A stretch of DNA of 61,235 nucleotides, filler included, from Sphacelaria rigidula (GCA_964200075.2; 9 parts of 9 records of this genome joined end to end with filler, not necessarily neighbours in it); one strand, 5' to 3'; counted from the first letter of the whole stretch, positions 1 to 61,235 are shown. Numbers and translations are program-made. The notes: generated from the letters alone by a model not told the origin.

Positions 1-111
1 GTCGTGGGCAGTGGCCAACCAGCTCGGGGCGCCGCGGGGGGGGCCCCCCCCCCCCCCCCCCCCGATATCATGTTGTTCTTTGCACGCACGCTACGCCACA
101 ACCGCTCACAG

Positions 112-353
112 CTGTTCGACATGTGCTTTGTGGCGTCCGAGTATTTCTGTAGAAGCTTCTGGTACGCGGAATACTTCGGGATAATCTATTTGGTGTTCAA
201 TCTTATTTGGTACTACGAGGGCTTTCCGGGAGAGCGGGTGGTGTACCCGATATTGGACTGGAAACACAACACCGACACGGCTGCCCTCTACGTTTTTCTC
301 ATCCTCTTCGTAATGATACCGGTTTTCGCTACGGGCTTCCTCCTCGTCTACCG
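112..353 (+). CDS. Internal exon of a multi-pass membrane protein, rolling stone / FAR-17a-AIG1-like (5' part of gene outside the contig)
   Basis: Acceptor ctcacAG at 110-111 and donor CG|GTAAGA at 354. Translates LFDMCFVASEYFCRSFWYAEYFGIIYLVFNLIWYYEGFPGERVVYPILDWKHNTDTAALYVFLILFVMIPVFATGFLLVYR: two hydrophobic helices flanking a YPILDW motif recalled from rolling-stone-type proteins. Confidence 0.7.
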
Positions 354-978
354 GTAAGATCGTCGCCGGGAAACAACTTCGCGCGACTCCCGCGAGGCAG
401 TATCATGGCAGCCCAACACCGATTTACATGCATTTCGAAGAACAACTGACAATCAGCTCGCTATTGAAGTGCGACTGGTTGCCGCCGCGCCCAGACCATA
501 AAACTGGCATGCCATCGGTGGTCAGTCTGGATGCAAGCAGTAGCGCTTTGAATCCCAAGAGTAACGGTCTGTTTTGCTGGTTTCGCCCAGAGGAGCGTGA
601 GAACGTGAGACGACTAAACAATCCGGTACGAGTCGACGAGCCGCGGGAGTGCTGATATGCTGTTGCTCGAGAATGTATCCCAAGGGCAGGTACCGGGGGC
701 TAGAGGGGTTGATTACTTGAGACTATATGCTCGTCCCAAGGAACGGGAGGGAATAAGAGCACACGCTGCAAGCTGGAGTAGAATTAGAATGTAAGCCAAA
801 TTGCAACATGATTCATTCTGTTTCCACACTCCTCATAGAGATACACCCAGTTGGGCCATGGAACGCTTGCATCTTTTCTGTACATGACTCAACCTGGATG
901 CATTCCCCTTTGCGGTGCGCTCCCACATGTGTGCGCGCGCGTGTGTGTATGGCTGCAAATCCGTCGGCGACTGAACAG

Positions 979-1135
979 AGCGCGTGAGTGGGTGTACGAC
1001 ACTTGCTTCGATAGAACCGAGAAGCCTCGCAAGCCGCGCAAGCCGTCTAGATGGATAAAGAGGAGGCCCCCTCAAGGCCAGCGTCAACAACAACTGGCGA
1101 CCGACGTAAGTCATATTATGACGGTGGAGGCCTGA
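979..1135 (+). CDS. Terminal exon of the same membrane protein
   Basis: Acceptor ctgaacAG at 977-978. The phase-2 join completes Arg (CG+A) and continues AREWVYDTCFDRTEKPRKPRKPSRW...TVEA to TGA at 1133-1135. Confidence 0.6.
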
Positions 1136-1384
1136 GCTTCGGCGAAATAACGTCTATAGCTAAATTTCAAGAGAAAACGGAGTGTATGCTGCATATGCTG
1201 ATGTTTTGGCGCGTCTCGGTTCCTGTCGAAATATATGTTCAGGGAATGTGTACGTGCATTACGTGCCTTTTTTGTTGCTGCTCCAGATGCTTCTCGAAAA
1301 CTGGACGTACTGTAGATCTATCTGTACGTGGGGTGGTGGATGTTTTTCTCTCACGATATTGTGAGGCAGTTTTCGTGCGCAGGC

Positions 1385-1394
1385 GTGTGTGTGT

Positions 1395-1448
<54 letters not shown>

Positions 1449-1460
1449 ATATGTGTGTGT
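1385..1460. repeat. (GT)n microsatellite
   Basis: Near-perfect GT dinucleotide run; explains the VCVC/THTH ORFs. Confidence 0.97.
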
Positions 1461-2992
1461 ACGTTGTTTACGCCCGCAATGAAGCTGCACTCTGCGTAGC
1501 AATCGTCCGTCTGCTTCGTCGTGCGTGCTGGGCAAACACTGTAACTAGAGGACAAGGCGCAGCAACCCCTCGTGGAGTTCCGTTGGAATTGTGCAGTCAA
1601 AGTCTGAATAGCTTCCGTCCTGTGCAAATGTGCCCTGTTCCCGCCCTCCGGGAAACTGTGCAAAAAACGTGTTGCCGTAGGTCATCCTGTATTCATGTCT
1701 CGTTCGTTTTCTGTATACGGGGCGAGTACTGCGCGTGAAAATACACGGTAGCAACCCCTCGTGTAAGGTCGTTGGTTGTGTATAGTTAAAGTCTGAGTTG
1801 ATTCCACCGTGCGCCAGGCATTGTTTCACGTTTTGGCACTAGGGGGCGCATTATTGACCACTACAGTACTACGTTTCCCACTCGAAGAGAGTTCGATAGT
1901 AAAACGTTTACAAGCTGATTGTGCCCTTTTATATTTACGCAGATAAAGCCGCTAAGGTGTCATTCGTCTCACGCAAGGAGAATTCGAGGATCTAGCGCTT
2001 GCAAGTTTGATTTTGATCTGGGCTGTTTGAAGAAACTATTCGAACGGGAGGTGAAAATCGTTGTCTTCCCCTCTCTCCTCTATATATACCGCACTAATGC
2101 GTCGTGTTTTTGTGAGAACTGGGAATTGTAGAACTCGCTGGTCGTTTTGATATTTATCTGGTGACGCTTCGTGCTCCCAGTACAGTATCTCTTTGCGTAT
2201 GGCTTGCAAAGCAGCGCATATTACTCGCTAGTCGAAGAAGACCGTTGGCGTTGGGTGGATTTGGAAATATATCAATTACTGGGTGTTGGTGGTTCATGCA
2301 CGCGTATTGGACTGTCGTTTGGGGGGGGCGGGATTCAAGCCCCTTGCGTACTTTTTTTCACCTGAACGCATGTCCTTTCGAGGCACGACATGGGGACACC
2401 GTGGTTTGTGTCGATAGTGATACCCCGTCTGCTTGAGCGTTTGAGCATTCTCTCGACGGAAGTGTGTGTGTCATGAAGCATATCTTGTGCCTTTTTTGTT
2501 TTTGTTTTCGTGCACTATCATGGCGAGGCTCTTATTCTGTTTACATCACGTGTTGGTTTCCGAAGCGGGGGCAGGATTGAGAGAAAGCCGTTGTTGGTGT
2601 TATTGATCAGCAGATGAGTTGACCGGGAGTATGGACTTTGATTGCTGAATGGCGTCGTTCACGTACAATGGTTAGTTAGAAGTTGAAGAAGCACAGAAAC
2701 GCCGGGGAGCATTGAAAAGCAATGCCCCCAAACCGTCGACGTTGTAGTGCGGCCAAAGTAGGTGCTTAATCGCGTTACGATTCGAGTTGTTTCGAGAGAA
2801 GAGCCAAGGGGCTGGCGGTGGCGGGTTGGACAATGAATTGACATTTTTTTCGTTAATTTATACGTTGCTGGTTTTGACATGAACACTTATGAACGGAATC
2901 TACCGATAAGCACCATCGCCGTTCGTAGCACACGCTGGAATGCTGCATTGGTTGAGGAGTGGGTGAAGGGGTATACACCATGCTTGAAGAAC

Positions 2993-3076
2993 GAACATAT
3001 CGCACATAACACGGAACATGCCATGAGAAACATCGAACATGTCGCACGAAACACTGAACATCATGCACAGAACAAC
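2993..3076. repeat. 21-bp minisatellite, 4 diverged units each starting GAACAT
   Basis: gaacatatcgcacataacacg / gaacatgccatgagaaacatc / gaacatgtcgcacgaaacact / gaacatcatgcacagaacaac. Confidence 0.75.
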
Positions 3077-3707
3077 ACTTTTGTACCATACCCCCACGAC
3101 TCCATCATTCACACCAGCGCCCACGAAAAACACACGTTTTCCGACCACTTCCCCCACTTCAGTAATTACCGCGTAACATGAAAAACAACGTTTTGCTTGA
3201 ACTCCGTGCCCCATTCAACCACTTCTCCTCTATTGTTCATGTCACATTTGTCTTCAATATCCTCGGTACCTCACACTTTGGTACACAAAAAACTCGCACA
3301 TCGATGCCCCAAAAGTACATTTTCAACAGGTTAACCAAGCATGCTTCAAGGTTAGACACAAGCAAACATGAGGCCATATTTCGCCCTCCAGCGCTTCACC
3401 CAACACCCTGAAATTCACGGACCACTTACACGAAGAACTCTTCACTCGCCAGTCCATTGTTCTCCCTTTTACAATTCGCCCACTTTCTCGTATGCAAGTA
3501 GAACGGGTGGAAAATCCGAGCCTTTTCTTCTGTCTGCGCGACAAGGTATCGGGAGGACAAGCTTTTGTTCCCCACATGACGAGCGAAGACACTAGAATAT
3601 TTCCGTGTACGCATGTCCCTCATGCGACGAGGAGGAAAGTCCTGAAAATACGGACATCTGGAGAGGTGAACTATCAAGGCTGTAGAAACCAATATAAATC
3701 GTCGGCG

Positions 3708-3841
3708 CTACACGCAATCGTCCACTGATGTTGATCCCTCAGCAGTGGTGTTGGTTGACTCTGGACATTGCTCGCACAGGCTCATAGAGGTGGTGGAGGC
3801 GTAGTATCCGAGCGGGCAGCTTATGCACTCCGCCGAAGCGC
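3708..3841 (-). CDS. Terminal exon of a GCC2/GCC3 (ephrin-receptor-like) Cys-rich repeat protein
   Basis: Acceptor ccctgcAG; phase 1. GASAECISCPLGYYASTTSMSLCEQCPESTNTTAEGSTSVDDCV then TAG. Matches the CxxCPxGxY...CxxCP...TxxxGSTSxxDC pattern. Confidence 0.85.
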
Positions 3842-4507
3842 CTGCAGGGTGAAAGGTCGAGAGGCGGCGATGACGGGGAGCGAAGTAAAACGACGTGAGG
3901 TCAGAAAATGACGGCATTCACTTTTCCAACTTGTTTCTCTGATGTAGAATGTGGCGCAGCTTCACCTTCTCGCTACGATTGCAAATGTTGGTCTCACGAA
4001 TTCGCGCTAGATTTTCGTTTCTCCGCATTGCAGGACGTTTGGAGCGAACAGCGTCTTCACGGGCGGCTATGTTGTTGACGCGAATGCTTGCCAGGTCACT
4101 GATTGTTGGAGGGGGGAAGGAGGGGAGGAAACCGATTGTAGATATCAAACGAAAAAACACCGTATTTACGGTTACCCTGTAGGCACCGATTTCCTTCCCC
4201 CGCACGTTTAATTCGTACTAAAAAAGAAAGCGACGAGTTTGCGGGCAGCGAGTGCGAATGCCTTCGCTTGCACGACGACTGTGCGGATTCATCGTGGTCG
4301 TCCGATTTACGGTTAGCGCTGTAGCACGTACTCGCCCGTCACGTCCTCCTCTTTCCAGAAATCATCCTTCTGTAGGTTGAATCAGGGAGAAACCGGTGTT
4401 CCGAACACAGAGCACCTGCGTAAAACGGCCACATTCGTGAGCTCTCAAGACCCGATAAAACGATGGATGCAAGCGAGAAACAACACGCGGCTTTGCAAAA
4501 CACACAC

Positions 4508-4618
4508 CTTCTGAGTAGGTCCCCGCGGGGCACGGACTGCACGGATGTTCCCCACCGTTTGAGTAGGCCCCACTAGGACACTCGCGGCATTCCGAAGACC
4601 CGAAATTCGACGTGTAGC
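4508..4618 (-). CDS. Internal exon of the GCC2/GCC3 repeat protein
   Basis: gttaAG acceptor and G|GTGTGT donor; phase 1-1, 111 nt. GYTSNFGSSECRECPSGAYSNGGEHPCSPCPAGTYSE. Not in the ORF track. Confidence 0.85.
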
Positions 4619-5038
4619 CTTAACATCAGGCGTGACATTGCGAAAACGTTCCGGCAGCAGGAGAGTACGACAACCGGGCGGCGACAGCAAACGCGAAGAT
4701 GGAGGAGGAATCCGTCACAGGATGAAGTAAGATTCGCTAGATGTCATGTGCTCCAAAAAACCCGACATCGTGAACTGGAATGGGTGGAGTGGTGTGTCCA
4801 GACGAGTGTCGCCGGAATATCTACACACCTCTCCGAACACCATGGATGGATGGATGGATTGATTGGTTGATTGATTATCTCACATTTGTCAACGCATCAA
4901 CGGCTGGTATCACTAACACCTACTTGTATCCCTACGTGTTTTGCGCTGCAAACGCAGTGCTTTGCGTGTTGATGACCACGCCCCCTTCCCCCTTACTCTC
5001 CCCGCCGCCTTCATCCCCTCGTGCCCGAAAAAACGCAC

Positions 5039-5408
5039 CCGGAGCGCAAAGCTCGCATGCCTCGGTACCATTAGTACTTGCAAACGTCCCGGGTTCACAG
5101 GGACGACAAACGGTGGTGGCACTTCCTCCTGCCGAAAACGTCCCAGCAGAACACTCCTCGACCACTCCCCCCCCGGGACAGGCGTTGCCGGCCGGACACT
5201 CGATGCAAGCACCCCCGTATATTCCCGATACGCTGGAAGTTGACCCTTCGTCTTCTTGCACCACTGTGGTTACAGACGTCATCGTTGTCCCGTAGCCGCA
5301 GGGGACTGCTAAGCCGTTGGAGCAAAGCCATCCTACGGGACACGAATAGCACTCTGTGTAGCCACCCATTGAGTACATCCCTTCCAGGCAGGCTGTCAGG
5401 ACACCACC
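5039..5408 (-). CDS. Internal exon of the GCC2/GCC3 repeat protein
   Basis: aaaccAG acceptor and G|GTGCGT donor. GGVLTACLEGMYSMGGYTECYSCPVGWLC...CIECPAGNACPGGGVVEECSAGTFSAGGSATTVCRPCEPGTFASTNGTEACELCAP. Confidence 0.85.
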
Positions 5409-6113
5409 CTGGTTTGTGTTCAATCAACGTTGGGAGGTTGAACACGGCTATGTTAGGGTAGTTGTGATCGTCGCCGTTGAACAAGGGGTAGGGCCACGCC
5501 GGATGAGGCGAAGGGGCGGGAGGGACGATGGAATGCGATTGGTCCTCGAGCAGAGTTGTGGTGATCCAAGGGCGAAAACACATTTATGACCATCAGTTTT
5601 TTGCTTTTTTCGAAGATCTCGTATCTGACTTCACTTGCCCTCACGGAAAGATGCTGAAACCCGGGTTCTTTCAACAACTCGTAGTACTCCATATCCCACA
5701 ATGGAGGGGGAGTCCCCGTAGAGGAGACTCCCGTTTTCTACAAGATTGCGGCAGAAACGGGCGATGGAAGAGATGTGCGCCAGCTTCGTTCTTCACCACG
5801 ATTGCTGAAAAGCTGTCACCGTGTCCGGTGTAGCATCAGATAGTTACTTATCCAGACTGCCGTCGAGATGCATTTAGACCAAGCTATTCGCGATCAGCAT
5901 AAATCCAGGGCTACGTTCAGGTCCAAGTTGACGCAAAACTCATGGATCGCACAGTTTTCTCGTTTTGTGATGCGTCTGCAGTGACCTCATGGCCGCGAGA
6001 CAATGGTGCCCTGTGCTTGACAGTTGACGGGTAGTTCACGAAAAGACATTGAAACAATTATGCCGACTTGTCCAATCGACCACCATTGCACCGAAGGGTG
6101 AAAGTTGAGTTAC

Positions 6114-6197
6114 CTGAGGACACTTGAAGCCCGCCGGACAGTAGGTGCAGGACCCCTCGAAAAATGTGCAATCCGGCTGCGGCGTGCAGAGACGAGC
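6114..6197 (-). CDS. Upstream exon of the GCC2/GCC3 repeat protein
   Basis: Pyrimidine tract plus ttccgcAG acceptor and CAG|GTAACT donor; 84 nt, phase 0. ARLCTPQPDCTFFEGSCTYCPAGFKCPQ joins in frame to the 5408 exon. Confidence 0.75.
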
Positions 6198-6716
6198 CTG
6201 CGGAATAGTGCAGAACGAAGGAGAAGGCTGCGTGAGAGGAAAAGGAACTGCGATACGCGAATGCTGTTCGTCATGGGGTCGCTTGCAGTCCTCAATCTAT
6301 TGTCACCGTGTAGAGATTGATCGGTTGCTTTGTTGTCGCACGTGAATTTTAACTGATCTGCTACGCGTCAAGCGGGGGTCAAAGGCGGACGTACGTACCC
6401 ACGGCGGGCACGCCGAGATACTGGCCAGAACACAAACGAGAAAAAGCGCAAAATGAAGGAAGGGGAGAGAAAATAGGCGGAAAAAAACGGCGAGTGGTTC
6501 TACGGCAGGGGTGCACTTTCTTGTCGAAAGATTATCTGAGACTGCACGCTGAAGCCCTACTATTTGTCCTCAAGAGGCTCCTAAAGTGTTGAGCCTCAGA
6601 AAAACGATTGTGCACACCTACCGCAAAACTAGTCTGGCATGGATGCCGGGCTGAGAACTAGTAACAGTGTTTTCGTGAGATTGAGAGTAGATGATACGAT
6701 TGAGAGTGGCTTTGGT

Positions 6717-6816
6717 NNNNNNNNNNNNNNNNNNNNNNNNNNNNNNNNNNNNNNNNNNNNTTAATTAATTAANNNNNNNNNNNNNNNNNNNNNNNNNNNN
6801 NNNNNNNNNNNNNNNN
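6717..6816. other. Artificial 100-bp contig linker (N44-TTAATTAATTAA-N44)
   Basis: Six-frame stop linker; recurs every 6815 bp. Confidence 0.98.
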
Positions 6817-7689
6817 ACCTACGAATAAAAAAGAAATTTACGTGTTTTTGTTGAAAAAATCGGGCCCAAAAAAGGGGCTCGTAGGGGGTTGGGGTTGGTC
6901 ATTTCCAATCCAGAGACCCCCCTGTGTGATTTGAGAATCAAAATAAATAACATTCAACAACAGGATGCGACGCGCAAACACTGCTCCGATACGTTCGAAG
7001 TATTCGTTGTACCAGTAACGCACGGCAGTGCAAGGGAAGCTCGCAGTAGTTTTGTCTTGGACGGCCATTCAAATCTTACGCACGCTACAGCAGGCCAACA
7101 AGAGCGAGTTTCTGAGCTATAACGGTCAAAAGTGCGCCACAACTTCCGTGTACACTTCCCCGTATTCCTGAGATTAGCTCTTGATGTAATTCCCCGCTAC
7201 CGTTGAACACATCATGTAACTTTACATGCTGTCTTTGCTGTTGTAAATACACGGTAGGTCTGCAAGTCTCCATACTTACACTTGCGGTGCATATCTTCGC
7301 CCCGTGTGCACCAGCTGATCCTCTTCGGTTTCCAAATCGATTCACAAAGAGTTCAACGTGCGTGTGACCTGATCAAACAATGCAGTTTCTGCTCCACTAT
7401 TGTAGTACCGAATATCCAACAATGCGGGGCCTCAGTCAGGCACCGGGTCAAGGGGGCAGGACTTATTCGCACGGAGTAATTCGAACGGAGTTTCTTTCCG
7501 TTCCATTCCTTTCACACATATTGTGAAATAATGGGGGTGCATGGAAGGAACTCGGGGACCGGACCAGCGACAGCAATGGTACAACATCGCTGTGACTTGC
7601 CGGTCACCGCAGACTTACTCTTGTCAGTATGTGTCTTTCTATCCCCGAGGGAGATTTCACGAACGTGCAGAGATATTGCGAGTTTTCCC

Positions 7690-10200
7690 GGGGGCATGAA
7701 ATAGACCTCTTGACGACATCGTCACACGGCAAACCCACCCGTCGGATTAGTAGACATGTCACTGTCCACCTTCGATCGCCTAACCCGTCGGATATAGACC
7801 ACACCATGGAGCACGCCACAGAACGACTCGTTGGCAGATTTTCACGCGGCAGGCGACGATGAGCCCACAGCGGGAGCACAGCCATACAAAGCCAAGCAAT
7901 AAAGCCTGGCATCAGTAGCTCATCATCGATAAGCTCAAGCAGGGCAAATCCAGTGATACCGTGGGTGAATTGGCCGTCAACCTTGTCGGCACACTCCTGA
8001 CATCCGTCGAGACAGTGATGCCGTCGGCGACCCGACAGCCCCGTGTTCAAGTTGGTTTGAGATTGCTGCGATCCGAGTCGAGTTCGGATAGGTCTGGAAT
8101 GAGCGGAAAGGGAAACGGTCGGCGATGCGCGTAGGGCCGAGAGATAACCCCGCGTGGTGCACCTTGCGACACGTGTGCAGAAGGGTCAAGGGCATGCTCA
8201 TAGCTGGATTGGACAAGTGTTTGAACGCGTATGCGGGGAGATTGGAGGAGTGCGTGAGGAAAGGCGACATGAAAGGCCAGTATGGTCATCTGAAATGAGG
8301 ATGGAAGTAATGGAAAACAGAGATAGAAAACAAGCAGCACGTTCAGGATATACGGCGGTGCTACTACGGCACAGGAACGAAATCCATCATAGATTCGGAC
8401 GGCACTTCTCTGCTTTGCTGAATATGACATCAGCAACCAACCGCCATCCAGATCATCACACCATTGCCGTATGCTACGTCGCTTGGAGATCCATCAATTC
8501 TGGATGAGCTCGAAGGAACACGGAGAGTCATCTACGGCTACCTGCAAAGTGACGCTACCTTATGGATTACCCGCTAAACTCCGTAAGCCTGGACTAGTCA
8601 GGGATCCTTCGGATACCCTATACCACTTCCACAGAATCATCGTTATTGTTTGGACGTCTGGTGAGGCGTCGCAGGAGTCTAAGGATGCCACTATCAAAAC
8701 ATTACACAGGGGGGAGGATAGGACCGAGCGTGGTGACTATAGGTGTCTCTCGCGGTGCATGGTGGTAAAATTACCCTCAAAATCGTTGCCAACAGGTTTG
8801 TAAGTTCCTGTGAAGGGACAGAGGTTCTCTCGACATGACAGCCCAACTTCCGGCGTCAGCGATCGACCATCGATACATGTAGGGGTACGACTCCATGGAT
8901 CCACTCTTGGTGGGAAAGACTTGCCCGTTTCGGAGTCTCGCTGCGGACGATCAAGGTCATTTGTGTGTTCCGCGACGCTTTACGAGCTCGGATACAGCTG
9001 GACGATGGCAAACTATCAGAGGGGCTGCACTGCTGCCAGGGACACACGCAAAGATGCGTTTCGTCCTGGCTTCCCTTCAACATCTTCGGTGCAGTAGTGC
9101 TTGGCGTGATCCTACAGCATTTTGCGGCAGGCGCCGCCGCATTGTTCCAGACGTGGTATATCTAGATGATTCACCGCAAAATATGGGTTGAAGTCCCACA
9201 CAAGAGTCGCCTCCGAAGAGGGTGTAATGCGCGGTGTGGGGAATGCTGTACGAGGTCTTCAGATGGTCTTGCTAGGATGATGGTCGTGGTATTGGTGGCA
9301 TTTCAGGAACTCGGGCTGACGGTATCGAAGAAGAAGACAGAGGGCAGGCCTTCGTGGTCAGTACCCAAGTCCCCCCAAGGCTGCATTGCACACCAGAGCG
9401 GCAGGCAAACGGTAGAAGCAGACGGCCGAGTTTGTTCATCTTGGTCGTGCTGCCAGCAAAGGAGCGAGTACTTCCATCACAAGCAAGCGCCGCGTCAGTG
9501 CTGGGTCAGCATGCCTCCGAAAGTGTAGCTCACACTCTGCGATGAACCCAATCCTCAGCTATGGCTAAAACTCCGGCTGATCAAGGAGAAGGTGATGGAG
9601 CCTACGATGAACGGGTGTGCTACATGCATAGACGCTGAGGCCAGAGAGCTTCGAGATCCGCTGTACTGATCGCTGCAAGATTCTGATGCAAGCATTTGAC
9701 TTTCGTCGCACACCCTGGACAATGTTATCTATTGTCCAGGGCGTGTTTCGTCGAAATGTACAAGATTCTTTTGTGCAGAGGTTTGGTTCAGAGTACCACA
9801 TGTAAATTGATCGAGACGACATCTGCAAGCGCCAAATTTGGTTCGCAAGAGCTCTTCTCCGCTAGGACGAAATAAGCCTCGCGAAGCGCACCATGTTCGG
9901 GTGGTCGGCCACACAAGGGCCCAACAAGGCTGGTCGATCTTCGAAACTCTGGGGCGACCGCCTCAGGAGGACCAACGTGCCCTAGGAGCTCTCCGACGTA
10001 AGGGAGAACGAAGAAAGTGGTTCCTCTAAGGCACTGAGCTTGAAGCATTCTGAGGATCGGGCTACCACCTATAGAAACGTAGACGAATTGTACGTGAGGG
10101 TCAAGAATTGGTCGAGGAATTCGAGAAGATGTCATGATAAAAAGATCTACACCTATCCGATCTACATCACAGACCAGAAGCCGTTCCGTTGAGGGCCGCG
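7690..10200 (+). mobile_element. Heavily degenerate RTE-clade LINE (endonuclease end, RT and C-terminal remnants)
   Basis: Frameshifted motifs: SDIDHTMEHATERLVGRF (endonuclease SDH motif), WTSGEASQESKDATIKTLHRGEDRTERGDYR (WKDATIKVLHKKKDRTECGNYR), and AVWGMLY...GLARMMVVVLVAFQELGLTVSKKKTE. A pyrimidine-rich tail-like region follows to ~10800. Confidence 0.85.
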
Positions 10201-12379
10201 ACAGGGGGGCCGTTACCGCTGGCACAATGGCAGCAGCAGCAGCAGTTCGCGAGGAATCCAAGAGGAAAATGATTGACAGCCCACCCTGTACCTGGCTAGG
10301 GATATGGGGTGATGGGGTGCCACAGAAACGGGCACCTCCATCTTATCCTATCGGTGGTTGCCTTCTTTTTTAAGCGTGTATCCTCAGCAATGATTCCTAG
10401 CTATGCTTGCTGTTCATGTTGGTCTTCTTTCCTGGATTCCTTTTCCTTCTTCTCTTTCTCCCCTTCCATACTTTCCGCTCCTTCTTTTTTTCCCTTTTGT
10501 TTTTTTTCTTCGCTAAGCTGCATCCGTGTTTGTGCTTCACCCCACAGAGCTGACGGGTGAGAATTCGTTCCCGTATTGCGCGGCTCCCTCCTTACCGAAT
10601 CTCAACCTGCTTCCACGACGATGCGATTGTACGACCGACTCACCAGAGGTCCTGGCAGCGGCCTGTCGGAGTGTGTTCTAGCGACTATTAGGATATGTTA
10701 GCCTGACCCTGTCCTTGTCTTGTTCTGATCCCTTCTCTTCGTTGTTCGATTTCCTCTGCCCGCCTTCTTCCTTACTCTACATTTCCCCCCCCCTGTCGAC
10801 TTTCCTTTTGTAAGACCAAGTGCCGACCTCCATTCACCATGCGTACGCCGTGCGACAACAAAAAACAACTACCTCGTGACGGCGGTTGGATTTGTATCAC
10901 ATCAGTGAATGAATGTGCGACGATCAACCAATAGATCGATCAATGACTCTCGTTCGGATACAAACACGAATAACCGCAGGACCTCCACCATTGCTCGGGG
11001 GAATACCGTAGACATGCGGGGGCGTTTCAGGAACGTGGCGTATGTTCAGGCAGTTTTTAGAGCTGATATGAGACGCAGAACGACCTGTGCGTTGCAGTAC
11101 ATAGTAGGTGATATAATAGCCTCGTTTGTGAGTATCACTCTGTCCATTTTCTAACCGAAAACTTCCAGGCAACTGAGGGATCCTTCAGCCAATACACTCA
11201 GCACTCGAGCTCGTGGCGATGGAAAGTTATTATAACGTCAAGATCTGTCCGCAAGAAGCAGGTTCTTTTTAGCTTAGTCCATCCGGTTCATGCCCCACTC
11301 CCCCCTGGTTGATCTTCCTTCGAGTCGCGCTGTGTTGTTCCTCCTCTGTGCGGTCTCTTCTCTCAGCAGTCATAGTATGGTGGTAACATCAGCAGTCACG
11401 GTGCAGGGTTCTCCTGGCGATGTATCAGATAATTGGCAATTATTTTCATCACACCACAACCCACGACCTCGCCGGGGAAACTACGCACCGTTTTTTGCCA
11501 TACTTCCTAAATCAGGATCAAAGTCCAAAGGAAAATCGACGGTGCTTTGATTGGCCTGCTGCGCCAAAAAGCGGCTAAACCGCTTTTGACTTTCCCTGCC
11601 CTAGGAAGATCCCAGCACCCGCCCCGAATCGAAAAGATGAACGCATTTTATCGAAAGGCGGCGAAAAAGGATTGAAAAGGAGAGATAGAGAGGAGACTGG
11701 CCAGCTGTTGATATCTGGGTAGGTATCTATCGTAGGACCCTACGCCTTTATTATGGATCGAGGTCAGTTTGTTAGATTTTGAGTGTTACTTCGACGTATG
11801 CCCGCTCCTGGGTGAAACTGACCCACCACATCGAAGTCGAAAATCGAATGCCCACAGTCGTCAGTGCGGGTCACGAGATTTCGAGATGCAGAGGCGCATC
11901 CTGAGGACTGACACGTGTTACAACTTGGGCGTACAGTATCTCGTTGAGACCACCTATTACCACAGAAGGCACACACATCCACCTTCACCATGAACTCCAC
12001 CAGAATGACGGGTACCTTGATCGTGTGCGTTTCAGTTTTGTATTGGGGACGAGCATCAACGATGTGTGCAAAGAGACATTTGGTGCTCCTGCCCAAAGGT
12101 GCGCAGTATTGGGCGCCGGCTAAGCTGTGCAGTCTTGCGACAACAGTACTGTGTTATCATCCACAATATTGCACATATATACCAGGGGTTTCATCCAAGG
12201 AAAATGTGCTGCCTGAGCTGTGAGCACGACCTGGGCTCTGCGGCAACCCCAGGTATGTCTGTATGGCCAAGTGTTGAAGACAGTGATGGTATTGTACCCC
12301 GGGTATTCGGACGTTCCCCTCATTGGGGATTTGTGGCGCGTTTCAGACGCCTGCAACTATGACACGGCATTTTACAATT

Positions 12380-12750
12380 TGAAGATAAATTTTGAATCGA
12401 GGATGAACCCCGGGAACCTCAAAATATTCTCGAAACTAGATGCAAATGCATTATCCGGCCTTGATATGTGTCCTCGCTCGTCCTTGAAAAAGGAGCCATG
12501 CGCAACGTGTAAGAATCCCGTGTTCACAGGGAAGTCTGATAAATAAAAACAGCTTGTGTGGGGGAATGAACGGAGATCGGAATCGTTCGGTATAAACTCG
12601 GGATGTTACAAATTGCGAATGGACTATTTTGAGGATGAGCGAAGCCTCACCACCCGGTCGGGGAATGCATTTCCATCCTTGATTTGAAAAATATGTCGGT
12701 GCTTATGAAGGTTCCCAAGGTCTATCCTCAATAAAAAATGTATCCTCAAT
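12380..12750. mobile_element. Degenerate foldback/MITE with long imperfect inverted arms
   Basis: Left gaggatgaaccccgggaacctc...gatgcaaatgcatt...tcgctcgtcctt...gtaagaatcccg mirrors right cgggatgttac...gaggatgagcga...aatgcatttccatc...gaaggttcccaaggtctatcctc. Confidence 0.55.
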
Positions 12751-13113
12751 ATGTATAATTACGTGCTAACTTTGGGGGGGGGGAATCAGCTAACAACGAA
12801 AGGGTCACGAAGCGCATAGTGCCCACGCCACAGAGCAGTATTCCAGACCACGATTCGGAGTTATCATTTGGAGGCATGAAATTACACGCCTTTTTCGTCG
12901 TTGGTGGTCATAATTCACCCTCTCAGTCGAGGTACAGTCTGTGAAGTGACGTAACCACGTCACCGAAGGTTGGTGTTAGCGAGATCATACCCAAGTGTCG
13001 CTCGAGTTACTTGCCAATAATGTGGGTAGGGTATTGAGATCATAACTCGACCGATTTTGGGTAGAGCAAGAAAATTATACCCAGGTCCACCCAAAATCTA
13101 GGTCGAGTATAGA

Positions 13114-13531
13114 TACAAGAAATCGGACCGGTCCAACTGCAATAACTACAGGGGGATCTCTCTGGTATCGCACGCAGGTAAAGTGCTCCTGAAAATAGTG
13201 GCTAACCGCCTCAGCGACTACTGCGGAACGCACGGGATATTACCGGAGGAACAGTGCGGCTTCCGACCTGATCGATCCACTGTCGATATGCTGTTCGTAG
13301 TGCGCCGGCTCCAGGAGCTGGGACGGCGGCGGAGAATACCGCTGTACATGTGCTTCGTCGACCTCCAGAAGGCATATGACTCGGTCGACCGAGAGCTTCT
13401 GTGGCAGGTACTGGCCCGAGCTGGTATTCCGGATGAGATGATAGCAGTCATCCGCTAATTCCACGACGGTATGCAGGCCCGCGTACGCATGGACGACGGG
13501 GAGCTCTCGGAGTGGTTTGAAGTCACACAGG
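13114..13531 (+). mobile_element. Young RTE-clade LINE reverse transcriptase fragment (5'-truncated, runs off the contig end, one premature stop)
   Basis: [33 protein letters not shown]...[24 protein letters not shown]...[18 protein letters not shown]...[26 protein letters not shown]; TAA at 13456-13458. Confidence 0.95.
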
Positions 13532-13631
13532 NNNNNNNNNNNNNNNNNNNNNNNNNNNNNNNNNNNNNNNNNNNNTTAATTAATTAANNNNNNNNNNNNN
13601 NNNNNNNNNNNNNNNNNNNNNNNNNNNNNNN
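13532..13631. other. Artificial 100-bp contig linker
   Basis: N44-TTAATTAATTAA-N44. Confidence 0.98.
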
Positions 13632-13858
13632 AGGTTTGTTTGTAATGTATTGAAGAAAAATAAGTGCCGCCGGAATGTTGGAGGTATCTCTATGAGGAGT
13701 AGGAACGGTGCTCCGTCTCGAAATGGATGCGTGGTAAATGGCCAAACGACTAAGGCGAGCAACAAATGAGTACGCTTCCCCCTGCCATTCTCGTAGCATA
13801 ACCCGACACGAATCACGTAAGACGAACATAAACACAAAACGACCTACCAGCCCCTCAC

Positions 13859-14241
13859 CTGGTGCGTTGAGTAGTACTCCGCGTGTCCCGCGAAGTCCCA
13901 CATCAACACCTCAAGCGGCTGAGACGGTTTCGGTCTCCACGGCTGGATTTGGACATCTACACCCCTTGTGCGCTCGCTCTCCGCCGTCGGAGCCGGCTCG
14001 CCCCTCCGTAGACCCCTCGCTAGTGTCGTTTTGCCGGCGCATGCCGCACCGACCAACACCATCTTCAAGCCACGAGCGGTGGTCGCCCCCGAGCGTTTCA
14101 GATCCTCGTGATAGCTGACGATTTTCGCCCATCCGCCGTTGACAACCGCAGATGGCGGGTCGATCCAGGCATTGTTGTCCAGATCTACCCTAGCGAGCTT
14201 GGGTAAGCGAGCAAATCTCTCAGCGGTAGCCCTGGGTACAT
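13859..14241 (-). CDS. LRR-ROCO GTPase exon: last LRR plus N-terminal half of the Roc domain
   Basis: Acceptor tcgcacAG (phase 1) and donor CAG|GTGAGG. DVPRATAERFARLPKLARVDLDNNAWIDPP (LRR plus the typical xxPP linker), KMVLVGAACAGKTTL (P-loop), ERTRGVDV (switch I), VLMWDFAGHAEYYSTHQ (switch II). Confidence 0.92.
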
Positions 14242-16157
14242 CTGTGCGAGTTAACACGAGAATCAAGGAGGCGGTAATGACATGTTCAGAGCCAGCCAGA
14301 GGGACTCACATGAACGCTGAGGGCTCATTTACCGCAATAGCAGTGGTCCCAGGAGTAGCCATGAAAACTACCTGTTACGTGCGCCCTGACTACTCACGCG
14401 ATTCGCAACGTATCGATTTTTCAAATGAGTGACGAATAACGCGCACACGAAATCGTATTCCCCCTCGAGCGTAGTTCTCCCTGTCAGTAATCATACACGG
14501 TAGTCACATACAAACGTTGATTACTTCGGTTCCAAACATACTGTAGCAGACTCTCATGTCGAGGAAAGAATCCACACGCCTTTCTACCGTTACCAAAGCA
14601 GTTCAATAAGAAGAGGTTATTACAAACAGCGATTTGATATTCATGCACCGTACTGTGCGGTGAGGGCGATACATGCATCGAAGCAAAAAACGTCGATCAA
14701 CGAAACACATGAAATTGTGAATAATAGAGCGGCACTGTTTTTTATCCGGTCCCAGTAGCACGTCCGCCAAAGGCACACTGATAAAGTCAAAAGAGTGCTG
14801 CCACGATAGGGAGACGGAAGAGGATTTGTGATACATGAGGATATAGCGTTGAGTTGCACACTGGTGACTATTATGTTTTGAAAGGTTCGCAGCACGGCGA
14901 TGTCAGCTGTAGCTGGTGTTTGACCAGTCACCACGGTTCGATCTTTAAGCTCCATGCTACTCGAACCCAAACGAAGGACTCGCGGCAAATCATCCGCGAC
15001 CCACAATCACCGTTCTTCTTGTTTTTGCTCTGTCACTCCTCCCCTCTTTCACCCATCTCACAGGTAATAACTGAAAAATCCGAGCCTGCTACATAGCGAA
15101 AGATGTTGCGATCACACCGCTAAAAGATATGCACCAGCCCATCGATTCAACACTACGCGCTGCTGATCATCTACTGAATGTACACCCTACACGAGAGCAG
15201 GAGGAGACGGACGCTGCGGCTACAGTGTTCTACAATATCACAGACTAGAACACTGGTCAAGCTTTATCTCGCTTCTATAGTGCCCTGTCTTTCTGCTCTA
15301 GTGATGCAGCCAAAGCACAGTCAATTCTCGTTGTCACGGGAATATTGAAGGGGACGTACGAGCTCGACCAGCCATAGAGCTTTCTGTTTTTAGATGACAG
15401 GTGATACCGCTTATTATTACGACTTGGGCGCTGGACGTCCGACACGATAATTTTGTATATTAATACGCGGAACATATTTGAAGCCATGATGGGGAAAAAA
15501 CGTTGGAGCGATTTTCAATCTGAGCAACAGCAAAAAAAAAAAGTCATGAGTTCATAGAAAAAACAAAACCAAAAATGCTTCTACTTCGAGCACGAATTGT
15601 TTTCTTGCGTGCAGAAGATCATCGTAAAGTTTCGGCTTTAAACGTTCAAGTAGGTAGGGCTGTGCGTGCAACTTTGTGTGTGACGCCGCTGCACGTCGGA
15701 GATCCAAGTGATACAGAAGACTCCGATTACTATACGGAGGTTGCGACTTCGACAGCATCTGGCAGAAAATCTTCGTTCGGCATCATCTAATTTCCATCGT
15801 TTATATAATTGTTTATACAGACCATTTTTGTTTCAGTTTCAACAGGTGATTTCCGGCACTTTTGTGGGATATTCTAAAACCGAAAGTGCGCAAAATAACC
15901 CTCCTCGTCTCAGTGTGGGCTGGGCCTTTCACCAAGGCCTATCTAGAGCACTTTCCCGCCTCCCTGGAGGCCCATTTGCTATAAAACCCCACGAGCACCC
16001 TCTTTTTCAGCCGTAAGTAAAACGATCACCGTCGGTGATTGAATCGAGGATAAGCGTTGCAGCCCAGTCCCACTTGGGGAAAAATAGAAGAAGGCAAGAC
16101 ATGCCGCATCGCACCGCAACCGCGCAGCACCGCAGTTGACCTCAACCATAACCCTCG

Positions 16158-17355
16158 CCCTGGGGCTCATCGTTACGCGATTGGAGCCTAACACTACATC
16201 TTGAAGGTCTGTGCAATGACGTGGGGAGCGAGACATTGTGTTCGGTTGATGTACAGACCTGTGACAGAAAAATCGAACATCGTGATACCATGTTCTCGTT
16301 ACGCACGTCCACTTTCACGCGAAATACACAACAACTTCCTGGACATATGAATCCATCATACCTCTCGCTGATCTATCCCTCAACACACGGCACCAACTTC
16401 GACGGTACAACCACTCAAGTACAATCATGCCCTCGCGACGCGTACCGTATCGGCATTCACAGCAACTTGACACTGACTGCCGACCGTGCTACGAGTGTGT
16501 AGTTGCCACCGGAATGTCCGTCATGACTACTCACCGGATAGTTCGTTGTGGCAAAGCCGCAAGTCTGCGAGGCTTTTGAGCTTGCCAAGCGCGGGGGGGA
16601 TAGAGCCTGCTTGTGAGGCGAAGCGCGACGGAGAAAGACATAGCAGTGCAGCACGGTCAATGAAAATGAACACAACATTGCAGTACAGTATATTCCCACG
16701 TACTACGTTGCTTCATACATACGTCTGGTATACTCGTAGAGTGCAATAGGGTAACAAGCACATGTGCCGAATAGCGTTTCCGACGGGGCTCTCCCGATGA
16801 TTGAAGCTCCCTACCAAACTGGCTAGCACACCATGCTCACTTGATGGCGCAACATGGAGTCTAGTCTGCCAAATCGGATGACACCCCCATGCTTACTTGA
16901 CGGCGCAACATTGAGTCTAGTCGCCCCTGCGGTGTGCTATGCAGATATATGGCTGACTCATTTCGTCACGCTTCTAACCTCCACAAGGGACCGTCGCAGG
17001 ATGCAATACTCTCAACAAAACGCTTGATCATAGCATACCAGTAGAGCCGTACGTCTATGACAACCCCGTCGGGACATTCGTGTCGTCCTTCCGCAGACAC
17101 GCCCCAGCGCCATGTCTGAAACTAAATTCAACCTCGCTGAGACGTGTCAGGCCGACTAAACACGATCAAAAATGTTGTCAGAAGCATCGAGCATCCTTCC
17201 GTCCCACCTGCATCGGGCATTTAAAGCAATCGTGCTGAACGTTTCAGCAGTGCAGATAGCATGCTCTTTTTATGACGCGACGTGCACAAAATTATTCGTG
17301 GTTGCGAAAATTCTGCTTTGGGGGGGGTACTGTCTGGCCCCCAAGTGCCTTTACT
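16158..17355. repeat. LRR-exon cassette copy 1 (~1.2-kb direct repeat of 18540-19744)
   Basis: Colinear with copy 2 from ccctggggctcatcgttacgcga to ggcccccaagt..ctttact, with a few short indels. Confidence 0.95.
16535..16606 (-). CDS. 72-nt LRR exon of the ROCO gene
   Basis: cacaagcAG acceptor and G|GTGAGT donor; phase 1-1. (G)SIPPALGKLKSLADLRLCHNELS, a plant-type 24-aa LRR. Joins in frame to the 14241 exon. Confidence 0.92.
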
Positions 17356-18094
17356 ATCGATGCTAGGACTTAGGAGTGTCAAGATAAAATATTACACGAG
17401 AAAGTTCAGAAACATGCCAGAAAACGAAAGTGGCTCAATCGAGCGCTGCATAGCACAGGGGGGGGTGAAAAAATTCCGATCGTTCTTGTGAATAACTTTA
17501 CTGGCCTTCTTCTTATCGTCACCTATTCAGCGCGCTAGAGCCAAAAGGGATTGTATTTTGGACCAAAAATGGTCGATAACACCCCCTCTCAGTTCAACCC
17601 GTCAGCCGCTTAATATTGAGCGCAGAGATTACGTTTGTTTCGGAACGTCGAGCGGATGCCTAGTATTTCCCAACTTCCAAACTGCGGGATAAAGCGTTCA
17701 CTGGGATGTGCGGTGGCACGCGGAAGACTATTGAAAATCGCCGACGGCGAACAAATTACCAAGATCTCCTAGTTCACATGAGAGCTCCTGTAGCACGTTC
17801 CTCACCACTGTTTCTTACCTCGTCGTGGCCAAATCCAAAGTGTCTTCCTCAGCCTTATTGTTGTGATCTGTTGAAAAATACAGGGCTTAAGGATTCAAGC
17901 GCCCGTTTCTTAATGGTGGGCCGGGTCTGCAGTCCAAGATTATTTCCAGCTATTACGTTTCTATGGCGATTTCACCCTGGAAGCTTCTGATGACAGCGCA
18001 AGCAGGGATACATCTCAGTCTCGTCAATGTCAAACATTCGCAATTCGTCCGCAGGCTTTTGTGGTGATGTATCCATCTCAACGGCAGTATGATC

Positions 18095-18465
18095 CACTCA
18101 GTGCCTTAGTTAGTGACTTTAACCTTCTGACGATTGGGACGTAAGCTCGAATCTCGGCGAAGTCACACCACCCATCCGGGATTCTTACTCATTGTGATGC
18201 CCAACAGTTGACAGCGACGTCGTGAGTACACAAAAGTTAGCCTTCACGATCGACGAGGGAACCGGACCGCTACGTCCTTCTCGCGGATGAATAAGGCAAG
18301 CATCGCAGAAGGAACGTGGAGTGTCGAACAAATATAGAACTAAAGAAGCTCGTGCGTAAACCTTCCTCCTGTATGACCCCCGCTGATGTGCCCACATATA
18401 CCGAGAGGATGTAGGTTGACGTCCAGAATAGATGGGGCCACAACACACACGCAGTATGTAAAAAA
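18095..18465 (+). mobile_element. Degenerate tRNA-derived SINE, family B, in the intron between the LRR exons
   Basis: Head ctgacgattgggacgtaagctcgaatctcggcgaagtcac aligns with the B-box head at 27900-27945; body ends in cagtatgtaaaaaa. Boundaries approximate. Confidence 0.55.
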
Positions 18466-18539
18466 CGTGGCCAACAGATGTTTTTTGGCGAGAGTTTTCT
18501 GAGGGGGGGAGGGGGGAGCTAGGGTCAAGGTAACTTTAA

Positions 18540-19744
18540 CCCTGGGGCTCATCGTTACGCGATTCGAGCCTAACACTACATCTTGGAGGTCTCTGCAATG
18601 ACGTGGGGATCGATTGGGCGATTGATTGATTGATTGATTTTTATTTTCTTTAGAGGAGCGAGACATTTTGTTCGGCTGATGTACAGACCCGTGACAGAAA
18701 AATCGAACATCGTGATACCATGTTCTCGTTACGCATGTCCACTTTCACGCGAAATACACAACAACTCCCTGGATACATTAACCCATCATACCTCTCGCTG
18801 CTCTTTCCCTCAACACACGGCACCAACTTCGACGGTACAACTGACGCGTGCCGTGTCGACATTCCCAGCAACTTGACACTGACTGCCGACCGTGCTACGA
18901 GTGCGTAGTTGCCACCGGAATGCCCGTCATCACTACTCACCGGATAGCTTGTTGTTGCCAAGGTTGATGCATTCGAGGCCTTTGAGCCTACCAAGCACGG
19001 GGGGGATAGAGCCTGCTTGTGAGGAGAAGCGCGACGGAGAAAGACATAGCAGTGCAGCACGGTCAATGAACACAACATTGCAGTACAGTATATTCCCACG
19101 TACTACGTTGCTTCATACATACGTCTGGTATACTCGTAGAGTGGAATAGGGTTGTGCCGAATAGCGTTTCCGATGGGGCTCTCCCGATGATTGAAGCTCC
19201 CTGCCAAATTGGTTAGCACACCATGCTCACTCGACGGCGCGGCATGGAGTCCAGTCTGCCAAATCGGATGACACCCCCATGCTTACTTGACGGCGCAACA
19301 TTGAGTCTAGTTGGCCCTGCGGTATGCTATGCAGATATATGGCTGACTCATTCCGTCACGCTTCTAACCTCCAAAGGGGACCGTCGCAGGATGCAATACT
19401 CTCAACCCAACGCTTGCCCACAGCACACCAGTAGAGCCGCACGTCTATGACAACCCCGTCGGGACATTCGTGTCGTCTTTCCACAGACACACCCCAGCGC
19501 CATGTCTGACACTAAATCCAACCCCGCTGAGACGTGTTAGGCCGACTAAACAATATCGAAAAGGTTGTCAGAAGCATCGAGCATCCTTCCGTCCCACCTG
19601 CGTCGGACATGGAAACAATCGTGCTGAACGTTTCAGCAGTGCAGATAGCATGCTCTTTTTATGACGCGGCATGCACAAAATTATTCGTGGTTGCGAAAAT
19701 TCTGCTTTGGGGGGGGTACCGTCTGGCCCCCAAGTAACTTTACT
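18540..19744. repeat. LRR-exon cassette copy 2
   Basis: Direct repeat of 16158-17355; carries an extra (GATT)n-containing insert at ~18609-18655. Confidence 0.95.
18941..19012 (-). CDS. 72-nt LRR exon of the ROCO gene
   Basis: cacaagcAG acceptor and G|GTGAGT donor; phase 1-1. (G)SIPPVLGRLKGLECINLGNNKLS. Confidence 0.92.
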
Positions 19745-20346
19745 GCTTCCACCCTCCTTCGTCGGGAACCAGGTCTTCTTGTTCAAGACACCCTCCCCTG
19801 AAAAAGAAAAGGTTCTTGTTTCGATAGATCAGGGAGAAAAGTATACTGCTGGAAAACAAAAGGTTCTTGTTTCAAGAGATGGGTGAACTTGGGAGCTTTC
19901 ACGGTGCCTTTTAACCACCCCTTTACGTAGGAGCAACCAACAAAAGATGTGCGAGTCTAAGCATGCAGCGAGAGAACACATCAGCGCGCAAACAGTAAAG
20001 CTGTCGTGTCTGCAGGGAGTAATGCACACAACGAACACCACTGCGGAGGCGGACAACGATGTATCCATTTTGCTCCACATCCGGACTCAACAGCAAGCAA
20101 GACACGGCAGCAGTGCACCTTCGCATGCAGAACCAACATACACCACCTACCTGGTACATCTTGAATACGTTAATGGTCAAATGCATCGCAAAATATGTCT
20201 CGAGAAATACTCAAACCCTCTACCGCATGAACACTACTGAAACTACGCTGGGTGTGCATGCAGCATGCAGAGAGTACGCAATGCCTGCTTGTATATCGAA
20301 CCCTCACGAGCACACGAAAATGACGTCGCACTGGGTAGCACTATCT

Positions 20347-20446
20347 NNNNNNNNNNNNNNNNNNNNNNNNNNNNNNNNNNNNNNNNNNNNTTAATTAATT
20401 AANNNNNNNNNNNNNNNNNNNNNNNNNNNNNNNNNNNNNNNNNNNN
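20347..20446. other. Artificial 100-bp contig linker
   Basis: N44-TTAATTAATTAA-N44. Confidence 0.98.
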
Positions 20447-20492
<46 letters not shown>

Positions 20493-20521
20493 CACACACA
20501 CACACAAACACACACACACAC
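20447..20521. repeat. (CA)n microsatellite at contig start
   Basis: CA run with 3 interruptions. Confidence 0.97.
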
Positions 20522-21394
20522 GTGACCCGAATCATGCGGTGTAACGGTTCGTCGTTTCCTCCAGCAACAAGACCCACGCCGGCATTTTCTCACGCAGAAA
20601 ACATGACAATAGTAGCTTCTCCTTCCACTAATTCAACCGTCTTCACCTTTCATATCGTATTCCATCCTTTCCGATGCACTCAGCCGAAGAACTCCCGATA
20701 TCCCTCGCCATGGCGGGTGTTTGTCGGGGCGGCCGCAAGCACACTGAGAACATCTGCCTTCAGCTTCCGGAAGGACCAGCTGGTCGATTTTTGCTCTGGT
20801 ATTTCGCGATGAATACATGAGCGCGTTTGGCTGAAAGCAAAGAAAGCCGGGATTCCTGTAGATAATGGAAGTCAAGGGGGATACCAGTGCTATTGTTGGT
20901 ATGGCTGCTACGCGAAGGTAGGACATAAGCAGCATGCGTTGCGCTTTCTAGCTACACTGGTAACGAGAGTCGGGATCTATAGCGCACGGAATGACAGCGA
21001 ATCTAGCTGGAAAATATCCAAGGTGCCATGTGCTAATTCTGCTCGCTTTAGTCATTTACCACTCATATCGCAGTTTCATTTTGCTTCACTGACTCTTTGT
21101 GTCCTAGTACTTTATTCACTCGAACAACTTTTTTGTCGTCACCGTCGTTCTTATTTATTATTTTTTGCACGTTGATCAATTCAATTGCGAAATCAGCCAT
21201 GAAAATAGTTCTCTGCACATACGTCTTTACGTGTGGATGCTTGTATCTACAGATTGGCCGAGATTCGTATCTGTTTCTTTCTGTACTACGGTTTCGGACC
21301 TGAGAAACACAATCTCCAGGTGAAAATGGTGATCTCCCCTTCCGGGCCGCTAGCAACCAAGCAACTTGAGAGACTTAGGTCGGGCATCGTCACA

Positions 21395-21499
21395 ATGTCG
21401 TCCTCCATCGAGGAGCCTTTGGATCTCATCCGCCTTTCCTTGGATGAACGGATTTATGTGAAGTGCCGTGGGGAGAGAGAGCTCAGGGGAAAACTTCAC
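21395..21499 (+). CDS. LSM3: U6 snRNA-associated Sm-like protein LSm3, exon 1
   Basis: caca[38 protein letters not shown]; donor CAC|GTGAGT. Diagnostic LSm3 N-terminus. Confidence 0.95.
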
Positions 21500-22787
21500 G
21501 TGAGTTTCGGGCCCAAGGAACCCGACGACCGTAGTGGGACGGTGTATACCACCCCCTCAGGTCGTTTCATTTTCGTAGCCATGGTGTTCTCGAGAAAACG
21601 AGTGCACTGTACGGCGTAGGGTTCCCGTGCATCGAAGGATCCCAAGATTTTTTCCCCAGTAACACGTGGTTTTAGTGATGTGGTCACCTTAGTATTCGGG
21701 AGCATCGAGTTTGAAAATATGGTGTGCATGAGAGTAATTCTGCATCATTCCCCGTGAGAAGATGATGGTAGTCCGTTCGTTTTATGGCATCGTCTTCTAC
21801 GGTTGGTGAGCGTGACTCATAGGCAGCCAGGTAGCCAGGCAGCTGACCCAACCAGTGAGCCACCATATGCACCTAGCTTACACCGTCGATAAACAACCCG
21901 ACCACCGCGGTCCGCGCATCAGCCGTGTTTCGGTTTACCACTAAAGCTATCTGGCGCGTCCATCCGTTGAATCGGCATCATTTTCACTTGGTGAATAACG
22001 GCCAAACATGGAACAAGAGGGGTTCATCTTAAGAGATAAGATGGCCCGTAAAGCAGGTCGGATATAAAAATGGCGGCTAGAACAGTTTTTGTGGTGCCTC
22101 GTCGTGACATGATGCCCAGATGTTTCCTGTTTCCTACTGCAGTAGTACCATGTTCCATATTGGAGTGCAGCAGTGGCCACCGTTAATGCGGTCGTGGCTT
22201 ATGGAAAATGGGAGTTTGCCACCGCCCATCACCGATGACGATTTCTGTGCCAAAAGGTAGCAGACATCTGCCGAAATTTTTCAACAACGTCACGCCTGTC
22301 GTTGCGTGTGTGTGTTTCTGTGTGTATGTAAAATTGTTGAGATCTTCGCTTTGCGCAAGATCTCCACAAGGATCCGCATCCCAGTTCCAAGCTTGAGGGC
22401 GACGGTTCGGTGCTTCGGGTACAATAAAGTACAGTTCAAGAAGGCAAGGGTTCGGGTTGACTCGCACCAGTGTACATGGTTTACACATCCTGTGCACGAG
22501 TACCGGGTGACCCCGAAAAATGAGGCGGCGTGAAGGCGGGGCAATGACACCAACAACCCGTCTTCGTAAAGACTAGCGGACTAGCCTCACGCCCCCCCCC
22601 CGCCACCGCCCGCCATTTCTGTCCCTTCTCTCTTTCCTGTATGCGCCTTGAGTACTAGGCAATATCCGCCTGTACTAAAACCAATATGGAAGTAGAAGTA
22701 ACCTAAACTATAGTGAACCGCGTTAAAAGCACGAGGGAGCGGGAACTAGCCAAGACCTGCTATGTATTGCGGGTAAAACGCCGTTAA

Positions 22788-22889
22788 CCCTTGGACCGCG
22801 GTGCGGGTAGTCCATCTGGAGCACGCATACTTTTTTCAACTGAAAATGGATGCCAATTCAGCAGGTGACCTACCCTCACGGTTCAAGGG
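22788..22889. mobile_element. ~100-bp piggyBac-like mini-MITE in LSM3 intron 1
   Basis: TTAA|CCCTTGGACCGCG...CACGGTTCAAGGG|TTGA; a related copy lies at 25146-25233. Confidence 0.65.
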
Positions 22890-25145
22890 TTGAAGAGTTT
22901 ATCATCTGCCCTCGTGTTTCAGATGAAGGTGATGCCGATTCGCTAGATAGACCCACCGTGGGGGTGGAAGGGTTGGCTCTTTGACCACCAGGGCGGACAA
23001 TCGCAAACGATGAACTGTTCAACGCAATAGTGATCGGTCAAACGACAGCGTGGGTAACTTGCTGTATCGGCATCATTTGCACTCTAAAAGTGAATTAACG
23101 CCGCAGATGAACCGCCCTGGTGGCCAAAGAGTTGACACCGCGACTACAGAGAGAGGAGCGTTTGTCGATCTTGGCTGCAGGAAGACTGTATCTTATATAT
23201 ATATATATATTAAACCCGGAGATCTCCAACGTCCGCAGCGTATACAGCACAGGAGGGGGAGAAGAAAACGGAGATCTCCGACGTCCGCATTATCATTCAT
23301 AAAAATGATCGAATGCACCGGAGGCAGAGGGTTGAAGGTTGAACACTCGACCACGGAAATTTTGGGCACACTTCCCACGGATGGGGCCAGATAGGAGCAA
23401 AAAACACGAGTTGCAACATCTGTGGACCTAGCAGAGCATTTCAAAACACGAAAATGCGCTGTCTCGGTACTAAGGCCGCGTCTTACCAAATTCTTCTCGA
23501 CTCAAAAACGTACGGTGGCATCGAATTCGCTCTTATCTGATGTGTCCACGGCATCGATGTTCTCAACCATCTGAGAAAATAAAGAACGTGCGCGAATCAG
23601 AAACAAGGGAATTCGAGCCGACCGCATGTTTTCGACACCAAAACAATTCGATAAGGCACGGCCTTACGACATGACAGATACGATACGCGTATGAGATTGC
23701 GAGATGACTTTGATTGGCCCACACGTTGCGCCGCTGCTAGGCAGGCAGACAGCTGCTTTGAACATCAATCCCTGAGGATACGGCAGCCGTGCTGGCCCAG
23801 TTTTGTTGGCCCCAACCTGCACGCACCCGCCCTGCGTGTCTTCCCCGATCACAGCACCCGACTGCAACTTGAATAGCAGAGAAGACACAACTAACAGTCG
23901 CACAGCCATTACCTGATTTTTTTTTTTCAATTTTGTGTAGACAGCACTTTGATTCCACCCCAAATGTGCACACACCGAGACATGGCAACAGGTGAACCGT
24001 TCAGGCACACTTCCCAGCGCACATCAATCACACCGTGTTCGTCGAGTGTTCAGATGCACAAGAGCATAGCAACAACTACAATAATTTTTGGGAAGCGCTT
24101 TGTCCGTTTGACGGAAGACAAAACAACAAGCACACCATGAACTTCTCAAGGGTCGGACGAAATCAATGATTCGTCGGGAAATTACTTGGTGTTTGTGTAC
24201 TTGATTCGAATCGTACGAATCAATCCCCACGCTTTGTTCTCAGCGTTGCAACCCAGGTAAACGCAGCCCAAACACGTGGAATGGCGCAAAAGTTGCGTGG
24301 GTACCCCTTTTGGACCAGCGGTCAACTTTTTTCTCCCTTTTGGGCAATCAGGCCGAAGAAATCGTGGATTTGGTGATTTGAACCCCGTGATGATTCGTCC
24401 TAACCGTGGAACTTTTCATCAGTATCTGGACATCACTGCGTGCCGACTGGCATTATTATTAGACGAACACAACGACAATACAGCAATGCAGGCAGTCCCG
24501 TCGGAGACCAAACCGCCACACGCAGTGACAAGCTACAGCCCATGAAAGAGGACATGATTGTGTTTGTGCTGCAGCACAGTGAAACAGGACATGCCCCATG
24601 TTTTGATTCTTCCCGTGATTCTGAAGGACCTTCAATTTTCGCCGGTTGCCGATTGTAAACGCTCGGCCATAATCGCGCTTCCCAGATTTTTAGGAGCAAC
24701 AATCATATTATTGTGTACCAAAATCAACACGCGAATTATTCGAGAGTAAATACATACGTAGATGTTACTTGAGTTTATTTAGTTTGATCGAAATCCGTTC
24801 TGTATCAGAGGAATGATCGCCGTGTGCGTTTCAAATTACAGCTGAAAACGTGTCGTTGCTGATCGTTTTGTGTGCGTGCGCTGTGCGCGAGTCTCACAGA
24901 AATAAATGCTTCTCCTCAAATGTCTAAACACCTTTGAGCAAGGTCGCGCTCAACATGACCAGCTGATGAGCAGCTACGGCTCGAGCTGTGTGTTTTTGGT
25001 TTGCGCGGACACCAAGTTCCTCAGCTTCACCTCTGATTGTGTTGGGTTGTGTAGCAAGCCATTTTGGATTTGCCCCTGTCACGGTGACATCTATGTTCGC
25101 GTTCAGGGTGTACACACTACCCCTATCTTCAAAAGGGGGATTTAA

Positions 25146-25233
25146 CCCTTCGAGTCCATCTATATGACGCATATTTTTTTCAAGTGAATATTGATGCTGA
25201 TTCAGCACGTGGCCTTCCCTTGCGGTCAAAGGA
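25146..25233. mobile_element. Second copy of the piggyBac-like mini-MITE
   Basis: TTAA|CCCTT...GCGGTCAAAGGA|TTAA; interior agtccatct..acgcata.tttttcaa.tgaa.at.gatgc..attcagca is shared with the 22788 copy. Confidence 0.65.
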
Positions 25234-25952
25234 TTAAGGGTATATATATATATGAGGGGGTGGTATCGCAGCGACCAATCATCTGTCGATTTTCCAAAAG
25301 GAGGTTTTATCGGAAAGGGAATAATCCCCTTCGATAAGTTTGTGTCTTATCGAGAACAAAAGAAGCGGGATTAAGACCAAGCGCCCATAAGCAGCATGTT
25401 GATTGGTCGCCGCAACCACAGACCCCCCCCCCCCCCGGCGATCAATCAACATCCTTCTTTTGGACGCTTTTTTCTTTTCCCGCGCCCTTCTTTAAATATC
25501 GGTAAGACACGACCGACCGGCAGAAGCAATACCATATACGCGTGGGAGAGATTCATCGTCCGTGCTGGAAAGGAGACTGCACCGGAGTCCGTCACTTACC
25601 CCACCAAGATAAATCGGCACCTGTCTGGCAACGCGCACTCCGCTTAGGGAAGACTTTGTACCCCCCTTGCCCGAGGGTTCTCGGCATGCCTTCACTGGGA
25701 TGAGGGTTCGGGTTAGGGTGAGAGTTGTTCGAAATCATAAACTTTAGAACGAGTTCTTCAACGAACCACGTAGTCAAAAGTAACCTTATGCCTTTCATTT
25801 ATTTATTTTTCCTCGAAGGAAGGAGGAAATCTGACTCGGAAGATATCCCCCCCCTAGGTGGTTCGTGTGCCGATGACCCCGAGGCTCGGCTAGACTGCCT
25901 TGCGGCAGTTATGTGGGTACACGCGCCGCCATGCTCCTATGAGCTCCGGCTC

Positions 25953-26297
25953 TTGTCTTTTTTGTCGCACGTTGAAGCCCTTTCCTTCCTCGGGACGATT
26001 CCTTGGTCTCATGGTCTCGAGGGAAAAGTCCATCTCTCCTCGGTACAGCACACGCATTGCATTTTGGCCTCGCGGGTTGGATCATGACTGTCAGCACTCC
26101 CGCACCGCGTCAACTCTCGTCAAACGAAGTCAGTCACATACCTTTTTTGTACAATACTCACGTGCTCGGTCTTTCGACGGTGGGAAATCAGATACCGTGT
26201 TTCGAAGAAGAAGCCCAGCGCATCGGGATTCAAACCCACGTTCTGTCCACACCCTCATGATCACAGTCGAATGATTTTAACTTACACCACCGGGGCG
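25953..26297 (-). mobile_element. tRNA-derived SINE, family A, full length
   Basis: Minus strand reads cgccccggtggtgtaa (A box)...gggtttgaatccc (B box)...gagaccaaggaatcgtcccgaggaagg...gtgcgacaaaaaa; colinear with 45945-46247. Confidence 0.8.
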
Positions 26298-26871
26298 CAG
26301 CGGTAAAAGTTCCGAGTTGTAGAAACTACGTTGAAGTATACATATATATGTTTCTTTTTGGGGTCGTTCTCCTTTTTTTTCGCTGCTTTTACATTTTTTT
26401 TCCTTATCTTTTTTTGTCCACGTCTTTTGGCCTGTGGGTTTTATTTGGATTTTTTTTGCCCTCTTGTTTCCTTTCCTTGAGAAGCGATCGTACAGTCTGT
26501 CTTCAAAATGTATCTATACTTATACATAAGCTGAATTATTTTTATACAACGCACTGCAACAAGTCAAGGCGTAACGCACGTCGTATTGCAAGCGAACTCC
26601 CGAGAGGTGTTGTTCGGACCAGTCATCCTCCAGCCTTGAACCGTCCCGATGATTCCATCTACGGGTTTAATCTGCACTGTTCTCACCCCGAGAGATGACT
26701 CTTGTCCTAATCAGCTGTTCGTCTACGGTCACTCAAAAGTGCCAAATTATTCCAGTTTACGCATTTATATATTTAATATATATTTTTATGCGGGCATTTT
26801 CAAAATATGTGCTTTGGTTTTGTTCATTGCTTGCCTGTGTGTACCCTGTGTGTGTTTGTTTCGGAACGCAG

Positions 26872-26967
26872 TCTTACGATCAACATCTGAATATGGTGTT
26901 GGGGGACGTGGAGGAAACGGTGACAACGGTCGAGGTGGATGAGGACACATACGAGGAGATCGTCAGG
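26872..26967 (+). CDS. LSM3: LSm3 exon 2 (final exon not in this contig)
   Basis: aacgcAG acceptor and AGG|GTGAGA donor. [32 protein letters not shown], in phase 0 with exon 1 across a 5372-bp intron. Confidence 0.95.
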
Positions 26968-27161
26968 GTGAGAATAATCTGCGTTATTTTCCAGTCCCAC
27001 CATTCCGAAACAACTTCCCTAACCGTAATACCGCGTTTACGGTGCATACTACTCATATCTACGTAGTTTAACACCCAATGAATCATTCCCCCCCCGCCTG
27101 GTACGGCGAGAACCCGGCGTGCTCCGTCCCGGCTTTGTAGGGGCGGACCCCCGATGGGGTT

Positions 27162-27261
27162 NNNNNNNNNNNNNNNNNNNNNNNNNNNNNNNNNNNNNNN
27201 NNNNNTTAATTAATTAANNNNNNNNNNNNNNNNNNNNNNNNNNNNNNNNNNNNNNNNNNNN
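27162..27261. other. Artificial 100-bp contig linker
   Basis: N44-TTAATTAATTAA-N44. Confidence 0.98.
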
Positions 27262-27868
27262 CACTTGATTTTAGAGTACATATCTTTCGGGACCATTCCG
27301 TTCTCTGAAGATCTGAAAATCCAGCATTTTTCCTCCACTTGATTTTTCAGAGTACACTTTTTCGCTGATTATAATATTCAGCCTCGTCGCTTGCATTTCG
27401 CTGGGCATTAGGGTGTGTCCCGCTTCTGCTCGGGTTCGGAGGACATACGCTTTCCGCGCTGTGTTCTCCATGGCAAATTGACGTTTCAATTCCTTTCGTT
27501 TGATGCATTTCCTCGCTGGACAGTGGACCATTTGACCGTCGAAGATGCCACCTCTCGACCGTACACAGGCCACATTCATCCGTGGAACCGGTATCGTTTT
27601 CACTTGAAAATTGAAGCGGCATCATGCTCAGTTGAATCGGAACTGTCCGGAACCGCAGTGTGCCATCGCTCTCCGTTCAATCTCGAGGCACGCCTGCAGC
27701 ATGTTGTGATCCTGCCTGCATGTCGCGTCGTCTCGACTTTACTCCTCTTTACTGTCTCTGGACTGCTGTTGTAGCTGTTGCTGCTGCTGCTCTACCGTAC
27801 ATGCGATTATTTTATCATGAGGCGCTAAAAACAACGGCTTCTATTTCGAATTTGAGTCGGCAGCCGGT

Positions 27869-28012
27869 CGCCCCGGCGGCTAAGTTTGTAACGTCGAAAC
27901 TCTCTGACGGCTGGGTTGTGGGTTCGAATCTCAGTGCAGTCACAAGGTCTGGGATTTCATTTCACACCATGATCAACACTGGAGAGCGACTATGTCGTGG
28001 GTAACAAAATTT
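27869..28012 (+). mobile_element. tRNA-derived SINE, family B, 5' fragment
   Basis: gccccggcggctaagtttgtaacg (A-box-like)...gtgggttcgaatctc (B box). No complete cloverleaf. Confidence 0.6.
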
Positions 28013-29728
28013 CAACAACCTGTGTGTTTTTGGTTGGCGGGAGCAATGAGATCCCCGCGTTCACCTCTGATCGTTTGTCTCGTTTGTCATGTGTCAAGCC
28101 TTTGCACGAGCCTCTGTCATCGGGACACCGATGTTCCTCTTCTGGCTAGAAACGAGTCAAACGTTTTCATTTTTGGAATCTGCATCATTTCCGCTCAAAA
28201 TTCGTGTCGGTACCATGATCGGTTGATAACCAGAAGAGGTATGAAACGGCAGCGTGCCGTCCTTCTCCATTGAAAGCTCGGGCGGGGTTGGCACGCCTCG
28301 AGCGCATTGTGATCTCGCATGTGTATCGCGCTGTCTCGACTTCACTTCATTTTTTTCCGTCTCTGGACTGCTGCTGTAGCTGCTGTTACTACTCCACAGT
28401 ACACGCGATTTATTTATCATGAGGCACTGAAAATAACGGTACCTACTGTTTTGATCGGAAATGAAATCGGCAGCAACTTCAGTGGGAAAAAATGTGCATG
28501 ACCCAACTGACTACCCTCGCCGTCTGGGGTGATGATACCGAATCCGGGAAAGACACGGCGAAAAGGCTAGCATAAATATATCCCCAGGAGCCTCAGCTGA
28601 TGAGCAGCTACGGCTTGAGCTGTATGTTTTGGCGTGTGGGGACAGTCAATGCCTCAGGCAAGGTCTCATCATTTTTCTGAGACTCGAGACAAGAAACAAA
28701 ACAAAACGAACAAAATACCTCCTACTCAAGGAGAGAGACGTCCAGAAAACGGAAGAGAAATAGCCCCCCCCGGGCTCATCGGAGTGAGGCAAAAACAAAC
28801 CCTCCAGCGGCACTCCTCTTCCGGATTTGAATCAGCATAGGCTCAACGGGTGCTGACCCTTTTTCTTTGTGGTGGACACGCGTCTCACACAAAAACCATC
28901 GTTCCCCATGGAATTCAGAAAAGGTTTGCGCAAGGCCTCGAACAACATGCTCAGCTCATGGGCTAGCTGCCACTGCTACGGCTTTGCCAAACTGTGCCAT
29001 GTACCATGACGCAACGCACATGAGTATCACCGGTGCCCCTGTATCATGGCTGTCGATCCAATGAGCGTGGCGGCGATAGCCGCCGAACCCCTTGTATTAT
29101 TACAATTTTGGAAACCCTTTTCCCTGTCGGCGAATGTTTACTAATGTAAATATCGAGCTGACTAAACCGCTCCGGAAACCTCTTTTTGCTCCCTCAGCGT
29201 GATGAGGTTTCCTGGCGTTGTGTGGAGAAGAAACCGCTATTCGAAACGGCCGAATCAGTCTGAAAATTACTCTACCAAAAGCTACGCTGTTTGGCAGCAA
29301 AAGACGGGTTTCCGAAACAACCTGTGAGTATCACCATTGTGGAAAACCTTCGTGGAGGCGTTTATTTGTCGGCGTGGCTTTGTCAGCATGAATCTCTCAT
29401 GGTTTTGACACTCCCGGCAGCTTTCAATGCTTCTATCGGCATTCTAGGTTTTGCATGTGTTGCGTCAAGAGGGGAGTTTCTCACAATGCGCACTTCACAA
29501 GATATCCAGGCCGACAAAGGTTGAACTGACGACAAAATGACTAATTCACGAAAGTCCATCACTACAATTAATAATACATTATCTATAGTTATTCATAATA
29601 TAATGACAGTCCTAACAACAGCGATGAAAATAATAAGTACAACAACACATGGCGTATGCTTGCTGCAAGTGGTACCGTACTCAAGGCAGTGAAGTTGTCT
29701 TCGACTACTGCACGCGCAGATTGAGTGT

Positions 29729-29862
29729 TCATGGTCTTGTACGTAACTCGATTTTTTTTGCTCTGTTTGCTTGCAATGCCGCCGATCTACTACTAGCCGA
29801 GAGGCGCCTCCGGCCATTATAGACCTGCTCGATCCCGCAGCTGCGGCCAGGCCTACCTTGGT
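29729..29862 (-). CDS. Putative terminal exon of an unknown protein (4-exon model)
   Basis: gtgttgtAG acceptor, phase 1. (N)QGRPGRSCGIEQVYNGRRRLSASSRSAALQANRAKKIELRTRP then TGA. Confidence 0.45.
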
Positions 29863-30319
29863 CTACAACACGTTTTTCAATGTATACCGCTCCTCATCTG
29901 AACCCACATCAATACCATCTGTATACGACCACAATACTTTGTACATCTCCATGTATATACATAGACCACGAAACGAATGTGAAGTCGGGCTATATGACAC
30001 GGAACAGACATAAAAATCATATGTAATGTACCGATTTACAGTACCGCTGAACCCGCCAAGGCCTACAGAGCTTGCTCACGACAAGTACGTATGTTGACGA
30101 GCTGGTCATGATGTGATGTTGTGAGACGAATGTACTGTACTAGTACATGATTTCGGAATACAGCACCATTCGTGTTGCTCACCGCATCACTTTTCCCTCG
30201 TATCCATCGAAAGAAATGAAACTGTTCCAATAATCCGCTATCGTTTGCTTACTTTCATGCGGTGCTCACTTGTTTCATGATGAGGAGAGAAATAGTATGC
30301 AAAAAGTTGTCCAACCTAC

Positions 30320-30393
30320 TAGATGCACACTGTGCCACGCCCCTGTTATCATACTGGTGCGCCAGCGCCCAGTTCGGGCGGCATTTGTGGTTC
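30320..30393 (-). CDS. Putative exon of the unknown protein
   Basis: cccccatcctatttttgtgcttAG acceptor and A|GTAGGT donor (alternative donor CAA|GTGAGC at 30269). NHKCRPNWALAHQYDNRGVAQCAS. Confidence 0.55.
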
Positions 30394-30976
30394 CTAAGCA
30401 CAAAAATAGGATGGGGGCTTAAATTGGTTCCCGCCGTCCAAAAACGGAATAACGGGGGCAAGCAACAACGCAATGCTCGAAGTGAGAGTAGACGCCAAGT
30501 GTCGGGGAGGAGACTGGCAGATTCCTCAAGAATATGGACCCGCACTGAGAAGGGGAGGGAGTGGGGTGCAAGTACGGCAAAAGCATTCAAGTAGGAAACA
30601 AATGCAAACGCTACGCTGACAAGAAAAACAGAAGTCGGGTGTGTAAATTGTTCACAAACAATCATCAGACAAAACAAGACAAAGCACTTCTGTCCGAAAC
30701 GCATACGTTGTGGGCTCCGGTAATTCCGATTCGTGCAAATGCACTCTTGTGAGGAGATAGGCTAACGACGACTCCGGCGTCCTGATCGTCGGGATTCTTT
30801 TTGCGAACTGTCACAGCTTTTCTTTAGTTTGCTGATGCCTCTGCTTGACTCGGCTCGACATCAGGATTTTCAGAGGATATTTGTCCCTACGGCATTGACA
30901 ACCTTCACTCCACAGCAATTTGTTTCAAAAACAATTGCGTGATGATTATATTTCTCCCCCTCCCCCGCTGCCGCAC

Positions 30977-31049
30977 CTGGTTCCAGGCCACGACATCCGT
31001 GTGCCACCTGCCGGTCCTTTCACCGGGAAATCCTGCTCCACCTCCACTG
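30977..31049 (-). CDS. Putative exon of the unknown protein
   Basis: aatttcgcAG acceptor and AG|GTGCGG donor; phase 1-2. AVEVEQDFPVKGPAGGTRMSWPGTR. Confidence 0.55.
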
Positions 31050-32048
31050 CTGCGAAATTTGGGGAAGTGCAAAACAAAAAGTACAGCCAGAATAGCATCA
31101 TCAGAATTACAACATTACGCTACAAATCGACAGTATAATACTGACATCAGCTCGATCCAGATTGAAACCTGAAAAACGAGTTACAGGGCTTTTGACCAGA
31201 ACGGGACCCGGTGTGACCGGTGAGCTCTTTACTCGTTCGATGTTGATCGGGGATCAAAACCCCATCCTGGGGGAAGACTGTGGTTTGGTTACGATATGGC
31301 TGGGTGCTGCCTAAACTGTGTGCTCGAAAATATGCAATAATAGACAGACAGAAGTATATCATCGATTGAGGTTACCAATCGCTGAAAATCTTGAATTTTC
31401 GCTTGTTGCGGAACATTAACGACAACAATGACTGGGAATAACATGAAGTACAAGTGTATATGCTGTCCTTAAGCGAAACTGGGATCGATTTCGATCGAAA
31501 GCGACATCTCAACATCACCATGACGCGCAGGAAGCCCGTTGACCCATGAGTTCGTAGCTTGTTCAAACTCACAGTGAAATAAAACTCAACACTCGGCAGA
31601 GCTGCACATACACGCACATCGAAGGTAACCAGAGTAAGTCGAGACACGGATGCGTGTGGGGGTATGTGGGGGGTAGTTGTCCGAAGAACCTTAGGGGGCG
31701 CGGGTATTTCTGTGGTCGATATCCTGGATATCAAGGAATACGCGGGTGTTCTCAGTAGCCAGTGCCCGACGTACCGTGTAGTACCAACTATTTTCGGCGG
31801 TCGACAACTTGTGTATCCTGAACTACTCTAGTGATAGTTTCGACGGTCGATACCCGGTGTACCCTGAAGAACTTGGCACTGCAGTACACCGGGTGTCCAG
31901 GTTACCTCCGAGTATGGTACCTGACCATGATTGTCTTTAATCAGACCCTAAGAGCTCGGGATGAAATCTGGGCCCTAGCACGACGCCTTGTCCCGACCCA
32001 GAGAAAACCGATGGAAAACCACAGCTCATTCATTTCGCCCCTGGATGC

Positions 32049-32230
32049 TTTTTCATTCCTGGCGCATTCTCAACCCATACCCTTCGTCGGGGTGAGTCCG
32101 TGGTCTCAAGAGATCAACTCATCTCTCCCCTAGTATGTGCCTACAATTTTGGTGCCGCGGATCGGATTCGAACCCCTGCACCAGGTCGAGTTTCGTACAT
32201 TTGTTGTCAACTTTCTACGCACGTCTTCAT
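32049..32230 (-). mobile_element. SINE family A, diverged 3' portion
   Basis: Minus strand: ggtgcaggggttcgaatccgatccgcggcacca...ggggagagatgagttgatctcttgagaccacggactcaccccgacgaaggg. Confidence 0.7.
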
Positions 32231-33385
32231 ATTTTCAAGGACGGAAAATGAGACACTCCCCAGAAAAACACATATACAGTTCAATACATCGGGGTCATCA
32301 CTATGACTCGATTTCGATTTTCGACTCACAAATGAAGAAAATGTGGCATTTCGCCGTGATAAAGTCGTTCCCGAAGGACCGCCTATCCGAATATCTTGAT
32401 TTTAGACGCAAGAAAAATGTATACGTGTCAAATTAGTTGTACTTCGGGTTTTCGTGTGATCGTGGACTTGTCAGATCGCAATCCGTCAAAAACAGTAGAA
32501 AACAGTAGAATTTGTAAGATACTTTCACTGCTACTCCTATTGTTTCATTCTTCTTCCGTTCCCCTCATTGCCTTTGCGAAATATTATTCGAAATTTTCAC
32601 ACAAGCATACTCGAACGCACAATATCGAGGTCGTGATCCTGGTGTAAGTTCGATTCAACGATTCTCATCTCGAGATACATGAAGTCCAAGAGAGGAGTTG
32701 AACTATTCCGAATGACTGTATGTTTCAAGGCTCACTCCGGTATTTATCTCACGCCGGATATACCGCAAAACCACAGTAAACGGTGAATGGAAATGGTACC
32801 TTGTCATGATCATCCGAAATTACCATCAGCATACAAACTATTGTCAAGCAAAGGGTATTCTCCCATTCCCATCCAGATCGTTACGGAGCAAAGTCACATT
32901 CTCCCATTCTCGTCCAAACTAGTGCCACGCAAATGCCGCTGGCATTCCTGTGCTGTCTCACAACCATCCGAACAAAGTACGCGTGAAAATGTTTCCGTAA
33001 ATTACTGCAGAGGACAGTAAAATGTACTGTCGAAATCAGTCAACATCGCGTTACTGCAGTATGCACGTGATACGAGCTGGGCCGGCCAAGGCTCCGTCGC
33101 CACAGGCAACAGGCCACGCGCGGCTCAATGTTTCGAATTTTGGGGTGACATTCTGACGCCGGAAATATCACACTCAGGCCGAACAATGTTACCGCTGTCT
33201 TTTATCTTGTGTGATTTTCGGGCTACTTTGTACTCCCTCAAAGCAAGCGAAAACAAACAAAGTAACTCGACGGCAGCGGTGACAGAGCAAATCGAACTGC
33301 GGCTTCTCTGGCGCCAAAGTTTCATTCCGAGATTCGAAAAGTTGAGCCGTGCATCGTCGTTTGAATGATTTCGCATAAAAAAAAA

Positions 33386-33589
33386 GCCCCGGTAGTGTAA
33401 CGGTGAGACTGTCACCATCAGGGTGAACGGAACGTCGGTTCGATTCTCGCCATATATGCTTTTTTTCGTGGAAATGTGTGATTCCCACCCTCGAAAGCGG
33501 GAGGACGTGAGGAGAAATGGGACTATCCCTTGAGACAACGGACTCCTCCCGAGGAAGGGCGGGGGTTTAGAGTATGACAAAAGAAAAAA
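33386..33589 (+). mobile_element. SINE family A, internally deleted copy
   Basis: gccccggtagtgtaacggt...cggttcgattctc...cccttgagacaacggactcctcccgaggaaggg...A-rich tail. Confidence 0.75.
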
Positions 33590-33721
33590 CAAGTCGTGCC
33601 TCCACAGAGTTACAAAAAATCGTCTCGTGCTGATGATATACTAGGTTGAATATAGCACGTGCCCAAATATTGGGCAGGGAGAAAGTGCCGGCGATTTTGC
33701 TTCGGTGCGACGATGAAATAC

Positions 33722-33832
33722 CTTGAAGATTGCGCAGCGTGAGGTTACCCACTGGGTAGGCCATATCCATATCCACGAGTCCCACACCCCCACCAGGTGC
33801 GTTGTACTTTGTGCACCTCACGTTGCAAGACC
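33722..33832 (-). CDS. Putative exon of the unknown protein (upstream exons outside the contig)
   Basis: ggcggccAG acceptor and G|GTATTT donor; 111 nt, phase 1-1, only one open frame: SCNVRCTKYNAPGGGVGLVDMDMAYPVGNLTLRNLQ. Confidence 0.55.
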
Positions 33833-33976
33833 CTGGCCGCCAAGACTCGTTTCAGAACAGTAAAGTACAGTACACCAATGTACCGTAGGTGAGGTAGGTA
33901 CCCGGTACCGGTATTTGGGACATCTCATACCCTACCGATACCGGTCCAACCGGGTACTTTCAAATGTCATACCGAC

Positions 33977-34076
33977 NNNNNNNNNNNNNNNNNNNNNNNN
34001 NNNNNNNNNNNNNNNNNNNNTTAATTAATTAANNNNNNNNNNNNNNNNNNNNNNNNNNNNNNNNNNNNNNNNNNNN
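33977..34076. other. Artificial 100-bp contig linker
   Basis: N44-TTAATTAATTAA-N44. Confidence 0.98.
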
Positions 34077-35623
34077 AAGGTTGTCCAATGGTTAAACGAC
34101 AAAAGAAAGCAAAAAATGAATCAGCCCCCCCCCCCCCCTATCGTAGGATGACTCATGGACATTCGTACAGCGATGATGGATTTCGGTTGGATTTCTATAG
34201 TGGATTAGCATCACGGATAGTTTACGATAATGCAAGATCATGCAGTCACACAAGATCTGAATACCCGCTTCAACCCCCACCCCAACCCCCCCGGGGGGTT
34301 CGGGGGACTAAATGAGGTTTGGCGGCACACGTCTACAACTGCGTGCTATGTAATGACCGAGCACGGGTTGAGACATTGCTTTTGTACGGGAGGGACAGGC
34401 GGACAAAGGAGGTGCCTGTGTGCTTTCATTTTTCCCACGTTGAACAAGGGCGTAGTTGTGCGTCAAGTGTCGCTTAACAGCTCAGATAGATATGGATGTC
34501 TATGATGAATGTCAGATTCACCATGCATTTCCAGAGGGGTACCCTAATCCATAGCATATCCCACGATAATAGGAGATCCTCAATGACTGACGAAAAATTA
34601 TTTTTTCTCAACTTCAAAGGGGGCGTATGTGCTTCTGGGACAAATGTTGCCATCCCTGCTATGTAGTGCATACTCGTAGTCAGGTATGGGCCAATTCGTG
34701 TCGTTGTGTTGTACATACAGTTTCACCGCGCTCTCCCTGCGGTGAAAGGCGGCATGGGGCTTCGTCTAAGACCGTCTGCGCCAATCGGATACTTGCGTGG
34801 TTGGCGCAGTACAGGTTGCTGCTGTGTGGCGTTCTTGATCACGAGAAAATACAGAAGCACTGAACAGCAGTAAGCACCTGCGTGCAACAGAAGCACTGCA
34901 GAAATTCTCCTTGTAGAAACTACCAAAAGAGCCCTTGTCCTCTGCTGCTACTACTTATGTTTCATCCGCCTCAGAGCAACGTTTGTCAAGGGCACCTTGC
35001 TTGTTCACCGTCGATGTGAGCATAAGTTTACTCAGCACGGTTATTCAAGTACCGCTCTGTTAGTCCATCCTAACCGTATGGCGAGCTGTTACTCTACAGG
35101 TACTCCTGAAATTCAAATTTCGAGTGTTTATTTTGTCCGTTCTCGGGCTGCTCTCAGCTCTCAGGGGATACTCTGTCTGGTCGGTGTTCTTGACCACATT
35201 TACCAGCACTAGTATGAAGGGGTGGTGTCAAGGAGCAGTGCTTCTGATGGCACATACTTGTGTGGTTTGTAAAGCATAGCGGTTGCTTGGTTCTACCACC
35301 TTGAAACGTCGGTGGTGGTCCTGCCACCTACGTGCATACAACACACGCAGCGACGACTTAACATTCGTGGGGAAGGCCGTGGGGTTACCCCGCGCCTACC
35401 GACTGTAGGTACCGCCGAACGGTTGCATGTCGGCTTCGGCAACGTGGATTAGGCCTCAGTGCGTTGAGCAAAAGCGTGCCTACAGCTGAAAGCTGTTCAT
35501 AATATACAACCATTCATGTAACTTACCGTGGCTGTCGGGTTGTGGAACGTTTGCCGATCTCGTGTTCTACTTTGCTCTTGCGAATGTTGGATCAAAACTT
35601 CATCACCCACAATGACCACTAGT

Positions 35624-36750
35624 ATCTGTTGAGGATCACTCTGTGATAATAACAAGGTAAAAGAAAGGACGTGTCAAGCACGAGGCCAGTGATACTTGAG
35701 GAGTCCCTCGTTGAGAGCCCTCTTGTCCAGATCGTCTTGCAGAGGCTATAATATCTAGATATTATTCTCGGCACTCTATTGTAGGCATTTGGCTGAGGAG
35801 AAGGGCCGCAGCTGGAAGCAGTTTGGCCCGCAGGCGGATCAAAGGCACAGCGGCGGAGGACGCTCCGTGGGCTAGAGGACGCACAAGTCAGGTAAAAGTC
35901 TCTCCCTGAAGTGTTTAAGTCCTCGCGACATGACTCAAGCGGCGGCAGCGCCGCTGATTTTGGGTGAGCCGCTAGACCTGCCAAAGTATGGCGAGGTGTG
36001 GACCAAGGAAGCACCACGCGTTTTTTACGCCAGGTATCTCGATTACGAAGAGCGTTTGTACCTTGGAAATGCACAATGAGTCGTAAGGCATGCAAGGGTG
36101 AGCATTGGACAACTCATCCCTACATACATGCATCGATGCTTTTAAGGCATGCACAAAGACCGTCGTGCTATGACCCCCGAGGATTTCCTAGATGCTATGA
36201 AGCAGCACGCCGGGTACACCACAACCGGCGACAAACATGATACTGCGCGGGCTGCAGTAGACCGGCGTAGAGTGCTTGTAATGTAGCAAAGCAGCGAAAC
36301 ATCCGTCAAGGATAGAGCGATGATGTTTAACTCATCGATGGAAAGGTTTTGCGCTGAAAATCTCACGGTGCGAGCCATATACCGTGCGGAGGACAGGAGC
36401 TGGTTGCCAGGCCCGGCCGGGTCGATTTCCACACTTTTGGTGGACGGGATTCCTCCTCATTGGCTCTCGCTTGTCTTGAACTCGCCTTAAGGGTGCTGTA
36501 GCCAAATGATCCCAAGCCGTAAGGTTCGAGTATAAACGCATGCATGATTGGAGCAGTGGCAGGGGACAGGGGATCCTGGATTAATGGCCCGTTTCTGTGT
36601 GGCCCCTTGCTGTCTGGCTTGTGATCTGTTGAGGATCACTTCGTCATAATAACAACTTAAAAGAAAGGACTTATCGAGCACGAGGCCAGTGGCACTTGAG
36701 GAGTCCTTCGTTGAAGATCCTCTCGTCCACATCGTCTGGCAGAGGCTATA
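35624..36750 (+). mobile_element. Probable LTR-retrotransposon (Ty3/Gypsy-like) gag relic between two 127-bp direct repeats
   Basis: Direct repeats at 35624-35750 and 36624-36750. Disrupted ORF from ATG 35930: MTQAAAAPLILGEPLDLPKYGEVWTKEAPRVFYARYLDYEERL...SIGQLIPTYMHRCF/MTPEDFLDAMKQHAGY...WLPGPAGSISTLLVDGIPP. Resemblance to stramenopile gag is from memory only. Confidence 0.45.
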
Positions 36751-39700
36751 GTGCCCGGCGTCGCGCACTTCCGCCAACCACGGCAATCCAACTATGGAAA
36801 AGCCGAGAAGCAAACATTTTTCTGGAACAGTTTGGCCCGCCTAATCTGTCGAGAAAAAGATCGGCGGTACATGCAATCAACAGCCACGATATTACTGTAG
36901 AATATACCTCGGTAGTGACACACATTTCGGAAGGAAGTCAAAGCGTACGGCTCCACACGGAAAGCCTCGAGGTCTAAAAAAAGGCATATATTTGCAGCAA
37001 AGGTGCCCGAGGGTTTCAAGGCCTGCGATTGAGCGCCCAGCCGGAGCGATCTCAGTCAAGGCACATCTTCTAGCGGTGATATTCAAGGACGCGATGATAG
37101 TGCGACTGACGCCGCAATGCTTAACGAGAAGGAGGCCGCAGCCATAGCGGAATAGTGGATACAAAAGTGGGTAATTGCCAGCTACAATCCACCTGCGGAT
37201 TTTCACACTGGCTTTCACATGGTTGTCATAAAACACTACACTGGGAGTTACGGGACACCTTCGCCCCATGGCGCGGCACGCAGACAGGGGGCAAGTTGGG
37301 TAGTTTGATGAAATAGAGAGGTAGACGTGGCCAACAGCAAAATAGGTTCGGGCGGCCAGCAGGAGATATAATGTATCACAGAGAAACGGTCGACCGCCTC
37401 GTGATTAATCGGCACCACTTGCCGGCCTCTTTCAAGTAAACATTCCGAGAGGTGCCGGGGTAACAGGTTGCCCTAAATTCCTAGAATGAAAGTGTGATAT
37501 TCACTGGCGAACAGTGGTGGTCACTAGCACGAAGGAGAGGCAAACTGATAGCGAAATCCCTCGTCTCAGAGTGACGAGTTCCCTGAGTGACGGGTTCCCT
37601 GAGAGAAAACAAAGAGATAGGTAGAGTATCGTCAGTGGTACTGAAGTAGCAGAAAATGTGAAATTCCGTGAAATTCCGCGACGAAAGTGCAAATTCCCAG
37701 AAAAAAACAAGAGGTGCGGGTCATCACAGAAACGTAAGAATCAAGTACTGGCAGCTGGGGAGGGCAGGAGAAATGCTGCGCTGTCAGGCATCGTCACTGT
37801 CATACCTGCGCGCAGGAATGCAATCTGCGGAGAAATATAATATGTTTAAGTACAAGTTTTTTGGCGCTTCGCGCCCCAACTCAATGGAGCGTTTCCCAAG
37901 GCAAAGGATAACGTGGAGTGTTCGGTGCTGAACCTATGATTTGCAGATTATTCGATATTCTAAAGTAAAAATGGGATCCTAAAAAGAGGATGCCTGTGGG
38001 TTGGTGATCGCACAGCGGGCGTAGAACTGCCCGTGCGAGCGAAATAAGACAACCTGCCAGCGAAAAAAATGAACCCCATCTAGTTGCAAAAGTTACCTGC
38101 CAGCAGGGCTCCGCGCCCGCGGGGTAACATGTGTATTGACCTGCGCAACTTGATTTAAGTAGAGGGCATTTATCTGTTTCAGAGTCATGGTCTGCTTAAC
38201 TCCTCAAAATTAAAATAAATAAACGTTGGGAAATTACACAGAGGCAGTGCTGTACTGCTGATGAATTCAGCGAAGCCTGCCGTGGTTTAGGGTGACATCA
38301 TGATGTGACGTCGGGTACTTGCGGCTTGCCCTGTTGTTCAGTTGTACTGTAATTACCACTGCAATGCGCTTATGCACCGTACAACTTGTACAGTCATATG
38401 CTCCTCTGTAGCTACTGTCTGCTACAGTACATACCCCACTTTGATCCATTTGTGCCGCGGCAGTCTGCTATCGAGCTTGCATTGCACTGTACTCTACTGC
38501 ACCGCACTGGAATGTACCTTGACTTCTCTCAGTAGCAGCACTGTGTGGTGACCGTAGCAATTTCAACAATACAGTAGGTGCGCTATTGTAACTCCCCTGT
38601 ACCGATGCGCATTGGTCCACACGTCTGTTTTCGACGTACTCATGAGTAGGTAGAACCTGCGGCTGATCACTGCGACCGAAAAAATCCACGTCAAGCCACG
38701 TCATATCATCTTCCAATATGAAGTGAAGTTTTAACGCTTCCATTCTGCACTACGAATGTGCTCAGAACTTGTTTCCCCCGAAACTCTCTATTTTGATGGA
38801 TAATTCCAGTGCATAGCTACCGGTCAATGGCACCGTAGTCTTTCCAACTGCCTCGCCGTTTCACAGGGAGGTCAAGAAGATTATATTGATTCTAGCTCGG
38901 GCCGACATACACGTGCAGGCAATATCATGTTGTTCACTTCACGGGGACGTTGCTTGGCATGGAAGCGAGGGATGACTGAATCGTATGAAGCCGCTTGCTC
39001 GTGTCTAACGAACAATCTCTCCAAAAACGCCTGTTTGATGATTCAGTGCCGATTTCCGCTGGCATATGTGGTTCGGTGGATTATGCCACCTCATGAAGAA
39101 CTGCTACTGTACTCTCTGGGAGGGTTATGGCCCACTTTTTCGAACTTTCGTGCGCCCGGTTCGACTTTTGGCCCGATGAAAAAATTGTCGACCAGTCCAC
39201 GAAAACGGTTTCGCAAGTGACCAAAAAAGTCCAAAATTATCGGCTAGAAGTCAAAGTGGACGTACGAAAAGGTCGGAAAGGGCGCTGGAACCCTCTCGGA
39301 AAAGCACTGAAAGACTTGTCGAAATGTGACAATCGGCAAAGCCTCGAACTACTCGTGCTACTTTTGTACCCTGGGGGAAAATGGCGCTGAATCGCCTAGC
39401 AAATTGTATTGGTACTACGTACGGCTTTTTTGGAGAAATTAGGGTGATACCTCTGATAAAATTTCGCTTGAATTTTCGCTCGACAATTTCGTGGCCCATT
39501 ATTACCGCACATCAGTTACATGCCAATACAGTACAGCTGTGGTTCTTCTTGTATCACCAGAGTTTCTTCAGTGCCAAAGACGGTGCCAAAGACGATGCAC
39601 ATCTCGCAACAACGCCCACCACCCAAACAAATGGTCAGAAACATCTGAGACGGAAGCAAACACCACCAAGTAGAAATTCCGCAAAGCATTTGCTCCATTT

Positions 39701-40791
39701 TCAGAGGAGAAATCACGCCAAACGCCGTCACGAGTAACAACAGTAGAACGATCTACAGTACTCCACCTGTTCCCAATATCAAACCTTTGATCACGAGCAT
39801 AGATAGGTCATGTGTTTGATCAGCATCAAATTTACTTGGAAAATGAAAACATAGAACAACATGGTCGTGATATTAGTTGTATTTTTCCCGGAAGGGCAGG
39901 TTTTCCGTGATTGACACCAACGCGGTCGGATCGTCCGAAACGGCCGTCACCCCACTGAAAGCCCGTCATCTGACGGGAATTGTGGTGCGAGAATATTTGA
40001 AATAGACATGGTCAGTACAGAGTTATAAGGAAAAATGTATCCAAATTAGGGGGGGAAACAAACGCACATTTCAGCCGTATCTCACGTGAGGCACCACCGC
40101 GATCTTGAATCTGATTGCGCTCAACTCCCTTCAGATCACGGGCCTTCAAGGGGGTGACGGCCGTTCCGGGCGATTAGACTGCCTTGTTGTTATAAATAAC
40201 GAAAAACCTCCCGTTCCGAAAGCAAAATCCATTCTAAATCTGGCAAACATGTTATCATGGCCAGATGACCTACCTACCCTCGCGGTCAAACGATTGAACG
40301 ATTCCGTTCAAGCTTTGGTTCGTGGCTGAACTCCTTGTACATATATCAAAAGGTATGCCCCATGTGTTCGGCACCAAATCACAGCTGCTCCCGGGTACTT
40401 GAAAAAACAAAACGCCCTTCGTGACGCAGAAAACGACTAGTGGATGACATCATTTAATTCAACGCGACAAATTTCATTCTCTGGCAATTAGATGTTCGAA
40501 CATAGTACACCACTACACTATTTGCAACTGCGTGTGTACTGTAGTACTGCGCCATTTTTGCTTCATCTCACTGTACGACTCTTTTACTGTCCCCAAGAGC
40601 GCAGTGGCCATGGCTTGCTCGGTGCGCTCGGATATAGATGCGTGGATATACGAAACAGTGTTTTCGTGATAGCGAGAGTAGAGGATGCGGTTGAGAGTGA
40701 AAATCGGACAATCAGTGAATGCTTCGTATCAGTTCTGAAATGCCCGTACACGAGGTCTAATATGCCTTCTGTAGCAGCTTGGCACTGAGGC

Positions 40792-40891
40792 NNNNNNNNN
40801 NNNNNNNNNNNNNNNNNNNNNNNNNNNNNNNNNNNTTAATTAATTAANNNNNNNNNNNNNNNNNNNNNNNNNNNNNNNNNNNNNNNNNNNN
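40792..40891. other. Artificial 100-bp contig linker
   Basis: N44-TTAATTAATTAA-N44. Confidence 0.98.
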
Positions 40892-42029
40892 ACGCGTGTC
40901 GATAACGATATCACCAGAGAGAAAAAGTAACGACAGAGAGGAAGCTCCTCGCCCGTGTCCTTTCTGTGTCCTCGCTCGGCGATTACCAAACTCTCGAGAG
41001 ACTGATATCATCGATGTTACCAGCATGTGCTCAATTTCCCATGCGCTGAAACACCGAGCTGCGGAGAGATTTTCTCTCGTCTTACAATTACCTGTCGAGC
41101 TCACGAATGCGACGATGGATTTCTCTCTGCCTCTCGTGTTGGACAGGACGCGCCTCTGTGCGCCGAAAAACATGTCGTTGAAAAACAGGGCAATGTTCCC
41201 GTCATCGCTACTACTGTTCTCTGTCACACACGTGCCAGCAAGGGCGGCCATAACAAATAGATTCAGTTTGAACTTGGGGGGTGTTACTCATCAATGAGTT
41301 TACCCACATCTGACCCTCTGGGTGCCCGACGAGAACAGCCTGCCACATGCCAGCTGAGGGGGGGGGGGCGTACTCATTACAGGTGTATGAGAGATCAAAC
41401 GCTTGTATAGACGTTTTTGACATGCGGAGTGAAAAGAGATACGTATGGTGGTGACCTAACTGTTGCTAGTGTGGCGCACAGGAGTCCGTCCATCCTGCAA
41501 CCTGGAGCACACGCTGGTCGCGTGAACACCTAGCTCGGTAAAGTTCGAGTAGCTTTCCAGAATTTCTCCGATGTGAGGAGGTCATGCATTACAAGCAGGC
41601 CCAGCCTCACCTCAATTTTGAGAGTTGGACTTTCAAGTTATGTACGTAGAATGAACAGGAGACAGTAACAAAATAAAGAAAACGGGAACCTGAGATTCTC
41701 TTATTCCTTCATGAGCCAACGGCATTTGACTGAGAAGGTGATACTCATTATTGTCTTCAACTCATGAAAAGAAAGCCTCACGGTCACGAAACAATTATCA
41801 TCACGCCCTGTTCATTCTCTGTACCAAATTTAAAAGTTCAACTCTCGAAATTGAGGTAAGGCGGGGCGATATAGAAACCGGGTCGGTCGCCATTTGGAAT
41901 AGTATCTTGCAGGCCACTTACCGACCCCCGTTGTGCTTGTGTTTTGGAAATATGTGTGGTGCCTCGCCAGGTCATAATGAAGCCAAAAAAAGTGGGACAT
42001 TTTCATTTTTTCATGAATGTAGGACATAT

Positions 42030-42494
42030 TAACACTATATTCGTGAGATTCAGAGGGTAGTTTCAGATTCAGAGTGGATGCTCTAGCGTTCCTAACAGGC
42101 AACTTTTTAAATTTTATTTTTGCTTGAGCACACGTGCTGTGCATGCAGCTACCGTACAGTACCCCTTTCGAGGAGTTCGGCGGTCTGGTTGGTGAGATAC
42201 CGCACAAAGCATTTTTACGCCTGGGGGACATTTCGGAACTGAAACTGTTTCAGGCACTGATCGGTTTTTCCTGGAGAGGGGACCTTTTATTGCAATGGAC
42301 TGACGACGTCGTTGCGATCAAGTGATGTGTCAAATTGATCGTGTAGGTGACAGCTTTCATTGAAGCCACCGCTTGACCATCTGGGCGCATTACTCCTCGA
42401 ACTGTGGCGATGTCAAAATCGGCGGGAAAGTCGATTGTTTCGGGTCTCACTCTGAATCTGAAACTACCCTCTGAATCTCACGAATATAGTGTTA
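42030..42494. mobile_element. MITE with perfect 45-bp TIRs and TA target duplication (Tc1/mariner-like)
   Basis: 42030-42076 taacactatattcgtgagattcagagggtagtttcagattcagagtg is the exact reverse complement of 42448-42494. Confidence 0.9.
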
Positions 42495-42988
42495 TTTGAG
42501 TGTAGTAAGTGCCATTTTTTCACGAGAACACGATCACCTCTCTCAAAAACAAATGAAGGCCCACTTTTTGTTTTTGTATTTTCAGCACACCTTTGCGGTT
42601 CTCCATGCTAATTTTCGAATCACGATTCTGAAAAATGACCTGAAAAGCCAAGACGTTGAGATAAGGGCCAAGAACAACGTCCCCTTTCCCTCAGAGCGCC
42701 CCTAAAAAAACAAAATCTTGGGACGCTGAAGGTTTTCTCCCCATTATTATATACCCTAAGGATCCTCCTCACGAAATTTCAAAGCAGCACAACCCTCAAA
42801 AACAAAATGAGGCGCGACATACAGATGTACTGTAGTATATCTGATGCATCAACTCGTAATATGTCCAAGCAAGATTACGTGTGAACGCTCCCGTGCTAGC
42901 GGGACAATTAGACCCACTCTCAAAACAGTACGCTTCACAAACCCCTTCAGCTCCACGTCACCCTGTGACGTTTATCATTTGCGAAAGC

Positions 42989-43566
42989 TTGATGAGGTAG
43001 TGCAATGTTTCTCCATCACCGCTCACCTTCGACGAGGGCGAGATTCGACCTTCGATCCAAGCTGTCAGTGCCTGAAAGTATGCGCGTAATAGGCAATACG
43101 CGGAGCCCTGATGGTGGCTCTGACAGTTTGATTCTGAAAAATGGAAATTTGATTCTTTACACGCATACGCGATGAACACAGGAGATATACCAGAAGGCAA
43201 GGAGAGCGGCTCTGTCTCCTTCGGGCTAGAGTTTCCTTTGCACGATGTCGCTGTATATGTGTGGCTGCCTTGTGCAAAACACATCATAACGTGAGGTTGA
43301 TCAAGTGGTGCAATGATTCTCCATCACCGCTAACCTTAGACCAGCGCAAGATTCCACGTTGACCCAAGCTATCAGTGCCTAAATTCGCACGTAATTGGTC
43401 ATACGCGGATCCCTGATGGTGGTTCTGACGCTTTGATTCTGAAAAACGGAAACTTCAACCTTATATGCATACGCGATAAACGCGCAAAAGACACCAAAAA
43501 GCAAGAAAAGCGTCTATGTTTCCTTCAGTCTGGAATTTTCTTTGGGCCATATATGACTGTATATGT
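42989..43566. repeat. Diverged tandem duplication, ~305-bp period
   Basis: gtgcaatg.ttctccatcaccgct.acctt...ccctgatggtgg.tctgac..tttgattctgaaaaa...gcatacgcgat...ctgtatatgt occurs twice. Confidence 0.85.
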
Positions 43567-45208
43567 ACAACACACTCACGTTGAAGCGGTAACACGATTA
43601 GTTTTCCTTACAGCGCAGGCGTCCGATCAGTGAGAGCGTAAGCAAGAACACTAAATACTGCAGCTTACCGCGCGGCGCTTTTTTCGTAGGCATTTCTTTG
43701 TTTCTTAGCTTCGATTTCTCGGATTTTCGGTTAATTTTTGGTGTCGCAGCTTTTTGTTATTTCGTATCTTTCTGGATTGTCTAGTATTTGGCAATCGCAG
43801 CCTTTATTGTATGTATATGAGCAACACACGACGTTCAAACGGTAACGCGATATTTATATTTCCTTACACCGTAGGCGTCTGAATCGTGCAAGCGCGACAT
43901 ATGCGTGCGTCATATCAATATGATTTCAATCAAAAGCAATCATAGGCGCTGTGTTTGTTGTTGCCTGTTTGCAGGCCCTTCTGTGTTCCAAGATTCGATC
44001 TCCCGGCGTTCGGGGTTCGGCGAATTTAACAGCCGATTTGCCGCGGTTCGGTGAATTCGGAGCCGGATTTTATTGTCTCTACCTGCACTGTCTGCTTTGC
44101 TTGCAAGCAGTGTCTTGGGTGCGTGTGTGCGTGTTTCGTTCAGGAGGATATGGAAGAGAAGCGGGCGACGTGCAGTGCAGACAGCCCAGGACTATCAGTT
44201 CTCTCTGCTTACAATGCGACGTGAAGAGGACTTCAGCAACGTGCAGCTTTGTGCTGCCTGCACGGTCCATGAGCGTGTACGCAACTCGGTTGCGCACCGT
44301 ACCACGCAGTTCCGTCGCTGATCCCTACCATGAGAGAAGACGCAAAGTCAAGTTTTCGCCAACAAAAATAAAAAAAGCACAGCCAACTACTGCAGTGCAC
44401 CTATCCCTGGGCTCAACTCGTGCGCTATGCTGCAGGATTGCGGTGGTAGCTCAGAATGAGTTGAATGGGGTTTGCATGGTCCTGTAAACAGGTGTTATTT
44501 GGCGTGGTGGTCTGTAAGATAGGAGTCAAGTCCCGCTTCGTGCCTTTCGACCGCATGTTTTCGATCGAACACGATTGTTTCCAACCTCGTTGTATTCCTC
44601 TCCGCGCGCCCCTATTTATAATTTTGAGTTGAAGCCTTCTGGGAACGTAAATGTGGTGCACGTATCAGATCGGCGAAAACAAAATCGATCGCACTTCTTT
44701 TATCGAAGAATAAAGTGCTAAGGGCGTGTCTTAGGTCAACTCTAATGGGAGCCGTTCAAAATTCCTCTCGAAAACTGCCTTTTGGGCCCTTCTCCGTCGA
44801 TTTATGACCGAAAAGAGGACTAGGCGGGTGCTGGCGCCTTCGAATGACTTGGTCTACTCGTTGAGACCGTTATAGGGCAACTTAGCATTTCCCGCTGGCC
44901 GCACTTTTGTTTTTGGCCAAATGAGGCCACACACGGAGGTTCAGTAAAAAACGATCAGGTGATGAAAATTTCCCCCTGTTTTTTGATCGCTCGATCGTCT
45001 TTTGTTGAAAATCTGTGTTTGGCAAAAAGTGAAAGTACGGCCAGCGGGAAATGCAAAAGTTGCCCTGGAACGGCCTCAATGAGTAGAGCAAGTCATTCCA
45101 AGGCGTCGACATCCGCCGAGCCCTCTTTTCAGGCGTAAAACGACAGAGAAGGGCCAAAAAGGCAGGTTTGAACAGGAATTTTGAACGGCTCCCATTAGAG
45201 TCGGTTTC

Positions 45209-45374
45209 AGCACACTGGTTTTCGATCGAAAATGCTCGGTGGAAAACAAAAATTCCGATCTGATAGGTCGTAATTTCAACCATTTTCACAATTTTCGACA
45301 CTGGTTGAAATTACGACCTATCACATTAGGATTTTTGTTTCCCCCGCATATTTTGGATCAAAAGCTAATGTGCC
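45209..45374. mobile_element. Small palindromic element inserted in the right end of MITE copy 1
   Basis: Core gataggtcgtaatttcaacca / tggttgaaattacgacctatc is a perfect inverted repeat that extends imperfectly to ~75 bp per arm. Confidence 0.7.
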
Positions 45375-45944
45375 AAAACACGCCCTGAGGGCAACTCTGA
45401 TGATGGGAGCCGTTCAAAACTCCTCTCGAAAACTGCCTTTTGGGTCCTTCTCCGTCGATTTACGCCTGAAAAGAGGGAAACACGCGTGTTGACGCGCCTT
45501 GGGATGACTTGGTTTACTCGTTGACACCGTCCCAGGGAAACTTTGCATTTCCCGCTGGCCGCGCTTTTGTTTTTGGCCAAATGAGGCCACACACGGATGT
45601 TCAGTAAAATACGGTCAGGTGATCAAAATTTCCCCTTGTTTTTTGATCGCTTGACCGTTTTTCATTGAAGATTCGTGTTCGGCCAAAAATGAAAGTACGG
45701 CCAGCGGGAAATGCAGAGTTGCCCTGGCGCGGTCTCATTGAGTAGAGCAAGTCATTCCAACGCGTCAATATCCGCCTAGCCGTCTATTCAGGCGTAAAAC
45801 GACAGAGAAGGGCCAAAAAGGCAGGTTCAAACAGGAATGTTGAACGGCTCCCATCAGAGTCGGTCTAAGACGGACTCTAAGGAGAGCCGTTCAACATTCC
45901 GGTTGGAAAATGCCTTTTGGCCTAGACCGACTCTAATGGTGCCG

Positions 45945-46247
45945 CGCCCCGGTGGTGTAATGATCCGACTATCGCCATTGGGGTGGAGAGAACGGGGGTT
46001 TGATTCCCGATGCGTTGGGTTTTTTCTTCGTCATGTATAACTCCCACCGTGGAAAGCGGAAGAACGTGAGTAAACAAAGTAGTCGACTGGTTTTATGTGA
46101 CGTAAGTTGACCCGGTGCGGGATTGCTGACCCAATACGCGAGACCAAAATGAAAGGCGCGTACCGGGGGAGAGATGGGTTGATCCCTTGAGACCACGGAC
46201 TCGTCCCGAGAGAGGGGAGGGGTTCAAAGTGCGAGAAAAAAAATAAA
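45945..46247 (+). mobile_element. SINE family A, full length, with 5-bp TSD (TGCCG), inserted into MITE copy 3
   Basis: TGCCG|cgccccggtggtgtaatg...gggtttgattccc...gtgcgagaaaaaaaataaa|TGCCG; removing it restores ctctaatggtgccgttcaaaat. Confidence 0.85.
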
Positions 46248-47606
46248 TGCCGTTCAAAATACCTATTCAAACCTACCTCTTCGGCCCTTCTCGGTCGTTT
46301 TACGCCTGAAAAGAGGGCTAGGCGGATGTTGACGCCTTGGAATGACTTGCTCTACTCATTGAGGCCGTCCCAGGGCAACTCTGCATTTCCCGCTGGCCGT
46401 ACTTTCATTGTTGGCCGAACACGGATTTTCAACGAAAGACGGTCAAGCGATCAAAAACAGGGGGAAAATCTGATCACATGATCGTTTTTTACTGAACATC
46501 CGCGTGTGGCCTCATTTGGCCAAAAACAAAAGGGCGGCCAGCGGGACATACAAGGTTGCCCTAGAACGGTCTCAACGAGTAGACCAAGTCATCCCAAGGC
46601 GCGTCTGCATGCGTGTCGCCCTCTTTTCAGGCGTAAATCGACGGAGAAGGGCCCAAAAGGCAGTTTTCGAGAGGAATCTTGAGCGGCTCCCATTAGAGTT
46701 GGCCTAAGACACGCCGTGAAAGGGTGAAAAAATTTCGCGAACGAACGCATCAAACATGACGCCCGTGCCGGATCTTCCGTCTTGTACTCATCACATATAA
46801 CATAGTTTCATAACCGATACAGATATCCAATATTTGGCTCAACCTCTTGGTAGGAGTCATTGTCTTAACCATCTCCCAAATTAAAGTAATCCCTTTCCAC
46901 ATCTATCGTTAAGGACGGGGCCGCCGCTAGGCTGCCCCGTGCGATCCTTGTATATATAAATATTATGTTGATTCTAGTAGAAAATATTATGTGCGCCACA
47001 TCTCCAGATAGAAAACGACTTGGGTGAAGGTGAGGGTATTAATCGCTGCTCCGTGCTTCAGGAAATATCCCACCAAAAATCGTCATCCGCTGAATCTATC
47101 GTCGGGGGTTTCATACAGACTATGGACCCTCTCCTCGTACGGTATAGAAATTACTAGACATAGCGTTTAATCAACAGGAGTTGGCCACAACTGTTGAGCA
47201 TTTGAGGATCTTCCCCTTGATTATATTAGATGGTGAATGTGATATATTCCCAGATCACGCCCAACTCGTCTGTGTCGATGAGATGTTGCTTCGAGGGCTT
47301 AAACCCGTTTGAAGGCTCGACCAGCTTGTACCGATCTTGGGATCTGATCGACCAACGACTGATATATTACTGTGATTCATTATTCAACGTGGGCGTCGTC
47401 GATGCGTACCTGATGCGGCGGAGTCATATTTCGACGGAGAACCCCCGAAGTGTAGGGCTATATATACCTATTTACCATTGTTTGAATCCCCGAAGGACAC
47501 TTTCTACGATAGCCCCCCCAAAAGGGTGCATGGTTTCGGGAGGCAAACTCTTCACGTAAATCGAAATAGGAAAAGCCGAGCACAACGAGAAGCTGGGAGT
47601 TCCCAC

Positions 47607-47706
47607 NNNNNNNNNNNNNNNNNNNNNNNNNNNNNNNNNNNNNNNNNNNNTTAATTAATTAANNNNNNNNNNNNNNNNNNNNNNNNNNNNNNNNNNNNNN
47701 NNNNNN
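47607..47706. other. Artificial 100-bp contig linker
   Basis: N44-TTAATTAATTAA-N44. Confidence 0.98.
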
Positions 47707-50700
47707 CCATTGACCACGCATCCCTTTCGAGACGGAGCACCGTTCCTACTCCTAATAGAGACACCTCCAACATGCAGGGTTTTCGGGAAAACTTGAAACT
47801 TGGATCCCGTCGGACCCCGGAAAAACGGTGGAAAAGTCAAAAAGTAACCGAACCTCGTCCATTGAAAAGTTGCGTCATGATCCTTAGCATATTTATTCAG
47901 ATTTTCAGGGTCTAACTCGTAAAATCAGTATAAAGTTTTGCGCGTTTGTGCGAGACGTGAGCTTGAAGCGTGTAAACTCCCAACTACTTGGTTTTAGTGT
48001 ATGAAACCTCTTTTTCGGCTAGATTCAACGTTTAGGCGAGAAAAAGTGGACGATGTTCTCGAGCTTCTCAACCAAATTTTGTACATATGTACCTTGGACC
48101 ACCCCGGGACGCATCAATTTTTCTCGTATTTTGATGCATTCTGCACCGCCTTCCGGGGGTATTCACACTGGGACCCCCGGAAGCCGGTGCAAAAGAGGGA
48201 GAAACTTTGATGTAAGGTCAACAATTCAAATTTTCTATTTGGGGCACCAATACCTACGGAACTGCCAAGGCTGAGGGTGACCTGAGCTTCTTCACGACAG
48301 GCGTGTGAGAAACCGTCACGAGGCTCTCTGGGTCTTTCGTGCGTATCATCACGGGAAATTAGACTACGCCAGAACCCCACATTACCGAAACACCACGGTT
48401 TCGGGTATAATTCGACGCCGTCTCAACCGTTTTCGAATCTGTTTTTTTCCGTTTGATTCCCGAGCTGATGACTTCTACTATGATTTGAAGCATGCGGATA
48501 ATGTATAAAAATTAGTCTTGGAATTCCTGTTTTCGAATTCACAAGAACTTGAAGGGCGCTGATTAGTCGACGTACTTTTTCGCCCTAAGCGCCACCACTA
48601 TCTATGGCATGAAACACAAATCCGGTTATGTCACTCTCTTCAGCTGTTCATAGTCGTCAGTATGATATCATGCATGCGGCTATTGCATACGGGCGGGTAT
48701 TGGGAAGTGCATTTATCTCCTGAAGACACAGTTTTGGGTAATGAGCGTGAACCAGCTTGTATATTATGCACGGTACAGCAGCAACAGCACAGACCAAGGA
48801 GCACAGCACAGCAAGCACGTGAAGAAGTTAAAACATACTATACATCCATTCAAAATAAAAACATGATTGTTATTTAGGCGTGCTCTGCGTGGCAGAATCA
48901 TTAGCGTAACCCCGACAGTATCATGACTGCGATATGAAGCCAGAGGTCGGCGTATATCATTTGCATTTGCACCTCTTCGAACAGGAAGAATTTGGATTTA
49001 ATCCTTTGATCACGAGGGTAGGTCACCTGCTGAATCAGTATCAATCTCAGTTGAAAAAGTATGCATGGGATGGACTATACCCGCAACACGGTCTAAGGGT
49101 TAATGATCAACATTTCTGCTGAAATTGGAGAGAAAATAAGATGCCGAACCTCGCTTCAAATAAGAGTTTCTCAACATCTATCTGTTGCGCTCTGTATTAC
49201 CTCCAAAGCCAAGCAGACCGCGGATGGACAATTTTGGGCAATGATCTGGGTGCTGGGGGTAGAACTCGTCGTCACCACAGTCAATTACATATATTATGCA
49301 TCATGCCATCGCGCACACATACTGTATAACTGTCATATTACCCATCGTAGTTCAATGTTGAAGCCGCACTACTAGTGTGTGCGGAGTGATGGCTTCTATG
49401 GCACGTAAACCGGAGATACGGCCGTTGCAGAAGCAGGCCCAACCGTGAACTATTTGTTTGACAGTTCCGAAACTCTCATATCTGCATATCTGTGTTTCCG
49501 GGACCGTAGGGAACAGGATCTCCACGGTAGAAATACTTATTTAACGTAGTAAAAACAAGAGCCACCGTCGACCCTGGGGAGTCAGAACTACTGTAGTCTG
49601 TGAGCGGTGCAGATCGACTCCAACCAAAGATCATGACACATATAGCATATATGTCATGTAACCTTCGACTCCGACAGCCAATATCACCCAGGTCGCGGTC
49701 AATCGTTGCCTACACATCAAGGAAGAAAATACGCCTCGCTTTGGAGTTCCTTGGGGATGATCCACGCTCGGGAACATCCTCAACCTCACTGGCGACGTAG
49801 CGGTTTTACAAGGTTCCACACATCAACGGAAAGAGTTGAACGTAACTGCCCGGACGACGTTGAACTAAGAAAGGGACGCGGGCCGACTATGTATGCCAGT
49901 TTGAACTCTGTTGAGCACACAGACAACCGATAGACCACAAGAAATATTCTCAAAATGCCAAGCCGGTGGTGTTCTCGTATCTACCCCGCGCTTCAATTGA
50001 TCCGATACGAAACTTGGCACGCGCTCACCGCTCTTCATTACCCCATTCTTCAATTTCCCCCACCACCGCACGGTAACACGACAGCTGCAACACAAACATA
50101 CACACCAGCACCACCACCAGGTAGCCTTGGAGACCCGACAGCGCGGCGCGTGGGTAAGAGTCACTGGAACGAAAAGGAATGGTGTGATGAGTGCTGCAAA
50201 TGTGTTGAACATATTCATGTCATGCATGGAGGATGAGGGCCGACACGTACTGGAATGGTATGTGCCTCTCTCGTCAACACACCCCGTTGCACACCATGAA
50301 GGTGGCTCTGACAGACAGGATTCAGAGACATATTCGCGGTACCTCTTGACCTTGCTGTAAGCCCTATGCCATAGAATGGGGGTCGTGGTACAGTATTCTC
50401 AGTGCTCCCTAGCAGCGTTCAACGGTGACTGATTTTTGTATCGGGCGACTGCATTTCGGGCCACATCGTATTATTTTCTTGTGGTGAAAGTGGCTGTGCG
50501 AGGACCGCATGAAACCCACTGTGTAAGTTTTCCCCTTTACTGTCATTGAGTCGGTACTACTGGGCTCTCCTGCTATGCAACGGTCGTCGTGCGTGCAAAC
50601 AACAGCGGACTATACGCGAGCGTGCGTGCATACAGTTTTCCCGCTCGATCTTATATGTTGAACCAAAACTGTCGCCCGAGTCATCATGTGATCCGTTTCG

Positions 50701-50766
50701 ACCGTTCAAAGCTATCCAACCGGAAGATTTTTCTCCTTTTTTTTATCGATCACAATACATTTCAAT

Positions 50767-51177
50767 GGGGATGAACGTTTTATTGAGGATGAGAAACCCG
50801 GAGAGTGAAAATCTTCGTATTCACACCAAACCTGCGAAATATGGTTCTATTTCTTCACTTGTTGGTAGCTATTGACAGCAATTACTACACGCCATAATAT
50901 ACAAATTTGGATCCTGATAACCGAAACGTTGGGGTCCGAGGTGAAAAACCAATTTTTGAGGAATTTCGGCGATCTGATCGGATCATCTAAATTTCCCCGA
51001 ATTGCTTCTTCATCTAGGACCCCAACATTTCGGTAATCAGGATCCAAAATTGTAACGGGTGTAGTAGTTGTCAATAACTACCAGTAGGTGAAGGAGTGGA
51101 ACTATATTTTGAAAACTTGGTGTGGATACGAAGATTTTAATTTTCGGGGTTCTCATCCTCAATGAAACATCCACCCC
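50767..51177. mobile_element. Foldback element with ~185-bp imperfect inverted arms
   Basis: attgaggatgagaa...aatcttcgtattcacaccaa...ggtagctattgacagc...ttggatcctgataaccgaaacgttggggtcc is mirrored in 51017-51177. Confidence 0.8.
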
Positions 51178-52498
51178 TAGATTGTATAATCCTGTGTTCA
51201 TACCTAGTTCCATAATAGCAGAGCTCCCTTTCTTTGCGCCAAGTTGACGGGGGGCTTTAGTGGGTCGGACCCCCATACTGCCTTGAGCAAAGCTTGCCAA
51301 CGCTTGAGGCACCTACCCGACATGACTTCCACGAGACAGTCTGGTCGAGGTTCCGAGTATTCGGCACACGAACACGCCTGCGGGGTAAGTGTTGTTGGGT
51401 CAGGTTTTCCTCCTTTCTTCAGGATAAAAACTCGCAAAACTGAGCTGCCAAATCCAGATTAAATACATTCAGTGCAATATATTGGATTTAGTAAGGAACA
51501 TCATTTTCAAGTAATATTTCCCGATAGAAAACGAATCGAGTGAAGGTAAGGTTATCGATCGTTTCCTCGTGCCCCATGAAATGTTCAAATGTTTACACCA
51601 AAATTCAGCGCCACCCACTATGTATATCATGACAGGGTTTCATATAGACTTTAGAATCGAGATATTTCTGGACGGCAAGATATTTACTCGACATGCGGTT
51701 TTAAATCAAGATGGAAGCATCTGACCGGGCAGTTGAGTAGATGGGCGTCTGCTCCTTGATCAGACGATTAAGACGATGTGTGAATCGCGGTCCAATTCGT
51801 CTGCGTCAATTAGGTATGGCTGCAACAGCTCAGTCAAGATCGTTTTTAGTCTGGCCCAGCTCGTATCCATCCGGGAAATGGCCAGCCTAGATGCATGTCC
51901 ATGTCCGAGAAAAGATGGATCTTCATTCCCCAGAGGGATCTCCCAGAAGGACATCCCAGATGGGTATCCTGAACGATGCTAACATCATGTATATTGATAC
52001 AATAACTATCCTAGATGATGGATCCCTTAATCCCAGATGGAGGTGGCAAGAGAATGTTGAGACCCTGAGATCATGGCACCACTAGTAGTCCTCTATGCAG
52101 CTCTCTATATCAACAGGTGGCGTGGGTTTATTTATTGCGCGCGGCCTGGCATGACTCGAGACGGCATATTTTACGGGCGCAATCAAACAACTATACTGAG
52201 GCAGTCACCCTAACTTTCGAACCATGGAAATCGCTTCGCTGTGTTCTGTCCACGCCACGACCCAACTTTCTAACGATCATATATGCGACGAACAAAGCTC
52301 ATTATTCGAGTCGACATGACGATGATGATGCTGCCGATCCCACATATGGACACCCAAGCTTTCAAAAGGTTGACACTAGACAGCGTGTATCTCTGCATGC
52401 ACTAGCCATATCACACCGCATGTCTTTCATCGTTGATGGCTCAGGTCTTTCAGTAGGGCAGCCTGCCTCAACCGTCAAGTCCGGTACCGAGATCGAAC

Positions 52499-52632
52499 AT
52501 GATTTCCTGCACCTTCATCTTCCTAATGGGGCTCCTGCAGCTTGCCCGTGGCGCTTCGGACAGCTACGACGATTCTTGGGGTGCTAAGCTCGTGTGTGAC
52601 ACGCAAGAAGACTGCCCGAAGTGCTCAACATG
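52499..52632 (+). CDS. Small secreted Cys-rich protein, exon 1
   Basis: MISCTFIFLMGLLQLARGA (signal-peptide-like) SDSYDDSWGAKLVCDTQEDCPKCST; donor TG|GTGCGT. Confidence 0.7.
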
Positions 52633-53310
52633 GTGCGTCATACATTTACACATAATATGTAATCACACGAGTCTACAAATATGTGTCAAGTTATTATGTT
52701 GCTTGCTGACGACGGCGTGTTTGGAATTTTTCAGGAATATAAATACATACCGTAGCCGCAATCACGTATCTACCATATGTGCAGCACTATGGAGCTACAA
52801 GCTAAAATGAGAGCGTCGTAGTAGACCAATCATGTGAATTCAAAGCACCCGCTCCCTCTCCCCGCCCACCCCGCCCACCGACTAGTAGGCTCCGAGGCGT
52901 AGATCCGCAGGCGAAACTGACGAAAACCACAATAAGAATCGATGCTACGTGTGTACAAACTACCCGTGAGCAAATGGTCCATCGAATCGCCTGGCCAAGT
53001 TTGCCTCGGCGGTAGCACCAAGTGTATTGCTCGTATGAAACGGGGGGGACCGATACCATCCAGTCCGCGTCTGATAGAGTCGAACTCAACACCCGTTACC
53101 GTCAAAGTATCGTCTGCAATATCATCAAGGGTGCCCGAAATCGGTGCTATGCTGTCGTTGATACTACCGTCACGCAACCTTTCCCCGTCGGGGGCTTTCG
53201 CAGTGGGTCAAATCACGACTAAACGAGCATCCCTTGAGAATTCCTCATGATGACCGCCCGCATACGCTTTCTGATTTGCTTATTCTGACACTTCCTTGTT
53301 TGACGAGTAG

Positions 53311-53479
53311 CGAGGTCGTACGTCACTCGCGACAGCTGCATATGAGGGGCGACCGTTGGGGCATTTGCGTCTACGACGGAAACAACAACGCCGACTGCTG
53401 CTGGGATGTGTGCAACGCCGGCGTCTGTGTCGATGTGGGCAAGTGTCAGATGCAGCCACGGCTCGACCAGAGCAATATT
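53311..53479 (+). CDS. Small secreted Cys-rich protein, exon 2
   Basis: Pyrimidine tract plus gagtAG; the phase-2 join gives Cys (TG+C). EVVRHSRQLHMRGDRWGICVYDGNNNADCCWDVCNAGVCVDVGKCQMQPRLDQSNI; donor GTGAGT. Confidence 0.7.
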
Positions 53480-53975
53480 GTGAGTGTAGGCAAAATAGTG
53501 TTCGCAGTATCTGTGAACGGCTTGACGACGTGTGCGAAATCGATCGAAACGAAGCTGCTACGTATATCGTGGGAGAAAGTATTGAGTGTTCCGACTCCTC
53601 TGTTCTCCCAATTCAATATGGCTAGCGGCGAGCAACTAAAAAGGCCTACATGGAAAGTATGTCCATTGAACAACATGGATGCTGCAAAGCGAATGTTGAA
53701 CTCCCTCCTGAAACGCCGTGATCTTCCGCTCTCTGAAGTTGCCTGATTCATTCGGTCAGCGTGGTCTTGATTCCTCTTGATCTCGACGCGATACTTGATG
53801 TTATTGATGCCCATGTGCGTGCACCCTTATCGCTGCATGATGGATGGCGGATTTCCGAGTGCGTGAACCTTGTTCCTCCGTCTTGCTGGTAACGACTCGG
53901 CCGTGACGTCAGAGTGCCAACCATACTCGTCGCTGAAATTGTTTCCCCGCTACCGTGCTCCCTGCACCTCGGCAG

Positions 53976-54015
53976 AAATGCGGGCATTCGGGTCGGTGCA
54001 GGAATGGCTTCTGTG
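53976..54015 (+). CDS. Small secreted Cys-rich protein, exon 3
   Basis: ccctgcacctcggcAG acceptor and G|GTAAGT donor; KCGHSGRCRNGFC in phase 0. Confidence 0.65.
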
Positions 54016-54421
54016 GTAAGTCATGTGTTTGATGACGTGTGACAACGAGTCGACCAAAATGGCGCTGGCCTATTAATACGATCGTAGCGGATGATCCAAC
54101 GAAAACTGCCGGCTTACTGTGTCGCCTGCAGGCGATTGTCGACTTCTCAAGGTCGATCGACTTCGGAAAATTCGAAAATTCTCTTTCTCGGTATGATGAG
54201 CAAGTTCAATCACCAGACAATTAGGTTTGAGAGGCCCTGAATCCAACTCTATCGCTCAAGCGACCGACACGTGGTTGCTTTTGGTTTACACTCCACCACC
54301 GCAGTAGCCGTGGGTGATGGACACAAAACCTGATTGAAGCCCGTCGTCGAGCCGAAATTACCCCCCCCCCCCGTCCTGACTGAAGAAAGCGCCAGACTAA
54401 CCAACGAAAGGAAGCAACAAC

Positions 54422-54521
54422 NNNNNNNNNNNNNNNNNNNNNNNNNNNNNNNNNNNNNNNNNNNNTTAATTAATTAANNNNNNNNNNNNNNNNNNNNNNN
54501 NNNNNNNNNNNNNNNNNNNNN
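54422..54521. other. Artificial 100-bp contig linker
   Basis: N44-TTAATTAATTAA-N44. Confidence 0.98.
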
Positions 54522-54624
54522 GGGGGGGGGGGGGAGAAAGTTGGAAAAAACAACACAAAGCAACTTGACCTCAACTACACATATACATGACACCCATACT
54601 TATGCACGGACGTTAAACTCTCAC

Positions 54625-54827
54625 CTCAAGATGGTGCCCACCAGAATGTCGCCGCCCAGATCATCCACCACGGGGAAGCAGTCGTGCTCGCACGATGATA
54701 GCGTGTCGAACACAGCACCCGCCCTCTCCAGGGGCCTGAGACATCGCACCCGTCTCGACATGGCCTGCGATGCCGTCATGTCGTTTCTCGAAGCCACTGA
54801 TGGCACCTCGTCCTCTAAGAACGGTAG
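54625..54827 (-). CDS. CLC-6/7-type chloride channel/transporter exon (CBS1 domain)
   Basis: ttttatttccAG acceptor and AG|GTGAGA donor. LPFLEDEVP...MTASQAMSRRVRCLRPLERAGAVFDTLSSCEHDCFPVVDDLGGDILVGTILR. Confidence 0.9.
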
Positions 54828-56611
54828 CTGGAAATAAAATAAAAAACAAGACAACAACGAAAATACAATATAAAGCGAAAGCAAAAACAAAAAAACATGA
54901 AAAAATGAAGACGGCAATTTATATGAAGAATAAAAATATACAACGAGGTAAAAACAAACATAAATTCATGAAAGGCAGGTATACGATACATTCAACAGCC
55001 ATGTGAAAGACAAAAAAAAACTTCACAAACTCGACACAAAACTAGGTTCAACGAACAAAAAAAATGTTAGGGCAGTGCGACGCCGCCGTCACCTCGCTTC
55101 ACGAAAAACTACCGCAGGCACTTTTTCAAGAACGTAAGCGGAAAACAGAGAATCAAATATGAAGCCTAACAGTGCCACAGGTAAAGTATATGTACACTTA
55201 GATAATTACACGAATAGACCACAAGATGCTAACCATCGCCTCATCGTGCAGTGTCTCAAGTTAATAGTGATTGATTCATTATTGGATCGATGTGGTGATC
55301 GCACACTAACTGGTCGTCGAGGGATCGAGCCGTGAACACACTACTTCAAACCCTGGACACTATATTGTCGATAGATGCAATAGACCAAACATGTACTGGA
55401 TAAAGTATAGGCCTGTTGCAATTGTTGACGGCCGACAATGGTTGCAACAGGTCAACACTTTACCCAGTACATTTCCAGTCTATTGCATCTCTTGACCATA
55501 CGATGTCCAGGGTGTGCATTATTTCGTAAAACATATAAACCCTGTTTTTACGGGAATAAAGATGAAAGGGGAAAAAAAAAAATCCACCAAAAACGACCGT
55601 CACTATGCCCCGACTACCATCAGACGAACGGCATTAAAAACACACCATCACCGGAAAAACAGCAACAACAAAAATCGTACTCCTTCTGTGACGATTCTCG
55701 CGAGGCTCTTACTCTCTGGACCTCACATTCTACAAACGAATACCATCATGATCGTTGAAGGTACCATGGTGATTCGTCGTGCGGGAATGTGTGTGTGTGT
55801 GACGGAAGGGAAGGGGGGGGGAGGGAGGGAGTGACGGTGCACTCATGATCTTGCATGCCGTAGTCGCAAGACCATTGACCTCGCATCCCTACAATGCCGG
55901 GACGGGGCACATCGGGTTGTCACCGGACGGGGTTTGCAGGTACGCAAGCGTGAAGCACAGTGATGTGTTCGGCGAGTCGCATGAGCGGTGAGCTGCATCC
56001 TGCTGAGATTGTTCGGTCCGAAGCGTATGGATTATCTTGCATGCGAATGACAGACTTTAGTAAGTTGCTTCATTTTCTGGTATCGCCACTTCCAGAGACA
56101 AGCACGGGCTACACACTGCACCATGGGTGTCTCACCATCTTCATATTACGTAGTATCATCATCGCCTTTGGGCAGAGTTGAGGTCCTCCCACCGCCGCAC
56201 GACAAGAACTAACTCGACCACCATTCATTGTTGACGCAAAGAAACGCAAGCGAAAAAAAAAAACGGTAACCGGGTTGCCTAGCTTACACAGTGAGCGGCG
56301 TGTTTTACAGCGTCGTTGTCAATCGACCCCAGCTCTTAAAACGGAGAAGTGTGAGGGGGACGCCGAGGATCAAAGGCCTTCAAACAGGGAGAATGCATTG
56401 ATATTGCTTGGTAGAGTACGTGGCACAGCTGCAGCAAGTGCAAAAGCCACAAGATTGATAACTAACAAGTATCACAGGAAAGTGCTCATATGCCGAATAC
56501 TTCTTTCGCGTATCTTGGGTGAAACTGAAGACAACAAATCCCTATCAACGGAGGGCCGGGGCGGAGGCGGGGGGAGCTGCTCAGTTGAATCCCACTGACT
56601 TAAAAATACAA

Positions 56612-56701
56612 GGCGTGTATCGTGGGAGAGATGAGATGATCCCTTGAGACCACGGACTCGTCCCGAGGAAGGAGAGGGGTTCAAAGTGCGACGAAAAAAA
56701 A
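56612..56701 (+). mobile_element. SINE family A, 3' fragment, in a CLC intron
   Basis: gggagagatgagatgatcccttgagaccacggactcgtcccgaggaaggagaggggttcaaagtgcgacgaaaaaaaa. Confidence 0.8.
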
Positions 56702-56939
56702 CCATCTAGACGATGTCGTGAAGCGCTGTAAAAGCGGGGGTGAGTGAACGTACACCCTCAACGTGTTCAAATCAACGATCAGTGCTCTTCTTATTTCAGC
56801 CAACACACGAAACGTCTTGCCGATCGCTTTTGAATCAAACACCCTGCGTATTCGCACCTTGGATTTATTGTTCGTTCGAGCTCGACATTATACGTGTCAT
56901 GTTCCAGGTTTTGACATGTTGAGTATCCAAATCTCTCAC

Positions 56940-57068
56940 CTTGTTGATGTGTATTTGCATGTCGTACAGCCCCTCGTTGAAAACGTTACCCACCCACCGC
57001 GCGGCCATGAGCGTCAGCATCAGCGGCAGAACGTACTGCATATCTCCCGTAGCTTCCAGAATAATAAC
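56940..57068 (-). CDS. CLC chloride channel exon (helices P-R)
   Basis: cgtgacAG acceptor and AAG|GTGAGA donor. VIILEATGDMQYVLPLMLTLMAARWVGNVFNEGLYDMQIHINK, containing the GLYD Cl-binding Tyr motif. Confidence 0.93.
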
Positions 57069-57658
57069 CTGTCACGTTGTTGGGGACGCACGCACCCATA
57101 CAGTAGTGCGAACGTCAAATATTTTATTCACTCAGTCGGGATTAATCCACAGGCGATTTCTCACCTTCACTCAAAAGTTTGGGAGTCGATCGGAGGTGAG
57201 AAACATGAAAAAAAACCCGTCGTGCTCAGGGTACATTTCCCAATTTTGTGTTGTCGGAACGATAAGGAGTGAAACCCCGTTTATCCAGGAGGTGTTATTG
57301 ACCGTATATGAGGAGAGCACGGTTTTCGATTGTAGCGTAGTGAATATCGCGAAAATAAAAAACTGAAGCACAGGGTTACTCGTTATACCATCAAGATCGA
57401 TTCGGTCGAGTGAAGATATCAACGAGCGAGAACCGGAGGCTGTACACTCGTAGGACCCTCAACGACCGGTGAGACCACATCTAGTTCTTTTTTGGTCGTA
57501 TTGTACAAAAAATGAGTGGTTTTTTCGAGACGTGCGTCGGAAACTCACGTTTCTCGATTCCCAAAGTTTGGGATTGAACAGAGATCGTGATGATGTGTCA
57601 TAGTAACGGGAAGAAAAAAAAATCTCTAAATATCGCTCTCAATCAAAAACGTAAAGTT

Positions 57659-57907
57659 TCGGATAGCTCATGAGCTACCTTTTATAAAGTACCTGATCGA
57701 AGAGAACTCCAGACCCCTCGTCCAAAAACACAAAACACGTGACAGTAGGGTCCGAGAAGTCAAAGCGCTACTTATGTGCTACTCCGCGTGCTTGGTGTCC
57801 AGCGCCGCAAGGAGCACGTTATGAATAAGGGGTCAAATGAGATAGATCATGATCCAGATCATAACATCAGCAAGAAGTAATATTTAGGTAGCTCATGAGT
57901 TGTCCGA
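57659..57907. mobile_element. MITE-like element with 21-bp TIRs
   Basis: tcggatagctcatgagctacc versus ggtagctcatgagttgtccga (2 mismatches). Confidence 0.55.
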
Positions 57908-58772
57908 CGTGTGCAAAGGTTTAACTTGAACTACGATACACAAGACTCACACGCAAACACAGGAGAGACACAGGAACAACTACATATACACACGCACTGT
58001 ACACATATCGAAACGTCAATAACTTTGTAAAATCGTGTATGATACTGTGGTCGGCAGGCTACTAGATCGAAGTCTTTCCAGCGACGTTCAAGACCAGTCA
58101 GTCCCAGCGGAAATGGAAACATGGAAGATTCGGATCTTCCAGCGGGACTACGGATCTTGAAATTTCGGGGACCTTTACATGAGGAATCGAGAGAAGGCTC
58201 CGCAAGCAACGTGCATAAAGCAGCAGCGGCGAGTACCGTAGACTACACTGTATACGACCCCTTGGTGATGACATTTTGGGACCCGAGAAGTGATCACCCG
58301 AGGGCGGTAACAACCATTCACGGGGGTGGTATACTACGTACGGAACATATCCCAACATAGCACTGTAGGGACCAACATGCTGACAAAAAAAGTAAAAAAT
58401 TCATGACCGCGGGGAGTGTCATTGAGGGGGGGGGGGGATATACGACGTACGCGTTGTATACACCGTATCCCGCGTTCTACGGTACAGCACGTTTGTTTAG
58501 AGCAGGATTACCCATGATGACCACTACAGATCACCCAAAACTTTTCGCACTGTTAGGCAAAGAACACACTATTGGTCACGTACGCTCGATATACCAACAA
58601 AATGATATCCAAAAAGTAAATAAAATCGGGGGAAAAAACATATATAAAGTAGAAGTCATCACAAAATGAAGAAAATAAAATCAATCAGCACAAAATTGCA
58701 TAAAATCAAGTCAATTCCTATTCTAGCATTGAATATATATGTTTTACTAGCAAGCAAGCGCAATGAAGTCAT

Positions 58773-58904
58773 ACCCTGGACAAAAGAATACACAGTCAAA
58801 AAGTGTACTGCGTGCAGTATCGACTATTACGCCTATTGCAACAGACAACAGATTCCATACTGTGCGGAGTACAATTTTTTACAATATAATATATTGTCCA
58901 GGGT
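58773..58904. mobile_element. Small palindromic MITE next to a CLC donor site; related element at ~59881-60077
   Basis: accctggacaa...aaaaagtgtactgcgtgcagtat / atactgtgcggagtacaatttttt...ttgtccagggt. Confidence 0.65.
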
Positions 58905-58939
58905 GTGAGCATTTGCAGTAGGTTCTGATAATATTTTAC

Positions 58940-59064
58940 CGTAAGCGAGATCGTCATGCGAGCCATGCCGCCGAGGCACGCAGCCGCTCCAATGAGCGCG
59001 TAGGTGCCGCTGTCGGCGAATGTACCGGACTGCAGCTTGTGCAACAGGTGTCCGCATAGCCGCC
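58940..59064 (-). CDS. CLC chloride channel exon (helices N-P)
   Basis: gtgagcAG acceptor and ACG|GTAAAA donor. [42 protein letters not shown], in frame with the 57068 exon. Confidence 0.93.
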
Positions 59065-61235
59065 CTGCTCACACCACAACGCACACACGCACACATACAC
59101 AGTGAACACACGCACAAATTCTTGCCTTGTATATTTTGTCATGTTCTTCCCTTTTATTTCCTTCTTTGCTTCGTCTACTTTGTTTTGTCTTTTCTACCTT
59201 TTCTGTTTCCTTCACTTTTTCTTCGCCGACTGTTTTATTTTTTCCTTCTTTCTTATCTTGAGTATCCCCATCACGTGACCACGGCTTGACCCCCGGCGGA
59301 TGATAAAACACGCCACAATAAAAAAACGAGGCCTGAGAACACGACAAGCACATACGCTACACAACATATTACATACACTCGACATAATAATAGTTATCAA
59401 CAGAGCATTCTTTTCAAACCTTTGAAGTATCAGTTGGTTTGGTACGGATTCATTCGTTGTTGCATCTGTAAAAAAAAAGCGGAGACCGCAGTTCGCCCCC
59501 CTCCTCCTCCAAGTGCTTGCCCCCTGCAGACCTGGCGTTCGAGACTTCCTGCCTTATCACCACATACCAAGGTGGCTATAGTTAGCCAAGGCGGAACCTG
59601 CTTGTCCACCTTTGCTTCTTACACCACCTCATATGTGGAACCTCAGCGAGGGGCCGTCGACTGCCTGTTTCCCAGGACTTGTTACTAGCTCTTACCCTGG
59701 TGTCTAGCGTCGGTATACAGGCTGACCTCCCTACTCAACTCCCAAAAAATGTCACCGGTGTGAATAGGACCAACCGCAGCAAAGATTACCTCAGTACCTA
59801 GGTTTGCTGCAACAGTAAAGCCGTTCAGGAGCGCGCTGCGCGCTCCGATCGATTATTAAGGAACTATCATCATGGAAATAACCTTAGACGGTACACAAAA
59901 TTGGCAAAAAGTGTAACTGCGTACAGTACTATATCGAATATATCGTCCATAAGATGGCGAAAACTGTGCCCCGTGTACACCATCAAATATTTTGTCTTTG
60001 TTGCAATGGATACAATAGATTGAATCGACACTGTACGCAATACACTTTTTACCCATGAAGCTTTCTCCGTCCAAGGTGTAATCATTTTGCACTATCCTGA
60101 GACGTCGGATATGGTCTTGTGGCGGTGCTCGTTGGTCGCGGTTTGGCACAAAAATAGAGATACCTCATATCATGCTCGATTTGGCTGAAGATTGGTTGAT
60201 GGGCGTGCAGCTGGCCTCAAAGGCGAACACAGCGATACCTGTTTCGTCGACTTCCAACTCGTTGCCGTTCAAAAATCACTAACAAACACACATACTGGGG
60301 GAATATGTACAACTAAAATGTTGGAGATTTCTTCGCCCTTGTAAAGGCGTATCATGGGAATCCTTACGGAGGTGGAATTTGAATATTTGAGGAGAGATAC
60401 GCATCGACAGCTTGAGCGATACAGTTTACTGCAGTTCTTATATTTTCCATTCCGAAGATACGGGCGGATCGTTTTTCATTCTTCAACCAAATAGACTCAA
60501 CTCGAAAAATATGGGGGAGGGGGTGGGGAATGTACTCATGATTTCGCATGCCGTAGTCATGAGACCACTGCATCCCTACAAAGCCAAGACGTAGCACGCC
60601 GTGTTTTCACCGGATGAGGCTGAAAAATATGGAGGTGGTGTGCGGGGGGGGGGGGGTGCACTAACGATGGCCTTCAAATTATCGATAGGCACCCTTCAAA
60701 CCCCGTGTGAGGTATCTCCGAACTTTCAAACCTTGCGTGAGAGATCTCCGGGGACACTTCTGGGTTGACGTAATGAGACCAGCCTGTCTTGAGTTTGGTT
60801 TTGCTCTCTCTCTGTTTTCTACATCATTTCTGCCCCCTTGTCCCGAGGTCCCTCCAACGAGGGGGTGTTTCCGTTCACCTACCCCGGGTACGCACATCCA
60901 CCTTGTGACAACGACTCGATTCGTCGCGCATCAATTACGGTACATGAATCAACAAATCAGTCAACATAAAAATCAACCCCGTCGTTTAAACGACAGGGTT
61001 ACATATATAGTGAGATTGAGGTTAGGATTCGCCCGGCGTGTGGACGACTGCTGCCGAAGTAACAGGGTTATCTCCACCGTGTGTACGTGTCAAGCAGCAG
61101 CAGCCGCAGCAGCACGGGCAATACAACCACAACCACAACAATTTAAACAGAAGTACTGCGTCGAGCTCCCCCCCCCCCCCCCCCCCCCCCACCGGGAAGC
61201 AGCTCACCCCTCATCCGGCTCCCCCGACACACCCC

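What the first reader, a model, noticed from the sequence alone, without database searches (positions are those of the whole stretch)
13859..19744. ROCO LRR-GTPase built from duplicated 1.2-kb single-LRR cassettes whose exons are far more diverged than their introns
Seen in sequence: two direct-repeat cassettes (16158-17355, 18540-19744) each hold one 72-nt, phase 1-1 exon on the minus strand, GSIPPALGKLKSLADLRLCHNELS and GSIPPVLGRLKGLECINLGNNKLS. Both splice in frame onto the LRR+Roc exon (14241-13859). By hand count the exons differ at 16 of 72 nt and 10 of 24 aa, with only one purely synonymous codon change. Seven of the aa changes fall in the xxLxLxxNx face (ADLRLCHNE vs ECINLGNNK). The ~140 nt of intron upstream of each acceptor differ by only 2 substitutions and one 6-bp indel. 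Established: Ectocarpus ROCO genes encode each LRR on a 72-nt exon and show exon shuffling and positive selection (Zambounis et al. 2012, Mol Biol Evol), so the system is known in kind. Inference: this is a recent duplication showing strong diversifying selection, or a targeted diversification/gene-conversion mechanism, acting on the ligand-binding face of a candidate immune receptor.
Basis: partly seen in the sequence, partly recalled or inferred. Interest (0 to 1): 0.85.

Follow-up and report, generated by a model that had tools for sequence, protein, structure and literature searches.

The report
Hypervariable patch in duplicated algal LRR exons
A brown-alga candidate immune-receptor gene carries two young copies of a one-repeat exon cassette whose introns are still about 94% alike, while a 26-base stretch coding for the likely binding face has been almost completely rewritten; the gene family and its fast-changing repeats are already known.

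Summary
On the minus strand, two 1.2-kb cassettes (16149-17355, 18531-19744) each carry one 72-nt, phase 1-1 type I LRR exon (16535-16606, 18941-19012). Both splice onto an LRR+Roc exon (13859-14241). The exons differ at 16/72 nt, the aligned introns at 71/1094 (Fisher p=3e-5). The excess sits in one patch: 12 differences in 26 nt (no permutation of 20,000 reached 12).

Two RNA-like runs hold contigs that end exactly at 14241 and cover both exons, so the exons are spliced.

The system is the known brown-algal LRR-ROCO family. The nearest protein is from Sphacelaria (87%), not Ectocarpus (about 50-57%).

The selection reading is only partly supported. Pairwise dN/dS is 1.9 and not significant (p=0.53). 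The 5' half of the exon diverges at the intron rate. The 3' patch is as unlike as unrelated repeats, has ts:tv 4:8 against 49:22 in introns, and contains multi-hit codons.

I favour a short, exon-confined templated exchange (sub-exon "exon shuffling"), retained by selection, at about 0.45. Point-mutation selection alone is about 0.3. No donor could be sought because no genome is held. This is a new member of a known kind, of moderate interest.

The parts
13859..14241 (-). Exon coding for the last (irregular) LRR, a linker and the N-terminal half of the Roc GTPase (P-loop GAACAGKT, DFAGH). Acceptor at 14241, donor after 13859. The gene runs on beyond the end of this piece of the window (13632).
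   Evidence: Pfam Roc E=2.2e-7, 31.6 bits against a cut-off of 27. 87% identical over 68 aa to a Sphacelaria rigidula protein. About 49-57% identical over 127-132 aa to Ectocarpus and Laminaria LRR-ROCO proteins. RNA-like contigs end at 14241 (records 18, 25), and contigs of expressed paralogues end at 13859 (records 15, 16, 23).
16535..16606 (-). LRR exon A: 72 nt, phase 1-1, GSIPPALGKLKSLADLRLCHNELS.
   Evidence: Sequence and splice sites AAGCAG|...|GTGAGT. The depth of the RNA-like runs at 16553 equals that of the contigs that end at 14241 (tables 4 and 8).
18941..19012 (-). LRR exon B: 72 nt, phase 1-1, GSIPPVLGRLKGLECINLGNNKLS.
   Evidence: Pfam LRR_4 E=0.0044, below the cut-off. The bin depths of the RNA-like runs fit cover of this exon (table 2).
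16149..17355 (-). Cassette A: 749 nt of intron, exon A, then 386 nt of intron.
18531..19744 (-). Cassette B: intron, exon B, intron. Collinear with cassette A, with 5 indel events.
16542..16567 (-). Hypervariable patch in exon A (codons 14-22, ADLRLCHNE). Its counterpart in exon B is 18948-18973 (ECINLGNNK). 12 of 26 nt differ.
   Evidence: 0 of 20,000 permutations reach 12.
18948..18973 (-). Hypervariable patch in exon B.
16607..16812 (-). Best-conserved part of the intron, next to the acceptor. It holds an identical run of 118 nt and 3-4 differences in 200 nt, and includes the pyrimidine-rich acceptor region. The counterpart in B lies upstream of 19013.
   Evidence: No stable RNA fold on either strand (z +1.1 and +2.2).
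17356..18530 (.). Spacer between the cassettes. It is unrelated to the flanks of A or B. Most of it is dispersed repeat DNA, with a single-copy core at 17888-18111.
   Evidence: no alignment. table 2: depth 4,000-144,000 against about 64 for single-copy contigs in X1, and 64 at 17888-18111.

Best explanation
This is a fragment of a brown-algal LRR-Roc (ROCO) candidate receptor gene on the minus strand.

Proposed history:
1. An intron-exon-intron unit of about 1.2 kb holding one type I LRR exon was duplicated within the gene. The neutral distance between the copies is about 6.5-7%. Repeat DNA now lies between them.
2. Afterwards, the part of one exon that codes for the concave, presumably ligand-binding strand was overwritten by a short templated exchange with another type I LRR exon. 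The patch is 26 nt, or at most about 50 nt. In effect this is gene conversion, or 'exon shuffling' on a sub-exon scale.
3. Such an exchange is confined to the exon because LRR exons of different cassettes share only their conserved ends (GSIPP... and ...N.LS plus the splice sites), not their introns.
4. The new variant was probably kept by diversifying selection.

What is shown and what is inferred:
- Shown: the anatomy, the localised excess of differences, and the splicing of both exons.
- Inferred: the order of events, the templated origin of the patch, and the receptor function.
For: 1. The excess is a patch, not exon-wide. Exon nt 1-38 have 4 differences, all transitions, which fits the intron rate (P=0.23). 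Nt 39-72 have 12 (P=8e-7). The 12 lie within 26 nt, and no permutation of 20,000 reached 12.
2. The patch is saturated. In 84 within-protein pairs of LRRs from 10 other brown-algal ROCO proteins, the last 11 residues share 4.6 on average. A and B share 4, the scaffold positions only. In the first 13 residues A and B share 10, a level reached by only 4.8% of those pairs. So the exon looks half recent and half unrelated.
3. The substitution spectrum in the 3' half is 4 ts: 8 tv, the ratio expected of unrelated sequence. The introns give 49:22 (Fisher p=0.024).
4. Multi-hit codons: CGG/AAC differs at 3 of 3 positions. GAC/TGC and GAA/AAG differ at two. The scaffold Leu16 is replaced by Ile through two changes (TTG/ATC), which requires a Met or Phe intermediate.
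5. Point mutation alone would need dN of about 1.04 in the six variable codons against 0.068 in the introns, a ratio of about 15 by my division. Zambounis et al. report a mean ω of 5.9 for selected sites.
6. pS is about equal to pN in those codons (0.53 against 0.56).
7. Recombination between type I LRR exons within and between genes is documented in Ectocarpus ROCO loci (PMC3341825, section 15).
8. A further cassette-like contig lies on exon A with a compensating insertion and deletion at 16553/16560, inside the same patch. It is not B (table 4). So the patch also differs in a third copy.
Against: - No donor exon was found, and none could be sought. No genome is held, and the window contains no other LRR exon.
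- The scaffold codons L13, L18, N21, L23 and S24 are identical at every synonymous site (0 differences in about 5.3 synonymous sites). That is less expected if the patch came from a distant exon.
- A tract of 26-50 nt is at the short end of known conversion tracts (recalled).
- The changed residues include exactly the published positively selected positions 15, 17, 19 and 20, and dN exceeds dS in direction (1.92). Selection on new point mutations predicts the same positions.
- With saturation allowed for, the ts:tv argument favours an unrelated origin only about 3-fold (my own calculation, run in no call).
- Only two sequences could be compared, so the polarity of change is unknown.
Confidence: 0.45

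Rival explanations
1. Point-mutation diversifying selection. After the duplication, new amino-acid changes on the concave face were fixed one by one at a very high rate, while the introns drifted neutrally.
For: - 13.3 nonsynonymous against 2.7 synonymous differences, dN/dS 1.92.
- All six variable positions of LxxLxLxxNxL differ, including positions 15, 17, 19 and 20. These were found under positive selection in Ectocarpus and, as 14, 16, 18 and 19 of a 23-aa numbering, in Saccharina.
- Scaffold codons are untouched at synonymous sites.
- Exon against intron: p=3e-5.
Against: - dN/dS is not significant (p=0.53).
- pS is about equal to pN in the variable codons.
- It needs a rate about 15 times the intron rate in six codons.
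- One codon is changed at all three positions, and three at two.
- Leu16 to Ile takes two steps.
- ts:tv is 4:8 against 49:22.
- The 5' half of the exon, which also holds variable positions, shows no excess.
Confidence: 0.3
2. The exons are old and the introns were homogenised. A and B would be long-diverged repeats whose flanking introns have been kept alike by repeated A-B gene conversion. Conversions that would erase the difference in the binding face are removed by selection.
For: - The 200 nt next to the acceptor are less diverged (4/200) than the rest of the introns (67/894; p=0.002). This could be a later conversion tract that stops at the exon.
- The 3' half of the exon is as unlike as unrelated repeats.
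- Contigs of a roughly 86-90% paralogous locus carry B's upstream flank and A's downstream flank (records 7 and 13).
Against: - Divergence is alike on the two sides of the exon (6.1% and 7.2%), as expected of one duplication.
- The first 13 residues and the rare CTA Leu codon are shared.
- It needs two independent tracts that both end inside a 72-nt exon.
- The cold window is only borderline after correction for scanning (p=0.056). Constraint on splicing signals would explain it as well.
- The single-copy core of the spacer (17888-18111, depth 64) suggests the paralogue lacks the A-spacer-B arrangement.
Confidence: 0.12
3. A dedicated or targeted diversifying process acts on LRR exons, either in the germ line or the soma. 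It would be hypermutation or copy-choice assembly of the kind proposed by Zambounis et al. for 'adaptive immunity'.
For: - The rewritten patch has sharp limits inside otherwise conserved DNA.
- A third copy is also divergent in the same patch.
- The hypothesis is raised in the literature (PMC3341825, sections 27-28).
Against: - Nothing here distinguishes a dedicated process from ordinary ectopic recombination plus selection.
- The exact-match DNA contigs listed for two studies (X1, X3) fit the window with 0-4 differences, and the RNA-like contigs (records 18, 25) fit it with 0 over 13974-14241. Contigs do, however, drop rare variants.
- Teng et al. note that no somatic recombinants or recombinase have been reported.
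Confidence: 0.08
4. Artefact: a mis-assembled or collapsed repeat, or unused pseudo-exons.
For: The window is a composite of 6.7-kb pieces, and the gene is cut at both ends.
Against: - Logan contigs of two studies bridge from A's 5' end through the spacer into B. X1 record 6 covers 17301-18720 with 0 differences. X3 record 14 covers 17301-18835 with 4 differences.
- RNA-like contigs cover both exons and the Roc exon.
Confidence: 0.02

Closest known systems
Ectocarpus LRR-ROCO genes with type I LRR exons (Zambounis et al. 2012, PMC3341825; abstract, sections 12, 15, 22, 25, 27 and passages read)
   Same: [quoted passage not shown]
- Each LRR sits on a 72-nt exon of form GxxPxxLxxxxxLxxLxLxxNxLx.
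- Recent duplication and recombination within the LRR region.
- Variable positions 15, 17, 19 and 20 on the concave face.
   Different: - A different lineage: 87% identity to a Sphacelaria rigidula protein against about 50-57% to Ectocarpus.
- No intronic or opposite-strand LRR relics in this 6.7-kb piece.
- That paper does not use the term 'gene conversion' (0 occurrences), and none of the intron passages shown by that search compares intron with exon divergence of duplicated cassettes. Here that contrast is measured and the excess maps to a 26-nt patch.
ROCO genes of four brown algae (Teng et al. 2024, PMC11378527; abstract, sections 11, 15 and passages read)
   Same: 72-bp LRR exons, positive selection at four concave-face sites, and spliced use of the exons.
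   Different: That study covers Ectocarpus, Saccharina japonica, Cladosiphon and Nemacystus only. It favours alternative splicing as the source of diversity. Whether exons A and B are alternatively used could not be tested here.
Tetrahymena LRR genes with 90-bp exons (PMC6564038; passages read)
   Same: One repeat per exon in symmetric phase, intragenic exon+intron repeat units, and near-identical exons shared between genes, which the authors attribute to ectopic recombination or gene conversion.
   Different: Ciliate genes with 90-bp exons and possible involvement of a retrotransposon. The signal reported there is identical exons in unlike genes. Here it is unlike exon cores in alike introns.
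Lamprey VLR assembly, chicken Ig gene conversion and MHC micro-conversion (recalled; VLR is also named in PMC3341825 section 28)
   Same: Short templated patches copied between LRR or variable-region modules using short homologies.
   Different: Those are somatic, enzyme-driven processes (VLR, Ig) or allelic/paralogous events in vertebrates. Nothing here shows a somatic process or a dedicated enzyme.
'Accelerated evolution' of exons relative to introns in venom PLA2 and conotoxin genes, and intron homogenisation at MHC loci (recalled, checked in no call)
   Same: Duplicated genes whose introns are more alike than their exons.
   Different: In those cases the excess spreads over whole mature-peptide exons of separate genes. 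Here it is a 26-nt patch in an intragenic duplicate.

Membership tests
ROCO GTPases | Roc (Ras of complex) GTPase domain | tested here: met
   Pfam PF08477 Roc, E=2.2e-7, 31.6 bits against a cut-off of 27, profile positions 1-74 of 119 (the exon ends there). P-loop GAACAGKT and DFAGH are present.
ROCO GTPases | COR domain directly after Roc | tested here: inconclusive
   The gene is cut at 13632, so the region is not in the window. Pfam finds no COR at E<=1 in the closest full relatives, P0003 and the Ectocarpus protein P0010, which its source names 'LRR-GTPase of the ROCO family'. Teng et al. note that InterProScan also misses COR in brown algae. Membership rests on homology to named ROCO proteins.
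Brown-algal LRR-ROCO | LRR array N-terminal of Roc, joined by a linker | tested here: met
   Exons B and A and the LRR at the start of the Roc exon join in frame. The same order is seen in P0001 and P0002.
Type I LRR exon (Zambounis) | 72-nt exon coding for 24 aa of form GxxPxxLxxxxxLxxLxLxxNxLx, with symmetric phase so that exons can be added or dropped | tested here: met
   Both exons are 72 nt, phase 1-1, fit the motif (B has Ile at position 16), and have AG/GT sites.
Type I LRR exon (Zambounis) | Use in spliced mRNA | tested here: met
   
- Contigs of two RNA-like runs (record 18: 557 nt, depth 15.2; record 25: 585 nt, depth 19.1) match 13974-14241 with 0 differences and stop at 14241, with 289 and 317 letters left over.
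- The depth at 16553 is 15.2 and 19.1.
- The bin depths equal contig depth times the exon letters in the bin. For example, X6 gives 0.61, 4.2, 4.6 and 0.41 for 9, 62, 68 and 6 letters.
- The joints themselves are not among the 15 rows printed (102 rows not shown).
ROCO 'exon shuffling' locus | Intronic LRR relics, or LRR exons on the non-coding strand | tested here: not met
   Six-frame motif scan of 13632-20346: the GxIPxxL motif occurs only at the two exons, apart from one isolated GPVPSSI at 18268 without an LRR core beside it. The loose LRR-core pattern gave 38 further scattered matches that I did not read as LRR exons. tblastn with exon A finds only A and B. There are no inverted copies. 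Only 6.7 kb of the gene is visible.
Diversifying selection on LRR face | dN/dS significantly above 1 | tested here: inconclusive
   The Nei-Gojobori ratio is 1.92, Fisher p=0.53. Measured against the intron rate the exon excess is significant (P=1.2e-5), but it is confined to a saturated patch.
Somatic receptor diversification (VLR/VDJ-like) | Variant exon sequences within one individual | not testable with these tools
   Only Logan contigs were available, and these drop rare variants.

The most novel reading that the evidence does not exclude
Brown-algal LRR receptor genes would possess a process that rewrites only the roughly 26-nt concave-face segment of a 72-nt LRR exon, leaving the surrounding introns intact. 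It would copy short patches from a reservoir of other LRR exons, anchored on the conserved exon ends. This would be a germ-line (or even somatic) counterpart of lamprey VLR copy-choice or Ig gene conversion, and the long-sought mechanism behind 'exon shuffling' in these genes.
Probability: 0.15. Interest if true: 0.85.

Novelty: new member of a known kind. Interest (0 to 1): 0.45.

Why it matters
Brown algae have no NLR or TLR repertoire of the plant or animal type. [quoted passage not shown] The candidates are selection on point mutations, exon shuffling, alternative splicing and somatic recombination.

This locus is a clean natural experiment. It offers a young intragenic duplicate with its own neutral yardstick (1.1 kb of aligned intron), and the change maps to a 26-nt patch coding for the binding face.

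With a whole genome in hand, a single search for the donor of that patch would decide between templated exchange and stepwise selection. It would also show whether sub-exon patches are general in the family. The locus also extends the one-LRR-per-72-nt-exon architecture, with transcript support, to a Sphacelaria-like lineage outside the four species analysed so far.

Tried and rejected
- **Whole genome:** none is held.
- **Other cassettes in public DNA:** an exact 24-nt intron pattern gave 0 matches in metagenome contigs. The search for related loci with a Roc alignment gave 594 pattern matches, none confirmed.
- **Cassette ORFs in the protein collection:** an 81-aa frame across exon A shared words with 1 candidate and gave no hit.
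- **Proteins of the likely source genus:** 6 Sphacelaria rigidula models were found (P0003-P0008). None contains an LRR by my motif scan, so no same-species LRR repertoire could be built.
- **Other content of the piece:**
  - No tRNA.
  - No Rfam match at E<=0.1.
  - No Pfam family in 10 other ORFs.
  - One chance-level inverted repeat.
- **Conserved intron as a structured RNA or miRNA precursor:** the folds are no better than shuffles (z +1.1 and +2.2).
- **Cassette as a transposable element:** rejected. Depth over the cassettes is only about 2-4 times single copy, there are no terminal inverted repeats, and no coding capacity.
- **Sequencing runs:** no RNA holder is listed. X6 and X7 are marked 'RNA?' by guess. 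In them, 10 and 9 of the 30 bins, all intronic, have no cover. I treat that only as consistent with cDNA.
- **Limits:**
  - The splice joints 14241/16535 and 16606/18941 are not among the printed rows of table 5.
  - The 660 unprinted rows of 'other letters' could not be seen, so polymorphism in the exons between the two DNA studies could not be judged.
- **Not possible or not seen:**
  - Supplementary tables of PMC3341825 and PMC11378527 (exon lists, PAML tables) were not opened. They may hold exon-level data that bear on scaffold codon conservation.

Full report
**Setting.** The window is a composite of nine pieces of about 6,715 nt, joined by N44-TTAATTAATTAA-N44 linkers. The finding lies wholly in the piece 13632-20346, so the gene is cut at both ends. 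Everything beyond the window therefore comes from protein searches, the literature and one laying of public runs.

**Anatomy (minus strand).** The repeat finder gives six collinear repeat pieces joining 16149-17355 to 18531-19744 at 89-99% identity. blastn of cassette A against the window finds only A and B.

Each cassette holds one 72-nt exon (A 16535-16606, B 18941-19012) between AAGCAG| and |GTGAGT. With the G carried over from the upstream exon they read GSIPPALGKLKSLADLRLCHNELS and GSIPPVLGRLKGLECINLGNNKLS. This is the published type I LRR exon form, GxxPxxLxxxxxLxxLxLxxNxLx.

The next exon (14241-13859) continues in frame with an irregular last LRR, a linker and the first half of a Roc GTPase. 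Pfam Roc scores E=2.2e-7 at 31.6 bits against a cut-off of 27.

A six-frame motif scan of the piece finds the GxIPxxL signature only at the two exons, apart from one isolated GPVPSSI at 18268. The loose core pattern gave 38 other scattered matches that I did not read as LRR exons.

The 1.2 kb between the cassettes aligns to nothing near A or B. By depth in the DNA runs it is mostly dispersed repeat, at 4,000-144,000 against about 64 for exact single-copy contigs, with a single-copy core at 17888-18111. The 2.4-kb period is therefore two 1.2-kb units separated by unrelated DNA.

**Whose gene.**
- The Roc exon is 87% identical (59/68) to a Sphacelaria rigidula protein.
- It is 49-57% identical over 127-132 aa to LRR-ROCO proteins of Ectocarpus species and Laminaria. 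One of these is named 'LRR-GTPase of the ROCO family' by its source.
- COR could not be tested. The region lies outside the piece, and Pfam misses COR even in the full relatives, as Teng et al. also report.

So this is a brown-algal LRR-ROCO gene, nearer to Sphacelaria than to Ectocarpus. That lineage is outside the four species analysed in PMC11378527.

**The observation, measured.**

| Region (A against B, MAFFT) | Differences |
|---|---|
| Upstream intron | 45/732 |
| Exon | 16/72 |
| Downstream intron | 26/362 |
| All intron | 71/1094 (6.5%), plus 5 indel events |

- Exon against intron: Fisher p=3.2e-5. No 72-nt window outside the exon exceeds 9 differences.
- The excess is not spread over the exon. 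Differences lie at exon positions 16, 23, 25 and 33 (four transitions) and at twelve positions between 40 and 65.
- The first 38 nt fit the intron rate (P=0.23). The last 34 do not (P=8e-7).
- As a scan statistic, 12 differences in 26 nt (16567-16542) was reached by none of 20,000 column permutations. The best 26-nt window with the exon masked has 6.
- The introns as a whole are 6.5% diverged, not nearly identical.
- The 200 nt next to the acceptor are colder (4/200 against 67/894, p=0.002). After allowing for the scan this is borderline (p=0.056). That stretch folds no better than shuffles on either strand.

**Are the exons used?** No run is on record as RNA. Two runs guessed to be RNA (X6, X7; one study) hold contigs that behave as spliced cDNA:
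- Record 18 (557 nt, depth 15.2) and record 25 (585 nt, depth 19.1) match 13974-14241 without a difference. They stop exactly at the acceptor, with 289 and 317 letters left over.
- The depth at 16553, inside exon A, is 15.2 and 19.1 in these runs (table 4).
- The four bins that hold the exons have just the depth expected if those contigs cover only the exons. X6 gives 0.61, 4.2, 4.6 and 0.41 for 9, 62, 68 and 6 letters. X7 gives 0.77, 5.28, 5.79 and 0.51.
- After subtracting the two exons, 145 and 173 letters remain that lie on nothing in this piece. This is consistent with further upstream exons beyond 20346.
- The joints themselves are not among the printed rows of table 5, so the splice is inferred from these figures.
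- Contigs of expressed paralogues stop at 13859, the donor of the Roc exon (records 15, 16, 23).

The A-spacer-B arrangement is bridged by contigs of two studies. X1 record 6 covers 17301-18720 with 0 differences. X3 record 14 covers 17301-18835 with 4 differences. One of these runs may be the window's own source.

**Selection or exchange?** The standard pairwise test does not show selection. Nei-Gojobori gives Sd 2.67 over 18.7 sites and Nd 13.33 over 53.3, dN/dS 1.92, Fisher p=0.53. In the six variable codons pS is 0.53 and pN 0.56.

Against the intron as neutral yardstick (JC 0.068), dN is 0.30 for the exon and 1.04 for the six variable codons. These are ratios of about 4.5 and 15 by my division. 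Zambounis et al. report a mean ω of 5.9 for selected sites in ROCO LRRs.

The patch has features of sequence that is not homologous by recent descent:
- ts:tv is 4:8 against 49:22 in the introns (p=0.024).
- One codon is changed at all three positions, and three codons at two.
- The scaffold Leu16 is replaced by Ile through two changes.

Compared with 40 LRRs from 10 other brown-algal ROCO proteins (84 within-protein pairs; 8 of the 18 proteins fetched had no repeat by my motif), A and B are unusually alike in their first 13 residues. They share 10, a level that only 4.8% of pairs reach. In the last 11 residues they are exactly as unlike as unrelated repeats: 4 shared, mean 4.6.

The exon therefore looks like a mosaic of a recently shared 5' half and a foreign 3' core. 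LRR exons of different cassettes share only their conserved ends and not their introns. An ectopic exchange between them must therefore stay inside the exon, which would explain why the flanking introns are untouched.

Evidence on the other side:
- The changed residues include exactly the published selected positions 15, 17, 19 and 20.
- The scaffold codons L13, L18, N21, L23 and S24 show no synonymous difference.
- The tract would be very short.
- No donor could be sought.
- Allowing for saturation, my hand calculation leaves the ts:tv argument only about 3-fold in favour of an unrelated origin.

**More copies.** Depth over the cassettes in X1 is about 120-260 against 64 for single-copy contigs, so this is a small family and not a transposon. 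Contigs 86-90% alike cover B's upstream flank (record 7), A's downstream flank (record 13) and the intron and exon towards Roc (records 3, 4). This indicates a paralogous ROCO locus.

One cassette-like contig lies on exon A with a compensating insertion and deletion at 16553/16560, inside the patch. If it were B, the inserted letter would be A rather than G, and the gapped form would gain only one match. So a third copy also differs in the same patch. Its sequence could not be read.

**Ranking.**

| Explanation | Confidence |
|---|---|
| Duplication followed by an exon-confined templated exchange, kept by selection | 0.45 |
| Point-mutation diversifying selection alone | 0.30 |
| Old exons with homogenised introns | 0.12 |
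| A dedicated or somatic diversifier | 0.08 |
| Artefact | 0.02 |

The first two are not exclusive. Exchange would supply the variant and selection would keep it.

**Known or new.** The following are all in print: one LRR per 72-nt exon, exon shuffling, selection on the concave face, alternative splicing and the somatic-recombination hypothesis (PMC3341825, PMC11378527). Ectopic exchange between single-repeat LRR exons is also proposed for Tetrahymena (PMC6564038).

My four literature searches and the passages read turned up no measurement of exon against intron divergence in duplicated ROCO cassettes, and no sub-exon patch. 'Gene conversion' does not occur in the 2012 paper. The supplements were not opened.

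I file this as a new member of a known kind with an informative detail, at interest 0.45. If the patch proves to be the footprint of a patch-copying process general to these genes, it would be far more interesting (probability about 0.15).

Noticed in passing
whole window; N runs at 6717-6816, 13532-13631, 20347-20446 and every 6,815 nt after: The window is nine pieces of about 6,715 nt joined by N44-TTAATTAATTAA-N44 linkers. GC falls from 0.51 to 0.47 along the pieces. Neighbouring pieces need not be contiguous in the genome.
   Followed up: partly
13674-13782: A repeat of about 110 nt with summed contig depth in the millions, against about 64 for single-copy contigs. It is present in the RNA-like runs too. 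In other copies it is flanked by long C runs (tables 2, 5c, 7). No Rfam or tRNA match.
   Followed up: no
17440-17887 and 18112-18559: The spacer between the cassettes is made of dispersed repeats (depth about 4,000-144,000 in X1), including a C-rich stretch near 18500. No ORF with a Pfam family.
   Followed up: partly
14014-15374, 15958-16496, 19452-19901: Contigs 86-90% alike (records 3, 4, 7, 13) indicate a paralogous ROCO locus. It shares B's upstream flank and A's downstream flank. Several diverged Roc-exon contigs in the RNA-like runs show that paralogues are expressed.
   Followed up: partly
19279-19456 (counterpart in A about 16889-17066): RNA-like contigs (records 22 and 30; 31-32 differences in about 175 nt) match part of the cassette's upstream intron. 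A relative of this intron segment is therefore transcribed somewhere.
   Followed up: no
about 19200-19310 and about 16810-16920: By eye, each cassette intron holds two adjacent copies of about 55 nt (ACT.GACTC.ATG..GCGCC.TC.AGT.AGCATGG...TTTGG.AG).
   Followed up: no
19727-19740, 18525-18540, 17340-17352: By eye, a short direct repeat (TAAAGTTAC, or TAAAGGCAC at A) lies at the 5' start of both cassettes and again at the 3' end of B. It may be the microhomology of the duplication, or a target-site duplication of the spacer insertion.
   Followed up: no
16413-16436; 18600-18650: The cassettes differ by larger indels. A has 24 extra nt downstream of the exon. B has about 48 extra nt that include a (CAAT)n-like run.
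   Followed up: no
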